Sequence record: MT129654.1
Length of the DNA: 64,000 nucleotides
Reading direction: 5' to 3' (one strand)
From: Escherichia phage MN04
Shown here: positions 1 through 64,000 of the stretch, piece by piece
How positions within the stretch are numbered: the stretch's first letter is position 1
Layout of the letters: every line of letters starts with the position of its first letter
The notes under the pieces: model-generated
Database searches by the model: none
What the model was told of the DNA's origin: nothing
What the model saw: the letters and a program-made list of their open reading frames with translations, nothing else
Made by a program: the position numbers and the translations under genes

Positions 1-27
1 TAGGTAAACTAAAAAGAGGAAAACATA

Positions 28-519
28 ATGAAAGTCTATGAACTCGAATTCCATGTACGTGATTCATCAGGCCAAACGCATCCTTATGATGCTACGGCGT
101 GTCTTATCTTTGTCGACAATGGTATGAATTCTATAACCCAGTTAGAAACACGATTAAAAGATATTAAGCTGCCAGAAAATATTCTGATGAAGGCTTACCA
201 TAACAAAAATGTTGATGTCGCTGAGGGATGCCCTTTTAGTGTGGCTCAAGCCTTGCATATCAAAGGCTATCGTTACCCGGCGGACCCGTATGCCGAAGGA
301 ACAATGGATATTTTCTATAAAGATAGAGATAGAATGGCTACTGAACGTCTTAAAGGTCGTACTTATCTGATTTCTACCGTCGAAGACCTGACGGAGGTAG
401 AATGTCAGATTTGGAAACACTTTGATATTGGTTTGCGTTTTACCCCGACCGAAGAAGCTATTCGTGATGCTAAGTTACGAGCTCGTATGTATGGTTATGG
501 TCCTATCGGTGGTTACTAA
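28..519 (+). CDS. Hypothetical early protein (occupies the position of the T4 mrh-region genes upstream of modB)
   Basis: 163-aa ORF with AG-rich SD (aaaagaggaaaac) before ATG; assignment by position only. Confidence 0.4.
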   Translation: MKVYELEFHVRDSSGQTHPYDATACLIFVDNGMNSITQLETRLKDIKLPENILMKAYHNKNVDVAEGCPFSVAQALHIKGYRYPADPYAEGTMDIFYKDRDRMATERLKGRTYLISTVEDLTEVECQIWKHFDIGLRFTPTEEAIRDAKLRARMYGYGPIGGY

Positions 520-707
520 TGGACTTATTTGATATGTTTGTCATTCCGGACCCTGAGCCTGAAACAACTCAGGAGCCGCCTGTTGACCTTGTCAACGAAC
601 TTGATATGATTATACAGAAGCACGGTTTTAAGTTGCCTAAAGATGCCCTGGCTGACCTTGCTTCTTACTATCAAGACCCTCCACCATGGGCACCTTGGGT
701 AAAATAA
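519..707 (+). CDS. Hypothetical small acidic protein
   Basis: 62-aa ORF, start overlaps previous stop (TAATG); no recognisable motif. Confidence 0.35.
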   Translation: MDLFDMFVIPDPEPETTQEPPVDLVNELDMIIQKHGFKLPKDALADLASYYQDPPPWAPWVK

Positions 708-940
708 TGAATTGGCTAACTAATATACCTACATCGGCATTAGATATCGACCGTAAACAAGCCCGTAAGGAAATCGAGCAAAAAAATATTCAGGCAAAAG
801 CTCCTAAGATTACGGCCAAGGCGCCGGAAATAAAAAGCTCTTATGAAACAAAAAGCTCTTATACTTCATATACCCAATCCCTAACAGGCCAAGCCGCTGA
901 CATTGCGGTGTTTGGCGTCCCACTCGGTGTGTTTAAGTAG
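686..940 (+). CDS. Hypothetical protein
   Basis: 84-aa ORF in six-frame track; start uncertain. Confidence 0.3.
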   Translation: MGTLGKIMNWLTNIPTSALDIDRKQARKEIEQKNIQAKAPKITAKAPEIKSSYETKSSYTSYTQSLTGQAADIAVFGVPLGVFK

Positions 941-968
941 TTTACACCTCCTCCCTTCATGTTATAAT
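940..968 (+). promoter_or_regulatory. T4-type early promoter (-35 GTTTAC, extended -10 TGTTATAAT)
   Basis: GTTTAC at 940-945, 17-nt spacer, TATAAT at 963-968; 25 nt upstream of the 993 ORF. Confidence 0.6.
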
Positions 969-992
969 GACCTCTAAATCACTGGAGGTCAT

Positions 993-1562
993 ATGAACAT
1001 CGAACAAAAATGTCTTTATCAAGACCGAATCAATTCCAAATTTTCAAAATCTGAACAAGCGTTGTTAGAGAAATGTCTGGATGCCAAAAAAGACCCTAAC
1101 TTCCATTACGACCTAGACAAACTGGTTCGTAAGCATGTCACTTCAGTGGTTCCGGTAGAGCTTTATCGTGGGATTACCACCAGAGAACTTGGGCAATTAG
1201 AGCTCCTTTCAGTAGGATGTCAATGGTCTCCTGGCCGGGTTACTTCTTTTAGTACACAATACTCTCAGGCTTGCCAGTTCGCAGGGTCATGGGAATATGG
1301 AACCAAAACCATTTTAAGTCTCAGGAATGCACCCTTCATTTTTGACTACTACAATCATGCTATCGACCTTGTTCTTGCAGGGAGTGCGGACGAACTTGAA
1401 ATAGATGAAACCCGTATTGACCTCTATGATATGGTCGAAACCGAATGTGAGTTCATGGTCTCTAGCCTATCACGATTTGAGATTGTTGAAATCGAAACTA
1501 TCAAAAGAGACCCATACGACATCGAGTACAAAATAATTCATTTAAAAATGTTGGATTTTTAG
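993..1562 (+). CDS. modB: Mono-ADP-ribosyltransferase, ModA/ModB family (ModB position by synteny)
   Basis: 189 aa; ART triad pattern LYRGI ... TSFST ... ECEFMV (R / S-x-S / E-x-E); tandem with a second ART upstream of srd-dda as in T4. Confidence 0.55.
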   Translation: MNIEQKCLYQDRINSKFSKSEQALLEKCLDAKKDPNFHYDLDKLVRKHVTSVVPVELYRGITTRELGQLELLSVGCQWSPGRVTSFSTQYSQACQFAGSWEYGTKTILSLRNAPFIFDYYNHAIDLVLAGSADELEIDETRIDLYDMVETECEFMVSSLSRFEIVEIETIKRDPYDIEYKIIHLKMLDF

Positions 1563-1616
1563 TTTACAGGCAAGGAAGCTTGTGGTACTATCTTTCTATC
1601 AACTGAGGAGAATAAT

Positions 1617-2231
1617 ATGTTATATCCAAGCCATAAATTAGCAGAATTTATCAACAATGCCAAATGCGACGATTTCCGTGAGAATACCCAGATAGAAATT
1701 GATGAGGTGTATTCTGATTTAGAACAGAGCACGCTCTGGCAGTGTATGGAAAATAAACCTGATTCTATCCAGGAAACTCTGAACAAAATTATTCGTAAGA
1801 ACCTGACTTCTGTAGTGCCTGATAAGCTCTATCGCGGTATATCTAAAAAGACCCTGAAGTATCTAGAGTCCACAATGTGTGTGGGTGCGGTAATTGAATT
1901 CGACCGCGTGATGAGCTTCTCTAAAGACTTCAACGTAGCAAGGAATTTCGCATCTTATAACTTCTACGGCACATTTAATATCTTTTGTATTAATGATGCG
2001 CCATTTGTGTACAATTATCAGGAAGAAATCTTTAAAATGTTATGTGCTGCGCCCCCTGAAGAGTTCCCAGGCGCATTTCCTGAATCTACACGTGTAGCAA
2101 ACTTACAATTAATTAATGATGAAGATGAGATGATGTTCCCTGCGGGAACTACGCTGCGCGTAGACTCTATTGAGAGAAATCCTAAATGGAATAATTACAC
2201 CATTTGGAATCTTTCCGTTCTTTCTTACTGA
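1617..2231 (+). CDS. modA: Mono-ADP-ribosyltransferase, ModA/ModB family (ModA position by synteny)
   Basis: 204 aa; LYRGIS ... MSFSKDF ... EDEMMFPAG triad pattern; tandem paralog of the preceding ORF. Confidence 0.55.
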   Translation: MLYPSHKLAEFINNAKCDDFRENTQIEIDEVYSDLEQSTLWQCMENKPDSIQETLNKIIRKNLTSVVPDKLYRGISKKTLKYLESTMCVGAVIEFDRVMSFSKDFNVARNFASYNFYGTFNIFCINDAPFVYNYQEEIFKMLCAAPPEEFPGAFPESTRVANLQLINDEDEMMFPAGTTLRVDSIERNPKWNNYTIWNLSVLSY

Positions 2232-2300
2232 ACCACCCGGTTTAATTGAAAGGCAAAGTCCTTGATTCATTATACTGTTGAAAATTTAAAGCAAAAAAGT

Positions 2301-2329
2301 GTTTACTTTATTAAGCAACATGATACTAT
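2301..2329 (+). promoter_or_regulatory. T4-type early promoter
   Basis: GTTTAC 2301-2306, 17-nt spacer, TACTAT 2324-2329 within conserved catgatactatagacctatcaa leader. Confidence 0.6.
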
Positions 2330-2368
2330 AGACCTATCAACTAATCGTCCGTAAGATGAGAAAATATC

Positions 2369-3118
2369 ATGCCTACTATTAAAACTAACGATGAATTTGA
2401 GTTAAAGGTTTACAACCGCCGCAAACACACCAAAGCTTCTGCTTATAAACGCGGTAAGGACTTCAATCTGTCCAGTAAGTATGTTCGTAGACTTCTCGAA
2501 CAAAAAGTGTGCGCTTATTCAGGCGAGTACTTTGATGAAAATTCAGTTAATGATAAGATTTCATTTGAACGTTTTAACAACGATATCGGTTATATTGAGG
2601 GTAATGTAATCCCAGTTAAAGTTAAGTATAACAGCTTACGTGCCGATTTGTCCCTTGATGAACTGAAACGTGCTCAGACTCGTTTAGCAGTTCGTATTTC
2701 AGGTAGTTCTAAAATGCCTAATAGTTTTAAAGTTACTCCTGATAACTATTATAAAATCCGTAAAATCGTTAAAAATATAAAAGATACCCAAAGAGGTCTT
2801 AAAAAACGTGAAAAACGTCTTAAAGACCTTATTAAATCGGGAGCTACTGATAAGACTCCTTCTGTTATCGCGGTTAAGGCCCGTATCCATGGTTCTAACG
2901 CTTCAATAGGTACTATGGAAAAAGGTCTTAAATCTTTAATTGGTGGGCCTGATTGGCGTGTTAAGTTTAAATTGTCTGAAGCAGAAACGCGTTACGATAT
3001 GTATGATAAAATTATTCAAGGTCTGGAGCGTTTAGAACACCTTTCTTTTATTGACAAATTGAAGTTGAAAAAAGGTCTTCCGCTGAATGCTTCAATTTTT
3101 TCACTGATTAGAGGTTAA
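2369..3118 (+). CDS. srd: Srd-like early protein (by size and position between modA and dda.1)
   Basis: 249 aa, same length class and position as T4 Srd; own early promoter; identity not checked by alignment. Confidence 0.4.
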   Translation: MPTIKTNDEFELKVYNRRKHTKASAYKRGKDFNLSSKYVRRLLEQKVCAYSGEYFDENSVNDKISFERFNNDIGYIEGNVIPVKVKYNSLRADLSLDELKRAQTRLAVRISGSSKMPNSFKVTPDNYYKIRKIVKNIKDTQRGLKKREKRLKDLIKSGATDKTPSVIAVKARIHGSNASIGTMEKGLKSLIGGPDWRVKFKLSEAETRYDMYDKIIQGLERLEHLSFIDKLKLKKGLPLNASIFSLIRG

Positions 3119-3122
3119 CGTG

Positions 3123-3419
3123 ATGTACTATGCATACGTATTAGTTCACAAGGACAAAGATGGGTATGAAATTCCATTAGAAGATGCCGGTGAAGTGACT
3201 TTGTATTCGACAAAGATTGGAGCCGACACTGCTTTAGAGGCTTATGAAATCTCAACAAAAAGATATCTTCGGCTTGGACGCCTTGAAACAGTGTGCACGC
3301 CAAGAAAGTGGTGGTTTGATAAGTGGGAAACTAAAACGGTTTTTCCTACCAAAGAACGGGCCCGAGAATTAAAATTGATTTTAGACACTTTATATGTTAA
3401 GCGAGTAAAATTGGCATGA
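3123..3419 (+). CDS. Hypothetical protein (dda.1 position)
   Basis: ATG at 3123 (track starts at GTG 3120); stop overlaps dda start. Confidence 0.4.
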   Translation: MYYAYVLVHKDKDGYEIPLEDAGEVTLYSTKIGADTALEAYEISTKRYLRLGRLETVCTPRKWWFDKWETKTVFPTKERARELKLILDTLYVKRVKLA

Positions 3420-4747
3420 TTACATTTGAAGACTTGAATATTGGGCAACGGACGGCCTTTAAAGAAATCATTGAAGCTATTAAACGACGTAAGGGCGAAT
3501 GGATTACATTGAATGGTCCTGCTGGTACAGGTAAAACGACCCTTACTAAATTTATCCTTGACCACTTAGTCAAGAATGGCGAACTCGGAGTTATTTTGAC
3601 CGCACCTACACACGCGGCCAAGAAGGTATTGTCGAAACTCGCAGGCCAAGAAGCATCGACAATCCACCGAATCTTAAAGATTAACCCGACTACATACGAA
3701 GACCAGGATATTTTTGAACAACGTGAAGCTCCTGACTTGAGCAAATGTAATGTTCTTGTGGTCGACGAAGGCTCAATGATTGACGGTAAGTTGTTTAAGA
3801 TTATCGAAGCTTCAGTTCCGCCATGGTGCACTGTACTGGGGATTGGCGACCGAGCTCAGTTACAACCTGTAGAACCAGGAAGTGATGGAAGTCCTCAGTT
3901 GTCTCCATTCTTTACCCATCCTAAAATTAAACAGCTACACCTTACTGAAGTAATGCGTAGTAATGCTCCTATCATTGAGGTTGCTACTGAAATCCGTAAT
4001 GGTGGATGGTTCCGAGATTGTATATTCGAAGGTCACGGTGTCCATGGTTTTAAATCTCAAACGGCTTTAAAAGATTTTATGATGAATTATTTTTCCATCG
4101 TAAAAGATGCTGATGCCTTGTTTGAGAACAGGATGTTTGCTTATACAAATAAATCAGTTGAAAAACTGAATAGCATTATTCGTAAAAAGCTTTATGAAAC
4201 CGATACGCCTTATATCAAGGGCGAAATCCTCGTGATGCAAGAGCCTTTTATTAAGGAACTTGAATACGACGGTAAGAAATTCTCTGAAACCATTTTTAAT
4301 AACGGCCAGATGGTTCGTATTTTAGATGTGAACCACACCTCATTGTTCTTGTCTGCCAAGGATGTAGGCACTCGCCAGATGATTAATTACTGGGACCTCC
4401 AGGTTGAATCTGTTGATGAGGATGACGAGTACTATGTAGAACACTTGAAAGTTATTGATGAGGCTTCAGTTGAGAAGTTCCATTATTTCTTGGCTAAGGT
4501 GGCTACTGAGTACAAGGCTATGCGTGGAACAGGTAAGAAACCTAAGTGGGCTGATTTCTGGAAAGCTAAGAGAATGTTCACTAAGGTTCGAGCTCTTCCG
4601 GTGAGCACTGTCCATAAATCACAGGGTCTTACTGTCCAAAACAGTTTCATCTATACTCCGTGCATGCACATGGCAGATGCCAATTTAGCTTCACAGCTGG
4701 CTTATGTTAGTATTACCCGTGCTCGCACTGATGCCTATTATGTTTGA
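3416..4747 (+). CDS. dda: Dda DNA helicase (SF1B)
   Basis: 443 aa; Walker A GPAGTGKTT; long stretches matching T4 Dda as remembered (LTAPTHAAKK, PWCT..GIGD, TPCMH); dda.1-dda-dexA synteny. Confidence 0.95.
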   Translation: MITFEDLNIGQRTAFKEIIEAIKRRKGEWITLNGPAGTGKTTLTKFILDHLVKNGELGVILTAPTHAAKKVLSKLAGQEASTIHRILKINPTTYEDQDIFEQREAPDLSKCNVLVVDEGSMIDGKLFKIIEASVPPWCTVLGIGDRAQLQPVEPGSDGSPQLSPFFTHPKIKQLHLTEVMRSNAPIIEVATEIRNGGWFRDCIFEGHGVHGFKSQTALKDFMMNYFSIVKDADALFENRMFAYTNKSVEKLNSIIRKKLYETDTPYIKGEILVMQEPFIKELEYDGKKFSETIFNNGQMVRILDVNHTSLFLSAKDVGTRQMINYWDLQVESVDEDDEYYVEHLKVIDEASVEKFHYFLAKVATEYKAMRGTGKKPKWADFWKAKRMFTKVRALPVSTVHKSQGLTVQNSFIYTPCMHMADANLASQLAYVSITRARTDAYYV

Positions 4748-4754
4748 GGAAAAT

Positions 4755-4994
4755 ATGATTAAAGTAACTAAAGACCAATTTTATAAGTTGAAATTCGAGA
4801 CGGAATATATTATTAAGGTCAACCCAGACGATACAAATATCCGTGGCAAGGCTCATAAGGTCTTGCATTCACTTAAAGAGATTGAAAGTGATTTTATTGC
4901 AGTGCAAAAACTGATGGACGACAATATCTCTTCGGTTTATATTGAAGACTATACTGTTGGCCAAATCCGAGACCTTATGAGGTACGTTAAATGA
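4755..4994 (+). CDS. Hypothetical protein (dexA.1/dexA.2 position)
   Basis: 79-aa ORF from ATG 4755 with SD ggagg-like (tgaggaaaat) upstream; stop overlaps dexA start. Confidence 0.4.
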   Translation: MIKVTKDQFYKLKFETEYIIKVNPDDTNIRGKAHKVLHSLKEIESDFIAVQKLMDDNISSVYIEDYTVGQIRDLMRYVK

Positions 4995-5665
4995 AAGATA
5001 TAATTATTGACTTCGAAACCTTTGCCACTACCCAAAATGCAGCAGTTATCGACCTCGCCGTAATTGCTTATGACCCTAATCCAGAGGTAGTAGAATCGTT
5101 TGAAGAGCTTACTCAACGCGGTCTTCGTATTAAATTTGATTTGGCTTCTCAACGCGATAAACGTCTGTTCTCTAAAAGCACATTGCAGTGGTGGAAAGAA
5201 CAAGGACCTGAAGCACGTAAAAACCTGGCTCCGTCCGAAATTGATGTGAGTACTTCTATCGGCATTGGTAATTTCCTGGAATACTGCCGTAAAAACGAAG
5301 TGGACCAATGGAAATCCCAGATGTGGTGCCGCGGAATGTCCTTTGACTTTCCGATCTTAGTCGACCTTATTCGTGATGCTTATCGTTCTGAAGGTGTTCC
5401 TGAGAACGAAATCGATACAACTAAGTTGGAACCGGTTAAATTCTGGAACCAACGTGATATCCGCACGGCCATTGAAGCCTATTCACTGACGCGTGGATTA
5501 AGCATGTGCCCTCTGCCTAACGGAACATTGAATGGCTTTGTAGCCCATGACTCTATCCATGACTGTGCTAAGGATATCTTGATGCTGAAATATGCCCAAC
5601 GATATGCTTTAAACCTGGAAGATGTTCCTGAGAATCCAGACCCATTAAGTGTAAAAAATCGATAA
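4991..5665 (+). CDS. dexA: Exonuclease A (DnaQ-like 3'-5' exonuclease)
   Basis: 224 aa; N-terminal MKDIIIDFETFATT exo motif I (D-x-E); size and position match T4 DexA. Confidence 0.85.
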   Translation: MKDIIIDFETFATTQNAAVIDLAVIAYDPNPEVVESFEELTQRGLRIKFDLASQRDKRLFSKSTLQWWKEQGPEARKNLAPSEIDVSTSIGIGNFLEYCRKNEVDQWKSQMWCRGMSFDFPILVDLIRDAYRSEGVPENEIDTTKLEPVKFWNQRDIRTAIEAYSLTRGLSMCPLPNGTLNGFVAHDSIHDCAKDILMLKYAQRYALNLEDVPENPDPLSVKNR

Positions 5666-5669
5666 AAGT

Positions 5670-5698
5670 GTTTACTTCTCCTCATGACATGATATTAT
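5670..5698 (+). promoter_or_regulatory. T4-type early promoter embedded in an 11-bp inverted repeat
   Basis: GTTTAC 5670-5675, TATTAT 5693-5698; arms ttctcctcatg (5676-5686) and catgaggagaa (5711-5721) bracket the -10 and the SD. Confidence 0.6.
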
Positions 5699-5725
5699 CT
5701 ACCCTATCAACATGAGGAGAACAAA

Positions 5726-6229
5726 ATGAAAATTTATCGAGTTGAGTCATCGTTCAGTATCTTAGATGATGGAAACGCTATCACAATACGACGAGACCTC
5801 TGTACTCAAATGACTCCGTATAGAAGTACAATGGACTCATGGAGTGAAGGCTGGTTATTGGAAGTAGGTTTCGACAGACCCAATTTTAAGCATCGTCATA
5901 CCATCAATAAAAATATTCCACTACCAAGTCAAGATAAGTTGCTGGTAGAAAATTCTAATAAAACCATTAGAACTAAGTGGAAACGGCCTGATTATGAAGA
6001 CTGTGATGATTATATTCCAGGTTGGTTTGTTAACCTCTACCATTTTGCTTTTGCCAGTGAGTATGATATGATGCGCTGGTTCACTCGTGAAGAGCGTAAA
6101 GAATTATCTTCTAAAGGATTCTATCTTGCCGTTTACGAAATACCTGAAGATGAGGTAGTCATTGGTGACCGCCAAGTAATGTTCCGCAAGTCCCATGCTG
6201 AACTCGTAGATTTTATTGAAATGAGATAA
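5726..6229 (+). CDS. Hypothetical early protein (MotB position by synteny)
   Basis: 167 aa, similar size to T4 MotB (162 aa); position dexA -> motB; no motif evidence. Confidence 0.4.
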   Translation: MKIYRVESSFSILDDGNAITIRRDLCTQMTPYRSTMDSWSEGWLLEVGFDRPNFKHRHTINKNIPLPSQDKLLVENSNKTIRTKWKRPDYEDCDDYIPGWFVNLYHFAFASEYDMMRWFTREERKELSSKGFYLAVYEIPEDEVVIGDRQVMFRKSHAELVDFIEMR

Positions 6230-6231
6230 TT

Positions 6232-6783
6232 ATGAAATTTAATTATAATCCCAAATACACACCGAACCCGGCGGCCAAATTGATTGATTTTGATGTTTTA
6301 AGCACTTATGCAGCCCCTATTGAACCATTAGAAATTAAGGAAACCACTATGACTACTCAGACTATCGAAATCGGTAAAACCTACAAACTGGTTGAACCTG
6401 AAATTAAAACTAAGGCCTTGATTTCTGGTTATAAAACTCTGACTGATGTTTTTGGCGAAGGCGAATTTATTGTTGAAGAATTCGCTAAAAGTGAGTGGTT
6501 TGACAAATCTTACGTCATCCACGGTCGCCGGTTAGATAATAACAAAATAGAGAAAAACCTGGTTTATGAAGATGAATTTGGGCTTTTCCGTGAAGTCGGA
6601 GTCGAACAAGACCCTACAGACCTGTTGTGTGCTGCTGTGGCTATCCGTCGTCCTTTTGATAATCCTATCTGTGGTTGGGTAACAGACCAGTGGATTGAAG
6701 ATGGTGTTGAACTCCTGAACGTTGTACATGCTGGTGATTTTAGCGTAGTACCTCGTAGTGCAGTGGTTAATGTATTGAATTAA
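6232..6783 (+). CDS. Hypothetical protein, paralog A of a tandem pair
   Basis: 183 aa; C-terminal block GWVTDQWIEDGVELLNVVHAGDFSVVP shared with the next ORF. Confidence 0.5.
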   Translation: MKFNYNPKYTPNPAAKLIDFDVLSTYAAPIEPLEIKETTMTTQTIEIGKTYKLVEPEIKTKALISGYKTLTDVFGEGEFIVEEFAKSEWFDKSYVIHGRRLDNNKIEKNLVYEDEFGLFREVGVEQDPTDLLCAAVAIRRPFDNPICGWVTDQWIEDGVELLNVVHAGDFSVVPRSAVVNVLN

Positions 6784-6785
6784 TA

Positions 6786-6814
6786 GTTTACTTTATCGAG
6801 AGCCATGTTATAAT
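6786..6814 (+). promoter_or_regulatory. T4-type early promoter with palindrome across the -10
   Basis: GTTTAC 6786-6791, TATAAT 6809-6814 centred in agagccatgttataatggctct. Confidence 0.6.
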
Positions 6815-6856
6815 GGCTCTTATGGATTATAATCCTTTAACCAAGAGAGAAAAATT

Positions 6857-7408
6857 ATGATTACTATCGGTGAAATTGTTCGTGTATCCAAAGAATCTCG
6901 CTCAAAAGCCGCAGGTCGTTTTGTTGAAGTTGCAGGTATTCGTACCAATTTAGTAGGTGGAATTAAAGAAGTTAAAGTGCGTATTATTCCTAAAAATGGC
7001 CAGACCGAAACCGAATTTGCTTATGTTCGCCCTAAATTTTTAAAATCGACTGAATTTACCGGATACATCGCTCCTGTAGTTGAAGAAGTTGAATCCCATG
7101 ATGGGTATGTATGTGAAAGCAATGATATTCGCGGCGTAGTAGCTCAAGACGTTGAAACTATTGACCAATCTCATGTCGGCGTTGATTTCAAATGGAAATT
7201 AGGTCGAGGAGTGTGTTTTAATACTCCTAAACCGTTCAAATATGTTGACGAACCTTTTGGTACTTACGAAACCAGTAGCATGTCTGGTTACATCACAGAC
7301 CAGTGGGTTGAAGGTGGCGTTAAGCTCTATAACATCGTGTTCCTTGGAACCTTTAAGGTTGTTCCTGAAAGCTTTATTGTTGAATATGCTAACATTCACC
7401 GTGCATAA
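6857..7408 (+). CDS. Hypothetical protein, paralog B of a tandem pair
   Basis: 183 aa; C-terminal block GYITDQWVEGGVKLYNIVFLGTFKVVP matches preceding ORF. Confidence 0.5.
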   Translation: MITIGEIVRVSKESRSKAAGRFVEVAGIRTNLVGGIKEVKVRIIPKNGQTETEFAYVRPKFLKSTEFTGYIAPVVEEVESHDGYVCESNDIRGVVAQDVETIDQSHVGVDFKWKLGRGVCFNTPKPFKYVDEPFGTYETSSMSGYITDQWVEGGVKLYNIVFLGTFKVVPESFIVEYANIHRA

Positions 7409-7569
7409 AGTTTAAAAAACAGTATACAATACGGTAGGGTAGTGATAAGATTACCCTATCAAAACAAATGAGTGAAATGGAGAATAAAAATGTTTGCACC
7501 TTATATTATGATTACAGTTATCGTTATCTGTCTGTATCTTTTAATTAAAGCTTGTTAAGGAGATTTAAA

Positions 7570-7791
7570 ATGACTACTAAAATCACTGCAAACTCGACTC
7601 GTGAAGAATTTGAAGATGTTCTGTTCAACCCTGATTTAATCGTGGTTCAAAAGGAACATTCTGATACGTTTTCTCATTTATCGTCGGTTTATGTATACGA
7701 AAATCAAGGTGATAAAAACCCTATGTATGCAGTGTTCCGTGAAATCACTGCTGAAGGCACCGACTTCTGGAAGGAAACTTACAATGCTTAA
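7570..7791 (+). CDS. Hypothetical small protein (cef position)
   Basis: 73-aa ORF from ATG 7570 with SD taaggag upstream; T4 Cef is 71 aa at the equivalent position. Confidence 0.35.
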   Translation: MTTKITANSTREEFEDVLFNPDLIVVQKEHSDTFSHLSSVYVYENQGDKNPMYAVFREITAEGTDFWKETYNA

Positions 7792-8287
7792 TCAAGAACT
7801 TGAATTTGAAAAAGGTAAATGGTACTATTTTAAAGATGACGCGGCAGAAGCTGAATTCCGTAAGCTGAATTCCCATAATATTAGGACTCCTAATAATTCT
7901 TCTATAGCAGATATTATTGTCAATTCTGAAGGTTTTTGCCCTGTTAGATTAGCGGCAGGTTATGTGATGAACGTGGACTTGGCTTATGGTGATAACATTG
8001 ATATGGTTTTATATCCAAGCGAGCGTAAATTCTTTACGGAAATGGTTGTAGTTGACAGTGAAGACGAATGGGCCGAAGATGGTTTTTCTGAAGAAGACCG
8101 GTCTGAACCGAGTGATTTCCCTTTGACTAAAATCACTATGGAAATGGGTTTAGTTGGCGGTGAAGACCAGTCTGAAGACGCAGCCCCATATGAACCGAGT
8201 GATTTCCCTTTGACTAAAATCACTATCTCCAATAATTCTGAAGCCTGGACTGTTTACCGGATGTTGAAAGCCCACTTTAAGGAATAA
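7784..8287 (+). CDS. Hypothetical acidic protein with internal tandem duplication (goF position)
   Basis: 167-aa ORF from ATG 7784; contains duplicated peptide EPSDFPLTKIT encoded by a perfect 35-bp direct repeat. Confidence 0.4.
   Translation: MLNQELEFEKGKWYYFKDDAAEAEFRKLNSHNIRTPNNSSIADIIVNSEGFCPVRLAAGYVMNVDLAYGDNIDMVLYPSERKFFTEMVVVDSEDEWAEDGFSEEDRSEPSDFPLTKITMEMGLVGGEDQSEDAAPYEPSDFPLTKITISNNSEAWTVYRMLKAHFKE
8105..8226 (+). repeat. Intragenic direct repeat (2 x 35 bp perfect, period 87 bp)
   Basis: gaaccgagtgatttccctttgactaaaatcactat at 8105-8139 and 8192-8226. Confidence 0.85.
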
Positions 8288-8288
8288 T

Positions 8289-8465
8289 ATGCCACTTTAT
8301 GATTACAAATGCCAATCCGAAGACTGTGCAAAAGAATACGAAAAAATCAAGAAAATCTCTGAAAGAGATAATGATGTTTGCCCTGATTGCCATCGGTTGG
8401 CTGTTCGGTTAGTTTCAGCTCCTAAACATGTTAACGGCGGGTTCTATGACCTGCTAACTAAGTGA
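8289..8465 (+). CDS. Small zinc-ribbon protein (CxxC ... CPxC)
   Basis: 58-aa ORF below track cutoff; YKCQSEDC ... CPDCHR, FmdB-like zinc-ribbon spacing. Confidence 0.5.
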   Translation: MPLYDYKCQSEDCAKEYEKIKKISERDNDVCPDCHRLAVRLVSAPKHVNGGFYDLLTK

Positions 8466-8471
8466 GAAATT

Positions 8472-8732
8472 ATGAAATATGTTAATCGTTCTATTGCAGC
8501 TCTTGTACTAGCAGTTTCGTTGGTTGGTTGTACTGATGCTGATAATGCCACCCGTGTATTGGATGCAAATGGCTACGAACAAATCCAAATCACAGGATAC
8601 AACTTATTTGGCTGTTCTGAAGATGATTTCCAACGTACAGGCTTTATTGCTGTAGGGCCGACAGGTAAAAGGGTTGAAGGAACAGTTTGTTCTGGGTTAT
8701 TCTTTAAAAAGTCAACCATTCGGTTTGATTAA
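8472..8732 (+). CDS. Putative lipoprotein
   Basis: 86 aa; signal peptide with lipobox LVGC (MKYVNRSIAALVLAVSLVGCTD). Confidence 0.5.
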   Translation: MKYVNRSIAALVLAVSLVGCTDADNATRVLDANGYEQIQITGYNLFGCSEDDFQRTGFIAVGPTGKRVEGTVCSGLFFKKSTIRFD

Positions 8733-8750
8733 GGGCTTCGGCCCTTTTAT
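8733..8750 (+). terminator. Rho-independent terminator
   Basis: gggcttcggccc hairpin followed by ttttat. Confidence 0.6.
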
Positions 8751-8798
8751 GCTTTAAGTGAAATGGGATAATATTCTCCTACTACATGAGGAAATAAC

Positions 8799-10616
8799 AT
8801 GATTAAGAATGAAATTAAAGTACTGTCCGACATTGAACATATCAAAAAACGTAGTGGGATGTATATTGGCTCAAGTGCTAATGAAGCTCACGGTCGATTC
8901 CTGTTTGGTAATTTTACCCAGGTGAACTATGTTCCAGGGCTAGTTAAATTAATTGACGAAATCATTGATAACTCTGTCGATGAAGCTATTCGTACCAATT
9001 TTAAATTTGCAAATAAAATCGATGTTCAAATTAAGAATAATCAGGTTTCAGTTTCTGATAATGGCCGTGGTATTCCTCAAGCAATGGTTACCGACCAAAA
9101 CGGTGAACAAATTCCGGGCCCTGTAGCTGCATGGACTATTCCAAAGGCCGGTGGTAACTTTGGAGATGACGCCGAGCGTAAAACAGGCGGCATGAACGGT
9201 GTTGGTAGTAGTTTAACTAATATCTTCTCTGTTTTGTTCACAGGCATCACCTCTGATGGTGAGAATGAGATTACTGTTAACTGTTCCAACGGAATGGAAA
9301 ACAAAGGTTGGTCTACTAAGAAATCTAAAGGTAAGGGTACTTCGGTTATATTCACCCCAGACTTTAACCATTTCGAAGAAAATAGTCTGTCCCAAATTTA
9401 TCTGGATATTACATTAGACCGTCTTCAAACACTGGCCGTAATTTATCCAGATATCCAATTTACTTTTAATGGTAAAAAAGTAGATGGCAACTTTAAAAAG
9501 TATGCTAAGCAATTTGGTGAAGACTTTGTAATCCAAGAAACCGATAATGTTTCGATGGCATTTACTCCTTCTCCGGACGGGTTCCGTCAACTGACGTATG
9601 TAAACAATATCCATACTAAGAACGGTGGTCACCACGTTGAATGTGTGTTTGATGATATCTGTGAGCACCTTCTGCCTGGTATTAAAAAGAAATATAAAGG
9701 AATCGAAGTAACTAAGGCTCGTGTTAAAGAATGCCTTACTATGGTAATGTTCATTCGTGATATGAGCAATATGCGTTTTGATTCGCAGACTAAAGAGCGA
9801 TTAACCTCTCCGTTTGGCGAGATTCGTAACCATATCCAAATTGATGCTAAGAAAATTGCAACGGCTATTCTTAAGGTCGATGGGTTGATTATGCCTATCG
9901 TCGAAGCCGCTTTAGCACGTAAACTCGCTGCCGAAAAAGCCGCCGAAACAAAAGCTGCTAAGAAAGCTTTGAAAGCCAAGGTCCATAAGCATATTAAAGC
10001 CAATATGTATGGCAAAGATGCTGATACGACTTTATTCCTTACGGAAGGTGATTCTGCAATGGGTCCTTTCATTGAAGTTCGTAATAAAGACCTCCAAGGT
10101 GGTTATCCGTTACGCGGAAAGGTTATGAATACCTGGGGTATGACTGCTGCTGATATCATGAAGAACAAAGAATTGTTTGATATCTGTGCAATCACTGGAC
10201 TGGTTATTGGTGAACCTGCAGATAAAACCAACTATCGTAATATCGCTATCATGACTGACGCCGATGTGGATGGTACTGGTTCGATTTATCCTTCGTTATT
10301 AGCTTTCTTTAGTCAGTGGCCGGAATTGTTTGAACAGGGACGAATTCGTTTCTGTAAGACTCCTGTAATCATTGCTCAGGTTGGTAAAGAACAGGAATGG
10401 TTCTATGATGTACCTAGTTATACCAAAGCTAAGGACTCTCTACCAAAACATTCCATTCGATATATTAAAGGTTTAGGTTCTCTTGAGAAAGCTGAATATC
10501 GTCGAATGATTCAAGACCCTAAATTTGATGTGGTTCAATTACCTGAAGATTGGAAAGAACAGTTCGAAATGCTCCTAGGGAATGACCCACAGCTGCGTAA
10601 GGCTTGGATGTCATAA
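8799..10616 (+). CDS. 39: DNA topoisomerase II large (ATPase) subunit, single fused 39/60-type ORF
   Basis: 605 aa; GHKL ATPase motif DNGRGIP, Toprim EGDSA; uninterrupted, unlike T4 where the C-terminal part is the separate gene 60. Confidence 0.9.
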   Translation: MIKNEIKVLSDIEHIKKRSGMYIGSSANEAHGRFLFGNFTQVNYVPGLVKLIDEIIDNSVDEAIRTNFKFANKIDVQIKNNQVSVSDNGRGIPQAMVTDQNGEQIPGPVAAWTIPKAGGNFGDDAERKTGGMNGVGSSLTNIFSVLFTGITSDGENEITVNCSNGMENKGWSTKKSKGKGTSVIFTPDFNHFEENSLSQIYLDITLDRLQTLAVIYPDIQFTFNGKKVDGNFKKYAKQFGEDFVIQETDNVSMAFTPSPDGFRQLTYVNNIHTKNGGHHVECVFDDICEHLLPGIKKKYKGIEVTKARVKECLTMVMFIRDMSNMRFDSQTKERLTSPFGEIRNHIQIDAKKIATAILKVDGLIMPIVEAALARKLAAEKAAETKAAKKALKAKVHKHIKANMYGKDADTTLFLTEGDSAMGPFIEVRNKDLQGGYPLRGKVMNTWGMTAADIMKNKELFDICAITGLVIGEPADKTNYRNIAIMTDADVDGTGSIYPSLLAFFSQWPELFEQGRIRFCKTPVIIAQVGKEQEWFYDVPSYTKAKDSLPKHSIRYIKGLGSLEKAEYRRMIQDPKFDVVQLPEDWKEQFEMLLGNDPQLRKAWMS

Positions 10617-10658
10617 TAAATACGTACGGTACATGAGTACCGTATAAAAGGAGACTTT

Positions 10659-10820
10659 ATGAGAAAGTACTGGGTTACGCTCGTCACAGGTGAATATGGT
10701 TATCTCTGGACAGATACACGTCCTCTTTTTGCAGAGTACGTTACTATCACAGTTGAAACATGGGACGGCGAAGTTTACCAAACCCGTGGTCAAGTTTATA
10801 GAGTCGATTCAAGCAACTAA
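10659..10820 (+). CDS. Hypothetical small protein
   Basis: 53-aa ORF below track cutoff, SD aaaggag before ATG, followed by terminator. Confidence 0.3.
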   Translation: MRKYWVTLVTGEYGYLWTDTRPLFAEYVTITVETWDGEVYQTRGQVYRVDSSN

Positions 10821-10824
10821 TTAA

Positions 10825-10846
10825 GGGCCGCAAGGCCCTTTTTTGG
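10825..10846 (+). terminator. Rho-independent terminator
   Basis: gggccgcaaggccc hairpin followed by tttttt. Confidence 0.7.
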
Positions 10847-10895
10847 GGTTTACAACAGATTAAAAGTGTGATACGATTCTCTAAGAGGTGAGAAT

Positions 10896-11219
10896 ATGAT
10901 TATGCAAGATAATAGTATAGTGAACACTGGCAACTTGGCTTTGTCTTTTATGGAGACCGCAATTCGCAATTGTAAAGACGAAGGAGTAGTGATTACAAGC
11001 GGCAAGGGACTAGAATATCTCAAGGCTGTAAAATCTATTGCCTTAAAGATTAAAGATAACCAGGCGCTCTCTCCTGTTGTCCAGGAAAAGGTTCTAGAGA
11101 TATTGTATCGCCACAGAGAGCACAAAAGTACAATGGGTTCTATGAGAAGAATTCTGGCTGAACTAGGTTCTACCAGAGAATATGTTCAACATGAGGTAGT
11201 TAAAAATGACAAACTTTAA
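10896..11219 (+). CDS. Hypothetical protein (rIIA.1 position)
   Basis: 107-aa ORF immediately upstream of rIIA. Confidence 0.4.
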   Translation: MIMQDNSIVNTGNLALSFMETAIRNCKDEGVVITSGKGLEYLKAVKSIALKIKDNQALSPVVQEKVLEILYRHREHKSTMGSMRRILAELGSTREYVQHEVVKNDKL

Positions 11220-11409
11220 AGTCAACATTGATTTGTTTGATAAAGCTGTCCACAAAGAATTCCGGCTAATCCAGAGATTTTTTGATATCAATGCAGCTGA
11301 AGATTTTAAAGAACGCTTTAAAGAAATCAGATATAAAATACTCAACGACATCGCTACTAAGGAAGAGCTCCTTGAAGTAGCAGATATTTTTAAACGTAAC
11401 CTGAATTGA
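11206..11409 (+). CDS. Hypothetical protein
   Basis: 67-aa ORF overlapping previous stop. Confidence 0.35.
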   Translation: MTNFKVNIDLFDKAVHKEFRLIQRFFDINAAEDFKERFKEIRYKILNDIATKEELLEVADIFKRNLN

Positions 11410-11416
11410 GAAAAAT

Positions 11417-13627
11417 ATGATTATTGAAACCGAAAAAGAACAAATCATTGGCAACGGCTCTAAGTCCACAGGATTTACTATCCAGGCTTCGCCTAAGGTC
11501 TTTAAAATTCTTTCATCAGACCTTTATAGTAATAAGGTACGTGCCGTAGTTCGTGAACTAATTACCAACATGATTGATGCTCATATTCTGAATGGTAATA
11601 AAGAACGTTGGAAAGTACAGGTTCCTGGTAAGCTCGACCCTCGCTTTGTGTGCCGTGATTTCGGCCCAGGTATGAGCGATTTCCAGATTCGTGGTGATGA
11701 AAACGAAACCGGTTTGTATAACTCTTATTTCGCATCATCTAAAACTGCTTCTAATGATTTCATCGGCGGCTTTGGCCTTGGTTCAAAATCTCCGTTCAGT
11801 TATACCGAAACGTTTAATATTACCTCATGGCACAATGGCGAAGTTCGCGGTTATGTAGCTTATATGGATGGTGATGGGCCGCAGATTAAACCTACTTTCG
11901 TAGAACCTATGCAGCCAGGTGATAAAACAGGTATCGAAATCACGGTTCCTGTCGATGAAGAAGATTTCCGTAAGTTTGAAACTGAAGTTCGATATATCAT
12001 GCGTCCGTTCATTGGACTTGGCGATGTTGACGGTGTTGAAGTTGATTATTTCCCTGAATTTGAAGACTACTATCCTGTAACCACTACAAATTATGGCAGC
12101 TTCGAACGTTCAGGACTTTATGCAGTTTATGGTGGTATTGTTTATCCATTGGATTCTGCTTATAATAAAGGCACATGGATGCGTACTCGCCATGATGTAG
12201 TTTATATTAAGTTCCCTATGGGTTCGCTGGATATTGCTCCGTCTCGTGAAGTGTTGTCTCTTGATAAACGTACGATGGAAAATATTGCAACCCGTATCGA
12301 AGCACTGGATGCAGTGGTCTTTAAAAACGATACACAAGAATGGGTTGAATCTGATAATCCACGCCATGTTTATCGCGACCTTTCTAACCTTGGTTACAGT
12401 GCTCGTGACTATCTTACCAAAAAAGGTGGGACTAGCCTGTTTACTACAGAAAAATTGACATATGAGAAATTATACCAACGTTACACACTTCAAAACGACC
12501 TTATTAATTTAGGTGTGGTTTACGAAATCGTTTCAGACCCACGTTTGAAACGAATTAAGCCGAGTGGTAATACTTCTTCGGTGGCAGGACTTAGTAGCCT
12601 ATTAGGCATTAATAATAAAGAAATCCATATTGTTTATGATGATGAAAAGGGTCGTGTGCCACTAGTTCGAGGACTTTGGGCTCTGGCAATGGACAACAGT
12701 GCTTCGGCTAAGAAAATTGTTAAAGAGAACAATATTCCTAAATACGGAACCGACCTTATTTTTGTCGACCCAAATTCAATGCTGCAAATGCAACAACTTG
12801 AAAAGGTTAAAGAACTTTTTAAAGGTGACACTATTCATTTTTATAAAGTCTCTGAACTGAATAAAATTGTTAAGCCATGGATTCCGGTTACTGTCCGTTC
12901 ATCAGAACCTCGTCCTAAAACACCAAGTGCTTATCGTTGGTTCATTAAAGACGGACGTTGGCAACAAGAGACCTTGTACTTAACTGCTGCAGAAGCAGAA
13001 GAAATTACAGGGTACGTATTGTTTGGTAGTCGTTCTGATATCATGGGAATGGACGAAGCTTATGGTATCTTTGACATCAACACCACTACCATGTGTCGTA
13101 TGGCTAATTTGATTGGTGCTACCGAATTCCATATCATTCGTCCTCAAATTGCCAAAAAGATTAAAAAGTTAGGCCAATGTGAATGCTTGATGGAAACCAC
13201 GTTAGAAGCTTATGCCCAAGCCTTAGACGAAGTAGATGTTGACGATTACCTTGGTAGTAACACCCGTGCAAGATATTATCTTGAAATCATTGCCAAGTTC
13301 CCTGAGCTAGGTTTCATGACCAAGTATTTCAGTGATAAGCCGGTGTCTGAAGCATATACTCGTCTGAGCAATTTCTATGATATATTCCGTTATATGAATT
13401 TCCATGGCTATATCACTGATGACAAGCTTTCAGTTATCAAGAAAATTTGTAACACGACGTTCTATACGTTAACCGAAAATGCTTCAAGTAACAATGATAA
13501 AATGACTATACAGTTTGAATCTGATTACCATTTAGTTTCGGACTACATGTATCGTCGTGGAACATCCATTACCGAGGCTTCTGTAGCTCAAATCGTTAAA
13601 TTCATGAAAGCCGTGGAAGCGGCTTAA
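11417..13627 (+). CDS. rIIA: rIIA rapid-lysis / RexAB-exclusion protein
   Basis: 736 aa; N-terminus MIIETEKEQIIGNGSKSTGFTIQASPKVFKILSSDLYSNKVRAVVRELITNMIDAH matches T4 RIIA as remembered; followed by rIIB. Confidence 0.92.
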   Translation: MIIETEKEQIIGNGSKSTGFTIQASPKVFKILSSDLYSNKVRAVVRELITNMIDAHILNGNKERWKVQVPGKLDPRFVCRDFGPGMSDFQIRGDENETGLYNSYFASSKTASNDFIGGFGLGSKSPFSYTETFNITSWHNGEVRGYVAYMDGDGPQIKPTFVEPMQPGDKTGIEITVPVDEEDFRKFETEVRYIMRPFIGLGDVDGVEVDYFPEFEDYYPVTTTNYGSFERSGLYAVYGGIVYPLDSAYNKGTWMRTRHDVVYIKFPMGSLDIAPSREVLSLDKRTMENIATRIEALDAVVFKNDTQEWVESDNPRHVYRDLSNLGYSARDYLTKKGGTSLFTTEKLTYEKLYQRYTLQNDLINLGVVYEIVSDPRLKRIKPSGNTSSVAGLSSLLGINNKEIHIVYDDEKGRVPLVRGLWALAMDNSASAKKIVKENNIPKYGTDLIFVDPNSMLQMQQLEKVKELFKGDTIHFYKVSELNKIVKPWIPVTVRSSEPRPKTPSAYRWFIKDGRWQQETLYLTAAEAEEITGYVLFGSRSDIMGMDEAYGIFDINTTTMCRMANLIGATEFHIIRPQIAKKIKKLGQCECLMETTLEAYAQALDEVDVDDYLGSNTRARYYLEIIAKFPELGFMTKYFSDKPVSEAYTRLSNFYDIFRYMNFHGYITDDKLSVIKKICNTTFYTLTENASSNNDKMTIQFESDYHLVSDYMYRRGTSITEASVAQIVKFMKAVEAA

Positions 13628-13641
13628 TCTAAGGAAATATT

Positions 13642-14610
13642 ATGTACAATATTAAATGTCTATCCGAATCTGAACAGGTTGAAATCGTTAAGTTATATAT
13701 TTCTGGTAATTATACCCAACAAGAACTAGCCGACTGGTATAGTGTATCAGTTGATACAATCCGCAGAGTTTTGAATAACCATAAAGAAGCAGGACAAGCA
13801 CAAGTGGTTATTACCGGAAATATTACGGTAACGGTTCCTAACGAGCCTCGTGTAGTTCCGGTTGAAGTTACTATTGGTGGCTCTCGTCCGGAAATTATCT
13901 GGAACGCCAGTTCTAAATTCGTATCCATCACTGAAGGTCGTACAGTATGGAATACTACTAATAAGAACAAACACTTTGATGCCATCGTACAGGCCCTTAA
14001 AGAATCCCGTTTTGATGATGCGATTAAACTGATTTCCATTAAAGAAGCTGTTAAGGCTTTCGTTAAAGGTAACGTTCGTATTGAAGGTGGACGTCTGGTT
14101 TATCAAGGTATCGAATTGCGTTCAGGGTTGATTGACCGTATTATCACCTCAATGGAAAATGGCGAAGATTTTGAATTCTACCTGCCGTTCCTTGAGAATC
14201 TGTTAGAAAACCCAAGCGAAAAAGCTGTACAGCGTCTGTTCGACTTCCTGGTCGCGAACGATATCAAAATCACTGAAGACGGCCACTTTATCGCATGGAA
14301 AGTTGTTAATTCCGATTACACCGACTGCCGTACTGGTACGTTTGATAACTCGCCAGGTAAGCCAGTTAAAATGCCTCGTTCGCGTGTAAATGATGACGAC
14401 GAAGTAACTTGTTCAAGTGGTCTGCACGTTTGCTCTCGTAGCTATATTGGTCATTTTGGTAACTCTAACTGTAAAGTAGTTTCATGCAAAGTTAACCCGC
14501 GTGATGTTGTTAGTATCCCAGTTGATTATGGTGATGCTAAAATGCGTGTATGTTATTATGAAGTTCTGGAAGACGTCACTGAACAGTTCGCAAACGAATA
14601 CAAATACTAA
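13642..14610 (+). CDS. rIIB: rIIB protein
   Basis: 322 aa directly downstream of rIIA; size and synteny as in T4 (312 aa). Confidence 0.85.
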   Translation: MYNIKCLSESEQVEIVKLYISGNYTQQELADWYSVSVDTIRRVLNNHKEAGQAQVVITGNITVTVPNEPRVVPVEVTIGGSRPEIIWNASSKFVSITEGRTVWNTTNKNKHFDAIVQALKESRFDDAIKLISIKEAVKAFVKGNVRIEGGRLVYQGIELRSGLIDRIITSMENGEDFEFYLPFLENLLENPSEKAVQRLFDFLVANDIKITEDGHFIAWKVVNSDYTDCRTGTFDNSPGKPVKMPRSRVNDDDEVTCSSGLHVCSRSYIGHFGNSNCKVVSCKVNPRDVVSIPVDYGDAKMRVCYYEVLEDVTEQFANEYKY

Positions 14611-14648
14611 ATCAATAAACGGAGGCTCCGGCCTCCTAAGAGGAAATT

Positions 14649-14846
14649 ATGTTAGATTACCAAGCACGTGTAATTGATGAATATGCCCAACTGGTCTTGA
14701 AAATTAATGCACTTGAAGAGTTTATTAAAGGCGTCGTTTTTGAAACTCTTGATATCCGTCAACAAGGGTTACTGATTGCACAACTGGATGCAATGGGTGC
14801 ATATGCTCATTGTTTAGAGGTTCGTATTTCTTATTTCGGTGAGTAA
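14649..14846 (+). CDS. Hypothetical protein
   Basis: 65-aa ORF; hairpin ggaggctccggcctcc at 14621-14636 overlaps its SD. Confidence 0.35.
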   Translation: MLDYQARVIDEYAQLVLKINALEEFIKGVVFETLDIRQQGLLIAQLDAMGAYAHCLEVRISYFGE

Positions 14847-14847
14847 A

Positions 14848-15165
14848 ATGATTAATTTCATGAACGTCGGCGACGAAGATATCAAAGATAGTTATCTCCA
14901 AGGTAATCATGTGGCCGATAAGGTTTATTGTGTGGATGTAATCAAATCTGATAAAGCTACAGGCCATCTTTTTGCAACAGATGTGATTTTCGATTCAGTT
15001 GAAAACCTTAAAAAATTAGACCACAGTAAATTGAGTGAAAACTCTCGTATCTATTTTGGTAATGTTCACGTCGAAGAATTGTATATTGGTGGTGATTATG
15101 AATCCGTCAAATCCGGGACTAGTTCGACTGTCGAAGATGCCGACATTTACCCTGAAGACATCTGA
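14848..15165 (+). CDS. Hypothetical protein (D-region)
   Basis: 105-aa ORF from ATG 14848; 3' end overlaps next ORF in another frame. Confidence 0.35.
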   Translation: MINFMNVGDEDIKDSYLQGNHVADKVYCVDVIKSDKATGHLFATDVIFDSVENLKKLDHSKLSENSRIYFGNVHVEELYIGGDYESVKSGTSSTVEDADIYPEDI

Positions 15166-15178
15166 TTTAACGGGTGAA

Positions 15179-15655
15179 ATGAAGGTCAAGATTAAGGATA
15201 CCGTATTGTATTCCTTAAGCCAGGACCCATCCCAAGATAAGAAAGAAGTATTGACTCGGTGTGTTATTGCAACGTATGCAGAGTACATGGTGGCTGATTG
15301 GTTGAAAGGATATGTCAACAGTGGTCTGGAAGACCATGACGACCCTTATACCTACGCCTGGGACGTTTTAGCCCATCCTATGTACTGTGGACTACGTGTA
15401 GAGGTCAAGACCCACCAATCTGATTCTAAGTGGATTTCCTGCACTACAGGATACTCAGGTGACTTCCCTTATGGAACAGGGATAAACCTAGGACCGCTCT
15501 TGAATCATAAAGTTGCAGACTGTATAATTATATTCGACACTTCAGTAAATGAGGCAGGCGACGTCCTGTTCACTCCTAAGTTCTCTGGTGACAGAGAATC
15601 CATCAAAAAGCTAGTCCGTAAGAGTAATTACAACGGCTGGTATCTCGCCTTATAA
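15179..15655 (+). CDS. Hypothetical protein (region where T4 has denB; identity unverified)
   Basis: 158-aa ORF from ATG 15179 (track ORF begins at GTG 15035 inside the previous ORF). Confidence 0.3.
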   Translation: MKVKIKDTVLYSLSQDPSQDKKEVLTRCVIATYAEYMVADWLKGYVNSGLEDHDDPYTYAWDVLAHPMYCGLRVEVKTHQSDSKWISCTTGYSGDFPYGTGINLGPLLNHKVADCIIIFDTSVNEAGDVLFTPKFSGDRESIKKLVRKSNYNGWYLAL

Positions 15656-15669
15656 TTTTAAAAATAAGT

Positions 15670-15699
15670 GTTTACATACACCATGGATGGTGTTACTAT
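15670..15699 (+). promoter_or_regulatory. T4-type early promoter
   Basis: GTTTAC 15670-15675, TACTAT 15694-15699; palindrome caccatggatggtg in spacer. Confidence 0.55.
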
Positions 15700-15730
15700 C
15701 TTCCTATCAACTACATGAGAGGAAAACAAA

Positions 15731-15991
15731 ATGGATATCAAATTATATTACGCTAAACACAAAGTTACGGGTAAAGTTGTTGCCGCAATGTACGATGCAT
15801 CAGGTGAAGATGTTATTACGGAATTATCCCTTTCTAATTGTAGATTTCTTCGTCCTTTGATAGCGTCAAAAAAAGATTTACAAAAACTTATCGACGGTAA
15901 ATTAGATAATGTCGATGATATAGATATCCATTATGAACTCCGCCATGCACTGAATGATGGGTTTATGGAAATAAAAGAGCTAGTATTATGA
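15731..15991 (+). CDS. Hypothetical protein
   Basis: 86-aa ORF with SD gagagg upstream. Confidence 0.4.
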   Translation: MDIKLYYAKHKVTGKVVAAMYDASGEDVITELSLSNCRFLRPLIASKKDLQKLIDGKLDNVDDIDIHYELRHALNDGFMEIKELVL

Positions 15992-16081
15992 GTAGCAAAA
16001 TGTGGTGCCTTATTTGGATAGCCTGTATCCCAGTGATTTGCGTATGTTTTAGTTTATTGTTGTGGAAATTGGCATAAATCA

Positions 16082-16110
16082 GTATACATCTCCATTAGAC
16101 ATGATATTAT
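16082..16110 (+). promoter_or_regulatory. Early promoter variant (GTATAC -35) embedded in an 11-bp inverted repeat
   Basis: GTATAC 16082-16087, TATTAT 16105-16110; arms atctccattag (16088-16098) / ctaatggagat (16122-16132). Confidence 0.5.
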
Positions 16111-16130
16111 AGACCTATCAACTAATGGAG

Positions 16131-16247
16131 ATGATTATGAAAAACTTACTTAAAGCAATTTGGAACATGTTTGTGTTATTGGTTGTATTGAGCATTTTCC
16201 CAATAGTTTTTATGATTGACCATGTACGTGTATTCTTTAACTTCTGA
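16131..16247 (+). CDS. Hypothetical small hydrophobic peptide
   Basis: 38-aa ORF (MIMKNLLKAIWNMFVLLVVLSIFPIVFMIDH...), predicted single TM helix. Confidence 0.3.
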   Translation: MIMKNLLKAIWNMFVLLVVLSIFPIVFMIDHVRVFFNF

Positions 16248-16257
16248 GGAAAATATT

Positions 16258-16404
16258 ATGGGTAATCGAATTTATAAAGTAAAGTTGCATGGTAAAGTGA
16301 TTACTACCGTTAGTTTTAATTTTTATATCAGCGCTGACTGCGCCCGCGATATCCTCATCGAGGAAGGATATAGCGAATACATCCAAATTGAAGAAGTTCT
16401 TTAA
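16258..16404 (+). CDS. Hypothetical small protein
   Basis: 48-aa ORF from ATG 16258 preceded by stereotyped leader ctgaggaaaatattatg. Confidence 0.3.
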   Translation: MGNRIYKVKLHGKVITTVSFNFYISADCARDILIEEGYSEYIQIEEVL

Positions 16405-16420
16405 TTCTGAGGAAAATATT

Positions 16421-16645
16421 ATGAAACTTTTTAAAGATATCGCAGTTGGTGAAAAATTTGTCTTAGGTAATGGTCAACAATTGATTCGCATTTCTCCTTT
16501 AATGGATAATAGTGAGCGGCCCATTCGTACTGAAAACTGTTTGGATTATCCTTTTTATCAAAAGCGTTTTGCTATTGAAAATAATACCGAGTGTTTCACG
16601 GTTGATGAACTGATGGAATTATCAGAAGAAGTCGACTCTGAATAA
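16421..16645 (+). CDS. Hypothetical small protein
   Basis: 74-aa ORF from ATG 16421 preceded by ctgaggaaaatattatg. Confidence 0.35.
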   Translation: MKLFKDIAVGEKFVLGNGQQLIRISPLMDNSERPIRTENCLDYPFYQKRFAIENNTECFTVDELMELSEEVDSE

Positions 16646-16659
16646 TTGAGGAAAATATT

Positions 16660-17004
16660 ATGTCTAAAGTATTTTTTGGTAATTCTAAAGTTATGTTCTT
16701 TGAGCAACTCAGTCTTAAAGAGGCATTGGCAGCCTTCAATCAAGAACTGGTTACTGGGTTAGATTCAAAAACTATGGCAAGTGCGGATTTCGTTTTCGTT
16801 CAAGACCCGGATACAGGGTTTTATCGATTCATCAAATTCCGTATGAGCATGGACCCTGACTATCGTAGTGCTTACTATGTGAGTTACGAAAATGTTATCG
16901 AAGAATTACGTGATACCTATGGACGTGCTTTGAACCCACTGAATAAGGTTTATAATGCGTCCTTTTATACGAGCGGATTTATTTTAGAACAGCTACAAAA
17001 ATAG
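16660..17004 (+). CDS. Hypothetical protein
   Basis: 114-aa ORF preceded by ttgaggaaaatattatg. Confidence 0.4.
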   Translation: MSKVFFGNSKVMFFEQLSLKEALAAFNQELVTGLDSKTMASADFVFVQDPDTGFYRFIKFRMSMDPDYRSAYYVSYENVIEELRDTYGRALNPLNKVYNASFYTSGFILEQLQK

Positions 17005-17032
17005 TTTACAACCTCGAGAATCATGTTATAAT
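17004..17032 (+). promoter_or_regulatory. T4-type early promoter
   Basis: GTTTAC 17004-17009, TATAAT 17027-17032 within near-palindrome cgagaatcatgttataatggttctcg. Confidence 0.6.
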
Positions 17033-17081
17033 GGTTCTCGTTGACTGGATAACAAAACATTAATCTACTGAGGAAATTGAT

Positions 17082-17531
17082 ATGAATACTTATATGACTC
17101 GCGGTAACGTTCTGTCTGCTGGTGCTACTACTGTTGCTTATGTTAAGAATGGCGAATACCAAAATGGTAAGCCTTCTAAAGAAATCTCAGCCCAGCCAGG
17201 CTTCTACTTCTTTGTTAAAGGTGAAGCAGATTCTCGTGTCGTAGCCGCTCGCTTTTATGTCGGCAACCAACGTTCAGCTCAAGGTCTTGATGGTATTGTG
17301 GCTAACATTCGTAAGAAACGTTCGCAATCAGCTCGTACTATGGCTGTGAATGGTGTAGTGTATGAAGTTCTTTATGTACCTGCTTCTAAAATGAAACCAC
17401 TGACTACAGGTTTTGGTAAGGGTCAAATTGCAATGGCTTTCACTCGCAACCATAGTTCCGACCTTCAGACCCTGGAAGAAATGAACCGCATGTTGGCTGA
17501 TAACTTTAAATTCGTTCTGCAGGCTTACTAA
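17082..17531 (+). CDS. ndd: Ndd nucleoid disruption protein
   Basis: 149 aa; C-terminal half (FYVGNQRS ... [17 protein letters not shown] ... [20 protein letters not shown]) matches T4 Ndd as remembered. Confidence 0.9.
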
Positions 17532-17608
17532 TGAGCAATTTCCATAACGAACATGTGATGCAGTTCTATCGTAACAATCTTAAAACTAAAGGCGTCTTCG
17601 GACGCTAA
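17531..17608 (+). CDS. stp: Stp peptide (suppressor of three-prime phosphatase; modulator of host PrrC/EcoprrI)
   Basis: 25-codon [28 protein letters not shown], matching the T4 Stp peptide as remembered; start overlaps ndd stop (TAATG). Confidence 0.75.
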
Positions 17609-17618
17609 TGAGGAAAAT

Positions 17619-17780
17619 ATGATTATCCTAGTTTTTATTGAACTTATTATGGCTATGGTTTGTTCAGTTTGCTTCTTTTTAGGTGTATGGACCCCTGGTC
17701 CGGTATTCTTAAGTTTTCTGTTTATTGGCTGGGTTCTTTCTACTTTTGTCGGTTTACTTAAGACGATTAAAAATGATTAA
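17619..17780 (+). CDS. Small membrane protein (Ac-like by position)
   Basis: 53-aa hydrophobic ORF preceded by gaggaaaatatg; position between stp and gene 52 as for T4 ac. Confidence 0.4.
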   Translation: MIILVFIELIMAMVCSVCFFLGVWTPGPVFLSFLFIGWVLSTFVGLLKTIKND

Positions 17781-17917
17781 GAAAATCTTGGGCTACTCGG
17801 TAGCCCTTGCTGCTTTATTGGTAGCACTGTATTATGGAGTAATATTCGGTCTTATCCAAGTTGTGCTTTTTATTTCCGATGTTATTATGGTTATTCATTC
17901 ACTAGTATGGTAAAATT

Positions 17918-19297
17918 ATGGCTGATGTAATTGATACCCTTTTTAAACAATCCTTAGATGTTTACGATGATGCTTTTACTCGTCGTGACTTAAAAAGCAT
18001 TATCGACAATGAAGCGCTGGCTTATGCAATGTATACTGTCGAAAACCGCGCCATTCCAAATATGATTGATGGCTTTAAACCTGTACAACGTTTTGTAGTT
18101 GCTCGTTGTCTTGATATGGCTCGTGGTAATAAAGAAAAATTCCACAAACTAGCTTCTATTGCAGGTGGTGTAGCCGACCTTGGATATCACCACGGTGAAG
18201 GTTCTGCTCAAGAAGCAGGTGCTCTGATGGCTAACACATGGAACAACAACTTCCCACTGTTGGATGGCCAAGGCAACTTTGGTTCTCGATTAGTTCAAAA
18301 GGCTGCAGCCTCTCGTTATATTTTTGCACGAATTGGAACTAATTTCGCAAAGGTTTATAAGGATACAGAATATGCTCCGGTTCATGCGGATGTCGAACAT
18401 AAGCCACCAGCTTTTTATCTGCCTATTATTCCTACTGTTCTTCTTAATGGTATTTCCGGTATTGCGACTGGTTATGCAACTAATATTCTTCCTCATAGTT
18501 TTGATTCTGTTAAGAAAGCTGTATTGCAGGTTCTTCAAGAAAAACGCGTAACCAAGCCTAAGGTGGCTTATCCGGAATTCCGTGGCGATGTGGTTGAGAT
18601 TGAACCAGGTAGTTATGAACTACGAGGCACGTATAAGTTCACATCTCGAACCCAAATGCATATCACAGAAATCCCGTACAAATACGACCGTGAAACGTAC
18701 GTGGCCAAGGTACTGGACCCTTTAGAAGACAAAGGGTATATCACGTATGATGACGACTGTGACGAGAATGGTTTCGGCTTCAAGGTTAAGATTCGTAAAG
18801 AATATGAATTGCCTACTGAAGAAAATAAGAAGCATGAAAAAATCATGAAGGACTTCGGGTTAATCGAACGTCGTTCGCAAAACCTGACCGTCATTAATGA
18901 GAAAGGTAAACTTAAGGTTTACGAAGATGTAGTTGAACTGATTCGTGATTTCGTTGAGGTCCGTAAGACCTTTGTACAAAAACGTATTGATGGTAAAATC
19001 ATCGAAACCGAAGAAGCTTTCAAACTGGCATTGGCTAAAGCTACATTCATTAAAGATGTTATTGATGGTGTGGTGGTTATCCAAGGTAAGACCCGTAAAG
19101 TTTTAACCGAAGAATTGGCCAGCAATAAAGTCTACGGTGAATACGCTGATAAACTCGTAGCAATGAATATTTTCCATATCACGTCCGATGAAGCTAAGAA
19201 ACTGGCTTTGGAAGCCAAGGCTAAGAAAGAAGAGCACCAATACTGGAAAACCACTGATGTTGTAACTGAGTATGTTAAAGATTTGGAGGCTCTATGA
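17918..19297 (+). CDS. 52: DNA topoisomerase II medium subunit (GyrA-like breakage-reunion)
   Basis: 459 aa; N-terminus DLKSIIDNEALAYAMYTVENRAIPNMIDGFKPVQRFV is the gyrase A-type segment remembered from T4 gp52. Confidence 0.9.
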   Translation: MADVIDTLFKQSLDVYDDAFTRRDLKSIIDNEALAYAMYTVENRAIPNMIDGFKPVQRFVVARCLDMARGNKEKFHKLASIAGGVADLGYHHGEGSAQEAGALMANTWNNNFPLLDGQGNFGSRLVQKAAASRYIFARIGTNFAKVYKDTEYAPVHADVEHKPPAFYLPIIPTVLLNGISGIATGYATNILPHSFDSVKKAVLQVLQEKRVTKPKVAYPEFRGDVVEIEPGSYELRGTYKFTSRTQMHITEIPYKYDRETYVAKVLDPLEDKGYITYDDDCDENGFGFKVKIRKEYELPTEENKKHEKIMKDFGLIERRSQNLTVINEKGKLKVYEDVVELIRDFVEVRKTFVQKRIDGKIIETEEAFKLALAKATFIKDVIDGVVVIQGKTRKVLTEELASNKVYGEYADKLVAMNIFHITSDEAKKLALEAKAKKEEHQYWKTTDVVTEYVKDLEAL

Positions 19298-19398
19298 GCC
19301 TTGGAGTCGAGTTCTTGTTACTCTGTATCTTTGCTGTTATCCTAGGCCTGGCGACAGGCTTAGCTATAGGTTTAATAGCAGCCCACTTTAAAAAGTAA

Positions 19399-19420
19399 GG
19401 AACCTTCGGGTTCCTTTTTG
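19399..19420 (+). terminator. Rho-independent terminator
   Basis: ggaaccttcgggttcc hairpin followed by tttttg. Confidence 0.7.
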
Positions 19421-19438
19421 GGTTTAGTGCAAAAAAGT

Positions 19439-19467
19439 GTTTACATCTGCTTTAAACATGATACTAT
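19439..19467 (+). promoter_or_regulatory. T4-type early promoter with overlapping MotA-box-like TGCTTTA (copy 1 of a 56-nt cassette)
   Basis: GTTTAC 19439-19444, tgcttta 19448-19454, TACTAT 19462-19467. Confidence 0.6.
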
Positions 19468-19515
19468 AGACCTATCAAATAAATGAACTGAAACAAACAA
19501 CCCGGAGATACAAAA

Positions 19516-19743
19516 ATGAAATTTAAAATCGAAAACGAAATCGTTAAAGCTAAAAATGCTCTGACTGCTAACAAACTGGTTGTAGATGGTATTGAATATG
19601 ATATCTGTGGAGTTCGTGAAGAAAAACCCGGTGTTCTGACTTTCTTCACAATGATTTTTAAATTTAAAGGTGACACAGAATTCAAACAGTTTGATTTTGC
19701 CCCTGAAGACGAAATCGAAGTTCGTAATCTGAACATTAAGTAA
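19516..19743 (+). CDS. Hypothetical protein flanked by duplicated promoter cassettes
   Basis: 75-aa ORF with SD ggag upstream. Confidence 0.45.
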   Translation: MKFKIENEIVKAKNALTANKLVVDGIEYDICGVREEKPGVLTFFTMIFKFKGDTEFKQFDFAPEDEIEVRNLNIK

Positions 19744-19782
19744 GTACTTTATTAGAGCTCTTGAAAAAGAGCTCAAAATAAA

Positions 19783-19811
19783 GTTTACTTCTGCTTTAAA
19801 CATGATACTAT
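19783..19811 (+). promoter_or_regulatory. T4-type early/middle promoter of motA (copy 2 of the 56-nt cassette)
   Basis: GTTTAC 19783-19788, tgcttta 19792-19798, TACTAT 19806-19811; 55/56 nt identical to 19439-19494. Confidence 0.6.
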
Positions 19812-19848
19812 AGACCTATCAAATAAATGAACTGAAACGGAGATTAAA

Positions 19849-20484
19849 ATGTCTAAAATTACTTATATCATCAAAGCTTCTGAAGACGCCCTGAATGAAA
19901 AAACCGCTTCAATCTTAGTACATATCATCAAGCATAACTTCATCACTTCAGGCGAAGTCCGTGAAGCCCTGAGTGAACAATTTAGTGCAGCGGTAGTTAA
20001 CTCTAACATTGGTGTATTGATTAAGAAAGGATTCATCGAAAAATCTGGTGATGGACTGGTGGCTACGGGTGAAGCAATGGACCTAGTTCAAAAAGCTGCT
20101 GACCTGTTCGCTTCTGAAAATGCTCCAGAGATGTTGGAAAAACGTAAAACTCGCAGTTCACGTGGTGTTACTCCTGAAATGGTAGTATTGGCTGGTGAAG
20201 TTAAATCTTTGTTAGAAGACCGAATCGAGATTCGTGAAATCGCTGAAAACCGTAGCAATCTTGAAGTTCGATTCGCTAAACGTACCAACGGTATTCGTCA
20301 AATCGAAGTCCGTCGTGACGGAATGATGCGTATCTTCGGTTATAATATGACCGATAAAGAAAAACAAGTGTTTACTTCCTTGAATCTTGATGTTAAGATT
20401 AAGACTGGTGGTAAGAATACTTATATCGACTTCCAAAACGTATCATCTGAAGTTATCAAAACCGTAACCAACGCAATTATCTGA
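19849..20484 (+). CDS. motA: MotA middle-transcription activator
   Basis: 211 aa, same length as T4 MotA; N-terminus MSKITYIIKAS ... VNSNIGVLIKKG ... EKSGDGL matches T4 MotA as remembered. Confidence 0.9.
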   Translation: MSKITYIIKASEDALNEKTASILVHIIKHNFITSGEVREALSEQFSAAVVNSNIGVLIKKGFIEKSGDGLVATGEAMDLVQKAADLFASENAPEMLEKRKTRSSRGVTPEMVVLAGEVKSLLEDRIEIREIAENRSNLEVRFAKRTNGIRQIEVRRDGMMRIFGYNMTDKEKQVFTSLNLDVKIKTGGKNTYIDFQNVSSEVIKTVTNAII

Positions 20485-20498
20485 CTGAGGAAATTATT

Positions 20499-20828
20499 AT
20501 GAACAAGCTGAATATTGTTAATGAACTTCGTCGTTGTGCAGAACCTACTCAAGAAGGTTGGGATATTTGGTACCATGGCGCTTATCTCGGCACTATTGTT
20601 AAGATTAAAGCAGGTAAATACTTAATCATCCGTGGTGGTTCTGAAGCTTCTATGGGAATTCGTAAGAACTTTATGGCAGCCATCAGCACCTTTGTTCCAG
20701 CTGCTTATGAAGTCTATAAAGCCGACTACAAAGAATACCAGGAATCACAACCGGTTATTCGTTCAATTGGTGTTAATAAAGCTCAACAGAAAACTTTATG
20801 GCAACGTGTTAAAGGATGGTTCAAATGA
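20499..20828 (+). CDS. Hypothetical protein
   Basis: 109-aa ORF preceded by ctgaggaaattattatg. Confidence 0.4.
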   Translation: MNKLNIVNELRRCAEPTQEGWDIWYHGAYLGTIVKIKAGKYLIIRGGSEASMGIRKNFMAAISTFVPAAYEVYKADYKEYQESQPVIRSIGVNKAQQKTLWQRVKGWFK

Positions 20829-21163
20829 TTCCGATGGAACTTAACTGGGACGGCGAAGGTCATTCCCTTAAATTGATTGAAGAACAGCGTAATGATTGGG
20901 ACGAGCGTGTAGCTTTAGTAAACGGTATTAAGAAAATTTACCAACTCAACCTTCATATTGACAATGTTCATCTTGAATTTGGTATGCAGTTATTGCGGTT
21001 TCTTGAGATTATTTTTATAGAAAAGGTAAACATAACTTCGCATGGTGCTGGCCAATCGGTTGTTATTAAATTATCATCCTATTATAAAGGTGATTTAATT
21101 GAAACAGCCACCAAAATTCAAGAATTTGCTAAAGATAACGGCCATAAGGTGATTTTCAAATGA
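20816..21163 (+). CDS. Hypothetical protein
   Basis: 115-aa ORF overlapping neighbours by a few nt (operon-like packing). Confidence 0.4.
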
Positions 21164-21648
21164 ATCCATTAAAAGGTAAAGAATTATCCTTTAAAGACCG
21201 TATGGCTTTATTAGATAAAGCTCTTTCTCGTGAAACACCTGAAAGCTTAGCAGCTAAATTACGAGCCTATGGTGATTACACTGAATATTCGGAAGAGGAT
21301 GTTTTGGAAGAGGTTCCTGAAATCTGTTGGCAGATTGCTCATTGGAACAACAATGAAAAATATCAGCGACGAATTGTGTGTGCAGCCAATCGCTTTAAGT
21401 TAAAAGACGGCGGGACTTTGGTTATTCCTGGCGCGCGTCATTATTCAAAAGATATGGCGGAAGTGCTTGACCAAGTAAGTGATAAACTTGTGTCAGAGCA
21501 TGTTTGCGGTGATGACCAAGGATTTATCGACCAATACTCAAATTATTGGACTCGCGAAGAAGCAATGATTATTGCAACATATGCTAATCAAGTTCGTATT
21601 GAACGTGGTGGTAGTGAAAAAGAACTTTACTCTGAGGACCTTTACTAA
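21160..21648 (+). CDS. Hypothetical protein
   Basis: 162-aa ORF; no motif recognised with confidence. Confidence 0.4.
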
Positions 21649-21929
21649 TGAATCTTAAACAACTCCAGATTGATGCAATCGAAGCCCATATCAACCATAT
21701 TAAACGTCTGAATGTTATGGTGGAAGATAATTGGGGAACTTATGTCAACCAACCGGCTTGGGATGCATTAGATCATGAATATATAAAGAATATTAGTTCT
21801 AAGACAATTCATGGGAATATGGAAGGGTTGAAGCCGTTCCTACGTGATATGTATATTGCAACTAATAAAGAAATTATCAGTTCTCTTGAATATCAATTAA
21901 GGAAATTACGTGAACAATCTTGTAGCTAA
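21648..21929 (+). CDS. Hypothetical protein (size and position compatible with T4 arn; unverified)
   Basis: 93-aa ORF upstream of asiA. Confidence 0.3.
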   Translation: MNLKQLQIDAIEAHINHIKRLNVMVEDNWGTYVNQPAWDALDHEYIKNISSKTIHGNMEGLKPFLRDMYIATNKEIISSLEYQLRKLREQSCS

Positions 21930-22162
21930 GCACGATTTCAATAAGGCTTCGGTCCATAAGGACAAGAAGAAAAATTTTAAAGAGTCCAAGCGTAAGCAGA
22001 AACATAAGGGTAAAGGGTATGAGTCATAACTTAGAGAATACCGTAACAGGTATGCGTACGCGTGAGCAGGAGTGCTTTGAGGAATTCCTAGGAGCTGATT
22101 TTAAGTTCCAGGAACCTATTGAAGAAATGTATCAGGAATATGTTAAAAAGAACGAAGAACAT

Positions 22163-22191
22163 GTTTACAATCCATAAGGATATGTTATTAT
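22163..22191 (+). promoter_or_regulatory. T4-type early promoter of asiA
   Basis: GTTTAC 22163-22168, TATTAT 22186-22191. Confidence 0.6.
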
Positions 22192-22232
22192 AGCCTTATC
22201 AGATAATGTCGTACTGAATTGAAGAGAATATT

Positions 22233-22508
22233 ATGACTAAAATTGAAATCGTTTCCGAAATTGCTACTATTGTTTCCATTTTGATTAAAACGGATTGTGA
22301 AGACATCATGCAACGCCGTGATGAGTTTATTGCCTTTTTGAATGAGTTGGGTATTCGTAATGAACATGGAAAGGAACTTAACGGTCTATCTTTTAATAAA
22401 CTCTTTAAGTCTTTAACTGAAGATGAACGTGATACTCTTATTGAGCAATTTAATGAAGGGTATGAAGATATACACCGTTATCTAATGATGTATACCTCCA
22501 ATTTTTAA
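22233..22508 (+). CDS. asiA: AsiA anti-sigma-70 factor
   Basis: 91 aa; IAFLNELGI ... LIEQFNEGYEDIHRYLMMYT matches T4 AsiA (90 aa) as remembered. Confidence 0.9.
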   Translation: MTKIEIVSEIATIVSILIKTDCEDIMQRRDEFIAFLNELGIRNEHGKELNGLSFNKLFKSLTEDERDTLIEQFNEGYEDIHRYLMMYTSNF

Positions 22509-23158
22509 CGAGTTCGACCTAATGTCCTCCCGGCCTGACCACACATAGACGAAAGTCTAGGAAATCCTAAATCCGGTTTGATGTCATACCAGTATAATGA
22601 TATCGAACCGGCATAGATGTTATCCAAATTAAAAAACGGACATGAAAACATATACGTGAAATGGGTTTTCTTCTTTGTAGGAAGGAACACAGTTTCTGTA
22701 CTTGATTCAAAATAATTCCCGTTAACTCCCGCCATATACTCCACTGACGTTTTGTCAATCGGAAATCCTCCCGTATTTTTTGCGTCTACCGTTTCCGGTA
22801 ATTTACCCTCATAAGCAACCATGTCCACAAAATAATTCATGTTGGTTGGTCTAAAAGAATATATTGCTGTGAAGTCTGCGCCTGAAGAAGAATGCACTAT
22901 TCGGAGCTGCTCGATAGCCGCAATTTTAAATCTATTGTCCTGGTCTTGTCTAATCATTTCAGTATAAGAGGCATAAGTTGTCTCTTTATAAAAGTTTAGA
23001 ATATATTCGCCTTTATACCAAACCAGTGCCATAAAGAACAATAATATTACGACTAGGACCCGGGAAAAAACTACTTTCCCGGAAGAAGTATCTTTAAAAA
23101 TTCTATCAAGAAGTCCAAAAAGTAGGTCTGATAATGAAAATCCTACTTTTGGTTCCAT
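22505..23158 (-). CDS. t: Holin T
   Basis: 217 aa; LLDRIFKD ... FSRVLVVILLFFMALVWYKG, single N-terminal TM helix and large periplasmic domain as in T4 T (218 aa). Confidence 0.9.
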   Translation of the reverse strand: MEPKVGFSLSDLLFGLLDRIFKDTSSGKVVFSRVLVVILLFFMALVWYKGEYILNFYKETTYASYTEMIRQDQDNRFKIAAIEQLRIVHSSSGADFTAIYSFRPTNMNYFVDMVAYEGKLPETVDAKNTGGFPIDKTSVEYMAGVNGNYFESSTETVFLPTKKKTHFTYMFSCPFFNLDNIYAGSISLYWYDIKPDLGFPRLSSMCGQAGRTLGRTR

Positions 23159-23176
23159 ACTTTTCTCCTTTAAAGA

Positions 23177-23184
23177 TATTTATA
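23177..23184 (-). promoter_or_regulatory. T4 late promoter TATAAATA (minus strand) upstream of t
   Basis: plus-strand tatttata at 23177-23184 = TATAAATA on the coding strand of t. Confidence 0.6.
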
Positions 23185-23200
23185 ATTTAATACTTTCGTA

Positions 23201-23974
23201 TTATAACCAAGAGCCGTAGATAGTGCCTGTAGCGCCCCATGATGGGGCGGAACCGAATACTGCTCTACCAGGAGCACCACCACCCGACCTGGATAAGTTT
23301 TTACCCCATCCATCTCCGCCCCAACCTCCAGCATCACCGCCATTGCCTCCGCCGAATTGGGAAGTGTAACCGGCGCCACCTGGACCATCATAACTAGCAT
23401 TGCCACCTGGCCAATTAACACCACCGCCGCCGAGACCAAATGGTCTGCCGCCACCGCCACCTGCTGTAGAATTTGCAGGCCAACTATTCTGTAATGATAC
23501 GGCACCGCCGCCACCACCACCGGAGGCTATCACACCATAATTCCAAATGCGAAGTCGCCCACCAATATCATTTTGGATTACGTCACCACCATTAGTGCCT
23601 GGGCTTCCATTTACGCTACCATTACCACCTCGGCCCCACATATGAACACCACCATGAATATTCAAAGTAACATATTCGTTAGGGGTATCACCGTACATAA
23701 AGAACAACGGAACATCTTTAGTATATGATACTAAGTTGCCTGTGATATTAAACACTATAGGAGCACCGCCGGCTTCAAAACAACGGTCTCTAAACCATTG
23801 CCCGTTAAAGTTATGGTCGGCCCCAAGCGTGTGAATTACTTCAACAGATCGACCTATCATATTACTCATCCAAAAAGGAACACCCATTCTTAATCTTACG
23901 GCTGCTCCTGCCATCCAAGGGTCTCCAGTTTGTACCCTTGCAGACCATCCTACCCACGGTCCTTCAACTGCCAT
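23201..23974 (-). CDS. 38: Long-tail-fibre tip adhesin gp38, T2-type with glycine-rich motifs
   Basis: 257 aa from ATG 23974 (track starts at upstream TTG); repeated poly-Gly blocks (GGGGGG, GGGGG, GGGG) separated by short variable segments; directly downstream of gp37. Confidence 0.85.
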
Positions 23975-24005
23975 ATAAACCTCCAAGGGGCCTAAGCCCC
24001 TCTTA

Positions 24006-27000
24006 TTATTTTAACAATGATTTAACTAAAGCTTTAAGTTCTTCAATCTCTGATTTCAATTCTGTTATTTCGGCAGTATGCTCATTGATTGCAGCTGTAT
24101 TTAAACCAATTACACCGTTATAGTTCAAACGAAGTAAAGCTTCACTATTAGGGTCACCTTCAACCAATTCAGGTAAAATAGCTTGAACTTCTTGGGCAAT
24201 TAAACCAGCATTAGGTTCCCATTTCTGATTACCTTCCTCATCTAGGCCTCGCTTCTGCATATAAGTGTAACCGTTAATTTTAGAAAGCTTCTGAGAAGCA
24301 TTTTCAAATTTAACAAGGTCTTTTTTAACGCGAATATCAGAACGAACATAAACATCACGGACATATGTAGAATAGGCATCACTTTGTTGGATTAAATGAC
24401 CAAAAGAAATAATAGCCCTTCCTGTTTCGGTCCACAAAGCACCGGTGGTATCCCAAAGACCTTGATGGATATGGTAAGAGCTAGACCAAGATGCAATATG
24501 CATACCATTGGCAACCATATTGATTCGGCCATCACCGCCGTGTGATAATCCTGTGTCATTATCACCAATAGCAATACTAGGAGAGCCTAATCCGTTAACA
24601 GTTCCAACACCAATGGCAGGAGTCTGGACTAAAGTCGGGGCGTAAAATAAACCGCTAGAGTGGAATTCGAAAATACCTACAGGACCGTCGCCACGCTCGG
24701 CATTACCTACTCGAATTATCGCTTGTCCCCATGCTTGTGGAGTACGACGCATGCCTAATTCAACAGAAGTAGTATAACCCTGACCACTAATTACAGATCG
24801 GCCTTTAATAATGGGATAATAACTGTCTTCACCCACACTACCAAACTCAAGGAAATAAGGTGCTTCTAAGCCCCATTGGTCACCCCATGCACCAGATTTA
24901 TGTGCAATCCAGTTGGAACCGTTCATATAAATACGGTCTCGGTTTACATTGAATACTGAAGCACCTTGTGGAGATAAAACAACCTCACCATTATGGGTGA
25001 TATTAATACCACCTTGGGATTGGAAGCTCCAGAAGGCTAAACCGTTATCAGCACCACCATTACCTACATACCAGTTATCAACACCACCTTTTTTACCCTT
25101 AACATAACCAGCTTCATCTGCCGGATAATCAATAACAATAGCGTCTGAATTGGTTTTAAGAGTTAAGCGGCCTGTCATTGTGTCCCCGCCTTTACCAACA
25201 CGAGTATTCACCGCTGCGTCAAGGTTAGTAGCACCGCTATACTTGTTCCAAATAGAACCTGCAATATTACCATCAGTATTCATGAAAGCTGTACCGGCAT
25301 ATAAGCGGTTCTGAGCCATGAAGTTACCTTCTTTGGTAAAGCGCCAATATTTTAATCCTGTAGCATCACCATCACCAAGCAAATCACCTTGAGCAACAAT
25401 TCGATATTCACTTGTAGCTCGGTCCATACCTTGAGTAACAGTTACGTTCGAATCAATATTTTTCTGCTTAGTAATAGGGTAAAATGCTTGAGTTGCAGCA
25501 TCGAGCGTTTGATATACCAGAGCTTTAGTCGTGTTCTGGTTGGCATAAGATGCACCGTTACTATTAGGGAATTCTAATGCACCATTACCCCTAAAATAAA
25601 CCTGGTCTGCTTCTAAGTTAGGGATTTTAACCCGACCGGTGTCTAACATAATACTTAATGGGCGTAATGGACCCAATCCGCCACTTTCACCAGCATTAAC
25701 ATTGGTTGGGATAATATGTAGCTGGTCTTCTGAATTTCGAAAAATAACACCATACTTATCATTCCAAATACGAAGACCACTAGCAGCGCGGACTTTAATT
25801 TCATTGGAAACATATAGATTGCGTTTTAAAGATGTATCTTGACTGACAGACAATCCTTCGACGATGTTCATCGTGCCGTTTAAATAAGATTCGACTTTAC
25901 CTGCCGTATTTCGTTGAATATAGTGCATCCAGCCGGTAGCATCAGATGTTTCCAATACGTTTTTACGAGAACCACCTACCGTATTAAAAGTGTCACCCCA
26001 ACCTTTGAGCTCTATATTATCAACTGAACTATATCCTGAGGTACTTCCTTTAAAAAGCACAGTGGAAGCGTTACCACGACCGTCAATATTAACCGAACCA
26101 CCACGGACTTCAACGTTACCAGGAGTAACCAACAACCCACCATCAGTGTTAACGTTTGTTACACCTTTACCACGGAAATAATGGTGGTATTTACCACTCT
26201 GATGATAACCTAAAAGAGTCTGCCCATCACCAAAGCCGTTTTTATCATTAGTAGTATTAACAATAACTAATGGATAGTTTTGAGCTGTAGGAAGAATTAA
26301 ATCAGAACCGTTGGTTGAATAACCCGCAACTAACTGTTTAAGGCTTGTAACTTCAGTCGGAGTTGTAAGTAAAGTATAAGCTCCATTATTAACTGTATGG
26401 AACTGGCCGTCTTGTTTCCATTTCAAACCTGTGTTATTGTCACCAAGAGCAATTGAAGCCGTCCCTAATTCAGAATATCCTTTAGGGCCACCTGGAAGAC
26501 CTACAGAAATAGAATGACCGGCTTTCAATCCACCTGCCCAGTTAAACGACAAAATATAAGTGTCTAAGCCATCTCCGGAATACCAGGCTATTCCGTCATT
26601 AACATTAACTTCGTGGAAAATACCTGCTCCTACAGCATTTCGCATAACACGGAGGTGGTTAATAGCCGTTTCGCTTTCTGCCAATGGAGTGTTATTTGAT
26701 AATGAAGATATATCGTAATCGCCGGCGGCTTTACCGTCGGTAATAACTTTATTAGTATAAATTATTGGAGATTTTACCGATGTTCCACCAGAAATAGATG
26801 GAGCATAAAATAAACCGTCACCGTTGAATGCAAAAATATTAGATGTTGAATTAGTGTAATCCTGAACACGAACATTTAAGATTTGCTTGGTATCCCCAGC
26901 ACGGTTTTGAGAATAAATTATGCCTCTTTCACGCGCATCAGCCAAATCCTGGAATCGAACGTGGGTAGTTCCTGCACCCCGTACAAGAACTTCACCGTTA

Positions 27001-27320
27001 TCTGTCATTAGGCGAGATTTTGCTGTGATATCACCATTTGCTGTTATACTTCCGGATGTCGTATAACTACCTGTTTGGGTAAAAGCACCCTTCAGGGCAT
27101 AATCGCCGGTCTGGTTGTAGTTACCGTTATGAATAACGTTTCCGTCGATATTACCACCTTTAGCAAAGCCAAGGTCGATAATCGCTCCAGTGTCATCTTT
27201 GGTAAATAACAAACGGTCTTTTAAGTTAATAGCCAGCTCGCCTTCAGCCAACTGCGCTGGCGTAGGACGTACACCAGCTACTTTACTTCTTTTAAATTGT
27301 ATCTGTTTTAAAGTAGCCAT
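24006..27320 (-). CDS. 37: Long tail fibre distal subunit gp37
   Basis: 1104 aa; N-terminus [43 protein letters not shown] matches T-even gp37. Confidence 0.92.
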
Positions 27321-27328
27321 AATGCCTC

Positions 27329-27976
27329 TTAATAATAACCAAAATCTTGAATAGAATCTTTTTGAACAATCTGGTCAAAGCGAGGAACGTGTCCTGCACC
27401 AGAGGCCGGATTCCGTGAAATAAAGTTAGGAGCCGCTAGCACTCCATCCATTATTTGCATGTCAGTATTATTTATTTGGACCTGTTTTGCGTTATCTACT
27501 AATGACAATCCAACTTGAGCTTTAGTAGGGGTGTTGCCTGGGCTGAATACGCGGCCTGATTCATCATATACTTGACGGAATAATGAATCACCCATTACGG
27601 TAAGACGTTTAGCCCCAACTGTTGTATTTGGGTCAAATATCATAAACGGAGTACCATCTTCCGTTTCATATCCAAAAGCACCTTTAATACGGAAAGAAGC
27701 TGTGAACGGAGCCCCGCCGGTTCTTGCTCCTAATTTAATACCATATCCATTAGTATCATTAAAGGTCAAACCTTTTTCAAAATACACGTTGTTCTTATAA
27801 TTACCGCCGTTAGCTTTTGAAACGAAATCGTTATCAACTGCTTGAGGTTTATTATACTCGGTGTAAACTTTATATGTTTTGTAAAGAAGGTCATTTGATA
27901 CAGGCGTTAAGGGGAAATTACCTTGGTGCCATAATACCGAACCTCCTGCTGTAGAACCTAATTTTAAATCTGCCAT
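27329..27976 (-). CDS. 36: Long tail fibre distal connector gp36
   Basis: 215 aa; MADLKLGSTAGGSVLWHQGNFPL ... HVPRFDQIVQKDSIQDFGYY matches T4 gp36 termini as remembered. Confidence 0.9.
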   Translation of the reverse strand: MADLKLGSTAGGSVLWHQGNFPLTPVSNDLLYKTYKVYTEYNKPQAVDNDFVSKANGGNYKNNVYFEKGLTFNDTNGYGIKLGARTGGAPFTASFRIKGAFGYETEDGTPFMIFDPNTTVGAKRLTVMGDSLFRQVYDESGRVFSPGNTPTKAQVGLSLVDNAKQVQINNTDMQIMDGVLAAPNFISRNPASGAGHVPRFDQIVQKDSIQDFGYY

Positions 27977-28033
27977 TTTGAGTTTCCTTTGGGAGTTATA
28001 GCCTTTTATATATATTTATGGCTGTAGAAAACG

Positions 28034-28056
28034 AAAAAAAGGAACCCGAAGGTTCC
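28034..28056 (-). terminator. Rho-independent terminator on minus strand after gene 35
   Basis: ggaacccgaaggttcc hairpin preceded on plus strand by aaaaaaa (T-run on minus strand). Confidence 0.6.
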
Positions 28057-29178
28057 TTAATATTTTTCTCTAAATTCAGCGACCCAAACCTGACCAGGTT
28101 TAGTGCCTGTTTTATCATATAGCTGGGCTATGGTAGTACCCATATTTTTAGTTTCCGTACCAAAGTTCATACGAATACCGTTAACACCAAATTCAGCAGG
28201 TTTTGGCTGAGGTTCTGATTCAGATATCTCACCGAACATAACATTTCGAACTCCGCCTTGGCCAGCCGAAGCTGTTTTTCTGGCATAAAGGGTAAAGTCT
28301 GTAGTACCTTCAGGAACCATTACTACCCGTTCAAACGTCATCCATGCACCAGCAGGAACGTTGGAAGGAACGTCCATATTAACTGTCCCAGTTAAAGCAC
28401 CTGAAGCATTAAAAAATCTAACAGACATCTGAGAAGTCCCGACGTCTTTTAAAGCCTGGTCGCACATCATTTGAAACTTAAGGTAAAAGAATTCACCTGG
28501 TTTCATATTATAATCTGTTAATGGGGTAGTAGGAGATTCGGTGGGAAATCGCTTAATTTCATCTCCCTCATTGCTTAGATAAGTGCTTTCGTCTTCAACA
28601 ATTCTGACAGGATATCCTGTACCACCGACGTCGCTGATATCATCAAATACCACTTCTAATGGAGTAGAAACATCTTCGACAAGCACCCCATCATTATAAA
28701 GCACATGTTCCATTACTATAGCATTCCTTCCCGAAACATAAAATGCTGAATAAGACGGCTCGAAGCGGTCTATTAGCCATTTAGATGGAAATGCGGTACT
28801 TCCTGCTGCATGGAACCAATCGATAAGTTTTTGTGAAGCATTTAATCTACCGGAAGATACTAAACAAACTATTCTATTGGCTGGTATAGAATTTATATAC
28901 GTTATAAAAGCTTCAGAAATAACATCAAAATCTTTTGTAAAACTATAAGTTTTGTTAGCCACTATTTTGGGTTCAGCACTAACATCGATTTCTATAAGGT
29001 TTAATCCATTTTGAAAATTTTGGGAACCGAAGTTCCCATCTTGAAATTTAACATATGCCTTTGTGGTAGACTTAGTACAACTACCCGCTATACTAAGTTT
29101 ATACCTTACGGCATTGTTTTCAGATAATGTAGGAACCTGGACATATCCTTGTCCAAATTCTGCCATAAATCTTTCCAT
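28057..29178 (-). CDS. 35: Long tail fibre hinge protein gp35
   Basis: 373 aa between gp34 and gp36; size and synteny as T4 gp35 (372 aa). Confidence 0.8.
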   Translation of the reverse strand: MERFMAEFGQGYVQVPTLSENNAVRYKLSIAGSCTKSTTKAYVKFQDGNFGSQNFQNGLNLIEIDVSAEPKIVANKTYSFTKDFDVISEAFITYINSIPANRIVCLVSSGRLNASQKLIDWFHAAGSTAFPSKWLIDRFEPSYSAFYVSGRNAIVMEHVLYNDGVLVEDVSTPLEVVFDDISDVGGTGYPVRIVEDESTYLSNEGDEIKRFPTESPTTPLTDYNMKPGEFFYLKFQMMCDQALKDVGTSQMSVRFFNASGALTGTVNMDVPSNVPAGAWMTFERVVMVPEGTTDFTLYARKTASAGQGGVRNVMFGEISESEPQPKPAEFGVNGIRMNFGTETKNMGTTIAQLYDKTGTKPGQVWVAEFREKY

Positions 29179-29186
29179 AATACCTC

Positions 29187-32100
29187 TTATTCAATCCACT
29201 CAAATTTAACGGATTTAGTGACCGGGTCAGGAATAATGCGAACGTTACCAATACGTAACCAATCAAGGATTGTAATGTTACCCATTGTAGCGTTATCAGC
29301 AGGCAATGCACCAACCTCTTCCGCAGAAGGAGGGTTATCTGCGGTATAGACCATAGAGAACGTAGTCCATGCGTTTTTATTTTTCTGCCAGGTGCGAGTA
29401 TAACGAATAGTACCACCATTCAATCCTGTAGGATAGCACACCCAATCCTGATAACATGAATCCAATGTATTACCAAACTGTGTTAACGTACCAGGATATT
29501 TAACTTCCTTATCACGAACAGAATAATCAAACCAAGTACCACGTAATTTCTGACCTGATGTACCGAGAACTTCGTCACCAAAACTACCGTCTTCGTTACG
29601 ATAACGAATAGCCGGGGAACTAAATGCACCCGTTTCTGTCAACCAACCAGAAGCATTCCATATCTCATCAGAAACACCTGCAGGTTTAGTTTGGACCGTA
29701 TCGATATTAACCTGACGTTTAGTTTTCATCGTCCAATAACCTGGGAACAGGTTAAATGTAGCCGAATCATTGATATCGACAGACCAGAAGCCAACTGTTT
29801 CTGCAGTAGGGGCCTGGGATGCTAATGTAGGTTTAACACCAACAGAGCGGACGTATTTTTGAGCAACCAAACCATTGTTTGCCGATACTTGCCCTGTAGA
29901 AACGATAGTACCTGAAGTAGTTACGTTTTGCAATGAAGACAGAGCAGAAGCATTTAGTGTGGTTGTAGAAACACCGTTAGAAGTGGTTATACCTGTGATA
30001 TTAGCATTCTTAGAAATACTAATGGAACCACTATTAACAGCAAAGTCACCAGTCGTATTAAAGGTCCAGTAGGAAGATTCTAAAGAACCCGGCGATGGAA
30101 GATAATGTATTTTAAAATCACGAGTTCCATCGTTTACAGTGCCTAAAGAGAATGTACCTTGCCCTAAACGTTGTTTAACAATAGGATGGAACTTGGCATC
30201 CGGGGTCGAATTTATCTCGGCAAAAATCGGAGCTAAAGTATCGCCTTGAGAGTTCCAAGTACCGGCACCTGACTGTGGTCCTACAAATTTAATAGATTTA
30301 CCTGAGCTAACAGATACATCATTTTTAAAAGTAGAATTCCCGGTTACTTCCAGAGAACCTAAAATAGTGTTGCCGGTAATATTAGCAGTACTAGAAGACA
30401 CCAGAGGAGCCGCCAGGTTCAATTGTTTGGTCAGGATTAAAGAACCATTAACCGTTTGGTCGACGTCTCTACGAATGAACTGAAGTGAATCCAGACCATC
30501 CAATTTCTCGGAGTTCACAGCCGTAGCATTTATAGGTAAAAAGTTCTGTAAAGTTTTATTCATCTCGTAAGATGAAACCGCATAACCTGTTTTAGGATAG
30601 TTGGCTGCATTCAGAACAGTATCGTCGTTCTCATAAAGGCCTGTACCTGAGTTAAATTTAACACCAGAACCGGTAACTTTATTTCCTGAGTAAGTCAAAG
30701 CACCTTCGGTCAATTTAACAAATCCACGACGAAGTGCAGTAGCTTCCCAAGTGGTTTCGGACTGTACTACATATTTTAAACCAGAAGGGCTTACAGCCAG
30801 AACTTTAGAAGTTCCTGCAGTGGTTTCGGTATTCGTTGCAACACGAATAATACCTTCAGAACTTTCAGTAGATTTTTTAGAGTGTAATTTCAAAGGAGTG
30901 ATGATGGTTTTGTCATCAGTGCCAACATTGACTTCGGTCTGGGTAGCCAGACGAGCGGTACCACGTTGGGTCTCATTTGCTTCTCTAATATCTAGTGTAT
31001 AATGGTTCCATAAGGTTCCTGATTCAATCAAACCGCTGGCTGCTGAGACAGAAGTTCTAGCAGTATCATTAAGTCTTGTTTTAATTTTCAACGGAGTTGA
31101 AATAACATTATCTAACGTACCAGCATCAAATTCTGCTTGGGTTGCAATTCTAGCAATACCAGTCAATCCTTCCGTAGCTTTCCTGTCATTTAACGTTTTA
31201 GGCGTTACCGCACGAGTATAATCTGTTCCAGTATCGGTCTCTACTTGCGTAGCAATTTCAATTAACCCTGTACGAGTATCAAGAGCCACACGGGCATGCA
31301 ACGTTTCAGGAGAAACCGCACTGTTAGCAAATCCGCTAGCAGACTGTCCAGTATTAACTTCTGACTGGGTAGAAAGATATACTGTACCTTGTTGGGCTTG
31401 AGTAGCTTTATATTGGTCAAGTGCTTTAGGAGAAATAACCAAATTGCCTACGTTCTTATTATAAACGTTAGTACCTACAGTGTCCCTAGCAGTCGCAGGA
31501 GTGGTGTCCACCGTAGAGGTATATTTTACAATACCTGAAAGACTTTCAGTGCCCTGGCGCGTCTGTAGCTTCTTAGGAGTAATAATGGTGGTATCGTCAA
31601 CACCAGCATCAGTTTCCTGTTGCGTAGCAATTTCAGCTACACCACGACGAGTTTCGGTTGCAGTACGTTCGTTTAATTTCTTAGGAGAAATAATCAAATC
31701 GTCCTGGAATGCGAAGGTTGTGTCCTGGTTCACCTGAGCAGTAGTAGCAATACGAGCAATACCACGACGAGTTTCAGTGGCAACACGATTGGCTAAAGTC
31801 TGCGGAGTAATTGCAAGTTCTTTTTCAGGATTATTTTCATGGTCGACGTTTGCCTGGGTCTGAGACGCAAGGGCAATAACACCTAGACGAGCACGAGTTA
31901 AATCATCCTTAGAATCAACACGTTCTACCGTAGGAACGTTCTGAGCAACAACCCAATATTTACCACCTGTAGTGGTGTCTTCGATATAACTCAGTTCAAT
32001 AACCGGGGTATAACTTATATTACCATTAAAGGTCAATACATCATTCAACACCCATTCAGTATCTGGTGGATATTCAGAACGTTTAGGGAACTGGAGCAAT

Positions 32101-33236
32101 TGAACCGAAGAAGCAATTTTATCACCTACAGCGGCCTTAATATTTACTGTCTGTGCTTTACGAAGATAGTTCAATGCGATTTTAATAGTATCGCCTTGTG
32201 CTACGCTAGTAGGTAAAGTGATGTTAATAGTTTGTGGAGTTGTGTTATTAGGACCAAAAACAATAATACTTTCGTTAGCCAAAAGTTCTACGTCATCACG
32301 AATAACACGCAGACGAGTTTGACGGTCACCGTCCCAAACATACCACATTTTTTCAACAGAGTTATAAACAAAGAATCCATCACCAGAGGTACGGAATTCC
32401 ATGCTATGCTGGCCAGGCTTACCTAATGAAGATGACGCATCAAACGTTTCAACTACTAAATGGAACTTACTTCCAAGACCATCGATATCAACGGTTTTAA
32501 CCATATCACCTTGGTTTGCATACTTAGGAAGAGTAAATTTAATTACTGCACCTGAAGTATAACGACGTAAAACGTTATCACCTGCTTGAGCTTGGAACTG
32601 TGCAGTATTGGGCTCTACGCGAATACCACGTTCTTCGTTACCTGCTTCCCAGAAATGCCAAAGGCGGTTAGCAAAGATAAGCATGTTATAAGAAAAAGGC
32701 TTCGTAATTAAGGTCTCAGTAAACTGATTACCAAAACGAACAATTTTCTGGTTACCGCCACCAGGAGCAGAACTAGATTGGACCTTTATTTCGTTATAAC
32801 CAACACGTCCACCGATATCTTTAATTACAACGGTATCGCCATCAGTAGGGTTCGGAGGCAGGGTAAATGTAGTAAAGCTAGCAGCAGAATCCACAGCAAT
32901 ATATTCACCGGAAGCCAGCTGGCGTGTAGGAGATGCTACGGTAATCCATTTAGGGTCAGTACGGGTAGCAGTCCAATAACCAGGTACAAAGGCTCCTGCT
33001 GGAGCATTGATATCACGTTGAGCAACCCAAATACGTTGGTCATGGATTACTGCAAACCCTTTCTTATATCCGCGCGTCTCGTCGTACGCCTGGATGGTGT
33101 TCTCATCTATAAAGAATTCAACGTTGACGCCATCATCTAATACATTGTAATCGGCTTTGGCAACATTGATAACTTTCTCGCCCGCAGCATCGAGTCCGGA
33201 TGTAGCACGGAATGCAGGTTTTAAAATATCAGCCAT
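29187..33236 (-). CDS. 34: Long tail fibre proximal subunit gp34
   Basis: 1349 aa, head of the 34-35-36-37-38 block, divergent from rnh as in T4. Confidence 0.88.
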   Translation of the reverse strand: MADILKPAFRATSGLDAAGEKVINVAKADYNVLDDGVNVEFFIDENTIQAYDETRGYKKGFAVIHDQRIWVAQRDINAPAGAFVPGYWTATRTDPKWITVASPTRQLASGEYIAVDSAASFTTFTLPPNPTDGDTVVIKDIGGRVGYNEIKVQSSSAPGGGNQKIVRFGNQFTETLITKPFSYNMLIFANRLWHFWEAGNEERGIRVEPNTAQFQAQAGDNVLRRYTSGAVIKFTLPKYANQGDMVKTVDIDGLGSKFHLVVETFDASSSLGKPGQHSMEFRTSGDGFFVYNSVEKMWYVWDGDRQTRLRVIRDDVELLANESIIVFGPNNTTPQTINITLPTSVAQGDTIKIALNYLRKAQTVNIKAAVGDKIASSVQLLQFPKRSEYPPDTEWVLNDVLTFNGNISYTPVIELSYIEDTTTGGKYWVVAQNVPTVERVDSKDDLTRARLGVIALASQTQANVDHENNPEKELAITPQTLANRVATETRRGIARIATTAQVNQDTTFAFQDDLIISPKKLNERTATETRRGVAEIATQQETDAGVDDTTIITPKKLQTRQGTESLSGIVKYTSTVDTTPATARDTVGTNVYNKNVGNLVISPKALDQYKATQAQQGTVYLSTQSEVNTGQSASGFANSAVSPETLHARVALDTRTGLIEIATQVETDTGTDYTRAVTPKTLNDRKATEGLTGIARIATQAEFDAGTLDNVISTPLKIKTRLNDTARTSVSAASGLIESGTLWNHYTLDIREANETQRGTARLATQTEVNVGTDDKTIITPLKLHSKKSTESSEGIIRVATNTETTAGTSKVLAVSPSGLKYVVQSETTWEATALRRGFVKLTEGALTYSGNKVTGSGVKFNSGTGLYENDDTVLNAANYPKTGYAVSSYEMNKTLQNFLPINATAVNSEKLDGLDSLQFIRRDVDQTVNGSLILTKQLNLAAPLVSSSTANITGNTILGSLEVTGNSTFKNDVSVSSGKSIKFVGPQSGAGTWNSQGDTLAPIFAEINSTPDAKFHPIVKQRLGQGTFSLGTVNDGTRDFKIHYLPSPGSLESSYWTFNTTGDFAVNSGSISISKNANITGITTSNGVSTTTLNASALSSLQNVTTSGTIVSTGQVSANNGLVAQKYVRSVGVKPTLASQAPTAETVGFWSVDINDSATFNLFPGYWTMKTKRQVNIDTVQTKPAGVSDEIWNASGWLTETGAFSSPAIRYRNEDGSFGDEVLGTSGQKLRGTWFDYSVRDKEVKYPGTLTQFGNTLDSCYQDWVCYPTGLNGGTIRYTRTWQKNKNAWTTFSMVYTADNPPSAEEVGALPADNATMGNITILDWLRIGNVRIIPDPVTKSVKFEWIE

Positions 33237-33268
33237 TTTATTTCCTTTTCGTTTTCAGGGTATAGAAC

Positions 33269-33276
33269 TATTTATA
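33269..33276 (-). promoter_or_regulatory. T4 late promoter TATAAATA (minus strand) for gene 34
   Basis: plus-strand tatttata at 33269-33276. Confidence 0.65.
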
Positions 33277-33283
33277 GCAAAGT

Positions 33284-33312
33284 GTTTACTTCTTCCAGGG
33301 CCATGATATAAT
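33284..33312 (+). promoter_or_regulatory. T4-type early promoter of rnh, divergent from the gene 34 late promoter
   Basis: GTTTAC 33284-33289, TATAAT 33307-33312. Confidence 0.6.
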
Positions 33313-33343
33313 AACCTTCTACACTAATTGGACAGAGGTTCAT

Positions 33344-34291
33344 ATGAACGATTTAGATTTTTTACTTCCTGAAGAAGACCAACAAAAAGATGGATTTTTA
33401 CTCCTGGATTTCAGCCAAATCATTATGGCGGCAGCCTTCCAAGAATTTGGTGAAAACGCTGGATTTCCTAAAGTAACAACAGCAATGCTTCGACATCTCG
33501 TCTTGAATTCAATCAAGAAAAACATTAAAGACTTTAAAAAACAAGGTTACAACCAACTAATCATTTGTGTTGATAACTCTAAATCAGGTTATTGGCGTCG
33601 TCGTTATTCTTCTTATTATAAGAAAAACCGTGCTAAGGCACGTGACGAATCACCATTTGATTGGGAAGGCTTATTCACTGCAATGCATATTATTGTGGAT
33701 GAGCTTGAACAAAACATGCCTTATATTGTTATGAATATCGACACAATCGAGGCCGATGACCATATTGCTGTATTGACTCGCATCCTTACGGCTTTAGGTC
33801 ATCCTGTTATGATTGGCTCTTCTGATGGTGACTTTACCCAACTTCATAAATTCCCTGGTGTAAAACAATGGTCTCCAATGCAGAAAAAATTCGTCAAAAC
33901 AAAATCTGGTGATGCTCTGCTTGATTGTGTGACCAAGGTTGTTAAAGGTGACCGCAAGGATAACGTTGCAAGTATTAAAGTTCGTGGTGATTATTGGTTG
34001 ACAATGGTTGAAGGTGAACGTACTCCTAGCACTCGTGCTAAGGAACTTGAAGCAATTGCTCTGAATTATTATGACCATGATATAATTAAAACACTTCTTA
34101 CTGAGGAACAATATGAACGTTTCTGTGAAAACCAAATCTTAATTGATATGGACTTTATTCCAGATGATATTGTTGCTTTAATTACTGAAAGATATAATAC
34201 GTATAACAAACCTTCGAAATCTAAAGTTTATCCTTATTTCGTTAAATCAGGTTTGTCTAAACTAACTGCTACAGTAGCTGATTTTTATTAA
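33344..34291 (+). CDS. rnh: RNase H (5'-3' exonuclease, FEN-1 family)
   Basis: 315 aa; CVDNSKSGYWRR ... YKKNR ... SSDGDFTQLHK ... VKQWSPM matches T4 RNase H as remembered. Confidence 0.9.
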   Translation: MNDLDFLLPEEDQQKDGFLLLDFSQIIMAAAFQEFGENAGFPKVTTAMLRHLVLNSIKKNIKDFKKQGYNQLIICVDNSKSGYWRRRYSSYYKKNRAKARDESPFDWEGLFTAMHIIVDELEQNMPYIVMNIDTIEADDHIAVLTRILTALGHPVMIGSSDGDFTQLHKFPGVKQWSPMQKKFVKTKSGDALLDCVTKVVKGDRKDNVASIKVRGDYWLTMVEGERTPSTRAKELEAIALNYYDHDIIKTLLTEEQYERFCENQILIDMDFIPDDIVALITERYNTYNKPSKSKVYPYFVKSGLSKLTATVADFY

Positions 34292-34301
34292 GGTGAATAT
34301 A

Positions 34302-34571
34302 ATGGCTAAAGAAAAAGTGAAAGTTGAATTCAACCAAGAAGAACATGGTAATACCCTGGCCCAGTTGATTAAAACTGCTTCCGATACTAAATTAAAAATG
34401 GAAGCATATGGTGACGAAATTAAAGATATCAAAGACCGTGCTAAGACTGAACTTGGTGTAGACGGTAAAATGTTTAACCAGCTGTTCTCCTTGTATCATA
34501 AAGGCACTCGTGAACGTTTCGAAGACGAAAAAACTGAAGTGGTAGAACTGTATGACACAATCTTTGAATGA
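34302..34571 (+). CDS. dsbA: DsbA, dsDNA-binding late-transcription accessory protein
   Basis: 89 aa from ATG 34302 (track starts at GTG 34293), same length as T4 DsbA; position rnh -> dsbA -> 33. Confidence 0.6.
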   Translation: MAKEKVKVEFNQEEHGNTLAQLIKTASDTKLKMEAYGDEIKDIKDRAKTELGVDGKMFNQLFSLYHKGTRERFEDEKTEVVELYDTIFE

Positions 34572-34854
34572 TTTTGATGGAGCGGTTAATACCGCTTCTG
34601 AACCTGTCCATGTATTGGTAAACAAACAACAGAATGGCCTTGATATTGAGGCCTTTGTTGAGGCTGAAGGGTGTAGTTACCTCGAAGCGGCTACCGCATG
34701 GTTGGAAGAGAACAGCATCCCTGAAGGTAACTTTGCTCGTTATTTGCCTGCAGGAATTATTGATAAAATTATGAACGAGGCCATTGATGATAACTTGCTT
34801 CGTCCTTCAATGGCACGAACGCAAAAAACTAATACTCTGGATTTCTTGTTATGA
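34552..34854 (+). CDS. 33: gp33 late-transcription co-activator
   Basis: 100-aa acidic ORF between dsbA and 59 (synteny). Confidence 0.6.
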   Translation: MTQSLNDFDGAVNTASEPVHVLVNKQQNGLDIEAFVEAEGCSYLEAATAWLEENSIPEGNFARYLPAGIIDKIMNEAIDDNLLRPSMARTQKTNTLDFLL

Positions 34855-35504
34855 TTAAGATTCGCATGCCACCAAACAATAACCGTATGGTGAATGGCAA
34901 GAGCGTATATTCACTATACTTAATGCTCAAACATCACTTCAATGCCAAATACGACGTTATAAAATATAACTGGGTCATGCGAATCTCCGATACGGCTTAC
35001 CAAAAACGTCGTGACAAATATTTCTTCGAGAAATTGAGTGATAAATACACTTTGAAAGAGCTTGCTCTTATCTTCATGAGTAACTTGGTGGCTAACCAAG
35101 ACGCATGGATTGGCGACATCAGTGATGCTGACGCCTTAGTCTTTTACCGAGAATATATCGGTAGACTTAAAAGAATAAAACAAGTTTTTGAGGACGATAT
35201 CAAAAACATCTATTATTTCAGTAAGAAAGTGGAAGTTCAAGCGCTTTCTGAAATTTTTGATTATAATAAAAAAGTTAATTCGAGCTATATTTTTAAGCTC
35301 CTTCAATCGAATGTGATTTCATTCGAAACGTTTATTTTGCTTGATTCATTTATGGACATAATAAATAAACATGATGAACAGACTAACGATTTAGTGTGGT
35401 CTAAGTATTCGACTAAATTAAATGCTTATAAGAAAATCCTTATAATCGATAATTTAGAAGCTCGTAAATTGTTCATTGAAACTATCAAATCTTGCAAGTT
35501 TTAA
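34851..35504 (+). CDS. 59: gp59 helicase loader
   Basis: 217 aa; KYDVIKYNWVMR ... IFMSNLVANQDAWIGDISDADALVFYREYIGRLK matches T4 gp59 (217 aa) as remembered. Confidence 0.92.
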   Translation: MIKIRMPPNNNRMVNGKSVYSLYLMLKHHFNAKYDVIKYNWVMRISDTAYQKRRDKYFFEKLSDKYTLKELALIFMSNLVANQDAWIGDISDADALVFYREYIGRLKRIKQVFEDDIKNIYYFSKKVEVQALSEIFDYNKKVNSSYIFKLLQSNVISFETFILLDSFMDIINKHDEQTNDLVWSKYSTKLNAYKKILIIDNLEARKLFIETIKSCKF

Positions 35505-35529
35505 TGCTTCAAATCAACTGTGTTAATAT
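35505..35529 (+). promoter_or_regulatory. MotA-dependent middle promoter of gene 32
   Basis: MotA box tgcttca 35505-35511, 12-nt spacer, -10 TAATAT 35524-35529. Confidence 0.55.
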
Positions 35530-35593
35530 ACTAACTCAATCTGTTAAAAACTGTCAATAAAATACAACTGCTAAATCTGCTAAGGTAAATAAT

Positions 35594-36499
35594 ATGTTTA
35601 AACGTAAAGACCCTTCCCAACTGGCTGCTCAACTGTCTGCAATGAAAGGTGGTTCTTCTTTCTCTTCCGATGATAAAGCTGAATGGAAATTGAAAGATGA
35701 CAATGGTGTTGGTACTGCGGTAATTCGTTTCCTACCTTCGAAAAACGAAGAAAATCCATCTCCATTCGTTAAGCTCGTTAACCACGGCTTTAAGAAAAAT
35801 GGTCAATGGTACATTGAAAACTGTACGTCTACTCACGGTGATTTCGATTCTTGTCCTGTATGTAAATACATGAACCAGAACGATACATATAATACTAATA
35901 ACGCCGAATACAAACTGATGAAACGTAAAACTTCCTTCTGGGCTAACATCCTTGTTATTAAGGATAGTGCAGTGCCTGCTAACGAAGGTAAAGTGTTTAA
36001 ATTCCGTTTCGGTCAGAAAATTATGGATAAAATCAACCAGATGGTTGAAGTTGATACTGATATTGGTGAAGTGCCGGTTGACGTAACATGTCCGTTTGAT
36101 GGTGCTAACTTCGTACTGAAATCTAAGAAAGTTGGCGACTTCAAAAACTACGACGATTCCAAATTCATGGGTCAGTCTGAAATTCCTAACATCAATGATG
36201 AAGCTTACCAAGCTAAATTGATGGAAGAAATGCACGACCTTTCTAAACTGCTCGAGTTCAAATCCTTTGAAACTAACGAAGCCAAGTTTAAGAAAGTTGT
36301 TGGTACTGCTGCTCTTGGTGGTGCTGCCGCTAAAGCTTCTGCAGCTGCTGATAAGATTGGTGATGACCTGGACGCATTCAGTGCAGACCTTGATGCATAT
36401 GATTCCAAACCGTCTACACCGGCCCGTTCCACTACTCCTGAACCATCAGTAAGTCCTTCTGATGACGATGGTCTGGACGACCTGTTAGCTGGTCTATAA
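35594..36499 (+). CDS. 32: gp32 single-stranded DNA-binding protein
   Basis: 301 aa; [10 protein letters not shown], zinc site [14 protein letters not shown], acidic C-terminus [12 protein letters not shown]; matches T4 gp32 as remembered. Confidence 0.95.
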
Positions 36500-36515
36500 G
36501 TTATTGATTTATAAT

Positions 36516-36542
36516 GGGAAGACTTCGGTCTTCCCTTTTTGG
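36516..36542 (+). terminator. Rho-independent terminator after gene 32
   Basis: gggaagacttcggtcttccc hairpin followed by tttttgg. Confidence 0.75.
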
Positions 36543-36551
36543 CATTTAATG

Positions 36552-36580
36552 GTTTACAATGCCTTTAAACATGATACTAT
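36552..36580 (+). promoter_or_regulatory. T4-type early promoter
   Basis: GTTTAC 36552-36557, TACTAT 36575-36580. Confidence 0.6.
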
Positions 36581-36609
36581 AGTCCTATCAACTACATGAG
36601 GAAATAAAA

Positions 36610-36981
36610 ATGGAAATTGGTAAATTTTACGTATTAGACCCTGCTGCCAAAAAACAATTCATCGCTGGTAGTCCTGATGATAATTATAATTCGTGCATAG
36701 TAAGATTGTTGGAACAACATGGCAATTCCTTCAAAGTCCTGGATATGAGTTATATTGAAGGTGATTATTTTGTTGAAAAAGTTGAAATGAAAGATGGCAC
36801 CATCCTGAATAGTATGGGCGGTGCTGATGAGTACTTTGAACTCGGTGAATGGGAATTCTGTCACTTCCTGGAAGTTGATGGCGATGCTCCTGCCGTTGAT
36901 ACCCAAACTATCCATGTACAGGTAAACCACAAAAATGCGGCAGAAGTTGTTGCCTTGATTAAAGCTACCTTTGGAATTTAA
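36610..36981 (+). CDS. Hypothetical protein, paralog A of a tandem pair
   Basis: 123 aa; MEIGKFYVL ... EYFELGEWEFCHFLEVDGD shared architecture with next ORF. Confidence 0.5.
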   Translation: MEIGKFYVLDPAAKKQFIAGSPDDNYNSCIVRLLEQHGNSFKVLDMSYIEGDYFVEKVEMKDGTILNSMGGADEYFELGEWEFCHFLEVDGDAPAVDTQTIHVQVNHKNAAEVVALIKATFGI

Positions 36982-36983
36982 AA

Positions 36984-37367
36984 ATGAAAATTGGTAAAAA
37001 ATACGAACTTCGCCCTGAGTGTATCAAAGCTTTTATTAATATCACCCCTATCAATAATAATGATATGGTCGATATTATCCAAGAAAACGGCGGGTGGTTT
37101 GAAGTAAAGGATACAATGACCACAGATGGGGATAAATTTGTAACTAAAATCAAATGTGCTAATGGCAAGATTTTTAGTGCAGATGGAACACTAGAGGAAT
37201 ATTTTGAATTGCATGAAGATGAGTTCTATTGCTTCCGTGAATATGATGGACAAGATGAAGTTGACAAACCTGTTACTAAGACCGGCGTGACCCAAATCCA
37301 TTGCATTGTCACTGAACAGAACGTCGACCAAATTATTGAACTTTTGCAAAAAACTTTTAAGGCCTAA
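36984..37367 (+). CDS. Hypothetical protein, paralog B of a tandem pair
   Basis: 127 aa; MKIGKKYEL ... EYFELHEDEFYCFREYDGQ. Confidence 0.5.
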   Translation: MKIGKKYELRPECIKAFINITPINNNDMVDIIQENGGWFEVKDTMTTDGDKFVTKIKCANGKIFSADGTLEEYFELHEDEFYCFREYDGQDEVDKPVTKTGVTQIHCIVTEQNVDQIIELLQKTFKA

Positions 37368-37368
37368 C

Positions 37369-37629
37369 ATGACTAAAGATGATTTCCTGGATGCAGTAGA
37401 AAAAGCCAGTGAGAAATTTGAAGTGATGGGTGTACGAGTTCATAAAGACCGAAATTACGGCCTCGATATCCAAACGTATTCGTTATGGCTTGTAGGCGAA
37501 CATAGTCTTGTAACCACCTTAGTTATGGGTGTTGATGCTCAACCCTTACTGGTTAAATTCAGAAGTATGGAAAAAGCTACCAAAGAAATGATTAAACTTG
37601 GTAAATGGCTTGATAAAATTCAAAAATAA
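37369..37629 (+). CDS. Hypothetical protein
   Basis: 86-aa ORF from ATG 37369 (track begins at upstream TTG). Confidence 0.4.
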   Translation: MTKDDFLDAVEKASEKFEVMGVRVHKDRNYGLDIQTYSLWLVGEHSLVTTLVMGVDAQPLLVKFRSMEKATKEMIKLGKWLDKIQK

Positions 37630-37631
37630 AT

Positions 37632-37660
37632 GTTTACAAGGTCTATAGGCATGATACTAT
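37632..37660 (+). promoter_or_regulatory. T4-type early promoter
   Basis: GTTTAC 37632-37637, TACTAT 37655-37660, flanked by palindrome aggtctatag / ctatagacct. Confidence 0.6.
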
Positions 37661-37692
37661 AGACCTATCAACTAACGAGTGAGGAAAATAAA

Positions 37693-37920
37693 ATGGCTAA
37701 GGTTAATATTGATATCGTTGATTTTGAATACACTTACGAAGTTATCCGTAATCGTTATCCTTCTTTGACTATGACTTATATCAAAGACACACAATTCTGT
37801 AGTATGCAAATTGAAGTCCAAGGTCCTCTTGAAGACCTTACCCGCTTTATGGCTGATGAATATTGCGATGGTATGCATGCTGAAGACGCTGAATTTTATA
37901 TGGGCTTAATTCAAAAATAA
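37693..37920 (+). CDS. Hypothetical protein
   Basis: 75-aa ORF with SD gtgaggaaaat. Confidence 0.45.
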
Positions 37921-37922
37921 GT

Positions 37923-37952
37923 GTTTACCTAAGGCTATGGTAGTGATACTAT
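37923..37952 (+). promoter_or_regulatory. T4-type early promoter
   Basis: GTTTAC 37923-37928, TACTAT 37947-37952, palindrome aaggctat / atagcctt. Confidence 0.55.
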
Positions 37953-37978
37953 AGCCTTATCAATTTGAGGAGAATAAA

Positions 37979-38218
37979 ATGAAATTACAACGTGAATCAA
38001 TTAAAGATTCTGAAGTTAAAGGCAAATGGTACTTCACAATCCAAGGTAACAATCCGGAAGCTCTGGAAAAAGCCGAACAAGCTTTGTGTGAAATGGGCTG
38101 GAAAGATGAGTGTGATGGATGTCCTCTTTATGAAGATGGTAGCTCATCTGGTTTCTGGATTCACCATTCCGATGTTGATCAATTTAAAGCTGACTGGAAA
38201 GTCGCTAAGAAAGCATGA
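37979..38218 (+). CDS. Hypothetical protein
   Basis: 79-aa ORF, SD gaggag. Confidence 0.45.
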   Translation: MKLQRESIKDSEVKGKWYFTIQGNNPEALEKAEQALCEMGWKDECDGCPLYEDGSSSGFWIHHSDVDQFKADWKVAKKA

Positions 38219-38228
38219 GGAAAATATA

Positions 38229-38473
38229 ATGCAAATTACTATAAATTTAAAAGAGTTTACTGGTACTGAAGCAGAATTAGATAGACTTTATAATAATACA
38301 GCATATGACGAATCCTTTTGGGTCAGGGACCGTTATGAAAACCTCCATAAGGTGTCTTTGGCCTGGGAGCAAGGCCGTGGTAATAATTATCGTTTTGTTA
38401 AGGGTGATATTTCCTATTATAACCATCATGACATCATTTGGCCAAACGATATCACACATGTTGAGGTGCTATA

Positions 38474-38474
<1 letters not shown>
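38229..38474 (+). CDS. Hypothetical protein
   Basis: 81-aa ORF from ATG 38229 preceded by catgaggaaaatataatg. Confidence 0.4.
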
Positions 38475-39595
<1,121 letters not shown>

Positions 39596-39596
<1 letters not shown>

Positions 39597-40459
39597 TGAA
39601 ACAATACCAATTTTTAATTAAAGATATCCTGGAAAATGGCTACGAAACCGACGACCGTACCGGCACCGGTACAATTGCACTGTTCGGTACTAAATTACGT
39701 TTTGATTTAACTAAAGGCTTTCCTGCAGTAACAACTAAAAAATTAGCATGGAAAGCCTGTATTGCTGAGCTCCTTTGGTTCCTTTCAGGTTCAACTAACG
39801 TTAACGACCTTCGTTTCCGTACTCACGGTTCATTAATTGACGGTAAAACTATTTGGGACGAGAATTATGAAAATCAGGCCAAAGATTTAGGTTATCATAG
39901 CGGTGAACTCGGTCCTGTATATGGGAAACAATGGCGAGATTTTGGTGGTGTCGACCAGGTTGTAGAAATCATCGACCGTATTAAAAAGATGCCTAATGAC
40001 CGACGTCAAATCGTATCTGCATGGAACCCGGCTGAAATCAACCAGATGGCTCTTCCACCATGTCATTGTTTTTATCAGTTCAACGTTCGTAACGGCCATC
40101 TTGACCTCCAGTGGTACCAACGTTCGGTTGACGTGTTCTTAGGATTGCCATTTAATATCGCCTCTTACGCCGCTCTTGTGCATATTGTAGCTAAGATGTG
40201 TAATCTTATTCCGGGTGATTTAGTGTTCTCAGGCGGCAATACGCACATCTATTCTAACCACGTTGAACAATGCCAAGAAGTATTGCGGCGTGAACCTAAA
40301 GAGCTTTGTGAACTGGAAATACGGTATTGGCATAAAGATTTCCATGAGTGGACAACAGAACAACAGTTGGCTTGGGTTACCGGAATGATGTATCCTGAAG
40401 ACTTCGTTCTTAAAGGTTACGAATCACACCCTACTATTAAGGCTAAAATGGCTGTATGA
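39596..40459 (+). CDS. td: Thymidylate synthase, uninterrupted (no group I intron)
   Basis: 287 aa from ATG 39596 (MKQYQ...); active-site region ALPPCHCFYQF; continuous ORF, whereas T4 td carries an intron. Confidence 0.95.
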
Positions 40460-40520
40460 AAATTCAAATAATCTGTACTCTATTTTTGGTTATTATGGTC
40501 GGACTGAATTTGGTGCTATA

Positions 40521-40814
40521 ATGAGAGTCTGTAGAGTTGTTAACAAGTATAAAGAAGATTTTGATGTCAATATCCAGCGTGGAACTATGTGGGGTAATCC
40601 ATTTAAAGACGGTACCCGCGAGGAAAACATCAAGAACTTTAAAGAATACTTTATTGCTAAAATAAAATCGGGTGAAATTAAAAGAGAACATCTTGAAACC
40701 CTTAGAGGTATGCGAATAGCGTGTACCTGTAAACCTAAGGACTGTCATGGGGATGTGATAGCCCTGGTTGTTAACAAACTTTTCAAAGATACGTTCTCAT
40801 TAGAAGACCTATAA
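40521..40814 (+). CDS. Hypothetical Cys/His-containing small protein
   Basis: 97 aa; GNPF motif and CTCKPKDCHGD; unassigned. Confidence 0.4.
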   Translation: MRVCRVVNKYKEDFDVNIQRGTMWGNPFKDGTREENIKNFKEYFIAKIKSGEIKREHLETLRGMRIACTCKPKDCHGDVIALVVNKLFKDTFSLEDL

Positions 40815-40880
40815 ATATCAGTCCATGCTTAACAGGTTCTATGATAGAATAATTGTAGAACCTAACATATTGAGGAAATT

Positions 40881-43136
40881 ATGCAAGTACAAAAGAGTAG
40901 TGGTGTATCCCAAGATTTTGACGCACAAAAAATTATTAAAGTTCTGACTTGGGGCTGTGAAGGAACCCAAATCGACCCCTATGAATTATACGAAGAAATC
41001 AAAACCCACCTTCGTGATGGTATGACTACCAAAGATATCCAAAATCTGACTGTTAAGGTAGCGGCCAACCTTATCTCGGTTGAAGAGCCTGACTATCAGT
41101 ATGTTGCTGCAAAGCAATTGATGTTTGCACTGCGTAAAGAAGTTTATGGCCAGTTCGAACCACGTAGTTTTATCGACCATATTTCCTATTGTGTTAACGA
41201 AGGTAAATATGACCCTGAATTGTTGTCTCGTTATTCTGCAGAAGAAATTACTTTCTTAGAATCTCATATCAAGCATGAACGCGATTTCGAATTGACTTAT
41301 GCTGGCGCAATGCAGCTGAAAGAGAAATATCTGGTTAAAGATAAAACAACCGGTAAAATCTACGAAACTCCTCAGTTCGCTATCATGTGTATTGGTATGG
41401 CCTTACACCAAGACGAGCCGGGTAACCGTTTAGCACATATTATTCGTTTTTATGACGCTGTAAGTACTCGTCAGGTTTCGTTGCCTACTCCTATTATGGC
41501 TGGTGCACGTACTCCAACCCGTCAATTTAGTTCTTGTGTTGTTATTGAAGCAGGTGACTCACTGAAATCTATTAACAAAACTGCAAACTCAATAATTGAA
41601 TACATTTCTAAACGTGCAGGTATTGGTATCAACGTTGGTATGATTCGTGCTGAAGGTTCTCGTATTGGCATGGGTGAAGTCAAACATACTGGTGTTATTC
41701 CGTTCTGGAAACATTTCCAGACTGCTGTTAAATCATGTTCACAAGGTGGAATCCGTGGCGGCGCTGCTACTGCTTATTATCCTATTTGGCATTTGGAAGT
41801 TGAAAATCTGCTCGTTCTGAAAAACAACAAAGGTGTCGATGAAAACCGTATTCGTCATATGGACTACGGAATCCAGTTGAATGACCTTATGATGGGACGT
41901 TTCGGTAAAAATGATTACATTACCCTGTTTAGTCCTCATGAAATGGGTGGTGAGCTTTATTATTCTTATTTTGAAGACCAAGAACGTTTCCGTGAATTGT
42001 ATGAAGCGGCTGAAAAAGACTCTAGTATTCGTAAGAAACGTATTAAAGCACGCGACCTCTTCGAATTGTTTATGACCGAACGTTCAGGCACTGCACGAAT
42101 TTATCCTCAGTTTGTTGATAACACTAACAACTTCACACCATTTATTCGTGAAAAGGCTCCTATTCGCCAGAGTAACCTGTGTTGTGAAATTGCTATCCCG
42201 ACTACCGATGTTAACAGTCCTGATGCTGAAATCGGGTTGTGTACTCTGTCTGCATTCGTATTGGATAACTTTGATTGGCAAGACCAAGACAAAATCAACG
42301 AACTTGCTGAAGTACAGGTACGTGCACTTGATAACTTGTTAGACTACCAAGATTATCCTGTTCCTGAAGCTTTGAAGGCTAAGAAACGTCGTAACCTTGG
42401 CGTGGGTGTTACTAACTACGCAGCATGGCTGGCAAGCAACTTTGCTTCTTATGAAGACGCAAACGATTTAACTCACGAACTGTTTGAGAGATTACAGTAT
42501 GGACTTATCCGAGCATCAATCAAGTTGGCCGAAGAAAAAGGACCTTGCGAGTATTATTCAGACACTAAATGGTCTCGAGGCGAGCTTCCTATCGACTGGT
42601 ACAATAAAAAGATTGACCAAATCGCAGCCCCAAACTATGTTTGTGACTGGTCGTCGTTGCGGGAAGACTTGGCTAAACATGGCATCCGTAATAGCACATT
42701 ATCAGCACTTATGCCATGCGAGTCAAGCAGCCAGGTTTCCAACTCTACCAACGGTATCGAACCTCCGCGTGGTCCAGTAAGTATTAAAGAATCTAAAGAA
42801 GGTAACTTCCGACAGGTAGTTCCTAATGTAGAACATAACCAAGGCCTTTATGATTATGCTTGGAGCCTCGCTAAGAAAGGTAATAAACCTTATCTTACCC
42901 AAGTAGCAATTATGTTGAAATGGGTTTGCCAATCAGCATCAGCGAATACGTATTACGACCCTCAGAATTATGAGAAAGGAAAAGTTCCTATGTCAGTAAT
43001 GCTTGATGACCTGTTATATTTCTGGTACTTTGGTGGTAAGAACCTTTACTATCATAACACCCGTGATGGCTCTGGTACTGACGATTATGAAATCGAAACT
43101 CCTAAAGCCGATGATTGCGCAGCTTGTAAGCTTTAA
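40881..43136 (+). CDS. nrdA: Ribonucleotide reductase large subunit
   Basis: 751 aa; class Ia RNR size and T4 synteny td -> nrdA -> nrdB. Confidence 0.92.
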   Translation: MQVQKSSGVSQDFDAQKIIKVLTWGCEGTQIDPYELYEEIKTHLRDGMTTKDIQNLTVKVAANLISVEEPDYQYVAAKQLMFALRKEVYGQFEPRSFIDHISYCVNEGKYDPELLSRYSAEEITFLESHIKHERDFELTYAGAMQLKEKYLVKDKTTGKIYETPQFAIMCIGMALHQDEPGNRLAHIIRFYDAVSTRQVSLPTPIMAGARTPTRQFSSCVVIEAGDSLKSINKTANSIIEYISKRAGIGINVGMIRAEGSRIGMGEVKHTGVIPFWKHFQTAVKSCSQGGIRGGAATAYYPIWHLEVENLLVLKNNKGVDENRIRHMDYGIQLNDLMMGRFGKNDYITLFSPHEMGGELYYSYFEDQERFRELYEAAEKDSSIRKKRIKARDLFELFMTERSGTARIYPQFVDNTNNFTPFIREKAPIRQSNLCCEIAIPTTDVNSPDAEIGLCTLSAFVLDNFDWQDQDKINELAEVQVRALDNLLDYQDYPVPEALKAKKRRNLGVGVTNYAAWLASNFASYEDANDLTHELFERLQYGLIRASIKLAEEKGPCEYYSDTKWSRGELPIDWYNKKIDQIAAPNYVCDWSSLREDLAKHGIRNSTLSALMPCESSSQVSNSTNGIEPPRGPVSIKESKEGNFRQVVPNVEHNQGLYDYAWSLAKKGNKPYLTQVAIMLKWVCQSASANTYYDPQNYEKGKVPMSVMLDDLLYFWYFGGKNLYYHNTRDGSGTDDYEIETPKADDCAACKL

Positions 43137-43189
43137 TAAAATCTGATTATAATTGACTCATGGATGAGTCACTAACAAATGAGAATAAC

Positions 43190-44329
43190 ATGTCTACAGT
43201 TTTTAATACTACCCCAGTTGATGTTTTAGTCGAACCGATGTTCTTTGGTTCAGGATTGGGTATTGCTCGTTACGATATCCAACGTCATAAAGTATTCGAA
43301 GAGCTTTGTGAAAAGCAGTTGAGTTTCTTCTGGCGTCCAGAGGAAGTTAACTTGATGATGGATGCTGCCCAGTTTAATAAGCTTCCACAATTCCAACAAA
43401 ATATTTTTACCAATAACCTGAAGTATCAATCACTTCTGGATAGTATCCAGGGACGTGCGCCGTCTGCTGCACTCCAAGCCTTGATTTCAGACCCTAGCCT
43501 TGATACTTGGGTGGCTACATGGACCTTTAGTGAAACCATTCACTCTCGTTCGTATACCCATATCATGCGTAACCTTTATACAGACCCATCTAAGGTATTT
43601 GATGAAATTCTGTTAGATGAAGCTATCATGAAACGTGCTGAATCTATTGGTCGTTATTATGATGATGTTATTGAGAAAACCAGACTTTACCAGAATGCCT
43701 TAGAAGAATATCATGAGTTTAGCGAAGGCGTAAAACAGGCCAAATACGAACTAATGCGCTCTCTTTACCTCTGCCTGCATGTAATCAATGCATTGGAAGC
43801 TATTCGTTTTTACGTATCTTTCGCATGCACCTTTAACTTCCATAAGAATATGGAAATCATGGAAGGTAATGCTAAGATTATGAAGTTCATTGCACGTGAT
43901 GAACAGCTTCACCTTAAAGGCACCCAATATATTATTCGTCAACTCCAGCTTGGTACTGATGGTGATGAATGGGTTAAAATTGCTCAAGAGTGCGAACAAG
44001 AAGCAGTTGATATTTTCATGGAAGTTAACCGACAAGAAAAAGAGTGGGCTGCGCACCTGTTCAAAGACGGTACTTGCCCTGGATTAAATACTCAGAACAT
44101 GGGTGCTTTTGTCGATTACCTGACAGTTTCTCGTATGAAGCAATGTGGCTTACCATGTCCTATTACTGATGCTCCTACTCGCCATCCATATCCTTGGATT
44201 CGCGAATACCTGAACTCTGATGCTGTACAGGCTGCTCCTCAGGAAGTGGAAATCAGTTCTTACCTTGTAGCACAAATTGATAATGATGTCGATGAAAAAG
44301 TAATGGCGTCATACAAGAAATATTTTTAA
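43190..44329 (+). CDS. nrdB: Ribonucleotide reductase small subunit, uninterrupted (no group I intron)
   Basis: ATG 43190 (MSTVFNT..., track starts at upstream ATG 43160); di-iron/tyrosyl radical protein class; continuous ORF. Confidence 0.92.
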   Translation: MSTVFNTTPVDVLVEPMFFGSGLGIARYDIQRHKVFEELCEKQLSFFWRPEEVNLMMDAAQFNKLPQFQQNIFTNNLKYQSLLDSIQGRAPSAALQALISDPSLDTWVATWTFSETIHSRSYTHIMRNLYTDPSKVFDEILLDEAIMKRAESIGRYYDDVIEKTRLYQNALEEYHEFSEGVKQAKYELMRSLYLCLHVINALEAIRFYVSFACTFNFHKNMEIMEGNAKIMKFIARDEQLHLKGTQYIIRQLQLGTDGDEWVKIAQECEQEAVDIFMEVNRQEKEWAAHLFKDGTCPGLNTQNMGAFVDYLTVSRMKQCGLPCPITDAPTRHPYPWIREYLNSDAVQAAPQEVEISSYLVAQIDNDVDEKVMASYKKYF

Positions 44330-44356
44330 GGAATGGGGCTTCGGCCCCTTATTGCT

Positions 44357-44770
44357 ATGAAAGAAATCGCAGATGAATTTAGCTTTATCAAGTACGTTAC
44401 ACTGGAGCTCCAAACAGATGCTACTATAGCCCCTATCACGGTTCCAAACAAACAAAATGTCATATATGCTATAGCGGTTGATGATATACTAGTCTACATC
44501 GGGAAGACTAAAAATCTTCGTAAGCGCATCAACTACTACCGAACAGCTATTAATCGTAAGGACCAAACGTCGGATTCGACCAAGTCCATTCTGATTCATG
44601 AAGCATTAATGGCTGGTAAAAAGGTAGAGTTCTATGCTAGACAGTGCTTTAATCTGTCGATGACTAACGAACTTGGAACTATGTCAGTTGAGACCATGTC
44701 TCTTGAAGAGCCAATGTTCATAAAGAAATTTAATCCACCTTGGAATACCCAACATAGGATAAAGCAATGA
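44357..44770 (+). CDS. denA: Endonuclease II (GIY-YIG family)
   Basis: ATG 44357 (MKEIADEF...); VIYAIAVDDILVYIGKTKNLRKRINYYRTAINRKD GIY-YIG core matching T4 EndoII as remembered. Confidence 0.85.
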   Translation: MKEIADEFSFIKYVTLELQTDATIAPITVPNKQNVIYAIAVDDILVYIGKTKNLRKRINYYRTAINRKDQTSDSTKSILIHEALMAGKKVEFYARQCFNLSMTNELGTMSVETMSLEEPMFIKKFNPPWNTQHRIKQ

Positions 44771-45915
44771 TTGAATTATATGATAACTTGATGACTTTGG
44801 TTAAAAACTCGACTAAATCTAAGTTCTTCTTTAAAGACTTCCAGAGTGCTCTAGGAGTCAACTATCGCATCTTTAGTTATAACTATGCATCGTACAGCGA
44901 TTGGTTGGAAGACGGCGCGCTAGAGTGCCGAGGCATTATGTTTGAAATGGACGAGAACGGTCCTGTACGTATCGCTGCTCGTCCTATGCAAAAGTTCTTT
45001 AATCTCGATGAAAATCCATTGACTATTGGTTTGGATTTATCACAAGAAAATATCGACCTCGTAATGGCTAAGGAAGATGGTTCCTTGATTTCTACTTTCA
45101 TGGACAGACAATATCTTTCTGTTAAATCTAAAGGCTCTATCCATTCGTCGATGGTACATGATTCTTTACGTTTCCTTCGACTCCCTGAAAACGAGGCCTT
45201 CGCTGCTCGTTTAGAAGAAATTACTAAAGCAGGCTATACATGTAACCTCGAGTATGTTTCGCCTACTAACCGTATTGTGCTGGCTTACCAAGAAACAAAC
45301 CTTATCTTACTGAACGTTCGTAATAACGAAACGGGTGAGTATATCCCTTACGCTGAACTGTTTAAAGATGGCGCTCTGCGTAAGCATTTGGTTAAAAGCT
45401 ATGAACTCGCCGAAGGTGATTTTGTTGACAATATCCGTAAACAAGAGGGTATTGAAGGCTTTATCTTTGTACTTAAAGATGGCACGTTCTTTAAACTCAA
45501 AACCGCTTGGTATAGCGCACTGCATCATACCAAAGATTCCATTAACAATAACGAACGTTTATTTGAAGTTGTAGTGGCTGGTGGAACCGATGACCTCCGA
45601 GGTTTGTTCAGCACTGATTCATTTGCTATCGAGAAAATCAATGCATTTGAACGTACCCATTTAGACTACTTAGAACAGTCCTTGGCTTTGTTAGAAGCAG
45701 CATATTCCCAGCTCAAAGGCCGCGACCGTAAAGACTACGCTGTTACTGGTCAGTTAATCCTCAAAGACTTCCCAGGGCTGTTCTCTATTCTTATGCAGGC
45801 GTACGTAGACGGTATTAATTATGATACGGTCGTGGACCAGATTAACTCTGTGTTCTTGAAAAATCATAAGGCCCAAATCCCTGAAAAATATTTGAAAGAA
45901 ATTGTAATAGAGTAG
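44767..45915 (+). CDS. rnlA: RNA ligase 1
   Basis: 382 aa; YRIFSYNYASYSDW, adenylation site KEDGSL; matches T4 gp63 as remembered. Confidence 0.9.
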   Translation: MIELYDNLMTLVKNSTKSKFFFKDFQSALGVNYRIFSYNYASYSDWLEDGALECRGIMFEMDENGPVRIAARPMQKFFNLDENPLTIGLDLSQENIDLVMAKEDGSLISTFMDRQYLSVKSKGSIHSSMVHDSLRFLRLPENEAFAARLEEITKAGYTCNLEYVSPTNRIVLAYQETNLILLNVRNNETGEYIPYAELFKDGALRKHLVKSYELAEGDFVDNIRKQEGIEGFIFVLKDGTFFKLKTAWYSALHHTKDSINNNERLFEVVVAGGTDDLRGLFSTDSFAIEKINAFERTHLDYLEQSLALLEAAYSQLKGRDRKDYAVTGQLILKDFPGLFSILMQAYVDGINYDTVVDQINSVFLKNHKAQIPEKYLKEIVIE

Positions 45916-45943
45916 TTTACATCTCCTCATGATGTGTTAGTAT
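45915..45943 (+). promoter_or_regulatory. T4-type early promoter embedded in a 9-bp inverted repeat
   Basis: GTTTAC 45915-45920, TAGTAT 45938-45943; arms tctcctcat (45922-45930) / atgaggaga (45958-45966). Confidence 0.55.
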
Positions 45944-45973
45944 AGACTTACCAACTAATGAGGAGAAAACAAA

Positions 45974-46474
45974 ATGAATATGCAAATGATTACCAACGAA
46001 ATGGTTGTTAAAGCTTTTGGTGACTCTACTGACGGTATCCAAGTTTTTAAAGGTTCTCGTGCAGTAGGTTATCTAACCGATCTTCGTGTTACTTTAGCTA
46101 AAAATGCTAAAAAGAAAATTAAGCAAAAAGAATACTCTACCCGTTATGCAGAAGAAAAGCGTGAAGCCATGCCCGAAGCTGTTAACTCTATGGTTGAGTT
46201 TCTCCAAAACAACCTTTCTAAGTATGATGCTGAGGTATTCATTAATATTAGCCAACCTAATGTCAAAATCGCAGGAATCACTTTCTATTTGATTTGCGAC
46301 CCATTAAGCGATAAGTTTAATCGCCTTGGCATTTCGAGCCCTTACCATACCGCTGAAGAATTGTGCGTGATGTTCGAAACGTATAAAATCCAGTGTGAAA
46401 ACCCTAAAACGGTTCTTATCAACTCCCTGTCACGTGATGACATCATCGAGATTATTACTAAATGTCTAAATTAA
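45974..46474 (+). CDS. Hypothetical protein (Alc position by synteny; T4 Alc is 167 aa)
   Basis: 166-aa ORF immediately downstream of rnlA. Confidence 0.45.
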   Translation: MNMQMITNEMVVKAFGDSTDGIQVFKGSRAVGYLTDLRVTLAKNAKKKIKQKEYSTRYAEEKREAMPEAVNSMVEFLQNNLSKYDAEVFINISQPNVKIAGITFYLICDPLSDKFNRLGISSPYHTAEELCVMFETYKIQCENPKTVLINSLSRDDIIEIITKCLN

Positions 46475-46815
46475 GTATTTACCTTTTAGCTGGAGCCATT
46501 GCAGTAGGTGCTTACGGTTTTATTTCGTATCAATCGAGCCGTATTGATACATTAACCGAAGAACTGAAAACAACCCAGCAAACGGCTAAACAGAACGCTG
46601 AAGCTGTAGAGGACCTTCGTGGTCAATACTCTGATATTGAATTCCGTACTACTGAAATGAATGCCCGAATGGATAAAATTAAGGCAGAAAATGAAAAGCT
46701 CCGTAAAGATTCGAAGAAGGCGCACGTGGTGGCAAGTAAGCCAGGATTGGTCGAAAAACAAATCAACAAGTCCTTCGATTCCTTTACCCAAGACTTCAGG
46801 AGCATCACAGAATGA
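46462..46815 (+). CDS. Hypothetical membrane-anchored coiled-coil protein
   Basis: 117 aa; N-terminal TM segment then charged helical region. Confidence 0.4.
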   Translation: MSKLSIYLLAGAIAVGAYGFISYQSSRIDTLTEELKTTQQTAKQNAEAVEDLRGQYSDIEFRTTEMNARMDKIKAENEKLRKDSKKAHVVASKPGLVEKQINKSFDSFTQDFRSITE

Positions 46816-47102
46816 TTAAATTGACTGCTGTAATGTTATCTATTGGCTTGTTAGTTGGGTGTGCCCAGGATGTTCCTGTAGCGCCTAAACAACAACTCCA
46901 CCCTTCATGGCCGCAACCTATTGCCGAACATAATGTTAAATGGCAGGTTAAGGTAATCGACGGTAAGGCCTGGGTTGGTATGCCATTTGAAGACTCGCAA
47001 GAACACCGAATTTGGTTGAACGACGTAAAAAGATATGTACAAGACCAGAAATCTATGTTATGTTATTATCGTTCTGGACTAAAAGAGGAGAAGTGCAAAT
47101 GA
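46812..47102 (+). CDS. Putative lipoprotein
   Basis: 96 aa; signal peptide with lipobox LVGC (MIKLTAVMLSIGLLVGCAQD). Confidence 0.45.
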   Translation: MIKLTAVMLSIGLLVGCAQDVPVAPKQQLHPSWPQPIAEHNVKWQVKVIDGKAWVGMPFEDSQEHRIWLNDVKRYVQDQKSMLCYYRSGLKEEKCK

Positions 47103-47205
47103 TTGAAGCCTGTATCGATGGGTGGGATGTTTTTAAATTCGGTGCTGCATGTTTTTGCTTTGGCATCGTGTTCAGCCTGTGTATGAATGGTATTTTTGGG
47201 AAGTA

Positions 47206-47235
47206 GTTTACAAACTCTTGGGAGCAGAGTATAAT
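47206..47235 (+). promoter_or_regulatory. T4-type early promoter
   Basis: GTTTAC 47206-47211, 18-nt spacer, TATAAT 47230-47235. Confidence 0.55.
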
Positions 47236-47269
47236 GCTCCTACGGATTATAAAAATTGAGGAAATTATT

Positions 47270-47748
47270 ATGACTTTACGTGATAACAGTTTTGTAGCTA
47301 AGCCTGAATACATTTCAGGTGTTAAATCGCCCGCATTACAAAAGCTCCTAAAACTAGGGTCCTGTGCAAGTACACCACTTGAAAAGAAGGCAACTTTCGA
47401 TTTTGCTTGGGCTATTGTGGACGGTATTGATGTAGTAAGACAGGTAACTTTTTATGCTCCAGGGTCTATTGAGCCTTCGCAGATTATTAATTTGAATGGA
47501 AGTAATTATATTACCATCCAACAGTGGTATCGTATGATGCGCCCAGTTTGGGAATACCCTGAATTCATTGAAGAGTACAATGAAAAAGAACGTATTCGTG
47601 AATTGGTGAAAAGTTTTGAATACGCGGCTAAACGCCATGGCCAAATGCAATCCGCAGTAACTCTCGGCGATGTTCCTGAAAGTGTTGCTTATGAATCCGG
47701 TAAAACCCTTAAAACCTGCCGTGAAGAACTTTATAAGGAGCTTGGTGT

Positions 47749-47752
<4 letters not shown>
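47270..47752 (+). CDS. Hypothetical protein
   Basis: 160-aa ORF from ATG 47270 preceded by ttgaggaaattattatg. Confidence 0.45.
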
Positions 47753-48952
<1,200 letters not shown>

Positions 48953-48953
<1 letters not shown>

Positions 48954-49150
48954 TGAATAATATCGAAAAGATTTTTCGTACAATCGAAGAAATTGAAAAA
49001 CGTAAATGCTTTTTCTTCGGCGTGTGGCCTTTAACTGATGGACGTATTGGCCTGGATGTTATGGACTATAGAGATGAAGACAGGGTCGATGGTGGTATTT
49101 TTAAATCAGCGCCAGAACTCCTTGCCTTCTTGGAAAAACATTATGTATAA
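48953..49150 (+). CDS. Hypothetical small protein
   Basis: 65-aa ORF from ATG 48953. Confidence 0.35.
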
Positions 49151-49358
49151 CAAACACCATGAAGTTGAAGAAGAAGCTTATAAAGAGCTTCAGAAACTGG
49201 TAGGGCTTAATATGTCTCCTACCCTCATTAACTCTCTAGCAGCTCTCCGTAACGATTTGAATGAACGTTACAAAGGTGAGTACTATGTTGAGTTCGTTCC
49301 TCTGACTGAAGTCGTTGACCGGTTTATTGTTAACGTGAAGGTCCATACAGTACACTGA
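49143..49358 (+). CDS. Hypothetical small protein
   Basis: 71-aa ORF from ATG 49143 (ATGTATAA overlap with previous stop). Confidence 0.35.
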   Translation: MYNKHHEVEEEAYKELQKLVGLNMSPTLINSLAALRNDLNERYKGEYYVEFVPLTEVVDRFIVNVKVHTVH

Positions 49359-49365
49359 GGTAATT

Positions 49366-49644
49366 ATGTTCCCTACTTATTCTGAAATTGTTAAAGTAGT
49401 TTTTAGTCAGATTGTATCTGATTACCTATACGAACCTGTCGACACGTCGATTGAATTAAAAGTGCACGGACGTTTGTCTGCTATTCTGGAAATCATGTTC
49501 CCAGATGCAGTTGATGCAATCACTGTCCAACTCACGACTGGTGCAGCATTTGCAATTGTTCCATTTAAAATTGATGACCACATTTTGGCTATTTCATGCA
49601 AAATGGACTTCCAGAAACAAACGGTAGTTGTCGAAGCAATTTAA
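49366..49644 (+). CDS. Hypothetical protein
   Basis: 92-aa ORF. Confidence 0.4.
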   Translation: MFPTYSEIVKVVFSQIVSDYLYEPVDTSIELKVHGRLSAILEIMFPDAVDAITVQLTTGAAFAIVPFKIDDHILAISCKMDFQKQTVVVEAI

Positions 49645-49646
49645 GT

Positions 49647-49676
49647 GTTTACATCATGGTAGGACTGTGGTATAGT
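49647..49676 (+). promoter_or_regulatory. T4-type early promoter
   Basis: GTTTAC 49647-49652, TATAGT 49671-49676, palindrome ggtaggact / agtcctacc. Confidence 0.55.
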
Positions 49677-49706
49677 AGTCCTACCGAAACAAATGAGGAA
49701 ATCGAA

Positions 49707-50261
49707 ATGAGCAAGTTCTTTGAAGAGCGTAAGTTTTATAAGTTCGGTAGTGAATACACTAAAAACAAATTCACTAATAACGGCGCTTATGGCCTCAATA
49801 CAGCTTTTGCCAAGTATGTAGGTATGAATCCGTTTGAAGTTGAAATTGATTACCATAATGGGCGTGAACGTGTAAGCCGAATTCGTGTATATGACGAGAT
49901 GATGTTTGTCGACCCTAGCAAAATCACAGGTAATCCTGATGATGCAAATGCTGTTCTTTTTAATTCCTCAGGCTTTTTTGGCCATGAATTCGATTACTTT
50001 ATTGAAGTGGTACGTCCACTGGCCTCGGTGAGTATTCCTGAAAATGGTGGACCTAAACAGGTAAAAGCCACTGCGGATTGGAAAGTGCTTATCGTTAAAA
50101 ATGGTAAGATTGAAGTTCATTCTCGCCATAACACAAAGGAACAAGCCGATCGTCAGGCTGAAGAGCTTTTGACCAGTTCGTTCCAACAAGTGTGTTATAT
50201 TGTTAAAGGCGACGTTATTCAAGCTACCACTACCAAACAACTTAAGTTGGAGACCATCTAA
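49707..50261 (+). CDS. Hypothetical protein
   Basis: 184-aa ORF from ATG 49707 with SD gaggaaat. Confidence 0.45.
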   Translation: MSKFFEERKFYKFGSEYTKNKFTNNGAYGLNTAFAKYVGMNPFEVEIDYHNGRERVSRIRVYDEMMFVDPSKITGNPDDANAVLFNSSGFFGHEFDYFIEVVRPLASVSIPENGGPKQVKATADWKVLIVKNGKIEVHSRHNTKEQADRQAEELLTSSFQQVCYIVKGDVIQATTTKQLKLETI

Positions 50262-50494
50262 TGCTGAGCGAACAACCTATTACTGTAGAGCAGTTTCAAG
50301 TTAAAGTTAAAGAATTTGCTCAGGCCCTGATTAATAAGGTTTCTGTACGTTTTCCTGATGCGACTCTGCGAGTAATCCAGGAATCACCACGTGCGGTATT
50401 GGTTATCGTTAATCCTAAAAATGGCGGCCAGATTACCCAGTTAAAACTTGGTTCTGATGGTCTGGTCGAAGCGCAGCGAGTGTTCGTAGAATGA
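50261..50494 (+). CDS. Hypothetical protein
   Basis: 77-aa ORF. Confidence 0.4.
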   Translation: MLSEQPITVEQFQVKVKEFAQALINKVSVRFPDATLRVIQESPRAVLVIVNPKNGGQITQLKLGSDGLVEAQRVFVE

Positions 50495-51036
50495 AAGCAA
50501 GCACATACCTTCAGATTGCCTATCTGATTTCTCAGGAATCAAAATGTTGTTCATGGAAAGTGGGCGCGGTTATTGAAAAGAATGGCCGCATTATTTCTAC
50601 AGGGTATAATGGTTCTCCGTCTGGCGGTGTTAACTGTTGTGACCATGCAGTGGAACAGGACTGGACTCGTGTTGTGTATGACCCAGCACGAATGACCCAT
50701 AAATCGATTCTTCTTAAAGAACATCGTATGGCTCATGCCGCATGGTCATCCAAAAATGAAATCCATGCCGAACTGAATGCTATCCTGTTCGCAGCTCGTA
50801 CAGGAAGTTCTATTGACGGCGCTACGATGTATGTGACACTGTCCCCGTGTGCAGATTGTGCTAAGTCTATTGCGCAGTCCGGAATTAAAACTCTGGTTTA
50901 TGCTGAACTCTATGACCGAAATCCTGAAGGATGGGATGATATCCTCCGTGAATCAGGCATCGAAGTTATCCAGTATAACCGTACTGGTCTCCGTTCTCTG
51001 AACTGGGAATCAATTCAAAACTATTGTGGTGAATAA
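50491..51036 (+). CDS. cd: dCMP deaminase
   Basis: 181 aa; cytidine/dCMP deaminase zinc motifs HAELNA and PCADC. Confidence 0.9.
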   Translation: MKASTYLQIAYLISQESKCCSWKVGAVIEKNGRIISTGYNGSPSGGVNCCDHAVEQDWTRVVYDPARMTHKSILLKEHRMAHAAWSSKNEIHAELNAILFAARTGSSIDGATMYVTLSPCADCAKSIAQSGIKTLVYAELYDRNPEGWDDILRESGIEVIQYNRTGLRSLNWESIQNYCGE

Positions 51037-51269
51037 TGAAATTTCGATTAGTGAAGTTTTCAGGTCTGAATTCAAAAGGTGAAAGCTTAGTAGCCTATTC
51101 GGTAGAATACAAAAAGTACTTTTTCTCTCGATGGAAATCGTACTATAAATCTGAGTGGGTCTATGCCAACATGAAATACAAAACGGTGCCTATTCTTGAT
51201 AATTGCCATAGCCTACTAAGAGCTCTAAAAGAGCGTAATGCAACCACTATTAAAACTATTCTGGAATAA
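51036..51269 (+). CDS. Hypothetical protein
   Basis: 77-aa ORF. Confidence 0.4.
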   Translation: MKFRLVKFSGLNSKGESLVAYSVEYKKYFFSRWKSYYKSEWVYANMKYKTVPILDNCHSLLRALKERNATTIKTILE

Positions 51270-51271
51270 TT

Positions 51272-51571
51272 ATGATTTTAACTGAACAAGAAACTATTCG
51301 ACTCCGTGAAAAAGCCAAGACTATTCTGTCTGTAGGTACTCACGAAGTTCTGTTTGAAAAGGCGGATGGTAGCGTTCGTCGTATGACTTGTACTCGCGAC
51401 CTGGACCTTCTCCCGTATAAAGAAATTCAAGCACCGGGCCCAGAAGCTAATAAAGAACCGGTTAATTATATTCGTGTATTTGATACCAAGGTTAATGACT
51501 GGCGTTCATTCCGTTTCGATAAACTGATTTCTATTAATGGGCTTCAGACTGAAACTCTGCTTGTCCTGTAA
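51272..51571 (+). CDS. Hypothetical protein
   Basis: 99-aa ORF upstream of gene 31. Confidence 0.4.
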   Translation: MILTEQETIRLREKAKTILSVGTHEVLFEKADGSVRRMTCTRDLDLLPYKEIQAPGPEANKEPVNYIRVFDTKVNDWRSFRFDKLISINGLQTETLLVL

Positions 51572-51629
51572 TATGCTTTAAGAATAGCGTGTTATTATTA
51601 ATCTATCAACAAAACAACATGGATTAAAT

Positions 51630-51953
51630 ATGGAACTTCCTATTAAAGCGGTCGGAGAATATGTTATTCTCGTTTCCGAACCAAAACAAGCTGGTGATGA
51701 AGAAACTACTGCATCTGGTATCGTTATTGGCAAACTTCATCAAGGTGAAATCCCTGAACTTTGTGAAATTTATTCTGTAGGACCTGATGTCCCTGAAGGT
51801 TTTTGTGAAGTAGGTGATTTGACTCCACTTCCTGTTGGTAAGATTGCTAACGTGCCACATCCTTTAGTTGCATTGGGTATTAAACAGCCTAAAGAAATTA
51901 AACAGAAATTCGTTACCTGTCACTATAAAGCTATTCCGTGTCTTTATAAGTGA
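51630..51953 (+). CDS. 31: gp31 co-chaperonin (GroES analogue)
   Basis: 107 aa; [12 protein letters not shown] ... [10 protein letters not shown] ... [15 protein letters not shown] matches T4 gp31 as remembered. Confidence 0.88.
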
Positions 51954-51961
51954 TATAAATA
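51954..51961 (+). promoter_or_regulatory. T4 late promoter TATAAATA upstream of rIII
   Basis: tataaata at 51954-51961, immediately after gene 31 stop. Confidence 0.6.
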
Positions 51962-52099
51962 ATAATATGGATTGGCTGCCGGACTAGTTAGTTAACCGGA
52001 GAATCCTAAGCGGTGGACTACAACTGAGAGACTTGCCGAAAGGAAGTGAAATTCAGAAGAACATGTCCACCAATCTTTATCTCGAATCGAGAATTTAAA

Positions 52100-52348
52100 A
52101 TGAACAAACATCTGAATCACGCTCTTGAACTGCAACGCAACGCTTGGAACAACGGTCACGAAAACTACGGCGCATCTATTGATGTTGAAGCCGAAGCACT
52201 GGAAATCCTGCGTTATTTCAAACATCTTAATCCGGCTCAGGCTACTCTGGCTGCTGAATTGGAAGCAAAAGATGAACTGAAATATGCTAAGCCTTTGGCT
52301 TCAGCAGCTCGTAAAGCAGTACGTCATTTTATTATTACCCTGAAGTAA
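52100..52348 (+). CDS. rIII: rIII lysis-inhibition accessory protein
   Basis: 82 aa from ATG 52100; MNKHLNHALELQRNAWNNGHENYGASIDVEAEALEILRYFKHLNPAQ matches T4 RIII as remembered. Confidence 0.9.
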   Translation: MNKHLNHALELQRNAWNNGHENYGASIDVEAEALEILRYFKHLNPAQATLAAELEAKDELKYAKPLASAARKAVRHFIITLK

Positions 52349-52702
52349 AATCGAGGAGCCGTCGAACTGTCTGATTAATGATTTGCGAATCATTATAGTT
52401 TTAAGACCCCCGGCAGTTTTACGGTGTACCTCTTGAATGGTATTTTATAGCGGCAAGTGCATGCTACCCCGAGGTGATGGCCAATCGGGAGTACGCCTCA
52501 AGGCCTATATATCCATCAGTATATATCTTATCCTCGAGAAATCGAACCCGGAACCTTTAAGCTAACGGTGTGCAACAGATAAGAGCTATGATGACGAGGT
52601 TTACGGTTATCCTGTCGTTAAATATCTAAAACCTATGTTCCCCTTGAGGGCTTGCGCAGGCAATGCCAATAAGTCCTGCATCCTAATTTAAGAGATTTAA
52701 AA
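52349..52702. other. ORF-free, comparatively GC-rich intergenic island of unknown function
   Basis: about 350 bp with no ORF of 60 codons or more on either strand; several inverted repeats (taatgatt/aatcatta, cctcaagg/ccttgagg, gcagg/cctgc). Confidence 0.5.
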
Positions 52703-52864
52703 ATGGCTAAGAAAGAAGTTAAAGTAGTTGACGGAACCTCTAAACGCGCTGGTTACAAGCGTGCGTCTAACAAGCGTATCAATCAGGTAGTTGATAAGCT
52801 TCAAGCTCGTGCTCGTGCAGTATTGCGTGCAGATGCTGCTTGCTTCGGTAAAGTTATTGCATAA
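52703..52864 (+). CDS. Hypothetical small basic protein
   Basis: 53-aa ORF below track cutoff (MAKKEVKVVDGTSKRAGYKR...), followed by strong terminator. Confidence 0.4.
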   Translation: MAKKEVKVVDGTSKRAGYKRASNKRINQVVDKLQARARAVLRADAACFGKVIA

Positions 52865-52869
52865 GTTAT

Positions 52870-52897
52870 GGGACTCTTCGGAGTCCCATTTTTGTTT
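52870..52897 (+). terminator. Rho-independent terminator
   Basis: gggactcttcggagtccc hairpin followed by atttttgtttc. Confidence 0.75.
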
Positions 52898-52915
52898 CTA
52901 AATCTTTAAAAAAGG

Positions 52916-52944
52916 GTATACATCTCCAGTAGGCATGATACTAT
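52916..52944 (+). promoter_or_regulatory. Early promoter variant (GTATAC -35) with inverted repeat spanning the leader
   Basis: GTATAC 52916-52921, TACTAT 52939-52944; arms tctccagt / actggaga. Confidence 0.5.
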
Positions 52945-52985
52945 AGACATGTACCAAATAATACGAAAACAAACTGGAGAATAAA

Positions 52986-53318
52986 ATGAAAACTGTAAAC
53001 CTGAATGCATCTGTTAAAGCTAAATGTTTCAACGGTGAATATCAAGAAACCATGTGGGTCCTGACTGCAGTTGAAGGTGATATCATCGAAGTTGAAACAA
53101 CTGAAGGTATGGGTACTGATTTCACATTTACCATCGAGCTTCACAACTTCTTTACAGGTTGGATTTATGAACTGAAAACTGTAATTACTGGTCGTATTGA
53201 AGAAAACAAAATTGGTGAATTCTATTACGTTAATGCCCGTACACGTGCTGAACGTCTGATTGCTCAGATGAAAAAAGTTGGTAAACTTGATATGAAAAAT
53301 TGGAATGTTGTGAAATAA
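52986..53318 (+). CDS. Hypothetical protein
   Basis: 110-aa ORF. Confidence 0.45.
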   Translation: MKTVNLNASVKAKCFNGEYQETMWVLTAVEGDIIEVETTEGMGTDFTFTIELHNFFTGWIYELKTVITGRIEENKIGEFYYVNARTRAERLIAQMKKVGKLDMKNWNVVK

Positions 53319-53321
53319 ATG

Positions 53322-53350
53322 TTTTACTTTGGTACAGGTTGTGTTATTAT
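53322..53350 (+). promoter_or_regulatory. T4-type early promoter with palindrome across the -10
   Basis: TTTTAC 53322-53327, TATTAT 53345-53350 inside ggtacaggt ... acctgtacc. Confidence 0.5.
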
Positions 53351-53391
53351 AGACCTGTACCAAATAATACGAAAACAAACTGGAGAATAAA

Positions 53392-53757
53392 ATGAACTAC
53401 ATCAACTTCGAACGTAAATATGTTTCTAACGGTATCGCTGGTTCTTCTGAAGTTATTTGTCTGTGGAAACACAACAACGGCACAGTGTGCGAAATCGAAC
53501 AGTGCATGACTCCTAACTACGTTTATATGCGCTTTGAAAATGGTATCACGGTTTCAATCACTATGGAAGGTTCTACTTTTAAAATCGCTTTGGATGATGA
53601 TTTCCGTCAACGTGATTTAGGTACCCATCCTTGCTGGAACGGTGATAATCGTAAGCTTCTGGTTAAAACCTGGATTCGTCACATCCTGAGCAACCGTGCT
53701 AAACCTGAACACCTGGAAGCAATCTTTGATGTAGTTCTGAATGAATTTGATATCTAA
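53392..53757 (+). CDS. Hypothetical protein
   Basis: 121-aa ORF with leader identical to that of the 52986 ORF. Confidence 0.45.
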   Translation: MNYINFERKYVSNGIAGSSEVICLWKHNNGTVCEIEQCMTPNYVYMRFENGITVSITMEGSTFKIALDDDFRQRDLGTHPCWNGDNRKLLVKTWIRHILSNRAKPEHLEAIFDVVLNEFDI

Positions 53758-53798
53758 TCTTAAAAATGGAGGCTTCTGCCTCCTTTGAGGAAAATATT

Positions 53799-54086
53799 AT
53801 GTTTATGACCACTTATTTCGATACTCGTAAAAATTTCTGTGAAGTTGTCTTCTCTAAGGCAGGTAAAGATGTTCCTGCTGACAAACAGCCTACTCGTGAA
53901 TCCATTAAGGCCTATGCTGATGTGGTTTGTCCAGTAGAATTCCGTACAGTCAATGGTCGTGACACCCTAGCAATCACTAAGCTCAACCGCGATATTAACA
54001 TCGACCCAAGTGTCGCCCGCGAAGTCAATACTTCTGACATCTACGGCGGTAATGTTAAATCACATGGATTCCAGATGAGGTTCTAA
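53799..54086 (+). CDS. Hypothetical protein
   Basis: 95-aa ORF from ATG 53799 preceded by ttgaggaaaatattatg. Confidence 0.4.
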   Translation: MFMTTYFDTRKNFCEVVFSKAGKDVPADKQPTRESIKAYADVVCPVEFRTVNGRDTLAITKLNRDINIDPSVAREVNTSDIYGGNVKSHGFQMRF

Positions 54087-54280
54087 TGCAACTATTCTTA
54101 TCACAAACCGTTCAGTTAAAAGGTGTAGGTATTCCTGGTATGATTTCAAAGGTTTTACCTGCTTTTAAATTGGGTAATGCTACTATTAAAGAAGCCTACA
54201 CGGTCCTATGGGTCGATGGCACTGAAGACGTTCGCATGGGTTCTGAATTGTCTGTAATCAAATGTTTGAAGCGAGGATAA
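54086..54280 (+). CDS. Hypothetical small protein
   Basis: 64-aa ORF. Confidence 0.35.
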   Translation: MQLFLSQTVQLKGVGIPGMISKVLPAFKLGNATIKEAYTVLWVDGTEDVRMGSELSVIKCLKRG

Positions 54281-54281
54281 T

Positions 54282-54497
54282 ATGGTCAAGAAACTGATTC
54301 AGAAATTGTTAGGTACGGAAATGGTTGAAGTGACTTATCGTGTGACTGATGTTTCTCCTCATACGGCGGACCATTTAGAACCTTATATCATGACAATTAA
54401 AATGCCTAAACATGACGGTGGTTTATCCATTGAAGACCGACTGCCGGGTTATGGTTATTGGGCTGATGTTGAAATTATAAGTGTCAAAGATGTCTGA
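54282..54497 (+). CDS. Hypothetical small protein
   Basis: 71-aa ORF. Confidence 0.35.
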   Translation: MVKKLIQKLLGTEMVEVTYRVTDVSPHTADHLEPYIMTIKMPKHDGGLSIEDRLPGYGYWADVEIISVKDV

Positions 54498-54948
54498 GTT
54501 AGAAATTAGAAGTAACTTTCCGTGGCCATCATGTGCATTAAGTAACTTTGCTAAATGGCCTTTCGTTATGGATGGTATCCAATTTGGTGGACTTGAAGGA
54601 TTCCTCCAAGGATGTAAGGTGAAAAATGTTGAACAACAAAGACGTATATTTAGGATGTCCGGGTTGGACGCGCAAAAAGCTGGACGAGCTTATGCTAGGG
54701 CTCAGGACCGTGGCACGTTGTTCTGGCTTGGAACCCCGTTTTCAAGATATTCCGAAGCGTGGAAAGAGCTTTACGAAAGTGCGTATTTTGAAGCAGCGCT
54801 CCAGAACAAAGGATTCCGAGAAGCTTTACAAGCCACTAAAGGTAAGGTTTTAAAGCATTCAATGGCAAGCCACCTCAAAGAATGTGATACAATACTAACT
54901 GAAAAAGAGTTTATCGACATCCTAAACAAATTGAGAGATTTATTATGA
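54481..54948 (+). CDS. NADAR / YbiA-like domain protein (candidate ADP-ribose-processing enzyme)
   Basis: 155 aa; SNFAKWPFVMDGIQF resembles the YbiA/NADAR signature SNFAAWP..VDG; identified by motif recall only. Confidence 0.45.
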   Translation: MSKMSELEIRSNFPWPSCALSNFAKWPFVMDGIQFGGLEGFLQGCKVKNVEQQRRIFRMSGLDAQKAGRAYARAQDRGTLFWLGTPFSRYSEAWKELYESAYFEAALQNKGFREALQATKGKVLKHSMASHLKECDTILTEKEFIDILNKLRDLL

Positions 54949-55583
54949 AACCAGTTATCTTAACAGATATCGATGGAGTATGTTTAAGTTGGCAGTCCGG
55001 CTTGCCTTATTTCGCACAGAAATATAATTTGCCTTTAGAACATATTTTGAATATGATTCAGGACGAACGTTTCTTATCTCCAGGTGAACTGTTTAATTGT
55101 GACGACGAATTAGGCGCACGTTTAATTGAGAAATATAATCAGTCGGATTTTATTCGTTATCTGTCCCCTTACATGGACGCATTAAAACACATCAACAAGC
55201 TCAAAAAAGACTTCGATTTTGTAGCCGTGACTGCGCTAGGCGACTCAATTGATGCCCTGCTGAATAGACAATTCAATTTGAATGCTTTGTTCCCTGGCGC
55301 ATTCAAGGAGATTCTGATGTGTGGTCATTCAGAATCAAAAGAAGACCTGTTCATAAGAGCTAAAAATACGTACGGCAAACGCATTAAGTTTTATGTTGAC
55401 GATTTGGCTCACCACTGTGATGCTGCATCTAATATTCTCATGGATATCCAAGTTTATTGGTTAGCCCGTGGTGAACGCGACTTTAAACCTAATTTAGCCG
55501 TAAAGGTTAATTCATGGGACGATATCGCAGCAATCGAATCCCTTCGTAATAATGCAGCCGTTGAATGGATTGCACGAGGTTAA
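54945..55583 (+). CDS. HAD-superfamily hydrolase (nucleotidase-like)
   Basis: 212 aa; N-terminal HAD motif I ILTDIDGV and C-terminal YVDD acidic motif. Confidence 0.5.
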   Translation: MKPVILTDIDGVCLSWQSGLPYFAQKYNLPLEHILNMIQDERFLSPGELFNCDDELGARLIEKYNQSDFIRYLSPYMDALKHINKLKKDFDFVAVTALGDSIDALLNRQFNLNALFPGAFKEILMCGHSESKEDLFIRAKNTYGKRIKFYVDDLAHHCDAASNILMDIQVYWLARGERDFKPNLAVKVNSWDDIAAIESLRNNAAVEWIARG

Positions 55584-55584
55584 T

Positions 55585-55848
55585 ATGTTTGTTGTTCATA
55601 CTATTACTGATGGAATCCCTAAATCCCATGATTATGGAAACTTTAGACAATTCCTTCGATTGAATCCTGTATATTTCCAAGCCAAAGATGAAGATATCTT
55701 TATCCAATGTGTTCGGCGTGGATTTATGTATGTTACTGAATATGATATTAAAGATAAGCGTATTATATCGTATCACAAAACTTTAAATGAGCTTTTAGAT
55801 GAAGTAGCTTATAATAGAAGTACACAAACTGTAAGGACGGTAAAATGA
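55585..55848 (+). CDS. Hypothetical protein
   Basis: 87-aa ORF from ATG 55585. Confidence 0.4.
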   Translation: MFVVHTITDGIPKSHDYGNFRQFLRLNPVYFQAKDEDIFIQCVRRGFMYVTEYDIKDKRIISYHKTLNELLDEVAYNRSTQTVRTVK

Positions 55849-57368
55849 TTTTAGATATTTTAAACGAAATTGCTTCTATTGATTCTACTAAAGCTAAAGA
55901 AGCTATTATTGCTCGTGAAAAGGATAACGAGCTTCTGAAACGTGTATATCGTATGGCTTATACCCGTCGTTTGAACTATGGTATTAAAAAGTGGCCAGAA
56001 CCTGGATTTACGTCTCAATCCTTTGGTATGATTACACTTGAAGACCTTCTTGATTTCGCTGAGTTCACATTAGCCACCCGTAAGATTACGGGTAATGCTG
56101 CTATTGAAGAGCTTGCTCAAATTATTGCTGATGCTAAGGGTCCTGACGCTGAGGTATTACGTCGCGTAATGATGCGTGACCTTGAATGTGGTGCATCGAT
56201 TTCTATTGCTAACAAGGTTTGGAAAGGTTTAATCCCTGAACAACCTCAAATGTTGGCTAGTTCTTATGATGAAGATTTGATTAAGAAAAATATTAAATGG
56301 CCTGCGTTCGCCCAATTAAAAGCTGACGGCGCCCGTTGTTTTGCTGAAGTTCGTAACGATGGCGTAACATTCCTTACTCGTGGTGGTAATGAATACCAAG
56401 GGCTTAATCTTTTGGCGGCTGAATTAATGGCCATGACCGAAGAAGCTCGACAGCGCCATCCTAATGGTGTTATGATTGATGGCGAATTAGTTTACCACAC
56501 TCCTAAAGTAGAACCTAAAGCATCTAATGATTTGTTTAGTATGTTTGATGAGGAACTTCCTGAATTAAGTAAAGCCAAGGAATTCCAAACCGTAGCCGAT
56601 CGTTCTACTTCAAACGGGTTGGCTAACAAGGCTCTTCAAGGAACTATTACTCCAACCGAAGCAGCAGGTATGGTGTTACAGGCGTGGGATTATGTCCCAT
56701 TGGATGTCGTATATTCCGAAGGTAAAATTAAAGGCGATAAGTATGATGTACGCTTTGCAGCCTTAGAACTTATGGTTGCTCATAATGTCGTATTGCATGG
56801 TACAACGCGTGTTGAAGCTATCGAAAACCAATGGGTTAATAATCTTGACGAAGCTAAAGTCGTTTATAAGAAATATGTCGACCAAGGCCTGGAAGGTATT
56901 ATCCTTAAGAACATGGACTCCTACTGGGAAAACCGCCGTTCTAAGAATCTTATCAAGTTCAAAGAAGTAATCGATATCGCTTTAGAAGTGGTAGGTTATT
57001 ATGAACACTCGAAGGACCCAAACAAACTTGGTGGTGTCGAGCTAGTATCACGGTGTCGTCGAATTACATCTGACTGTGGTTCAGGCTTTAAAGATACTAC
57101 CCATAAGAAAGATAAATCAGGTAAAAAGGTATTGATTCCATTAGAAGACCGTCCTGATTTAGACCGTGAACTTCTTATGAAACAAGCCCGTGAAGGTAAA
57201 TTGATTGGACGTATTGCTGACTGTGAATGTAATGGTTGGGTTCATTCTAAAGGACGTACTGATACTGTAGGTATTTTCCTTCCAATTATTAAAGGTTGGC
57301 GTTTCGATAAAACAGAAGCTGATACATTTGAAGATGTATTTGGTGATTGGTCTCAAACTGGACTATAA
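55845..57368 (+). CDS. 30: ATP-dependent DNA ligase
   Basis: 507 aa; adenylation motif KADGAR; N-terminus MILDILNEIASIDSTKAK and motif-VI region matching T4 ligase as remembered. Confidence 0.93.
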   Translation: MILDILNEIASIDSTKAKEAIIAREKDNELLKRVYRMAYTRRLNYGIKKWPEPGFTSQSFGMITLEDLLDFAEFTLATRKITGNAAIEELAQIIADAKGPDAEVLRRVMMRDLECGASISIANKVWKGLIPEQPQMLASSYDEDLIKKNIKWPAFAQLKADGARCFAEVRNDGVTFLTRGGNEYQGLNLLAAELMAMTEEARQRHPNGVMIDGELVYHTPKVEPKASNDLFSMFDEELPELSKAKEFQTVADRSTSNGLANKALQGTITPTEAAGMVLQAWDYVPLDVVYSEGKIKGDKYDVRFAALELMVAHNVVLHGTTRVEAIENQWVNNLDEAKVVYKKYVDQGLEGIILKNMDSYWENRRSKNLIKFKEVIDIALEVVGYYEHSKDPNKLGGVELVSRCRRITSDCGSGFKDTTHKKDKSGKKVLIPLEDRPDLDRELLMKQAREGKLIGRIADCECNGWVHSKGRTDTVGIFLPIIKGWRFDKTEADTFEDVFGDWSQTGL

Positions 57369-57369
57369 T

Positions 57370-57540
57370 ATGAAAGCTTATTTAGAAACAATTGTTGTAA
57401 CAAACGCAAATAACACTGCGGCCTCTCAAATCATCCTAGAGTTTGAGGATGAAATAGCTTTTGCCGATTTTAAAGACGTGTTTGACGGCTATGAAAAAGG
57501 CCCGACATTCGAAGTATATCGTACGTTGCTACCACTTTAA
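57370..57540 (+). CDS. Hypothetical small protein
   Basis: 56-aa ORF from ATG 57370. Confidence 0.3.
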   Translation: MKAYLETIVVTNANNTAASQIILEFEDEIAFADFKDVFDGYEKGPTFEVYRTLLPL

Positions 57541-57558
57541 GGCCTTCGGGCCTTTTAT
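57539..57558 (+). terminator. Rho-independent terminator
   Basis: aaggccttcgggcctt hairpin followed by ttat. Confidence 0.6.
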
Positions 57559-57590
57559 GGCATAAATACGGTTATTAAAGAGGAATTATT

Positions 57591-59678
57591 ATGACCGAAC
57601 AATTAAATGAAGTGTTTGAGTCCGAAGGCACCCTGCCTACTGTAAACTTAAACCCAAAACTTAAAGTACCCCAGATTTGGAAGATTGGCGACGCCGAATC
57701 CCAATTAGTTGCTCGTATGGTATCTTATGCCTCTGAAGGCGATGCTATTAAACAGGTTAAATTAGGTGATAAATATGCCCACGTTATTTTGATGAGTTTA
57801 TCAGCTAAAGGTACTCCAGCCGAACTTAAAGGTGGATTAGGCCCTACTCCTATTGATGCTATTAATACCATTTTCGACGTAGTATTCGAACAAGTTAAAA
57901 AGCTTCGTATGGATGCTGTGATGTTCCGTTTTCCAACCAAGAAAATGAAAGGACAAGGACCTATTGTCCAACGGATTATCCAACGTTTGGTAGCACAGAA
58001 AACCGGTGGACGTTTTAAAGTAGTTCCAGCCATGTACCAATTTACCGGTAAACATACTTATATCCTAGTAGTTCGTAAACAAGCTGATATCGAAGATATC
58101 AAAGGTATGCCTGGAATTAATGCCGAATTATATACTAAGGTAGATTCTGATGTTGGTGAAGTTTATATTTCTAAAAAAGAAGGCGCTCAGGTTACTAAAG
58201 AAACCGCTATTGCCGGCAGTATTGCTAAAGTTGAAGAACGTCGCACTGATAAAATGGTTATAACCAAGACTAAGATTTCTCGTCGTGCGATTGCGGCAAG
58301 CCAGTCATTAGAAGCAGACCGTAATGAAGGTGAATTATTTCAGAAATATGAACAAACTGCCAATGAGTTCAGTGCGCCTGCTACGGCGGAATTAATTCCA
58401 CAAGCAGCCGAAGTTGAATTATCATTATCATCCGAAACAGCTAAGGATAAGCTGGCTACGGCTATTGATTTTAAAATTTATAATACTATGGATGATTCAT
58501 TTAAATTTGCGGATGAAGTTTCTTACGGTGATAAAATTAACTCTTCTTTAGAAAAATTTGTCAAAAAAATTAAAAATGAAAAAACCACGTCAGTTAAAGC
58601 TTTAGCCGCCTTTGTTGAAGCTGCTAATGAAATCGCAGAATCTATTAAAAGTGATTGGTTTGAAGATTATAGAAAAGACAATTTCCATTTGGAAAAAGAG
58701 ATATTGAATGAAAACAGTGAAAGAGTATGGAAACAACGTAAGTCTTCATTCTTGTCTAAGATAATGTATACATACGCTATAGAATCAACTAGAGAAATTC
58801 TTAATATAACAACATCTCGAGACCCTAAACAATATACACTTGCAGAAAAACGAGCTATCAGAGAATACGCCTCTTCAGCTTATATTGATATTAACAATGT
58901 CCTTCTTGGCCGTTATAAACCGGGCTTTTATGAAGTTTTGGACGAAAGCGAAGTTAAACGTGCTATTGATGGAATGGATTCTGCCTTTAAAAATGGTGAC
59001 CGTTTACCTGAAGGAATAATGGTTTATAGAGCACAATCTTTGCGCGCGCCTATCTACGAAGCATTAGTTAAAAATAAGGTATTCTATTTTAGAAACTATG
59101 TTTCAACCTCATTGGCTCCAATCATTTTTGGTGGCTTTAAAGAGAATGCGGCTATTGGTCTTGCTTCCGATGATGTTCGAAAAGAATTAAACATTGATAA
59201 TAATGACGAAGGCGTTACCATCTCTGCTAGTCAAGTGCGTACACATATGTATGCGCCGGATCAAATCCGTGTTGATGTTGGCTGGGCTATTAGTGGCGCT
59301 CATAAGGTTAACGTGATTTATCCTGGCCAATTAAGCATGCATGCCAACGAAAAGGAAATAATTTTACCACGCGGGCTACTTGTAAAAATAGATAAAATCG
59401 TGGATGCATCAGCCAATACTGGTTCTGGGGCGGTTTCTAACAATAAATTTATTCAAGCTGAAGTTATGACATCAGATGAGCTTCAAGAATCTGTAGTGTA
59501 TGATGGTGACGTACTAATGGAAACCGGTGAGTTGGTCGTATACCAAGATGACTTCGATACTTCCGAAAGCCCTGTATCTTTTGATTCATTTGTTAAATCT
59601 ACACGGTTTGACGTACTGCCTCTTTTGGCTTCATGCATAGACCTCTATGGCATACCAGAAAAATTCATCCAAGGGTAA
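57591..59678 (+). CDS. alt: Alt-type ADP-ribosyltransferase (virion-injected), copy 1
   Basis: 695 aa (T4 Alt 682 aa); C-terminal ART pattern MVYRAQ ... YVSTSL ... EKEIILPRG; position downstream of ligase as in T4. Confidence 0.8.
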   Translation: MTEQLNEVFESEGTLPTVNLNPKLKVPQIWKIGDAESQLVARMVSYASEGDAIKQVKLGDKYAHVILMSLSAKGTPAELKGGLGPTPIDAINTIFDVVFEQVKKLRMDAVMFRFPTKKMKGQGPIVQRIIQRLVAQKTGGRFKVVPAMYQFTGKHTYILVVRKQADIEDIKGMPGINAELYTKVDSDVGEVYISKKEGAQVTKETAIAGSIAKVEERRTDKMVITKTKISRRAIAASQSLEADRNEGELFQKYEQTANEFSAPATAELIPQAAEVELSLSSETAKDKLATAIDFKIYNTMDDSFKFADEVSYGDKINSSLEKFVKKIKNEKTTSVKALAAFVEAANEIAESIKSDWFEDYRKDNFHLEKEILNENSERVWKQRKSSFLSKIMYTYAIESTREILNITTSRDPKQYTLAEKRAIREYASSAYIDINNVLLGRYKPGFYEVLDESEVKRAIDGMDSAFKNGDRLPEGIMVYRAQSLRAPIYEALVKNKVFYFRNYVSTSLAPIIFGGFKENAAIGLASDDVRKELNIDNNDEGVTISASQVRTHMYAPDQIRVDVGWAISGAHKVNVIYPGQLSMHANEKEIILPRGLLVKIDKIVDASANTGSGAVSNNKFIQAEVMTSDELQESVVYDGDVLMETGELVVYQDDFDTSESPVSFDSFVKSTRFDVLPLLASCIDLYGIPEKFIQG

Positions 59679-59681
59679 ATA

Positions 59682-61805
59682 ATGGAAAATTTAAACGAAG
59701 TTTTTGATAGTGATTCCGCTAAAAACTATCCAGTAACAAATCTTAAGCCGGGCTCCGGTATCCCACAGATTTTCTCTATCCAAGCACCAGGTAACGATAA
59801 CCTGGTTGCTCGTATGGTATCTTATGCGTCTCAAGGAGACGCTATTAAAATGGTTAAGCCAGGCGACAAATATGTCCATGTTATTTTAATGAGTTTGTCG
59901 AGCAAGGGTGCTCCAGCCGAACTCAAAGGTGGTCTTGGTTCCGACCCACTTGGTGCATTGAATACTATTTTTGATACGATATACGAACAAGTAAATAAAC
60001 TTAAAATGGATGCGGTTTTGTTCCGTTTCCCTACCAAGAAAATGAAAGGTAAGGGCCCTACTGTTCAGCGTGTATTAGCTCGTTTGGCGATGGCACGTAC
60101 CGGTGGTAAGTTTAAAGTTGTCGATGATATGTTCCAGTTTAGTGGTAAACATACATACGTTCTTTTAGCACGTCGTGGCACTAATATCGAAGATATCAAG
60201 GGTATGCCTGAAATTGATGCGGACCTTTATACCAAGGTTGAGTCTAAAGTCGGTGAAGTTTATGTTTCTAAGAAAACCGGCCAGGCCGTAAGTAAGGTCG
60301 AAGCCGTAGCGGCATCTATTGCACAGGTTGAAGAGAAACGTACCGATAAGGCTGTTATCTCTCGTACTAAAATTTCCCGTCGTATGGCTGCAGCAGCGCA
60401 GTATTCTACTGCCGAACCTGAAACTTTATCACCTAAAGAATTGCAGGTTTATAACGAGTTTGAAGCTTCTGTCCCTGTTCACTCGGCCGAAGGCCCTGAG
60501 AACGAAGGTATTGAGCAGATTAGTCAGAACTTTAAAAAAGGTGCTATTACTAAAATGCGTCAGGCCTCTCAGTTTAAATCTAAGAGTGAGGACCTTGCCA
60601 ACTTTAGATACACCATTGCTCTCACGCACGCTTTAATGACTGATAGTAAATTTAAACTAAATTATGCTAATAGAGATAAACAAGGGTTTGAAATTTACTC
60701 TAATAATATGGCATTTTTTAATACGGAAGTCGATAGACTTTTAAGTGGCCTTTCTCAAATCAATACTACCAATAGTCTGGATATTATTAAGAGAATTGTT
60801 AATAACCTGAGTGCCCGTTTTCAGGGGTCTCCTTCAGAGAAAGCATCCCGAATTGCTTTCGCTATGGAAGCCGTTTATAAACTGATTAACGATTCTATTA
60901 GCGATGCATATGCTTATTCAGGCGAGCTCATTAAACCTAAGGGCTTGACCAAAGACGAAAGTAATGCCATTATTGAATATTGTGCGGCTGAATATGCTCC
61001 TATGAACTTATTCCTTTTAGGTAAACCTGAATCCGAAAACAATACAACAGCTATTAAATTGATTAAGGATTTAGACTCAGCATTTACCAAGGGTATTAAA
61101 CTTCCTAAGGGTACTATTTTGTATCGTGGTCAGGATTTACCATACAAAATTCTGCGCCATAATATTGATAACAAAACATTTTACTTTAAGAACTTTGTGT
61201 CCGCTTCATTAAAGCCTAATATCTTTGGCGAATTTGGTAAAAATTATATGGCCCTCGACAACCAAGCAGTTTTTGTTGGCGATGAAGGTTCTTTATCCTC
61301 CGCTGATGAGTTGTTTAAATTAGCCAGTGGTAGTTCATCTGATGTAGGCGAAGTTGATGATGAAGAGGTAGAATGGGAAGAAGACGAGTTCGGTAATCCA
61401 ATTGCACCTGAAGGCCCTGCAGACAGGATTGCTGAAATCGGTATGGTTATTCGAGGTGCTGAAGCAGTTAAAGTTATCGCTCCTGGTGACCTTACAGAAT
61501 ATTCCGAAGAAGCAGAAATTATCCTTCCGCGAGGATTATTGTTGAAGGTTGATAAAGTAGCGGCTTTTGCTATGAATGATAGAGTATCTCACAAATACCT
61601 TATGGAAGCTACAGTGACATCTCCTTCAGAACTCAGTGGGTCCGTTTACGATGGTGACCATCTGATGGAAACCGGTGAAGTTAAATTGATGAATGGGTTT
61701 AAAGAATTCCTAGTTTCAGAATCTGTTTCAGAAAGTAATGAGGCTATGGAAATCCTTGCTGCATCTTTGGACATCTCTTCTTTACCAAATAAATTCAAAA
61801 TGTAG
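59682..61805 (+). CDS. Alt-type ADP-ribosyltransferase, copy 2 (tandem paralog)
   Basis: 707 aa; N-terminal ~230 aa near-collinear with copy 1; C-terminal ILYRGQ ... FVSASL ... EAEIILPRG. Confidence 0.75.
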   Translation: MENLNEVFDSDSAKNYPVTNLKPGSGIPQIFSIQAPGNDNLVARMVSYASQGDAIKMVKPGDKYVHVILMSLSSKGAPAELKGGLGSDPLGALNTIFDTIYEQVNKLKMDAVLFRFPTKKMKGKGPTVQRVLARLAMARTGGKFKVVDDMFQFSGKHTYVLLARRGTNIEDIKGMPEIDADLYTKVESKVGEVYVSKKTGQAVSKVEAVAASIAQVEEKRTDKAVISRTKISRRMAAAAQYSTAEPETLSPKELQVYNEFEASVPVHSAEGPENEGIEQISQNFKKGAITKMRQASQFKSKSEDLANFRYTIALTHALMTDSKFKLNYANRDKQGFEIYSNNMAFFNTEVDRLLSGLSQINTTNSLDIIKRIVNNLSARFQGSPSEKASRIAFAMEAVYKLINDSISDAYAYSGELIKPKGLTKDESNAIIEYCAAEYAPMNLFLLGKPESENNTTAIKLIKDLDSAFTKGIKLPKGTILYRGQDLPYKILRHNIDNKTFYFKNFVSASLKPNIFGEFGKNYMALDNQAVFVGDEGSLSSADELFKLASGSSSDVGEVDDEEVEWEEDEFGNPIAPEGPADRIAEIGMVIRGAEAVKVIAPGDLTEYSEEAEIILPRGLLLKVDKVAAFAMNDRVSHKYLMEATVTSPSELSGSVYDGDHLMETGEVKLMNGFKEFLVSESVSESNEAMEILAASLDISSLPNKFKM

Positions 61806-61834
61806 TTTACAACACCACAAGGATGTGGTACTAT
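61805..61834 (+). promoter_or_regulatory. T4-type early promoter
   Basis: GTTTAC 61805-61810, TACTAT 61829-61834, hairpin ccacaaggatgtgg in spacer. Confidence 0.55.
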
Positions 61835-61862
61835 TACCTTACACAAACATGAGGAGAACATT

Positions 61863-62153
61863 ATGAAATCTACATTCCGCTTTAACGGTCAAGAACTGGT
61901 AGTTGAAAACGTTATCCCTGCTTCTGAAGAGTTCGACAGTGCAGTCGGTAATGAATTACGTCGAGTTTTCGGCGAAGACAAACAGTTCGACTTACGCCCG
62001 GTTGAAAATTTTTCACAACCTGAACAAACTGAAAATATCTTTAATGGTGTAGTAACCGGTCAGCTTGAATCTGAAGCTCCTATTTCTATTACGGTCTTTG
62101 TTAAAAAGCAGCCATTAATGACCGCAGCAGGTTTTATCTCGTTCCGTAAATAA
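61863..62153 (+). CDS. Hypothetical protein
   Basis: 96-aa ORF with SD gaggag, followed by terminator. Confidence 0.45.
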   Translation: MKSTFRFNGQELVVENVIPASEEFDSAVGNELRRVFGEDKQFDLRPVENFSQPEQTENIFNGVVTGQLESEAPISITVFVKKQPLMTAAGFISFRK

Positions 62154-62162
62154 ACCCCTAAA

Positions 62163-62187
62163 GGAGAGCGTAAGCTCTCCTTTTTTG
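62163..62187 (+). terminator. Rho-independent terminator
   Basis: ggagagcgtaagctctcc hairpin followed by tttttt. Confidence 0.75.
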
Positions 62188-63141
62188 TTATAACAACCTG
62201 GATATTCCATTATTAATAGCACGCCCACCAAATGTATTAACCAATCCGGTCAATCCACTAGAAGCTCCTGAAAGTCGGCTTAATTTAGCTACAGAAGCAC
62301 TTAATGAGTTACTCTCACTTATACCTGCTACGCCTTTAAGGACTTTATCTTCCAGCCATTCATAAGCAGCTTGTTTACCAACTGCACCTGTCTGCACACT
62401 TCTATAAGCAAATGTAACATCAAACGAAGCAATTTGGTTATCACCATCATAGGATAATTCCGGCGATGAAACACTAACAGGAACACATCCATTAAGCATT
62501 ACCACCGTATGTGGCAATCCATTACGAGAATGAAGGTTGACTTGGATGTCAGCTTCAACATCTTCAGGCAATGCTCTTAATTGTGTAATAGGGTCTTGGA
62601 CACTATTGACCCAATCATTAAAAGCACGGTAGTTGGCAGCTTCAGAATCCATACGGAAGCTTAATACCAATGGGGAATATTCTCTTCCGGTAATTTTGAT
62701 ATTAGGCGAGTTGTGGTTCAAATCCATTTCATAGTTCAAAGTATTATCCGGAATTTTAACGGCATGGACTAAAAGACCTGCCGTAGGATAAGCCATATTG
62801 AAAAAATCCATAAGATAAGTCCCGACTTCAAACTCACCTAGTAAGCTCTGCACAACCCTGGATGACATAGCTCCAATCAGATATTTACTTATGCCGGACT
62901 TACGAATCAACTTCTGAGTGCCCGCTGTCACTAATGTCGTAACACCTTGGGTTAAATCTCCTTGGGTAATTCCAAACAAATCGGTATTCAACGGGATATT
63001 GTTAAATAAAGCTCCACCGAACTGGTCGAGGAGCGCTTGGGATTTAGAAGAAGGAACTGTAGCAAATACTACACTAAACAGGTTATTCCTTTGTAGGTCA
63101 ATATTAATTGCCTGGTTTTGAAATTCTTGTAAAGTATACAT
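62188..63141 (-). CDS. 54: Baseplate tail-tube initiator gp54
   Basis: 317 aa (T4 gp54 320 aa), minus strand, immediately downstream of gp48 with ATGA overlap. Confidence 0.75.
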   Translation of the reverse strand: MYTLQEFQNQAINIDLQRNNLFSVVFATVPSSKSQALLDQFGGALFNNIPLNTDLFGITQGDLTQGVTTLVTAGTQKLIRKSGISKYLIGAMSSRVVQSLLGEFEVGTYLMDFFNMAYPTAGLLVHAVKIPDNTLNYEMDLNHNSPNIKITGREYSPLVLSFRMDSEAANYRAFNDWVNSVQDPITQLRALPEDVEADIQVNLHSRNGLPHTVVMLNGCVPVSVSSPELSYDGDNQIASFDVTFAYRSVQTGAVGKQAAYEWLEDKVLKGVAGISESNSLSASVAKLSRLSGASSGLTGLVNTFGGRAINNGISRLL

Positions 63142-64000
63142 TAGAATCCTTCCGTATAAAGTGAGCCGCGGTTCAAAGTAATGATTTCACGGAAAGTAAC
63201 TTCTAAACTAAACGTGGATGGTAAGTTAGGAGCAATAGCCAAACCATTAAAATGTCCGTCGGGAGTTTTATCAAATCGTATACTTTGGATTTGGCACGGT
63301 CCGAAAATATCTTCACGTCCGTCATATGAACTTGTATTACCAAAGTTTCGAATATACCAAATAGTTGGGTTACTTACCACAATAACATTAGAAAGGAAAC
63401 TTGTGATACCTTCTCCTAATAGCTTGCCGTCAAAGTTATCAATAGCTTCTTTTTTAAACGTAGAACGGTACCATGTATCAATCTTCTCTTTTAATTCGCC
63501 GGCAAAGGCAGAGTTGCCTGTTTCACCATAAGAATAGTAATTAAAGATTTCGTATATTTTAATAATCTGAATAAGGTCTTGGGCGTTTCTAGGGGTCATT
63601 TCCCAAGTGAATACCTTAGTACGGTTATCCGGTCCTGCATACATACTACGTGCGGTAGTGTATATTTGCTCACCGGAATCGGCCATTACACCGTTAGTTA
63701 CAGATTCCAATGCGCCAAATACAGCAGTACTGGCAACGTTACTCAAAATACCTGTAGCAGTACCACCACCTTTAGTAATTAATGATTCGCCTACATCATT
63801 AAATTTATGCGTAACCGAATCAACATCAGATTTGGAACGAGGGAGCAAAATATTGGCTAAAGCCTGGCTATCAAATTTAACTCCTTTAGAGTTGTTACTA
63901 AACAAGTTTTTAACAGCACTGAACCCTCCAGTATTACCGGTAAGTTTACCTGCAGCTTTTGAAAACTTTTTGGTCATTTGGCTCGAGCGGTCGTTACGTA
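63141..64000 (-). CDS. 48: Baseplate tail-tube junction protein gp48 (5' end probably beyond the window)
   Basis: at least 278 aa; reading frame stays open upstream of the first ATG to the window edge; T4 gp48 is 364 aa. Confidence 0.65.
   Translation of the reverse strand, partial: RNDRSSQMTKKFSKAAGKLTGNTGGFSAVKNLFSNNSKGVKFDSQALANILLPRSKSDVDSVTHKFNDVGESLITKGGGTATGILSNVASTAVFGALESVTNGVMADSGEQIYTTARSMYAGPDNRTKVFTWEMTPRNAQDLIQIIKIYEIFNYYSYGETGNSAFAGELKEKIDTWYRSTFKKEAIDNFDGKLLGEGITSFLSNVIVVSNPTIWYIRNFGNTSSYDGREDIFGPCQIQSIRFDKTPDGHFNGLAIAPNLPSTFSLEVTFREIITLNRGSLYTEGF

Follow-up and report, generated by a model that had tools for sequence, protein, structure and literature searches.

What do two adjacent reading frames in Escherichia phage MN04 encode, which of them corresponds to which T4 enzyme, and how exceptional is the resulting set of ADP-ribosyltransferase (ART) genes? 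The question arises from a sequence-only reading of a 64,000-nucleotide stretch of this phage's DNA (MT129654.1; the window, below), which proposed two tandem ModA/ModB-type ARTs at positions 993-2231. Both frames are present at exactly these coordinates:

ORF1, 993..1562, plus strand: modB homologue, 189 aa, predicted Mod-family R-S-E ADP-ribosyltransferase
ORF2, 1617..2231, plus strand: modA-position homologue, 204 aa, predicted Mod-family R-S-E ADP-ribosyltransferase

Our analysis, which combines sequence comparison, structural models and analogy with phage T4, indicates that the pair very probably represents modB and its modA-position paralogue, two R-S-E ARTs of the phage Mod family.

The surroundings of the two genes are familiar. 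Between nt 900 and 2300 the window is 99.7% identical at the nucleotide level to Escherichia phage JS98 (Dhakavirus, Tevenvirinae), whose record (EF469154 / NC_010105) labels the counterpart ORFs 'modB ADP-ribosylase' and 'modA ADP-ribosylase', and the ORF1 protein is 100% identical to JS98 ModB. Pfam and PHROG place the pair among genes for an Mrh-like protein (28-519), Srd (2369-3118), Dda.1 and Dda, as well as ModA.2 and DexA, and the order modA.2 - modB - modA - srd - dda.1 - dda - dexA is common to the window, JS98, T4 and Mosigvirus. Compared with JS98 modB and modA and with the orthologues in Dhakavirus, Gaprivervirus and Mosigvirus, the sequences, order and annotation are the same or nearly so, with the window differing from the JS98 record by about 0.3% of nucleotides. 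Both genes, their names and their family are thus already known from the JS98 GenBank record and are ordinary for this phage group. Several T4-like genera carry a single mod gene at the locus that is ModB-like by the T4 HMMs (Merlin, CC31, JD18 and a Krischvirus), and the number of mod genes here is one or two, depending on the genus. The window itself runs as the reverse complement of the JS98 record, from about 13.4 kb, past the record start and into the record end.

Each gene is preceded by its own candidate start signals:

Early-promoter-like site of ORF1, 941..968, plus strand: GTTTACA, 16 nt, TATAAT, with a TG extended -10; 11 of 12 consensus positions
Shine-Dalgarno-like GGAGGT, 984..989, plus strand: 3 nt 5' of the ORF1 start; invariant across aligned relatives
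Early-promoter-like site of ORF2, 1563..1591, plus strand: GTTTACA, 17 nt, TACTAT, with TG; 9 of 12 consensus positions
Shine-Dalgarno-like GAGGAG, 1605..1610, plus strand: 5' of the ORF2 start; kept among Dhakavirus loci

Promoter-like matches are not above expectation in this region (12, against 9.9 expected from shuffles). Both ORF1 hexamers are kept in five Dhakavirus/VR5-like loci and one Mosigvirus while their spacer varies, and the ORF2 hexamers, GT(T/G)TAC and TACTAT, are kept from Dhakavirus to Mosigvirus across a spacer that has diverged. Hexamers that persist between diverging spacers provide a modest footprint suggestive of promoter function, and the resemblance to the T4-type early-promoter pattern (GTTTAC / TGnTATAAT, sigma-70) may reflect early transcription of both genes. 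A terminator-like hairpin between ORF1 and ORF2 (1564-1585) was taken as chance, because it falls inside the promoter-like spacer and is not kept in Mosigvirus. Pairwise dN/dS values among six Dhakavirus/VR5-like genomes were 0.04-0.13 for ORF1 and 0.00-0.17 for ORF2; both are intact genes evolving under purifying selection.

Assignment to the Mod family was obtained at the level of sequence profiles and again at the level of fold. The profile search that the sequence-only reading had proposed as a check returned PHROG 832, 'RNA polymerase ADP-ribosylase', for both proteins (ORF1, E 3.5e-37 over residues 6-188; ORF2, E 1.5e-44 over residues 14-204), and all retrieved homologues carry PF26816 (PF26816.1) in precomputed annotation. 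A Pfam-A copy without PF26816 gave no significant match to either protein, the best being ADPrib_exo_Tox on ORF2 (E 0.096), and an NCBIfam scan of the two returned nothing useful. AlphaFold2 models built from a 46-sequence alignment were confident (ORF1, pLDDT 90.4 and pTM 0.85; ORF2, pLDDT 91.9 and pTM 0.86) and adopt the ART fold. In Foldseek comparisons with the PDB, all of the 50 matches listed for each model were ADP-ribosyltransferases of the R-S-E clade, at probability 1.00, E of about 1e-5 to 1e-6 and TM of about 0.5; they include C3bot/C3cer, Certhrax, Vip2, iota Ia, CDTa, C3larvin, Plx2a, Vis, HopU1, XopAI, ExoS/T and Tre1. Against predicted viral structures, the ORF2 model matched Mod models from T4-like phages at TM 0.74-0.86, with ModA of Sf22 (Tequatrovirus) at 0.86. 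There was no ModA or ModB entry among the PDB chains searched, and a 2025 preprint states that ModB has no crystal structure (bioRxiv 10.1101/2025.07.11.664405).

These comparisons also define how Mod proteins relate to better-known toxins. The fold and the R / S-x-S / E-x-E arrangement are common to Mod and to the C3-like, Vip2, iota and CDTa toxins and the effectors HopU1, XopAI and ExoS/T, and the XopAI segment EQEVLFP aligns with the Mod ExE block. Sequence identity between Mod and the toxin and effector ARTs of Pfam and PDB families is nevertheless 10-18%, which falls short of significance in sequence comparisons; PDB chain sequences, searched with each protein singly and with the family profile, yielded no ART match of significance, XopAI over the ExE block being sub-threshold. 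Unlike those toxins and effectors, Mod proteins lack domains for secretion or translocation and are phage early proteins that work inside the infected cell. When 1.84 billion cluster representatives (50% identity) were searched with the family profile, 179 Mod-like proteins were recovered at E <= 1e-3, of which 21 reached E <= 1e-30; apart from stand-alone proteins of about 160-230 aa, the matches were stretches within proteins of 1000-7000 aa. Such match counts fit an earlier account (PMC9503650) in which Mod would be a small, compact family within the R-S-E clade. On profile and model evidence, ORF1 and ORF2 are members of this phage Mod family, predicted stand-alone ARTs of about 190-205 aa in the R-S-E (cholera-toxin/C3-like) clade.

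The motifs on which the ART prediction was founded are present in both translations as quoted, with ELYRGIT, VTSFSTQ and ETECEFMV in ORF1 and KLYRGISK, VMSFSKDFN and NDEDEMMFPAG in ORF2, and the putative catalytic codons are as follows:

ORF1, plus strand: R59 at 1167-1169, S85 at 1245-1247, S87 at 1251-1253, E151 at 1443-1445, E153 at 1449-1451
ORF2, plus strand: R73 at 1833-1835, S100 at 1914-1916, S102 at 1920-1922, E169 at 2121-2123, E171 at 2127-2129

Short degenerate motifs are common by chance, and together with the missing match in the Pfam-A copy this would be the case for regarding the R / S-x-S / E-x-E patterns as coincidences in unrelated ORFs. That reading, to which we assign next to no probability, is refuted by homology, fold matches and column conservation: PHROG 832 is matched at E of 1e-37 to 1e-44, identity to T4 ModA and ModB is 33-39% over nearly the full length, the Foldseek results are dominated by ART folds, and the motif columns are kept across 87 sequences. 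Within this family alignment (n = 87 Mod sequences) the arginine, the adjacent glycine and the first serine are invariant (87/87), and ExE is present in 86/87, the sole exception being a truncated protein.

A four-way alignment with the T4 enzymes places the corresponding residues in register:

ORF1: R59, S85, E151 / E153
ORF2: R73, S100, E169 / E171
T4 ModB: R73, S99, E171 / E173
T4 ModA: R72, S96, E163 / E165

Thus R59 and E151/E153 of ORF1 align with R73 and E171/E173 of ModB, and R73 and E169/E171 of ORF2 with R72 and E163/E165 of ModA. Experiments on the T4 enzymes show that ModB R73 and E173 and ModA E165 are needed for activity (PMC10468400; PMC11404850; 10.1101/2025.07.11.664405). Placement of the triad draws on this alignment together with secondary-structure positions in the models. 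In the ORF1 model R59 lies in strand 56-60, S85 and S87 in strand 84-87 and E153 in strand 153-156; in the ORF2 model R73 lies in strand 71-74, S100 and S102 in strand 99-102 and E171 in strand 171-174. In both models the arginine thus belongs to the first strand of the core and S-x-S to the one after it, which leads into a helix, and the second glutamate starts a later strand; this predicted layout is canonical for R-S-E enzymes. Absence of the triad on structure-based alignment had been named as the observation that would count against the ART assignment; because the residues align with those essential in T4 ModA and ModB and sit on the expected strands of the models, the triad is present and the assignment stands.

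An intact triad also bears on the suggestion that one paralogue has lost catalysis or is degenerating, and now acts as a scaffold or decoy instead of an enzyme. In its favour, ORF1 lacks the first N-terminal helix of about 15 aa and its clade is the more divergent. We consider this very improbable: every triad residue is kept in ORF1 and ORF2, both comprise complete ART domains with confident models, each gene has a conserved promoter-like site and ribosome-binding site, and purifying selection acts on both, including ORF1 with its dN/dS of 0.04-0.13.

With both proteins placed in the Mod family, the question becomes which is ModA and which ModB. By position the answer is simple. ORF1 occupies the place of T4 modB, right after modA.2 and before the second mod gene, and is of a similar size class, whereas it is 18 aa shorter than T4 ModB and lacks the N-terminal helix found in ORF2 and in the T4 pair. 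ORF2 sits where modA does in T4, directly upstream of srd. The two arrangements differ in spacing, as the T4 genes share 4 nt (ATGA) whereas ORF1 and ORF2 are 54 nt apart, with a spacer that bears its own promoter-like site.

Compared from the window's proteins towards T4, sequence similarity follows this assignment for ORF1 and less cleanly for ORF2. In BLASTP comparisons ORF1 scored 85.1 bits against T4 ModB (33% identity) and 32 bits against T4 ModA, while ORF2 scored 90.1 bits against ModB (33% identity) and 86.3 bits against ModA (39% identity over 166 aa); the T4 proteins scored 59.7 bits against each other, and ORF1 and ORF2 88.6 bits. The N-terminal segment of ORF2 is moreover ModB-like (EQSTLWQCMENK vs EQSVLWQCMEAK). 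A neighbour-joining (NJ) tree with 200 bootstraps resolved the shallow clades and grouped the ORF2 clade with T4 ModA, itself on a long branch, and ORF1 with the ModB and single-copy side, an arrangement whose deep nodes have about 20% support. Reciprocal clade-HMM scoring was used after the tree had left the deep ModA/ModB split unsupported. ORF1 scored 77.6 bits with T4 ModB versus 36.5 with T4 ModA, and ORF2 95.6 bits with T4 ModA versus 88.4 with T4 ModB; in the other direction, T4 ModA scored 96.8 bits with the ORF2 clade versus 31.1 with the ORF1 clade, and T4 ModB 118.5 bits with the ORF2 clade versus 89.2 with the ORF1 clade. The positional assignment agrees with three of these four clade-score comparisons.

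We therefore regard ORF1 as the probable ModB counterpart by position and best match, that is, by positional orthology, and ORF2 as the probable ModA counterpart on the same footing, by position and by the preference of T4 ModA for the ORF2 clade. The proposed alignment to T4 ModA and ModB gives a partial answer: ORF1 appears clearly ModB-like, but ORF2 is almost equidistant from the two T4 proteins in these scores (95.6 vs 88.4 bits), so that a division of targets between ORF1 and ORF2 is not readable from their sequences. One-to-one orthology and the transfer of targets are likewise not secure, because T4 ModB favours the ORF2 clade and deep support in the tree is about 20%.

This pattern raises the prospect that the JS98/Mosigvirus lineage and T4 each duplicated a single ancestral ModB-like gene independently, in which case neither ORF would be a true orthologue of a T4 gene and the T4 division of targets would not be transferable. 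Many T4-like genera indeed carry one ModB-like mod gene (Merlin, CC31, JD18, Krischvirus), the deep NJ nodes are unsupported, ORF1 scores much the same with ORF2 (88.6 bits) and with T4 ModB (85.1 bits), and T4 ModB scores higher with the ORF2 clade (118.5 bits) than with the ORF1 clade (89.2). T4 ModA, however, is much nearer to ORF2 (86.3 bits) and its clade (96.8) than to its own neighbour T4 ModB (59.7) or the ORF1 clade (31.1), which is not what a duplication specific to T4 predicts; ORF1 scores two-fold more bits for ModB than for ModA, and both lineages have the ModB-like gene upstream and the ModA-like gene downstream. Independent duplication is therefore unlikely in our estimate.

The scores also suggest something about tempo, in that the ORF2 clade resembles a slowly evolving, 'central' form of the family, with ORF1 and T4 ModA as the divergent ones. 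A tentative alternative, to which we give somewhat more room than to independent duplication, is that the JS98/Mosigvirus pair splits its work differently from T4 ModA and ModB, that ORF2 is of an ancestral type that combines ModB-like and ModA-like activity, and that ORF1 is a fast-diverged, N-terminally shortened enzyme directed at other host targets. ORF2 would then be equally near T4 ModB, T4 ModA and the Mod proteins of one-gene phages, and its ModB-like activity would concern translation factors and possibly RNAylation.

For the preferred assignment to modB and a modA-position paralogue, a function can be proposed from T4. ADP-ribosyl transfer from NAD is known for both T4 enzymes (PMC10468400, PMC11404850). 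T4 ModA modifies Arg265 in each of the two RNA polymerase alpha subunits with ADP-ribose (PMC2988021). T4 ModB, whose protein targets are ribosomal S1, EF-Tu and trigger factor, also uses NAD-capped RNA in a reaction termed RNAylation (PMC10468400). The statement of the sequence-only reading that ModB attaches RNA to host proteins is accordingly true of T4 ModB; why RNAylation is done only by ModB is, according to the T4 authors, not understood (PMC10468400). By analogy, host RNA polymerase would transcribe ORF1 and ORF2 soon after infection, and each enzyme would bind NAD+ through contacts from the arginine and Ser-x-Ser, with the second glutamate of ExE acting catalytically. Each would then move ADP-ribose onto arginines of host proteins, a modification that may help to redirect host transcription and translation. 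Such activity is predicted for ORF1 and ORF2, whose identity to the T4 enzymes is only 33-39%.

The two mod genes had further been counted, together with two Alt paralogues, as four ART genes within the window, and this count holds. The other members of the set, and a further protein with an ADP-ribose-linked domain, are:

Alt paralogue 1, 57591..59678, plus strand: 695 aa, virion-packaged-type ART with VYRAQ / VSTSL / EKEIILP
Alt paralogue 2, 59682..61805, plus strand: 707 aa, with LYRGQ / VSASL / EAEIILP
DUF4326 protein, 40521-40814: NrdA.1 homologue, the only other domain linked to ADP-ribose (ADPr) among the scanned ORFs

The Alt paralogues are 41% identical to each other (pairwise BLASTP) and both carry R / S-x-S / E-x-E. 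They match PHROG 802 (E 1.2e-257 and 9.2e-251 for paralogues 1 and 2) and exceed the Pfam ADPrib_exo_Tox cut-off of 23.4 bits (100.1 and 65 bits), and both are annotated alt in the JS98 record. An hhalign comparison of the Mod profile with these two domains covered no more than the ExE block, at a probability of 3%, too little to serve for aligning the triad.

Four ARTs had been described as an unusually large investment in NAD-dependent modification. JS98 annotates all four, and an Alt ART-domain query matched 1802 places in 1221 phage records. The label fails because phage T2 has the tandem layout, in which alt is succeeded by another gene of alt length that its record calls just hypothetical, and because second alt matches are common in Tevenvirinae. 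Judged from these matches, four ARTs look commonplace in Tevenvirinae, and it is T4, with its one alt, that is not typical. A candidate ADP-ribose hydrolase, also claimed for the window, was not recovered: Pfam scanning of about 45 further ORFs turned up neither a Macro or NADAR domain nor an ADP-ribosylglycohydrolase (ARH), and a Nudix-box regular expression had no match in six frames. DUF4326 is predicted to process ribose-linked phosphates of ADPr derivatives (Iyer et al., PMC9503650).

In summary, the value of this locus is comparative and modest, since the enzymology has already been established for T4. What it adds is limited to the point that the labels modA and modB, outside Tequatrovirus, appear to rest mostly on position and less on clean orthology. 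Efforts to extend RNAylation or the modification of RNA polymerase alpha beyond T4 would do well to consider both paralogues, as annotation may not be a safe guide to which of them carries the activity.

The other ADP-ribosyltransferase (ART) family in the window, Alt, is represented by two tandem paralogues that share 41% identity and both retain an intact R / S-x-S / E-x-E catalytic set.
57591-59678, plus strand: first Alt paralogue
59682-61805, plus strand: second Alt paralogue
The same tandem layout is found in phage T2 (locus L035, positions 2391-4484 and 4488-6545); its downstream copy bears only the label 'hypothetical protein'.

Besides DUF4326, no non-ART ADP-ribose-associated domain was found among the window ORFs scanned. 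This domain is carried by a homologue of NrdA.1, with a Pfam match (E 7.9e-22) of 78 bits against a cut-off of 25.
40521-40814, plus strand: NrdA.1 homologue with DUF4326
DUF4326 is predicted to act on ribose-linked phosphates of ADP-ribose derivatives (PMC9503650), and the NrdA.1 homologue may or may not be the candidate ADP-ribose hydrolase claimed by the sequence-only reading.

Further features flank the mod genes themselves. Between modA.2 and modB lies a small conserved ORF of 77-84 aa that matches phrog_14077 in a PHROG profile search (E 9.7e-36); it is unannotated in the GenBank record of JS98 (EF469154), which leaves a gap between the two genes, and a hypothetical protein is annotated at this position in relatives.
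686-940, plus strand: small conserved ORF, probable start ATG at 707
2303-2333, plus strand: third early-promoter-like element, GTTTAC ... TACTAT, immediately upstream of srd
2369-3118, plus strand: Srd, PHROG 1400 (Srd anti-sigma factor), E 6e-92
The srd-upstream element was spotted by reading the sequence and is absent from the promoter scan's list; its -10 variant resembles that preceding ORF2, the modA-position homologue. Over roughly its first 110-130 residues, Srd also gives hits to PHROGs of the HNH / endonuclease VII type (E 1e-15 to 1e-6).

In the vB_EcoM-VR5-like locus L007, the ORF2 orthologue (3625-4239; dN 0.15, dS about 1.2 versus JS98) is much more diverged than the neighbouring orthologue of ORF1, the modB homologue (3001-3570; dN 0.03, dS 0.56), which suggests mosaic exchange inside the mod locus. 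The pEC-M719-6WT.2-like phages (L024, L025, L028, L032) pair an ORF2-like Mod downstream with a very divergent Mod upstream, which scores about 125 bits against the family HMM, versus about 250 for JS98 ORF1, and retains the R/S/ExE residues. In many T4-like genera, including Merlin-like phages, CC31, Jiaodavirus JD18 and Krischvirus (loci L010-L021, L033, L034), only one mod gene lies between mrh/modA.2 and srd, and T4-derived HMMs place it as ModB-like; the locus thus holds either one or two mod copies.

Follow-up and report, generated by a model that had tools for sequence, protein, structure and literature searches.

Genomic context of the dexA-motB.2 region

The window, i.e. the whole 64,000-nt stretch of Escherichia phage MN04 DNA that was analysed, is a Dhakavirus (JS98-like) sequence, with 96% identity to phage dhabil and 94% to JS98. 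The locus described here is the 60-nt intergenic spacer (5666-5725) between the exonuclease gene dexA and the ORF at 5726-6229. The genes and features of this region are listed in Table 1. The product of the downstream ORF shares 70% amino-acid identity with T4 MotB.2, and the JS98 homologue is annotated as motB.2. No domain match was obtained in the Pfam search of this ORF; the PDB profile search of MotB.2 returned AsiA matches only, which were non-significant (E about 0.6). An earlier note on this DNA had labelled the ORF the gene in the motB position. That label was loose, and the gene is to be called motB.2. Its assignment as motB itself was ruled out, because the Pfam motB domain (PF17613) matches 6857-7408 and, more weakly, the ORF 6232-6783, and never matches 5726-6229.

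The terminator scan found no terminator-like site on the + strand between 2301 and 5670, which suggests that the dexA transcripts read through into the spacer. The stop codon of dexA (TAA, 5663-5665) is separated by 10 nt from the first arm of the inverted repeat described below.

Table 1. Positions of the genes, promoter elements and hairpin elements around the start of motB.2.
Feature	Position	Strand	Remarks
dexA (exonuclease A), gene upstream of the element	4991..5665	+	Pfam PF16473; phrog_255 exonuclease; dexA in the JS98 and T4 annotation
A-rich stretch TTAAGTGTAAAAAATCGATAAAAGT upstream of the -35, UP-like	5645..5669	+	conserved among aligned relatives; begins inside the dexA 3' end
Possible outer helix strand AAATCGATAAA, dexA end and stop codon	5656..5666	+	pairs with TTTATCGAGTT (5733-5743)
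-35 GTTTAC, T4-type early promoter	5670..5675	+	sequence, consensus scan
5' arm TTCTCCTCATG (anti-SD), within the promoter spacer	5676..5686	+	only in transcripts begun upstream
24-nt loop	5687..5710	+	holds TG 5690-5691, TATTAT 5693-5698 and the predicted start (~5705)
-10 TATTAT, with TG before it (5690-5691)	5693-5698	+	17-bp spacer from GTTTAC
3' arm CATGAGGAGAA, carries the SD GAGGAG (5714-5719)	5711..5721	+	perfect complement, folds
RegB-like site GGAGAACAAAA	5716..5726	+	10/11 positions of the T4 consensus GGAGAAUAAAA; C at position 7
motB.2 homologue, 167 aa, ORF downstream of the hairpin	5726..6229	+	phrog_1106 (function unknown)
motB	6857-7408		two genes 3' of motB.2; Pfam PF17613, E = 1e-50

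An early promoter nested in an inverted repeat

The promoter in the spacer has all the elements of a T4-type early promoter: GTTTAC, the 17-bp spacer, TGn, TAnnnT and A-rich sequence upstream. In the consensus scan it was recorded as TTTACT-16-TATTAT with TG before the -10. The A-rich stretch at 5645-5669 resembles the UP-like region that is typical of T4-type early promoters. The + strand of the window has eighteen GTTTAC-type early promoters, each shortly before a gene, and the GTTTAC before motB.2 is kept in 32 of 35 distinct motB.2 leader contexts. The transcript start near 5705 is a prediction, namely the seventh nucleotide after the -10. No late promoter (TATAAATA) was found near 5670-5726.

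This promoter is nested in an inverted repeat (sequence 5641-5730: ...aaaagtGTTTACttctcctcatgacaTGaTATTATctaccctatcaacatGAGGAGaacaaaATG). The 11-nt arms had been described in the earlier note as perfect complements, and a script check showed that 5676-5686 is the exact reverse complement of 5711-5721; all the coordinates given there were correct. The repeat search extended the arm pair to 16 nt with 88% complementarity (5671-5686 / 5711-5726). The nesting was also described correctly: the 5' arm lies inside GTTTAC-N17-TATTAT, and the 3' arm contains the Shine-Dalgarno (SD) sequence GAGGAG, which is located 6 nt before the ATG at 5726. Perfect 11-mer inverted repeats with loops of 3-40 nt are more frequent in the window (6 matches at 4 loci) than in Markov-1 simulations (1.0 +/- 1.3). 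For a 29-nt promoter segment and a 16-nt initiation region, an 11-bp match would arise by chance at about 3e-5 per promoter, by a rough estimate that ignores base composition.

The 46-nt hairpin alone has a folding energy of -18.2 kcal/mol, and none of 200 shuffled sequences was as stable (shuffle mean -5.9 kcal/mol, z = -5.0). The stretch that runs from the -35 up to the ATG has a z-score of -6.8. In read-through RNA the hairpin has -18 to -19.5 kcal/mol and persists in contexts of 121 and 150 nt. The fold also contains an inner helix of 5 bp in the loop (5690-5694 with 5705-5709), and the GUUU of the -35 pairs with AAAU at 5724-5727. The strands of the possible outer helix are 91% complementary, and the 3' strand (5733-5743) corresponds to codons 3-6 of motB.2. 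Their T4 equivalents, ACGATAAA and TTTATCGT, lie at the same places. This outer helix could be explained by coding constraints alone. Membership of the element in a known RNA family was rejected, with no match in Rfam 15 at E <= 1 within 5400-6000.

Cost of opening the initiation region on long and short leaders

The opening cost was defined as the free energy required to make 5713-5728 (SD to AUG) single-stranded, and it was calculated from partition functions; the energies are nearest-neighbour estimates at 37 °C. The earlier note had proposed that read-through RNA from dexA could fold and occlude the SD, whereas transcripts initiated near 5705 would lack the 5' arm and leave the SD free, and it had named the folding of long and short leaders as a check. 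The calculation bore out both parts. Long leaders with 86, 166 or 266 nt of upstream sequence form a stable hairpin, and the opening cost is 19.5 kcal/mol; an RNA begun exactly at the 5' arm still requires 16-18 kcal/mol. On the short leaders the predicted cost is about 4 kcal/mol (3.8-4.7 kcal/mol for starts at 5703, 5705 and 5707). The gap of about 15 kcal/mol is independent of the exact start, because any start past 5687 leaves out the 5' arm.

Of the window's 93 gene starts motB.2 has the highest opening cost (the median is 5.0 and the 90th percentile 9.2 kcal/mol). By the same measure, the hairpin of JS98 gene e, with its nested late promoter, costs 12.3 kcal/mol on the long and 5.7 kcal/mol on the short leader; the motB.2 element is stronger than this established hairpin of the same genus. 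Ribosomes that terminate at the dexA stop codon, 10 nt short of the 5' arm, are expected to leave the stem intact, judging from the size of the ribosome footprint. In vivo, the block could be lifted by S1, by standby binding or by ribosomes from upstream. On the modelled energies, the element probably serves to mask the translation initiation region in a manner set by promoter choice, and would be a cis-acting RNA switch.

Conservation of the motB.2 leader in related phages

The motB.2 loci of GenBank phages, IMG/VR and metagenomes gave 25 unique 73-nt leaders, which fall into about 7 types. Few additional lineages came from the metagenome and IMG/VR scans. A promoter within a hairpin was found before motB.2 in Dhakavirus, Tequatrovirus (T4), Mosigvirus (RB69) and the Kanagawavirus-type, and the stem sequences differ. 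In Dhakavirus, the type of the analysed phage, the arms are 5' UUCUCCUCAUG and 3' CAUGAGGAGAA. In Tequatrovirus including T4 they are 5' UCCUCGGU(U)AGUUGUGGU and 3' ACCAUAGCUACUGAGGA, with the -10 in an 8-nt loop and -27 kcal/mol in a 92-nt context. The Mosigvirus (RB69) arms are 5' UUCUCCUCUGGU..UGAUAU and 3' AUAUCAACCAGAGGAGAA (-27.8 kcal/mol). In the Kanagawavirus-type (5' UAUGAUGACCUC, 3' GAGGUCAUCAUG) the -10 hexamer pairs with the start-codon region, and the following GACCUC pairs with the SD.

Despite these different stems, the 3' arm coincides with the SD, alone or together with the AUG, in all four genera; the SD pairs with promoter sequence, and the 5' arm is always upstream of the predicted start. 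The opening cost is 11-20 kcal/mol on the long and 2-10 kcal/mol on the short leaders, and the leader from the predicted start to the ATG is 19-21 nt. The short leader of T4 motB.2 still costs 9-10 kcal/mol. Occlusion is missing in two further motB.2 lineages, with 3.1 kcal/mol in the Nanhuvirus type and 5.7 kcal/mol in L039. In RB69 the gene 5' of motB.2 is a motB paralogue and not dexA, which suggests that the hairpin module travels with motB.2. The promoter-hairpin feature of motB.2 is real, non-random and conserved.

Related cassettes and the reading as a terminator-like stem-loop

In the scan of the 93 gene starts the three costliest were motB.2 (19.5 kcal/mol), modB (start 993) and alc (start 45974), and all three hairpins are nested in early promoters. 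The contrast between long and short leaders is 17.6 vs 3.4 kcal/mol for modB, which encodes a ModB-type ADP-ribosyltransferase, and 11.1 vs 0.9 kcal/mol for alc. A 36-aa hydrophobic ORF (start 16137) has a perfect 12-bp repeat, with 17.9 vs 1.8 kcal/mol. The motB.2 and alc cassettes of the window have nearly identical arms. The same design, with other stem sequences, is present at T4 modB (14.9 kcal/mol) and T4 alc (15.5 kcal/mol), and it is absent at T4 modA, srd and modA.2.

According to two studies (Arbiol 2010, PMC2839356; Comeau 2014, PMC4122927), T4-type early promoters often have stem-loops in or around them. In the PeSL cassettes described there, the stem-loop lies upstream of the early promoter, inside it or across it; the stem-loops were read as terminators or attenuators and as recombination sites, and one RB49 stem-loop lowered lacZ expression like a strong terminator. 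The motB.2 hairpin might be an element of this type, which would terminate or attenuate dexA transcription or stabilise its 3' end; the overlap with the SD would then be incidental. Hairpins at other early promoters speak for this reading. At about six other GTTTAC-type promoters of the window (of 18) the hairpin encloses the -10 and leaves the SD untouched, and the RB69-like alc hairpin encloses the -10 and ends short of the SD. The latter suggests that the two designs interconvert in evolution, and that SD masking is not indispensable.

However, the stem is not followed by a U-tract in any lineage, and in the analysed phage its 3' flank (CAAAAUGAAAAUU) is A-rich (AACAAAAUGAAAA). The hairpin site is not listed in the terminator scan, and an intrinsic (Rho-independent) terminator was rejected on the missing U-tract and the scan result. 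The 24-nt loop in this phage also speaks against the terminator-like reading, as does the coincidence of the 3' arm with the SD, or the SD and AUG, in four genera with differing stems. We consider this reading unlikely, and masking by promoter choice is retained as the working interpretation.

RegB sites and the kinetics of T4 early genes

The consensus of the RegB site, GGAGAAUAAAA, is GGAG or GGAU with an A-rich heptamer without C, and it has to be unstructured (Durand et al. 2006, PMC1702504). The C at position 7 of the site before motB.2 occurs in no cleaved T4 RegB site (PMC1702504). Only two intergenic GGAU motifs are cut by RegB in vivo, and one of the two lies in the SD of T4 motB.2 (GGAUAAUAAAA); secondary structure inhibits the enzyme (PMC1702504). 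The cleavage in T4 suggests that the SD is accessible enough there. A regB gene is annotated in Dhakavirus JS98. The RegB-like site at 5716-5726 is unstructured in the predicted fold of the short transcript only, and cleavage is known for the T4 orthologue only.

The same observations would suit a nuclease shield, in which the hairpin hides the internal GGAG of long polycistronic dda-dexA RNAs from RegB and the translation block is a by-product. The dda-dexA messages would then be spared, and the short motB.2 transcripts degraded. The SD region agrees with the RegB consensus at 10 of 11 positions, and the T4 dexA and dda proteins have middle kinetics (PMC9697503). The modB-type and Kanagawavirus-type hairpins, however, mask GGAGGUCAU without the A-rich RegB context. 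A shield would moreover be compatible with masking by promoter choice and would not exclude it. As the primary role of the hairpin, shielding is decidedly doubtful.

In time-resolved omics data, T4 motB.2, modB and alc belong to the early-RNA / early-protein class, whereas early RNA with middle or late protein is recorded for the genes that precede them, namely dexA (together with dexA.1, dexA.2 and dda), modA.2 and rnlA (Wolfram-Schauerte et al. 2022, PMC9697503, supplementary files 4 and 6). This contrast fits, but does not prove, a gate that would limit the hairpin genes to the earliest transcripts.

Arm co-evolution and strand preference

The two arms appear to change together among lineages. 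Duplexes of the promoter segment with its cognate leader have a mean of -17.4 kcal/mol, compared with -9.5 kcal/mol for non-cognate pairs, and the cognate assignment outperforms every other of the 720 permutations. The MAFFT alignment of the three T-even leader types misregistered the T4 5' arm; separate alignments and the duplex swap were used. In the register-true alignments, 95% of the cells are paired for the Kanagawavirus-type and modB leaders and 90% for Dhakavirus and Mosigvirus, and the values fall to 28-61% when the 3' partner is slid by 1-3 columns; the shuffle controls should not be read as probabilities. Pairs in which both partners have changed number 2 and 3 in the two alignments (for example A-U vs U-A, U-A vs G-C, and A-U / C-G / G-C). 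The covariation is modest and comes from few independent lineages; it is supportive and not conclusive.

The hairpins of several lineages are far more stable in the sense than in the antisense strand: -23.7 vs -12.4 kcal/mol for T4 motB.2, -21.1 vs -7.2 for L008, -17.0 vs -8.0 for L038, -18.0 vs -10.1 for T4 modB and -23.8 vs -14.3 for T4 alc. This is due to G.U pairs (T4, L008, L017, L034 and L038), with which only the sense RNA is stable, and it argues for selection on the mRNA and not on a DNA palindrome. A chance repeat or a DNA-level palindrome without RNA function (dimer operator, cruciform or recombination site) might be suspected from the repeat of the window itself, which is perfect and equally stable on both strands, and from the near-identical motB.2 and alc arms, which could reflect recombination between cassettes; it is nevertheless highly improbable, and an operator was rejected, because arm sequences, positions and loop lengths vary by lineage and cassette and leave no common operator, the G.U pairs stabilise the sense RNA only, and both the rough chance estimate per promoter and the first rank among the gene starts stand against coincidence.

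Proposed mechanism and implications

From the observed repeat, motifs, folding energies and conservation, we infer the start site, the translation block and its biological purpose as follows. The strong sigma-70 early promoter (5670/5693) would start RNAs near 5705, inside the loop. These RNAs would have 20-21-nt leaders without the 5' arm, in which the SD GAGGAG and the AUG are open, and motB.2 would be translated from them in the first minutes of infection. The short open transcripts would also expose the RegB-type site GGAGAACAAAA, where a cut would end expression. The read-through RNAs from upstream of dexA would carry the promoter spacer as RNA. The emerging SD would pair with this spacer through 11 perfect pairs, and the GUUU/AAAU pairing would extend into the AUG. 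This would deny access to the 30S subunit and probably to RegB, and motB.2 would be silent on the read-through RNAs. The net effect might be that MotB.2 synthesis is coupled to the activity of its own early promoter and is kept independent of the longer-lived upstream transcription.

A wider proposal can be put forward only tentatively. The Tevenvirinae may possess conserved and so far undescribed "early-only" translational gates at a subset of immediate-early genes, among them the host-takeover genes modB and alc, motB.2 and the small membrane ORF, in which the ribosome-binding site is complementary to the gene's own early-promoter DNA; only the promoter-proximal RNAs would then be translated and be cleavable by RegB. 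If so, later read-through RNAs would be silent for these genes. Together with the shut-off of early promoters and RegB, such gates would explain why synthesis of their proteins stops while expression of their neighbours on these long RNAs goes on.

Phage T4 is the textbook case of promoter choice gating translation. The early-promoter version would have the reversed logic, and the protein would be confined to the first minutes of infection and not delayed. It would bear on the old question of how the synthesis of early proteins is turned off one gene at a time, and would connect early promoters, RegB and read-through transcription. It would also offer a reading of the unexplained promoter-embedded stem-loops (PeSLs). 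The motB.2 gene and the 36-aa ORF are thereby flagged as genes whose dosage or timing may matter.

Comparison with known hairpin systems

Hairpins that sequester the ribosome-binding site and have nested late promoters are known for e, soc, 49, I-TevI and several homing endonucleases (Uzan and Miller 2010, PMC3014915), and the genes under this control "are all late genes" (Edgell et al. 2010, PMC2988022). The motB.2 element resembles the T4 e, soc, 49 and I-TevI systems (also segB and Aeh1 mobE) in that the hairpin pairs with the SD and/or AUG on transcripts from distal promoters. In these systems a promoter in or beside the 5' arm gives shorter, hairpin-free and translated RNAs, and the motB.2 promoter, with its predicted start, is placed alike. 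The long/short contrast is likewise shared with JS98 gene e (12.3 vs 5.7 kcal/mol). The differences concern the promoter. In the T4 e class it is a late promoter (TATAAATA) and expression is delayed, whereas motB.2 has a sigma-70 early promoter and the gate would favour the earliest transcripts; a late promoter and a late gene are not found at this locus. The 5' arm of motB.2 lies in the -35/-10 spacer, whereas that of the e class follows the promoter. The suggestion in the earlier note that such coupling is described for some T4 genes thus applies to the hairpin design; the T4 precedents all have late promoters and late genes. The literature search found no early-promoter precedent for such a hairpin; an older mention may exist.

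The RegB sites are similar in that GGAG and the A-rich heptamer lie in the SD of early genes. RegB is a trans-acting enzyme that requires an unstructured site, whereas the motB.2 hairpin acts in cis and would conceal the site on long RNAs.

The PeSL cassettes share an AT-rich intergenic region with a TTTAC-type early promoter, a stem-loop that includes promoter sequence, an SD and a start codon. They are also present in many copies per genome, with similar ones at different genes. All the PeSL cassette elements are found within the 5666-5725 spacer, except the A-rich stretch, which starts in the dexA 3' end. The stem-loop differs in position. In the PeSLs it is compact and is located upstream of the promoter, between the -35 and -10 or over the -10, whereas motB.2 has its 5' arm in the spacer and its 3' arm at the SD, 25 nt downstream; only the 5-bp inner helix (5690-5694/5705-5709) sits at the PeSL position. 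Unlike what the terminator reading of PeSLs implies, the motB.2 stem has no U-tract and no match in the terminator scan, so that on sequence grounds a terminator or attenuator is not indicated. Strict PeSL membership was set aside, as the stem-loop agrees only in part in position and the terminator features are missing. In Arbiol 2010 the word "translation" never occurs, and neither there nor in the available text of Comeau 2014 are the stem-loops tied to the SD or to translation (PMC2839356, PMC4122927). Judged from its sequence features, the motB.2 element is best filed as a putative early-promoter variant of the T4 promoter-gated hairpin, which overlaps with the PeSL concept.

Cassettes with a ribosome-binding site predicted to be masked

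The promoter-in-hairpin design of motB.2 was also found before a ModB-type ADP-ribosyltransferase gene, before alc and, as the fourth cassette of this design, before a 36-aa hydrophobic ORF (Table). The cost of opening each start was computed as the free energy to unpair the region from the SD to the AUG, in the read-through leader (long) and in the leader from the predicted start (short). In the ModB-type cassette the order is GTTTAC-N17-TATAAT followed by GACCTC...GGAGGTCATATG, and the 5' arm adjoins the -10 on its downstream side; the opening cost is 17.6 (long) versus 3.4 kcal/mol (short). The perfect 12-bp repeat of the fourth cassette (CATCTCCATTAG / CTAATGGAGATG) is predicted to mask the SD of the 36-aa ORF, with costs of 17.9 and 1.8 kcal/mol, respectively. 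This ORF was not picked up by the gene scan of the window because of the 50-aa cut-off.

The arms of the alc leader (TCTCCTCAT / ATGAGGAGA) are nearly identical to those of motB.2, and the tail AACAAAATG is common to both leaders; the opening cost at alc is 11.1 (long) versus 0.9 kcal/mol (short). Such likeness within one genome suggests either cassette exchange or convergence. In the alc leaders L067, L069 and L071 from other T4-like phages, the promoter hairpin ends just before the SD (opening cost 1.6-4.5 kcal/mol); therefore, SD masking is gained or lost between close relatives.

Coordinates of the features in the window
Feature	Position	Detail
ModB-type cassette	940-995	gene 993-1562
36-aa ORF cassette	16082-16247	GTATAC-N17-TATTAT; arms 16087-16098 / 16122-16133; ORF 16137-16247
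alc leader cassette	45915-45976
183-aa ORFs	6232-6783; 6857-7408	C-terminal MotB domain (PF17613), E = 2e-8 and 1e-50
-10-enclosing hairpins	6798-6821; 17004-17045; 37639-37666; 47216-47246; 49657-49686; 53328-53364	early promoters
CTATCAAC copies	1595-1602; 2335-2342; 5704-5711; 15703-15710; 16115-16122; 36584-36591; 37664-37671
dexA end / motB.2 codons 3-6	5656-5666 / 5733-5743	complementary, 91% over 11 nt
Inverted repeat	57495-57556	perfect, 11 nt; 40-nt loop

Other early promoters

Strong hairpins were present at six further early promoters, where the spacer pairs with the sequence directly 3' of the -10, which is thus enclosed. All six leave the SD untouched, and they are of the PeSL (promoter-early stem-loop) type of T4-like phages. 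The motif CTATCAAC recurs at many early promoters, 5-6 nt past the -10 at the predicted start, where its TATCA and TGATA in the extended -10 can form base pairs. The motif may represent a conserved initial-transcribed sequence. The inverted repeat AAAAGGCCCGA lies between two + strand genes.

The motB.2 region

The ORF 6232-6783 begins 3 nt past the motB.2 stop. The MotB domain common to the two adjacent 183-aa ORFs argues that this first gene, named motB.1 in the Dhakavirus relative JS98, is a motB paralogue here. In the Kanagawavirus-type motB.2 leaders (L017, L033-L035 and L054), the -10 hexamer TATGAT is complementary to AUCAUG, including the start codon, and by this pairing one sequence would serve as both promoter element and anti-start-codon arm.

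Comparison with T4

The complementarity between the dexA end, stop codon included, and motB.2 is retained in T4 by a two-sided change (TCGATAAA/TTTATCGA versus ACGATAAA/TTTATCGT); it may reflect an outer helix, or coding constraints may have produced it by coincidence. The T4 modB has the same layout as the ModB-type cassette (opening cost 14.9), with a different arm sequence; and the alc arms of T4 are unlike its motB.2 arms, in contrast to the window.

What the first reader, a model, noticed from the sequence alone, without database searches (positions are those of the whole stretch)
6232..7408. Tandem paralogous 183-aa proteins with a conserved C-terminal domain
The ORFs 6232-6783 and 6857-7408 are both exactly 183 aa and share a C-terminal block (GWVTDQWIEDGVELLNVVHAGDFSVVP vs GYITDQWVEGGVKLYNIVFLGTFKVVP) with divergent N-terminal halves. 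The second has its own early promoter. A duplicated early protein with a conserved domain and variable partner region is a typical layout for host-takeover or anti-defence factors, but no function is known.
Basis: seen in the sequence. Interest (0 to 1): 0.45.

Follow-up and report, generated by a model that had tools for sequence, protein, structure and literature searches.

The report
Phage motB.1 and motB paralogue pair
The two neighbouring 183-residue genes are motB.1 and motB of a T4-like (JS98-type) phage; the pair and its shared C-terminal domain were published in 2021, and MotB is a known DNA-coating host-takeover protein, so the finding is real but not new.

Summary
ORFs 6232-6783 and 6857-7408 are both 183 aa. 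They share a C-terminal block (BLASTP E=3e-11; profile-profile probability 98.6%, E=8.5e-16) and have unrelated N-terminal halves.

ORF2 is MotB (Pfam PF17613, 172 bits; 99-100% identical to MotB of phages JS98 and MN04; 50% to T4 MotB). ORF1 is MotB.1 (PHROG 2333). The window is a Dhakavirus with T4 gene order: dexA, motB.2, motB.1, motB, cef, goF, 39.

The shared C-terminal domain with different N-terminal domains, and the duplication idea, were published by Patterson-West et al. 2021. The LSm-like N-terminal domain of MotB.1 was published by Kim et al. 2025. MotB has a known function: it is an abundant early protein that binds DNA without sequence specificity, alters H-NS binding and is toxic to E. 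coli. "No function known" therefore holds only for MotB.1.

New details here:
- The shared module models as an SH3/Tudor-like barrel rather than the OB-fold predicted in 2021.
- It is acidic or neutral, whereas the KOW-like N-terminal domain of MotB is basic.
- The family has only 37 clusters among 1.84 billion representatives.
- A short linker motif is conserved across the family.
- The T4 reference motB.1 has a one-base frameshift that 13 other T4-type records lack.

Novelty: already known.

The parts
6232..6783 (+). motB.1 (ORF1, 183 aa), a paralogue of MotB of unknown function
   Evidence: PHROG 2333 at E=9e-85 over the full length. Pfam motB PF17613 scores 34.6 bits (cut-off 25), on residues 144-178 only. 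JS98 annotates the orthologue as motB.1. The last 80 aa are 68% identical to full-length T4 MotB.1.
6232..6348 (+). N-terminal extension of MotB.1 (aa 1-39), absent from T4 MotB.1. It carries the conserved motif LIDFDVLSTYAAPIEPLEI (aa 17-35, nt 6280-6336).
   Evidence: The frame is open in 9 distinct sequences while the other two frames are full of stops. Variable sites by codon position are 13/9/19, and 49% of codon differences are synonymous. The motif [IV][IV]DxD[VI]xxMYxxPxxP[LI] recurs at different positions in at least 10 family clusters. AF2 pLDDT is about 30, i.e. predicted disordered. An internal Met40 with an AAGGA ribosome-binding site (6349) is an alternative start.
6349..6609 (+). 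N-terminal domain of MotB.1 (aa 40-126), a GoF-type LSm/SH3-like beta-barrel (tentative)
   Evidence: It matches PHROG 622 (the GoF family) weakly, E=5e-4. The same PHROG 2333 segment covers the T4 MotB.1 N-terminal domain, which is reported as LSm-like in PMC12152347. The AF2 model is beta-rich but has pLDDT of only about 60.
6610..6780 (+). C-terminal domain of MotB.1 (aa 127-183), the shared MotB-type small beta-barrel. The part homologous to MotB is aa 131-182 (nt 6622-6777).
   Evidence: hhalign alignment. AF2 gives strands 149-156, 159-166 and 169-174 at pLDDT 80-91. Selection is strongly purifying: 19 distinct DNA sequences encode 8 peptide variants and 79% of codon differences are synonymous. 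Net charge is -5, pI 4.2.
6786..6814 (+). T4 early-type promoter of motB: GTTTAC, 17 nt, TGnTATAAT
   Evidence: Consensus scan, the sequence itself, and conservation in 11 phage loci of three genera. The T4 early promoter consensus is from my own knowledge.
6799..6820 (+). Conserved RNA hairpin just after the motB.1 stop codon. Its loop and 3' arm contain the -10 element of the motB promoter.
   Evidence: The intergenic RNA folds at -16.8 kcal/mol, z=-3.1. Seven pairs are 100% paired in 11 sequences, four of them with changes on both sides. No shuffle of 500 reaches the observed covariation score, and slid controls pair in only 30-47% of cells. G-U pairs occur on the sense strand.
6857..7408 (+). 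motB (ORF2, 183 aa), the phage DNA-binding, nucleoid-associated protein
   Evidence: Pfam PF17613 at E=1.3e-50, 171.9 bits. PHROG 1671 at E=7.5e-69. 100% identical to phage MN04 MotB and 99% to JS98 MotB. 50% identical to T4 MotB, E=3e-57.
6857..7045 (+). N-terminal domain of MotB (aa 1-63), a basic KOW/SH3-like barrel and the probable DNA-binding surface
7046..7180 (+). Acidic disordered linker of MotB (aa 64-108, net charge -9), with an insertion of about 24 aa relative to T4 MotB
   Evidence: BLASTP shows a gap against T4. The family alignment shows the insertion. AF2 pLDDT is below 50 for residues 66-104.
7181..7405 (+). C-terminal domain of MotB (aa 109-183), the shared small beta-barrel. 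The part homologous to MotB.1 is aa 114-178 (nt 7196-7390).
5670..5698 (+). Second early-type promoter (GTTTAC, 17 nt, TGnTATTAT) upstream of motB.2, which probably drives motB.2 and motB.1 together
   Evidence: Sequence and consensus scan. Its conservation in other phages was not tested.

Best explanation
These are the motB.1 and motB genes of a JS98-like (Dhakavirus) T-even phage. They sit in the usual early-gene block: dexA, motB.2, motB.1, motB, cef, goF, 39.

MotB (ORF2) is, by homology to T4 MotB, an abundant early protein. It coats double-stranded DNA without sequence specificity and reshapes H-NS-DNA complexes, so that H-NS-silenced genes are de-repressed and phage yield rises. It is built as beads on a string: a basic KOW/SH3-like N-terminal barrel, an acidic disordered linker, and a C-terminal SH3/Tudor-like barrel.

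MotB.1 (ORF1) carries the same C-terminal barrel. Here it is fused to a GoF-type LSm/SH3-like barrel and to a 39-residue N-terminal tail that holds a conserved short motif. The whole protein is acidic and its function is unknown.

The pair arose by tandem duplication followed by exchange of the N-terminal module.

Inference, not shown: DNA binding in MotB comes mainly from the basic KOW-like N-terminal domain. The shared, acidic-to-neutral and very strongly conserved C-terminal barrel is then a common adaptor, used for self- or hetero-association or for contact with one common partner. MotB.1 would bring a different, possibly RNA-directed, head to the same adaptor.
For: Identity:
- Pfam motB hits both proteins above its cut-off, and PHROG 1671 and 2333 match.
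- ORF2 is 99-100% identical to annotated MotB proteins and 50% identical to T4 MotB over the full length.
- Synteny matches JS98 and T4.
- motB.1 lies immediately upstream of motB in all 20 loci that carry a clear MotB, and RB69-like loci have three copies.

Paralogy: and published in PMC7827196.

MotB function: PMC6070864 reports DNA binding, toxicity, a 2-fold burst effect and co-purification with H-NS and StpA. PMC7827196 reports altered H-NS footprints and 75 up-regulated host genes, about one third of them in the H-NS regulon. Son et al. 2021 (NAR 49:9229), listed as reference 23 of PMC12152347, could not be read here.

Adaptor inference:
- The MotB N-terminal domain has pI 8.0-10.8 in all 26 members. 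The MotB C-terminal domain has net charge -8 to +2. MotB.1 is acidic in every segment.
- The C-terminal core of MotB.1 is under stronger purifying selection than that of MotB (79% against 67% synonymous codon differences).
- The module is combined with KOW-like, LSm-like, double LSm-like and other N-terminal domains.
Against: - No experiment has assigned DNA binding to either domain of MotB. The authors state that either domain could bind (PMC7827196).
- SH3-like barrels such as PWWP, HspQ/YccV and Tudor domains can bind nucleic acid. The invariant W, D/E and aromatic residues of the core could form a nucleic-acid or ligand pocket.
- The MotB.1 model is poor overall (mean pLDDT 54).
- AF3 gave no confident homomultimers for T4 MotB.1 in PMC12152347, although that work used the 119-aa form.
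- Deletion of motB.1 in T4 has no phenotype (PMC12152347).
- The window's MotB has a net charge of about -2 because of its acidic linker, so its DNA-binding strength may differ from that of T4 MotB.
Confidence: 0.9

Rival explanations
1. The shared C-terminal module is itself the nucleic-acid-binding domain, as in the published 'cold-shock-like OB-fold' reading. Both proteins would then bind nucleic acid through it, and the N-terminal domains would only modulate specificity (KOW for DNA or RNA polymerase, LSm-like for RNA).
Confidence: 0.3
2. MotB.1 is a redundant, decaying duplicate of motB with no function of its own.
For: T4 motB.1 amber and deletion mutants have normal plating efficiency, burst size and latent period (PMC12152347). 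The T4 reference copy is frameshifted. One deletion variant fuses the MotB.2 N-terminus to the MotB.1 tail (P0262).
Against: tblastn finds the gene in 747 phage records, 385 of them at 80% coverage or more. The C-terminal core is nearly invariant and most codon changes are synonymous. The frameshift is confined to one T4 record and its RefSeq copy, while 13 other T4-type records are intact. motB.1 is present next to motB in every locus examined.
Confidence: 0.07
3. One or both proteins are anti-defence factors. In this reading the variable N-terminal module tracks different host immune targets.
For: The genes are early, non-essential, rapidly shuffled by domain and located in a hypervariable block. 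H-NS silencing, which MotB counteracts, can be regarded as a host defence against foreign DNA (PMC7827196 discussion).
Against: There is no hit to any defence-related library. No literature links MotB or MotB.1 to a dedicated immune system. The N-terminal modules are generic nucleic-acid-type barrels. The C-terminal domain, not a target-specific surface, is the most conserved part.
Confidence: 0.1

Closest known systems
T4 MotB (NP_049626; Pfam PF17613 'Modifier of transcription'; PHROG 1671)
   Same: ORF2 is 50% identical over the full length, E=3e-57. It has the same KOW-like N-terminal signature (VxVSxxSRSKAAG), the same C-terminal core (GYITDQWVExGVKLYNxVFLGT) and the same map position between motB.1 and cef. 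It is also served by an early promoter.
   Different: The window's MotB is 183 aa against 162 aa in T4. It has an acidic insertion of about 24 aa in the disordered linker (aa ~64-108, net -9), which makes the whole protein roughly neutral, whereas T4 MotB is basic. No biochemistry exists for the Dhakavirus form.
T4 MotB.1 (NP_049627; PHROG 2333), described in Patterson-West 2021 and Kim 2025
   Same: ORF1 is 68% identical over the last 80 residues, covering the end of the N-terminal domain, the DPTDLL segment and the C-terminal barrel. It belongs to the same PHROG, lies in the same position directly upstream of motB, and shows the same weak link to the GoF family.
   Different: ORF1 has a 39-aa N-terminal extension with the DxDVxxxY...P motif, which T4 lacks. 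Residues 1-103 are not alignable to T4 by BLASTP. The T4 reference protein is annotated as only 119 aa because of one extra G, and the intact T4 form is 143 aa.
GoF / Frd.2 family of LSm-like phage proteins (PHROG 622; PMC12152347)
   Same: The N-terminal domain of ORF1 (aa 44-127) matches the GoF PHROG at E=5e-4, as does the T4 MotB.1 N-terminal domain at E=2e-3. The models are all-beta. goF lies about 1 kb downstream in the same early block.
   Different: The similarity is marginal: hhalign of the ORF1 family against the window's GoF finds nothing in the N-terminal domain. GoF has no MotB-type C-terminal domain. No RNA effect was seen for MotB.1 in the reporter assay (PMC12152347).
Tandem small-barrel readers: Spt5 KOW6-KOW7, 53BP1 and UHRF1 tandem Tudor, SAWADEE
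   Different: There is no sequence relationship (6-19% identity) and no significant Foldseek E-value. In MotB the barrels are joined by a long disordered linker rather than packed together. This is an analogy, not family membership.
Other phage antagonists of H-NS (T7 gp5.5, T4 Arn)
   Same: They have the same functional outcome as MotB, namely relief of H-NS silencing early in infection (PMC7827196 discussion).
   Different: Those proteins bind H-NS directly. [quoted passage not shown] The folds are unrelated.

Membership tests
MotB family (Pfam PF17613) | Score above the Pfam gathering cut-off (25 bits) | tested here: met
   ORF2 scores 171.9 bits over profile positions 65-159 plus a second stretch. 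ORF1 scores 34.6 bits, but only on profile positions 119-153, i.e. the C-terminal core.
MotB family (Pfam PF17613) | KOW-like basic N-terminal domain with the VxVSxxSRSKxAG signature | tested here: met
   Met for ORF2: VRVSKESRSKAAG at aa 8-20, pI 10.4, AF2 barrel at pLDDT ~80. Not met for ORF1, which has no such motif. ORF1 is therefore a paralogue that shares only the C-terminal domain.
MotB family (Pfam PF17613) | Conserved map position in the Tevenvirinae early block between dexA/motB.2 and cef | tested here: met
   The window's gene order matches the JS98 and T4 annotation.
MotB family (Pfam PF17613) | Tight, sequence-nonspecific DNA binding, altered H-NS footprints and toxicity in E. coli | not testable with these tools
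   Shown only for T4 MotB (PMC6070864, PMC7827196). Inferred for ORF2 from 50% identity.
MotB.1 family (PHROG 2333) | Full-length profile match | tested here: met
   ORF1 matches at E=9.4e-85, residues 1-183 against profile positions 1-210. Intact T4 MotB.1 matches the same PHROG at E=1.8e-68.
MotB.1 family (PHROG 2333) | MotB-type C-terminal domain preceded by the DPTDLL segment, encoded immediately upstream of motB | tested here: met
   DPTDLL is at aa 127-132 and the TDQWIEDG core at aa 151-158. Adjacency holds in all 20 loci that have a clear MotB.
LSm-like fold phage proteins (GoF / MotB.1 / Frd.2; Kim 2025) | N-terminal five-stranded bent antiparallel beta-sheet (LSm/SH3-like) | tested here: inconclusive
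   The AF2 model of ORF1 aa 45-121 is beta-rich (about 6 strands and a short helix) but pLDDT is only about 60. PHROG 622 matches at E=5e-4. hhalign against the window's GoF is negative.
OB-fold, cold-shock DNA-binding domain (SCOPe b.40.4.5), the published assignment for the MotB C-terminal domain | Five-stranded barrel with a helix between strands 3 and 4, and structural neighbours that are OB-folds | tested here: not met

The most novel reading that the evidence does not exclude
The shared C-terminal barrel is not a DNA-binding domain but a common docking module, through which MotB and MotB.1 (and, in RB69-like phages, a third copy) self-associate or hetero-associate, or bind one host partner. 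The conserved disordered motif [IV][IV]DxD[VI]xxMYxxPxxP[LI] (ORF1 aa 17-35) would be a second, portable partner-binding peptide. MotB.1 would then tune MotB's nucleoid compaction, or link RNA to it, rather than act alone. In that case published negative results for MotB.1 would need repeating, because they used the 119-aa frameshifted T4 form, which lacks most of this barrel.
Probability: 0.2. Interest if true: 0.5.

Novelty: already known. Interest (0 to 1): 0.18.

Why it matters
As a discovery it matters little. The gene pair, its shared C-terminal domain, the duplication hypothesis and the host-takeover role of MotB are all in the literature, and ORF2 is identical to an already annotated protein.

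Three by-products are of practical use.

1. The T4 reference sequence (NC_000866/AF158101) appears to carry a one-base frameshift in motB.1. It removes most of the very domain that defines the family, and the only functional tests of MotB.1 used that 119-aa version. Anyone studying MotB.1 should use the 143-aa (T4) or roughly 180-aa form.

2. The C-terminal module looks like an SH3/Tudor-like barrel and is acidic. This shifts the likely DNA-binding surface of MotB to the KOW-like N-terminal domain and suggests simple domain-dissection experiments.

3. The family is tiny and confined to T4-like phages, yet it recombines its modules freely. That makes it a tidy example of domain shuffling among early phage genes.

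Tried and rejected
- Sequence search of both proteins against the PDB found only chance matches: designed 'Pizza' NHL-type propellers through a YVTD-like motif, E of 0.0085 and weaker, and a kinase at E=0.07. The same artefact probably explains the multi-stretch hits to 600-1500-aa proteins in the representative search (P0261, P0263-P0269, P0272). I did not inspect those proteins.
- NCBIfam and PADLOC gave no hits.
- hhalign of the MotB.1 family against the window's GoF found no N-terminal similarity, only an 11-residue 'DEWAEDG' resemblance at probability 1.8%, which I treat as chance.
- The AF2 model of ORF1 was too poor (mean pLDDT 54) to justify a fold search.
- The key NAR 2021 MotB paper (Son et al.) is not held in the library. 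Its content is cited only through other papers' reference lists and from memory.
- Tandem Repeats Finder found nothing in 5500-8900.
- I considered that the 39-aa N-terminal extension of ORF1 might be untranslated, with translation starting at Met40. I rejected this as the sole reading because of the coding signature and the motif's conservation, but Met40 remains a possible second start.
- I considered programmed frameshifting for T4 motB.1 and rejected it, because 13 other T4-type records simply lack the extra base.
Full report
**1. What is there**

The window is a T-even phage of the genus Dhakavirus. The 3.2-kb stretch 5600-8800 is 96.9% identical to phage UP19 and 96% identical to JS98. 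The ORF map is as follows.

| Gene | Coordinates (+ strand) |
|---|---|
| dda | 3416-4747 |
| dexA.1 | 4704-4994 |
| dexA | 4991-5665 |
| motB.2 | 5726-6229 |
| ORF1 | 6232-6783 |
| ORF2 | 6857-7408 |
| cef | ~7570-7791 |
| goF | 7784-8287 |
| 39.2 | 8289-8465 |
| 39.1 | 8472-8732 |
| gene 39 | from 8799 |

This is the gene order annotated in JS98 and, on the other strand, in T4. In JS98 the orthologues of ORF1 and ORF2 are named motB.1 and motB.

**2.

- Both ORFs are 183 aa and contain the quoted peptides.
- BLASTP between them gives 48% identity over 40 residues, E=3e-11, and nothing significant elsewhere.
- I built family alignments of 15 MotB.1-type sequences (A1) and 26 MotB-type sequences (A2).
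- Profile-profile comparison of A1 and A2 gives probability 98.6% and E=8.5e-16. It aligns ORF1 131-182 to ORF2 114-178, with an insertion of about 13 residues in MotB after the first strand.
- Pfam's motB model (PF17613) hits ORF2 at 171.9 bits. It hits ORF1 at 34.6 bits, on the C-terminal core only. The cut-off is 25 bits.
- PHROGs places ORF2 in 1671 ('MotB-like transcriptional regulator') and ORF1 in 2333 (unknown function), with cross-hits restricted to the C-terminus.
- The identical length is accidental. Relatives of ORF1 are 176-183 or 245-250 aa, and relatives of ORF2 are 143-197 aa.
- A profile of the shared module finds only these two copies in the six-frame translation of the window.

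**3. It is already described**

Patterson-West et al. 2021 (PMC7827196) report the following:
- One gene may have arisen from duplication of the other.
- Forty other phages besides T4 carry both genes.
- RB69 has extra copies.

They predicted a KOW-like N-terminal domain and an OB-fold C-terminal domain for MotB by HHpred.

Kim et al. 2025 (PMC12152347) add these points:
- The N-terminal domain of MotB.1 is an LSm/SH3-like barrel related to those of GoF and Frd.2.
- T4 motB.1 amber and deletion mutants grow normally.
- MotB.1 has no effect in their RNA reporter assay.

MotB itself is characterised:
- It is toxic in E. coli.
- It binds unmodified and glucosyl-hydroxymethylcytosine DNA tightly and without sequence specificity.
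- It doubles burst size (PMC6070864).
- It changes H-NS footprints and up-regulates 75 host genes, about a third of them H-NS-repressed (PMC7827196).

A further paper (Son et al. 2021, NAR 49:9229, listed as reference 23 in PMC12152347) reports DNA compaction and de-repression of H-NS silencing. It is not in the library, so I cite only its title.

**4. Anatomy of ORF2 (MotB)**

ORF2 is 100% identical to MotB of phage MN04, 99% to JS98 and 50% to T4 MotB. The main difference from T4 is a gap of about 24 residues in the middle. The AF2 model has mean pLDDT 72.

| Segment | Residues | Model | Net charge / pI |
|---|---|---|---|
| N-terminal barrel | 1-62 | pLDDT ~80 | +7 / 10.4 |
| Linker | 66-104 | disordered, pLDDT <50 | about -9 |
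| C-terminal barrel | 110-180 | pLDDT ~90 | 0 / 6.7 |

- The C-terminal strands are 118-131, 135-152, 155-162, 165-170 and 174-177. A 3-10 helix at 171-173 lies between strands 4 and 5.
- That order is the SH3-like order: a long RT-loop-like hairpin after strand 1, tight turns, and a 3-10 helix before the last strand. An OB-fold would have a helix between strands 3 and 4.
- Foldseek aligns both domains together (170-200 columns) to tandem Tudor domains of 53BP1 and UHRF1, to SAWADEE and to KOW6-KOW7, at weak E-values of 0.01-0.1.
- No OB-fold appears among these hits. I therefore read MotB as two SH3-like barrels on a flexible string, which refines the published OB-fold prediction. This rests on a model, and I could not inspect its coordinates.
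- The insertion in MotB relative to MotB.1 maps to the hairpin after strand 1.

**5. Anatomy of ORF1 (MotB.1)**

*C-terminal domain.* The last 80 residues are 68% identical to intact T4 MotB.1. Residues 1-103 are not alignable to T4 by BLASTP, although both N-terminal domains fall in PHROG 2333.

*N-terminal domain.* Both the window's and T4's N-terminal domains weakly match the GoF family (PHROG 622, E=5e-4 and 2e-3). The AF2 model is poor overall (pLDDT 54). It is confident only for the three core strands 149-174 (pLDDT 80-91) and shows a beta-rich N-terminal domain at pLDDT ~60.

*N-terminal extension.* Residues 1-39 are an extension that T4 lacks. It appears to be translated:
- The frame is open in nine distinct sequences, while the other frames are full of stops.
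- Third codon positions vary most (13/9/19 variable sites by position).
- Half of the codon differences are synonymous.
- Longer relatives of 245-250 aa read through it from an additional N-terminal domain.

An internal Met40 with an AAGGA ribosome-binding site could serve as a second start.

*Conserved motif.* The extension carries the motif [IV][IV]DxD[VI]xxMYxxPxxP[LI] (LIDFDVLSTYAAPIEPLEI, aa 17-35). The motif recurs in at least ten other family clusters at different places: at the N-terminus, or between the N-terminal domain and the C-terminal barrel. Within the window it occurs only in ORF1.

*Charge.* ORF1 is acidic in every segment: extension -1, N-terminal domain -5, C-terminal domain -5.

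**6. The family**

- A profile of the shared module (A3) was scored against 1.84 billion representative proteins. It finds only 37 clusters at E<=0.001, and 23 at E<=1e-10.
- The confident hits are all small proteins (43-251 aa) that carry the same module.
- The BFVD fold search returns only T4-like and a few other phage proteins.
- tblastn finds ORF1 relatives in 747 phage records from hosts in Escherichia, Shigella, Klebsiella, Yersinia, Salmonella, Enterobacter, Citrobacter and Edwardsiella.

The architectures seen are:
- KOW-like domain plus MotB-type C-terminal domain.
- LSm-like domain plus C-terminal domain.
- Two LSm-like domains plus C-terminal domain (P0244).
- An extra N-terminal domain plus LSm-like domain plus C-terminal domain (P0066, P0254).
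- KOW-like domain plus MotB.1-type C-terminal domain (P0243, P0249-P0253, P0257, P0258, P0260).
- A 43-aa deletion product that joins the MotB.2 N-terminus to the MotB.1 tail (P0262).

I examined 27 loci. In every locus with a clear MotB, a motB.1-type gene lies directly upstream. RB69-like loci have three copies in tandem. More distant phages have a single gene.

The 30-residue core is under strong purifying selection:

| Core | Distinct DNA sequences | Peptide variants | Synonymous codon differences |
|---|---|---|---|
| MotB.1 | 19 | 8 | 79% |
| MotB | 14 | 9 | 67% |

**7. Expression signals**

- Between the genes lies GTTTAC (6786-6791), 17 nt, TGnTATAAT (TATAAT at 6809-6814). The T4 early promoter consensus is from my own knowledge.
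- Both elements are conserved across 11 loci of three genera.
- A similar element (GTTTAC, 17 nt, TGnTATTAT; 5670-5698) precedes motB.2. motB.2 and motB.1 are therefore probably one early transcription unit, and motB another.
- An RNA hairpin at 6799-6820 encloses the -10 element of the motB promoter.
- Its seven pairs are 100% paired in 11 sequences, and four pairs change on both sides.
- No shuffle of 500 reaches the observed covariation score, and slid controls pair in only 30-47% of cells.
- G-U pairs appear only on the sense strand. The fold has z=-3.1.
- The hairpin's role is not known. It could be a 3'-end or stability element for the upstream transcript, or it could couple read-through with promoter use.

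**8. How it most likely works**

*Shown elsewhere for T4 MotB and transferred by homology.* MotB is made early and in large amounts. It coats DNA and reshapes H-NS-DNA complexes, which relieves H-NS silencing and improves yield.

*Inferred here.*
- The KOW-like N-terminal domain is basic in all 26 family members (pI 8.0-10.8).
- The C-terminal barrel ranges from -8 to +2, and it is clearly acidic in MotB.1.
- The simplest reading is that the N-terminal domain supplies most of the DNA affinity.
- The shared barrel would then supply something common to both paralogues: self- or hetero-association, or contact with one partner.
- The exchangeable N-terminal head would decide what is brought to it.
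- The acidic linker of the Dhakavirus MotB could moderate DNA binding.

None of this has been tested. The authors of the MotB papers regard either domain as a possible DNA binder.

*Rivals.*
- The C-terminal domain is the nucleic-acid binder (confidence 0.3).
- MotB.1 is a functionless duplicate (0.07). Its conservation argues against this.
- The proteins have an anti-defence role (0.1). There is no evidence for it.

**9. By-product: the T4 reference**

- In NC_000866.4/AF158101.6, motB.1 is annotated as 119 aa ending GWVTDQWIGRWR. The next frame continues with EDGVELLNVVHAGEYSVVPRSAVVAILN, which is the conserved core.
- A re-sequenced T4 (OZ209057.1) differs by one G (ATTGAAGATGG instead of ATTGGAAGATGG) and encodes a 143-aa protein.
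- Thirteen T4 or T4-like records match the intact version exactly over 101 bases. Only the original reference and its RefSeq copy carry the extra base.
- Kim et al. 2025 give T4 MotB.1 as 13.8 kDa. They state that gene synthesis was by GenScript unless otherwise indicated, and they cite NC_000866.4 for their T4 sequences.
- Their negative results may therefore apply to a protein that lacks most of the shared barrel. I cannot tell whether their phage stock carries the extra G.

**10. Verdict**

Novelty: already known. Interest is low (0.18). The residual interest lies in the untested role of the shared barrel and of the conserved linker motif, and in the T4 annotation problem.

Noticed in passing
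L003 (NC_000866.4 5000-11000), minus strand, locus ~2292-2310, i.e. record ~7291-7310. Compare L004:412-843 (OZ209057.1).: The T4 reference genome has one extra G in motB.1 (ATTGGAAGATGG instead of ATTGAAGATGG). This truncates the annotated protein to 119 aa and cuts off the conserved C-terminal core. Thirteen other T4 or T4-like records lack the extra base and encode 143 aa. Published MotB.1 experiments appear to have used the 119-aa (13.8 kDa) form.
   Followed up: yes
window 6799-6820 (+): A conserved 7-8 bp RNA hairpin lies directly after the motB.1 stop codon. Its loop and 3' arm contain the -10 TATAAT of the motB early promoter. It is 100% paired in 11 phages, four pairs show compensatory changes, and G-U pairs occur only on the sense strand. 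Its function is unknown.
   Followed up: partly
window 6280-6336 (+) (ORF1 aa 17-35); also P0244, P0246, P0248, P0250, P0251, P0253, P0256, P0257, P0258, P0260: A short motif, [IV][IV]DxD[VI]xxMYxxPxxP[LI], lies in predicted disordered segments. Across the MotB/MotB.1 family it occupies different positions relative to the domains. It looks like a portable binding peptide, but no partner is known.
   Followed up: partly
window 7046-7180 (+) (MotB aa 64-108): The Dhakavirus MotB has an acidic (net -9), predicted disordered linker that is about 24 residues longer than in T4. It contains two similar stretches (VEEVESHDGYV and VETIDQSHVGV), and its DGYVCESNDI segment resembles the start of the linker motif seen in other family members.
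   Followed up: partly
window 7784-8287 (+), insertion at about 8111-8176: The window's GoF is 167 aa against 145 aa in JS98. The difference is a 22-residue insertion (RSEPSDFPLTKITMEMGLVGG) that partly duplicates the following EPSDFPLTKIT segment.
   Followed up: partly
window 7491-7559 (+): A 22-codon hydrophobic ORF (MFAPYIMITVIVICLYLLIKAC) lies in the motB-cef spacer. It has a GGAG ribosome-binding site, and its stop codon overlaps the cef ribosome-binding site. It is absent from the 16 other phage loci examined. An inverted repeat (TAGGGTA...TACCCTA, ~7433-7457) lies just upstream.
   Followed up: partly
window 5670-5698 (+): A second T4-early-type promoter (GTTTAC, 17 nt, TGnTATTAT) lies upstream of motB.2. 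This suggests that motB.2 and motB.1 form one early unit, separate from motB.
   Followed up: no
P0262 (43 aa, from the representative search); L017, L020, L021: P0262 is a deletion variant that fuses the first 14 residues of MotB.2 to the last 28 residues of MotB.1. In RB69-like loci the motB.1-motB spacer (promoter remnant GTTGTAC...TATAGC) is read as an N-terminal extension of the annotated MotB (MLYIQGWMEY...), which is probably an annotation artefact.
   Followed up: no
P0261, P0263, P0264, P0266-P0269, P0272; PDB 'Pizza' propellers: The G[YW][IV]TDxW core weakly resembles the YVTD motif of NHL-type beta-propeller blades. This probably explains the multi-stretch low-score hits to large repeat proteins. 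I judged them to be chance similarity without inspecting those proteins.
   Followed up: no

Follow-up and report, generated by a model that had tools for sequence, protein, structure and literature searches.

A probably old in-frame module duplication in the goF gene of Escherichia phage MN04

The best-described counterpart of the gene studied here is goF (comC-alpha) of phage T4. T4 GoF is composed of an LSm-like/SH3-like N-terminal domain, a flexible linker, and a C-terminal domain, and the protein is abundant and dispensable, with goF deletion and amber mutants growing normally (Kim et al. 2025, PMC12152347). The D25Y mutation stabilises gene 41 mRNA, growth on rho (nusD/tabC) hosts is restored in the D25Y and G84R mutants, and GoF pull-downs recovered mainly GoF itself (PMC12152347). 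In an evolution experiment, a T4 goF allele that had lost 21 bp of its acidic region in frame reached a frequency of 72%, with one-step growth unchanged (Chin et al. 2022, PMC9271167). Here, we analysed 64,000 nucleotides of Escherichia phage MN04 (sequence record MT129654.1; this whole stretch is called the window below), in which the gene in the goF position carries a direct repeat. Our results indicate that the repeat belongs to an in-frame module duplication that is probably old and was probably tolerated as a near-neutral expansion of the linker.

The phage is JS98-like and of the T4 type, in the genus Dhakavirus, and the best matches of the MN04 stretch over 12 kb are about 95-96% identical. 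The goF gene occupies positions 7784 to 8287 on the plus strand and encodes 167 amino acids plus a stop codon. Its start overlaps the stop of the upstream neighbour cef (7570 to 7791, plus strand; PF24050 T4_Cef at 1.5e-33) by 8 nt (ATGCTTAA). The mechanical open reading frame begins earlier, at 7691, but the ATG at 7784 is used by all orthologues and is the start supported by homology. Downstream lie the genes for the 39.2 zinc-ribbon protein (8289 to 8465, plus strand; PF09723 at 2.3e-11), 39.1 (8472 to 8732; phrog_902), and gene 39, a topoisomerase placed at 8799 to 10616 by the list of open reading frames, while two MotB-like genes (6232 to 6783 and 6857 to 7408) precede cef. The order motB-like, cef, goF, 39.2, 39.1, gene 39 is the annotated order in JS98, IME08, JS10, and T4, and the gene in the same position is labelled goF or "(m)RNA metabolism modulator" in JS98, IME08, dhaeg, JS10, and T4.

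The GoF family has no Pfam or NCBIfam model; the Pfam search gave only a sub-threshold match to Choline_bind_1, and a PDB sequence search with MN04 GoF gave no match. The family phrog_622 is matched by the MN04 protein at an E value of 5.6e-24 and by T4 GoF at 4.6e-38. With tblastn, residues 6-167 of the MN04 protein aligned with many Tequatrovirus goF genes at 25-31% identity, and the alignment with T4 goF itself was confined to the last 29 residues, at 59% identity. Because of the synteny and annotations, the shared phrog_622, the full-length tblastn matches, and the conserved C-terminal peptide, the gene in the goF position is a true GoF/ComC-alpha orthologue of Dhakavirus. The genome position, the homology, the flexible acidic linker, and the C-terminal module that mark the GoF family are all found in MN04.

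AlphaFold2, run on a 39-sequence alignment, gave a model of moderate quality overall (mean pLDDT of 70, pTM of 0.50). The predicted N-terminal folded domain covers about residues 1-90 (7784 to 8053, plus strand) and is modelled confidently, with a pLDDT of 85-93 over residues 11-90, strands at 13-16, 51-57, 60-66, 71-76, and 84-87, and helices in addition. Residues 94-139 are predicted to be disordered (pLDDT below 50), and a C-terminal helix is predicted at residues 151-164 (pLDDT of about 60-72). A Foldseek search of BFVD matched the model to GoF of phage VR7 (2.4e-12) and weakly to T4 MotB.1 (P39415; E value of 0.017), and nothing significant was found against the PDB, where the best E value was 2.3 and the SH3-like NdhS and FeoA appeared at low probability only. 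An LSm-like/SH3-like assignment of the N-terminal domain would thus be indirectly supported, through the resemblance of the MN04 model to models of the GoF family, the LSm label itself coming from PMC12152347. The protein is acidic (pI of 4.3; 34 D+E versus 15 K+R), and the linker at residues 88-140 is strongly so, with 18 D+E versus 2 K+R.

The conserved C-terminal module lies at 8192 to 8284 on the plus strand (EPSDFPLTKITISNNSEAWTVYRMLKAHFKE) and contains the predicted helix; the end of the protein, …DFPLTKITISNNSEAWTVYRMLKAHFKE, was compared with the end of T4 GoF. In a 39-row alignment of MN04 with 38 of the 39 cluster representatives described below, 29 columns are invariant, and most of them fall inside this module. 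The F, P, and T of the FPLTKIT motif are invariant and its L, K, I, and T nearly so, with T4 having FPVMKVT. On the DNA level, the module is 92-98% identical across the Dhakavirus loci of the EPS[DE]F type, including those with an N-terminal domain below 50% identity, and only 79% identical to four loci of the EITAF type.

The goF gene of MN04 contains a perfect in-frame direct repeat that had been pointed out in an earlier note on this DNA, at the position and in the acidic protein described there. The period of 87 bp, or 29 codons from start to start, also stands, but the repeat is 36 bp long, one more than the 35 bp given in that note. Copy 1 (8104 to 8139, plus strand) encodes (S)EPSDFPLTKIT, and copy 2 (8191 to 8226, plus strand) encodes (Y)EPSDFPLTKIT and forms the left edge of the conserved C-terminal module, so that residues 108-118 and residues 137-147 both read EPSDFPLTKIT. 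Both motif copies sit in the acidic segment predicted to be disordered, between the N-terminal domain and the C-terminal helix. A chance origin of the repeat is excluded because the longest exact repeat in 500 codon shuffles of goF was at most 15 nt and no match of the 24-mer core is expected in shuffles of the 64-kb window.

The perfect repeat is not the whole duplication, since similarity extends beyond it to a second pair of homologous blocks. A repeat search showed a wider similarity of 50 nt at 88%. The block at 8039 to 8065 on the plus strand (GAAATGGTTGTAGTTGACAGTGAAGAC, encoding EMVVVDSED) and the block at 8141 to 8167 on the same strand (GAAATGGGTTTAGTTGGCGGTGAAGAC, encoding EMGLVGGED) are identical at 23 of 27 positions, in the same frame, and 102 nt apart, and they are the sole pair on the plus strand of the window to match at 21/27 or better. 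The stretch between the two perfect copies, ATGGAAATGGGTTTAGTTGGCGGTGAAGAC (MEMGLVGGED), matches the first of these blocks and is hence not novel sequence. The alternative, ungapped pairing of EMGLVGG with EDGFSED of the ancestral linker, which was the choice of tblastn, gives only about 12/21 on the DNA level by hand count compared to 23/27 and was rejected.

With the blocks placed in this way, two units can be delimited. Unit A (8036 to 8137, plus strand; TEMVVVDSEDEWAEDGFSEEDRSEPSDFPLTKIT) comprises the 34 codons from T85 to T118 and reads TEMVVVDSEDEW...EPSDFPLTKIT, its start falling inside the last predicted beta-strand of the N-terminal domain (FTEM; strand 84-87). Unit B (8138 to 8224, plus strand; MEMGLVGGEDQSEDAAPYEPSDFPLTKIT) comprises the 29 codons from M119 to T147, and its 5' block is a diverged copy of the strand end that is now a Gly-rich linker. 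Over its full length, unit B can be aligned with the 31-codon units, each present once, of phages FB (TEMVVVDSEDEDRSEDAAPFEPSDFPLTKIT) and fDHCT2, and a tblastn search with the junction peptide aligned FFTEMVVVDSEDEDRSEDAAPF... of FB to unit B. The 36-bp repeat is thus the best-kept part of a larger head-to-tail module duplication of about 30 codons. The units are not near-identical over their whole length: only 36 nt are identical, the 5' blocks agree at 23 of 27 positions with all 4 changes in these 27 nt being nonsynonymous, and indels of 18, 3, and 30+6 nt separate the rest. It fits with this that Tandem Repeats Finder reported nothing for positions 7000-9000 at a minimum score of 30, since the units differ by indels in the middle and are alike only at their ends. 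No role is likely for the ATG codons at the junction (M119/M121) as an internal translation start, as there is no Shine-Dalgarno-like purine run upstream.

The common Dhakavirus allele of 145 amino acids (JS98, dhaeg, UP19, IME08, WG01, QL01, and others) is 93-98% identical to MN04 GoF in the aligned residues and has the same flanks, but it contains a single unit. Compared to six close orthologues, MN04 goF has a net insertion of 66 bp (22 codons) and not of 87 bp, and the balance closes as +87 for unit B and -18 and -3 within unit A. Where units or alleles differ in length, the short repeats GAAGAC and TCTGAA flank the difference: unit A has an 18-nt deletion (TCTGAA…TCTGAA), a 30-nt segment is present or absent between GAAGAC repeats, and the copy number of GAAGAC itself changes. 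The junction (…ATCACTA|TGGAAATG…) and the start of the unit (TTTACGGAAATG) share only a TA dinucleotide.

The earlier note had suggested comparing repeat copy number among orthologues, and it does vary. A single FP(L/V)T motif was found in 39/39 cluster representatives drawn from 5.8 billion clusters and in every fetched orthologue locus except that of phage vB_EcoM_005, which, like MN04, has two; the case in which all orthologues carry two diverged copies is thus not what is seen. The commonest allele has 145 amino acids in all 15 listed members of its 17-member cluster, bar two longer start calls. The exact 167-residue product of MN04 was not found among 153 billion gene positions, and scans of INPHARED and IMG/VR found the junction only in vB_EcoM_005. 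In JGI metagenomes, a degenerate scan for the junction matched only L016, by chance and in an unrelated GC-rich open reading frame (…EKITMEMGFVS…).

The vB_EcoM_005 gene product gp125 (YP_010100659.1, "hypothetical protein") has 69 amino acids (MSNEAKFEPSDFPLTKITMEMGLVGSEDEDQSEDAAPSEPSDFPLTKITISNNSEAWTVYQMLKAHFKE). It shares with MN04 the junction KIT|MEMGLVG(S/G)ED, two FPLTKIT motifs, and the C-terminal module, but its N-terminal domain and first linker are deleted, with MSNEAKFE joined to PSDF..., so that the reading frame begins MSNEAKFEPSDFPLTKITMEMGLVGSEDEDQSEDAAPSEPSDFPLTKITISNN..., and its repeat period is 93 bp compared to 87 bp in MN04. The adjacent cef gene also has an in-frame deletion, which MN04 does not share. 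Within unit B, the 5' block carries the same four derived substitutions in both phages (ACG to ATG, GTT to GGT, GTA to TTA, and GAC to GGC). The segment that they share is 91.6% identical and the flanking 39.2 gene 93.8%, and the two core copies of vB_EcoM_005 differ from each other at two synonymous sites. Because vB_EcoM_005 has the same junction and the four derived changes in a segment that is about 8% diverged, the duplication appears to have a single, older origin that precedes the split between the MN04 and vB_EcoM_005 alleles. The existence of this second, diverged two-copy allele argues for stable inheritance, and the two-module goF would be a length variant, rare but passed on by descent, of a linker that is prone to indels.

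Most probably, the duplication is a tolerated, near-neutral expansion of the linker that added a second conserved motif; we infer neutrality because orthologues have linkers of anywhere between 18 and 34 residues and because the 21-bp deletion in T4 left growth unchanged. A module of about 30 codons, comprising the end of the last N-terminal strand, the whole acidic linker, and the 11 residues with which the C-terminal module opens (EPSDFPLTKIT), would have been duplicated head to tail. Since the junction shares only TA with the start of the unit, the event was presumably an illegitimate one, by replication slippage or unequal exchange. The 5' end of unit B, freed from the fold, could then have drifted from EMVVVDS to the glycine-rich EMGLVGG, and slippage at the short GAAGAC and TCTGAA repeats would have shortened both linkers. 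The net change is +29 codons for unit B and minus 6 and minus 1 for unit A, or +22 codons compared to the 145-residue allele. The 36-bp core would have stayed identical since that sequence hardly changes anywhere in the genus. In the resulting protein, one FPLTKIT would lie at the normal distance from the N-terminal domain, and a longer acidic tether would place the complete module of motif and helix 29 residues farther away. Measured from the invariant FF to FP(L/V)T, this distance is 18-34 residues in orthologues, while the first and second motifs of MN04 lie at 27 and 56 residues.

An adaptive origin is unlikely but is the alternative that fares best. If EPSDFPLTKIT is an autonomous short linear motif for binding, two copies could make GoF bivalent, or raise its avidity, towards a partner from the host or the phage, and both the near-invariance of the motif residues in the 39-row alignment and the canonical distance of copy A from the N-terminal domain would fit such a role. 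Copy A is also intact in both two-copy alleles, and the differences, between copy A of MN04 and of vB_EcoM_005 as well as within vB_EcoM_005, are synonymous only, which hints at selection on copy A in what is a tiny sample. In addition, vB_EcoM_005 retains a reading frame that consists of just two motifs, a linker, and the helix. However, only 2 of well over 50 alleles have two copies and none has three, and the duplication left out the ISNN-EAW helix that the motif normally adjoins. No partner has emerged either, the T4 pull-downs having given mainly GoF itself (PMC12152347). We regard as similarly speculative, and slightly less probable, the broader idea that selection is strongest on the FPLTKIT-helix module, rather than on the LSm-like domain, and that this module binds a partner as an autonomous peptide, with the two-copy allele as a natural avidity variant and the 69-residue vB_EcoM_005 reading frame as a "CTD-only" variant. 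If this were true, both variants would offer a handle on the target of wild-type GoF.

There is also only a small chance that the duplication is recent and unstable, with copies gained and lost at appreciable frequency through homologous exchange between the two 36-bp stretches. In its favour, the 36 bp are perfectly identical, recombination is very active in T4-type phages, and T4 tandem duplications segregate. An 87-bp collapse would leave a product encoding …SEEDRSEPSDFPLTKITISNN…. A single-copy allele, P0002 (…FSEDEDQSEPSDFPLTKITISNN…), has the same 18-nt linker deletion as unit A and looks like such a collapse product of a two-copy allele; however, TCTGAA repeats border its deletion, and slippage may have produced it independently, so that P0002 could be either. 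Efficient recombination in T4 reportedly needs roughly 50 bp of homology, and 36 bp falls short of this. The earlier note took the perfect identity of the copies to suggest a recent duplication, which our results do not support: the remainder of the unit has diverged and gained indels, and the junction and derived changes are common to vB_EcoM_005 in a background that is only 92-96% identical. Moreover, the 35-mer is identical in five phages with a single copy (dhaeg, UP19, IME08, JS10, and Ec2-ASingh), JS10 keeping it even though its protein is only 43% identical overall, and the identity of the two copies therefore carries little information on age, being expected at any age. One-copy and two-copy alleles both occur within Dhakavirus, and no near-isogenic genome that could date the event was found, the nearest relative being only about 95-96% identical over 12 kb.

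It is very improbable that the repeat is a nucleic-acid element, such as a promoter, an RNA hairpin, or a regulatory site within the coding sequence, and this reading is largely refuted. Each copy does contain TTGACT and an 8-bp inverted repeat (AGTGATTT/AAATCACT), and the C-terminal DNA is unusually conserved, but a sigma-70 scan placed no site in the repeat and its total hits equalled the shuffled expectation. The hairpin is of low predicted stability (-5.9 to -8.6 kcal/mol, z of -1.4 to -2.0) and lacks covariation support, with 119/500 shuffles reaching the observed score and the pairs being broken in fDHCT2, L021, and T4, and the variation among orthologues is almost all synonymous, as constraint on the protein level predicts. 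The only terminator-like match near the repeat, at 8111-8098 on the minus strand, is a 5-pair stem inside the coding sequence and was discarded. An assembly or sequencing artefact, to which the absence of the exact 167-residue product from all collections searched might point, is the least credible explanation of all, as typical reads are longer than the repeat core, the duplication preserves the frame, the two units are not the same in sequence, and the independent GenBank genome vB_EcoM_005 has the same junction.

Taken as a tolerated linker expansion, the two-module goF matters little alone: it adds a rare natural allele to an early phage gene that is already known and not essential, and we found no description of it in the literature searched. 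Structurally, it is a minor variation within a hypervariable region, and a related form was already in GenBank, unremarked. It does illustrate how an acidic linker that is rich in short repeats generates in-frame length variants. Together, the two-motif allele, the vB_EcoM_005 reading frame devoid of the N-terminal domain, and the linkers of 18-34 residues point to the C-terminal module as the part of GoF under the tightest constraint, which makes this module a good bait in screens for interaction partners.

Compared to T4 GoF/ComC-alpha, which has 141 amino acids, the MN04 protein has the same place between cef and 39.2/39.1/39, the same phrog_622 assignment, and the same arrangement of an N-terminal beta domain, an acidic flexible linker, and a C-terminal FP(L/V)(T/M)K(I/V)T-NN-(E/Q)AW-YQMLKA(H/Y)FKE module. 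It differs in sequence, at about 25-31% identity to Tequatrovirus goF with T4 itself matching only in the C-terminal module, in its linker, which is of the E/D-S type and not EQ-rich, and in having two copies of linker and motif in 167 amino acids. The 21-bp deletion of T4 goF, which arose during gut-on-a-chip evolution (PMC9271167), is likewise a viable in-frame length change in the acidic region with no growth defect, but it is a laboratory deletion of 7 residues that involves no module duplication and leaves the C-terminal motif untouched. With Hfq there is a functional analogy only, as it has no sequence relationship to GoF and the Foldseek search against the PDB gave no significant match. 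The acidic tail of Hfq is autoinhibitory. The likeness lies in the combination of an LSm-type core with a disordered tail that has an acidic tip, and the N-terminal domain of GoF has itself been compared with Hfq (PMC12152347).

Judged by a sequence comparison of window 7784-8290 with JS10 (L008) and two further loci (L012 and L005), goF is mosaic within Dhakavirus. The N-domain and linker are hypervariable in the genus, with protein identity down to ~43% for JS10; the final 96 nt of goF are 97% identical between the window and JS10, and the downstream 39.2 gene is 99.4% identical. The N-domain appears to be an exchangeable cassette, with the conserved C-terminal coding block as its recombination boundary. 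Within the N-domain (…EAEFRKLNS…), a 12-nt direct repeat, AAGCTGAATTCC, occurs twice at 7848-7873, the copies lying out of frame and 14 nt apart; both are kept in close orthologues, and the repeat is a potential frameshift-slippage site.

In vB_EcoM_005 (L007; NC_055783.1, a Dhakavirus of 155 kb), cef and goF alike carry in-frame internal deletions (locus positions 770-1090). The cef gene is missing ~33 residues, with the joint at …NPDLI|EITAEG…, and goF is missing its entire N-terminal domain, leaving a 69-aa ORF that consists of two FPLTKIT motifs and the predicted C-terminal helix, with T(T/C)TGAA microhomology at the deletion joint. The goF allele on a Logan contig of ERR10432879 (L035, 1501-1920) is single-copy and 139 aa long, and its linker has an 18-nt deletion, flanked by TCTGAA, that is identical to the one in unit A of the window duplication. 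Either this allele is a collapsed two-copy allele or the slippage has recurred.

The 12-mer ACTAAAATCACT, encoding TKIT, has a third exact copy at the N terminus of cef (7576-7587), where 0.03 would be expected per window. The cef 5' end and the region upstream are a variant common to the window and UP19 (MTTKITAN…), whereas other Dhakaviruses start cef with MAKVTVN… (GCTAAAGTTACT). The third copy is probably a coincidental similarity involving a related tetrapeptide.

Further upstream lie two neighboring MotB-like genes of 183 aa each (6232-6783 and 6857-7408). The first belongs to phrog_2333, and its residues 44 to 127 weakly match the GoF family (phrog_622; E = 5e-4) in addition to a MotB C-terminal match. 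These paired matches are consistent with the LSm-like family that groups GoF with MotB.1 and Frd.2, as described by Kim et al. (2025, PMC12152347).

On the other side of goF, a GC-rich hairpin, AAGGGCTTCGGCCCTT (8731-8746), with a GNRA-like/UUCG-type loop and followed by a T-rich tail, lies immediately 3' of 39.1 and ahead of gene 39; it could be either a stabilizing stem-loop or a terminator-like element. Gene 39 (8799-10616) encodes the topoisomerase II large subunit. In T4, this subunit is divided into gp39 and gp60, whereas in the window it is present in the unsplit form, as a single protein of 605 aa.
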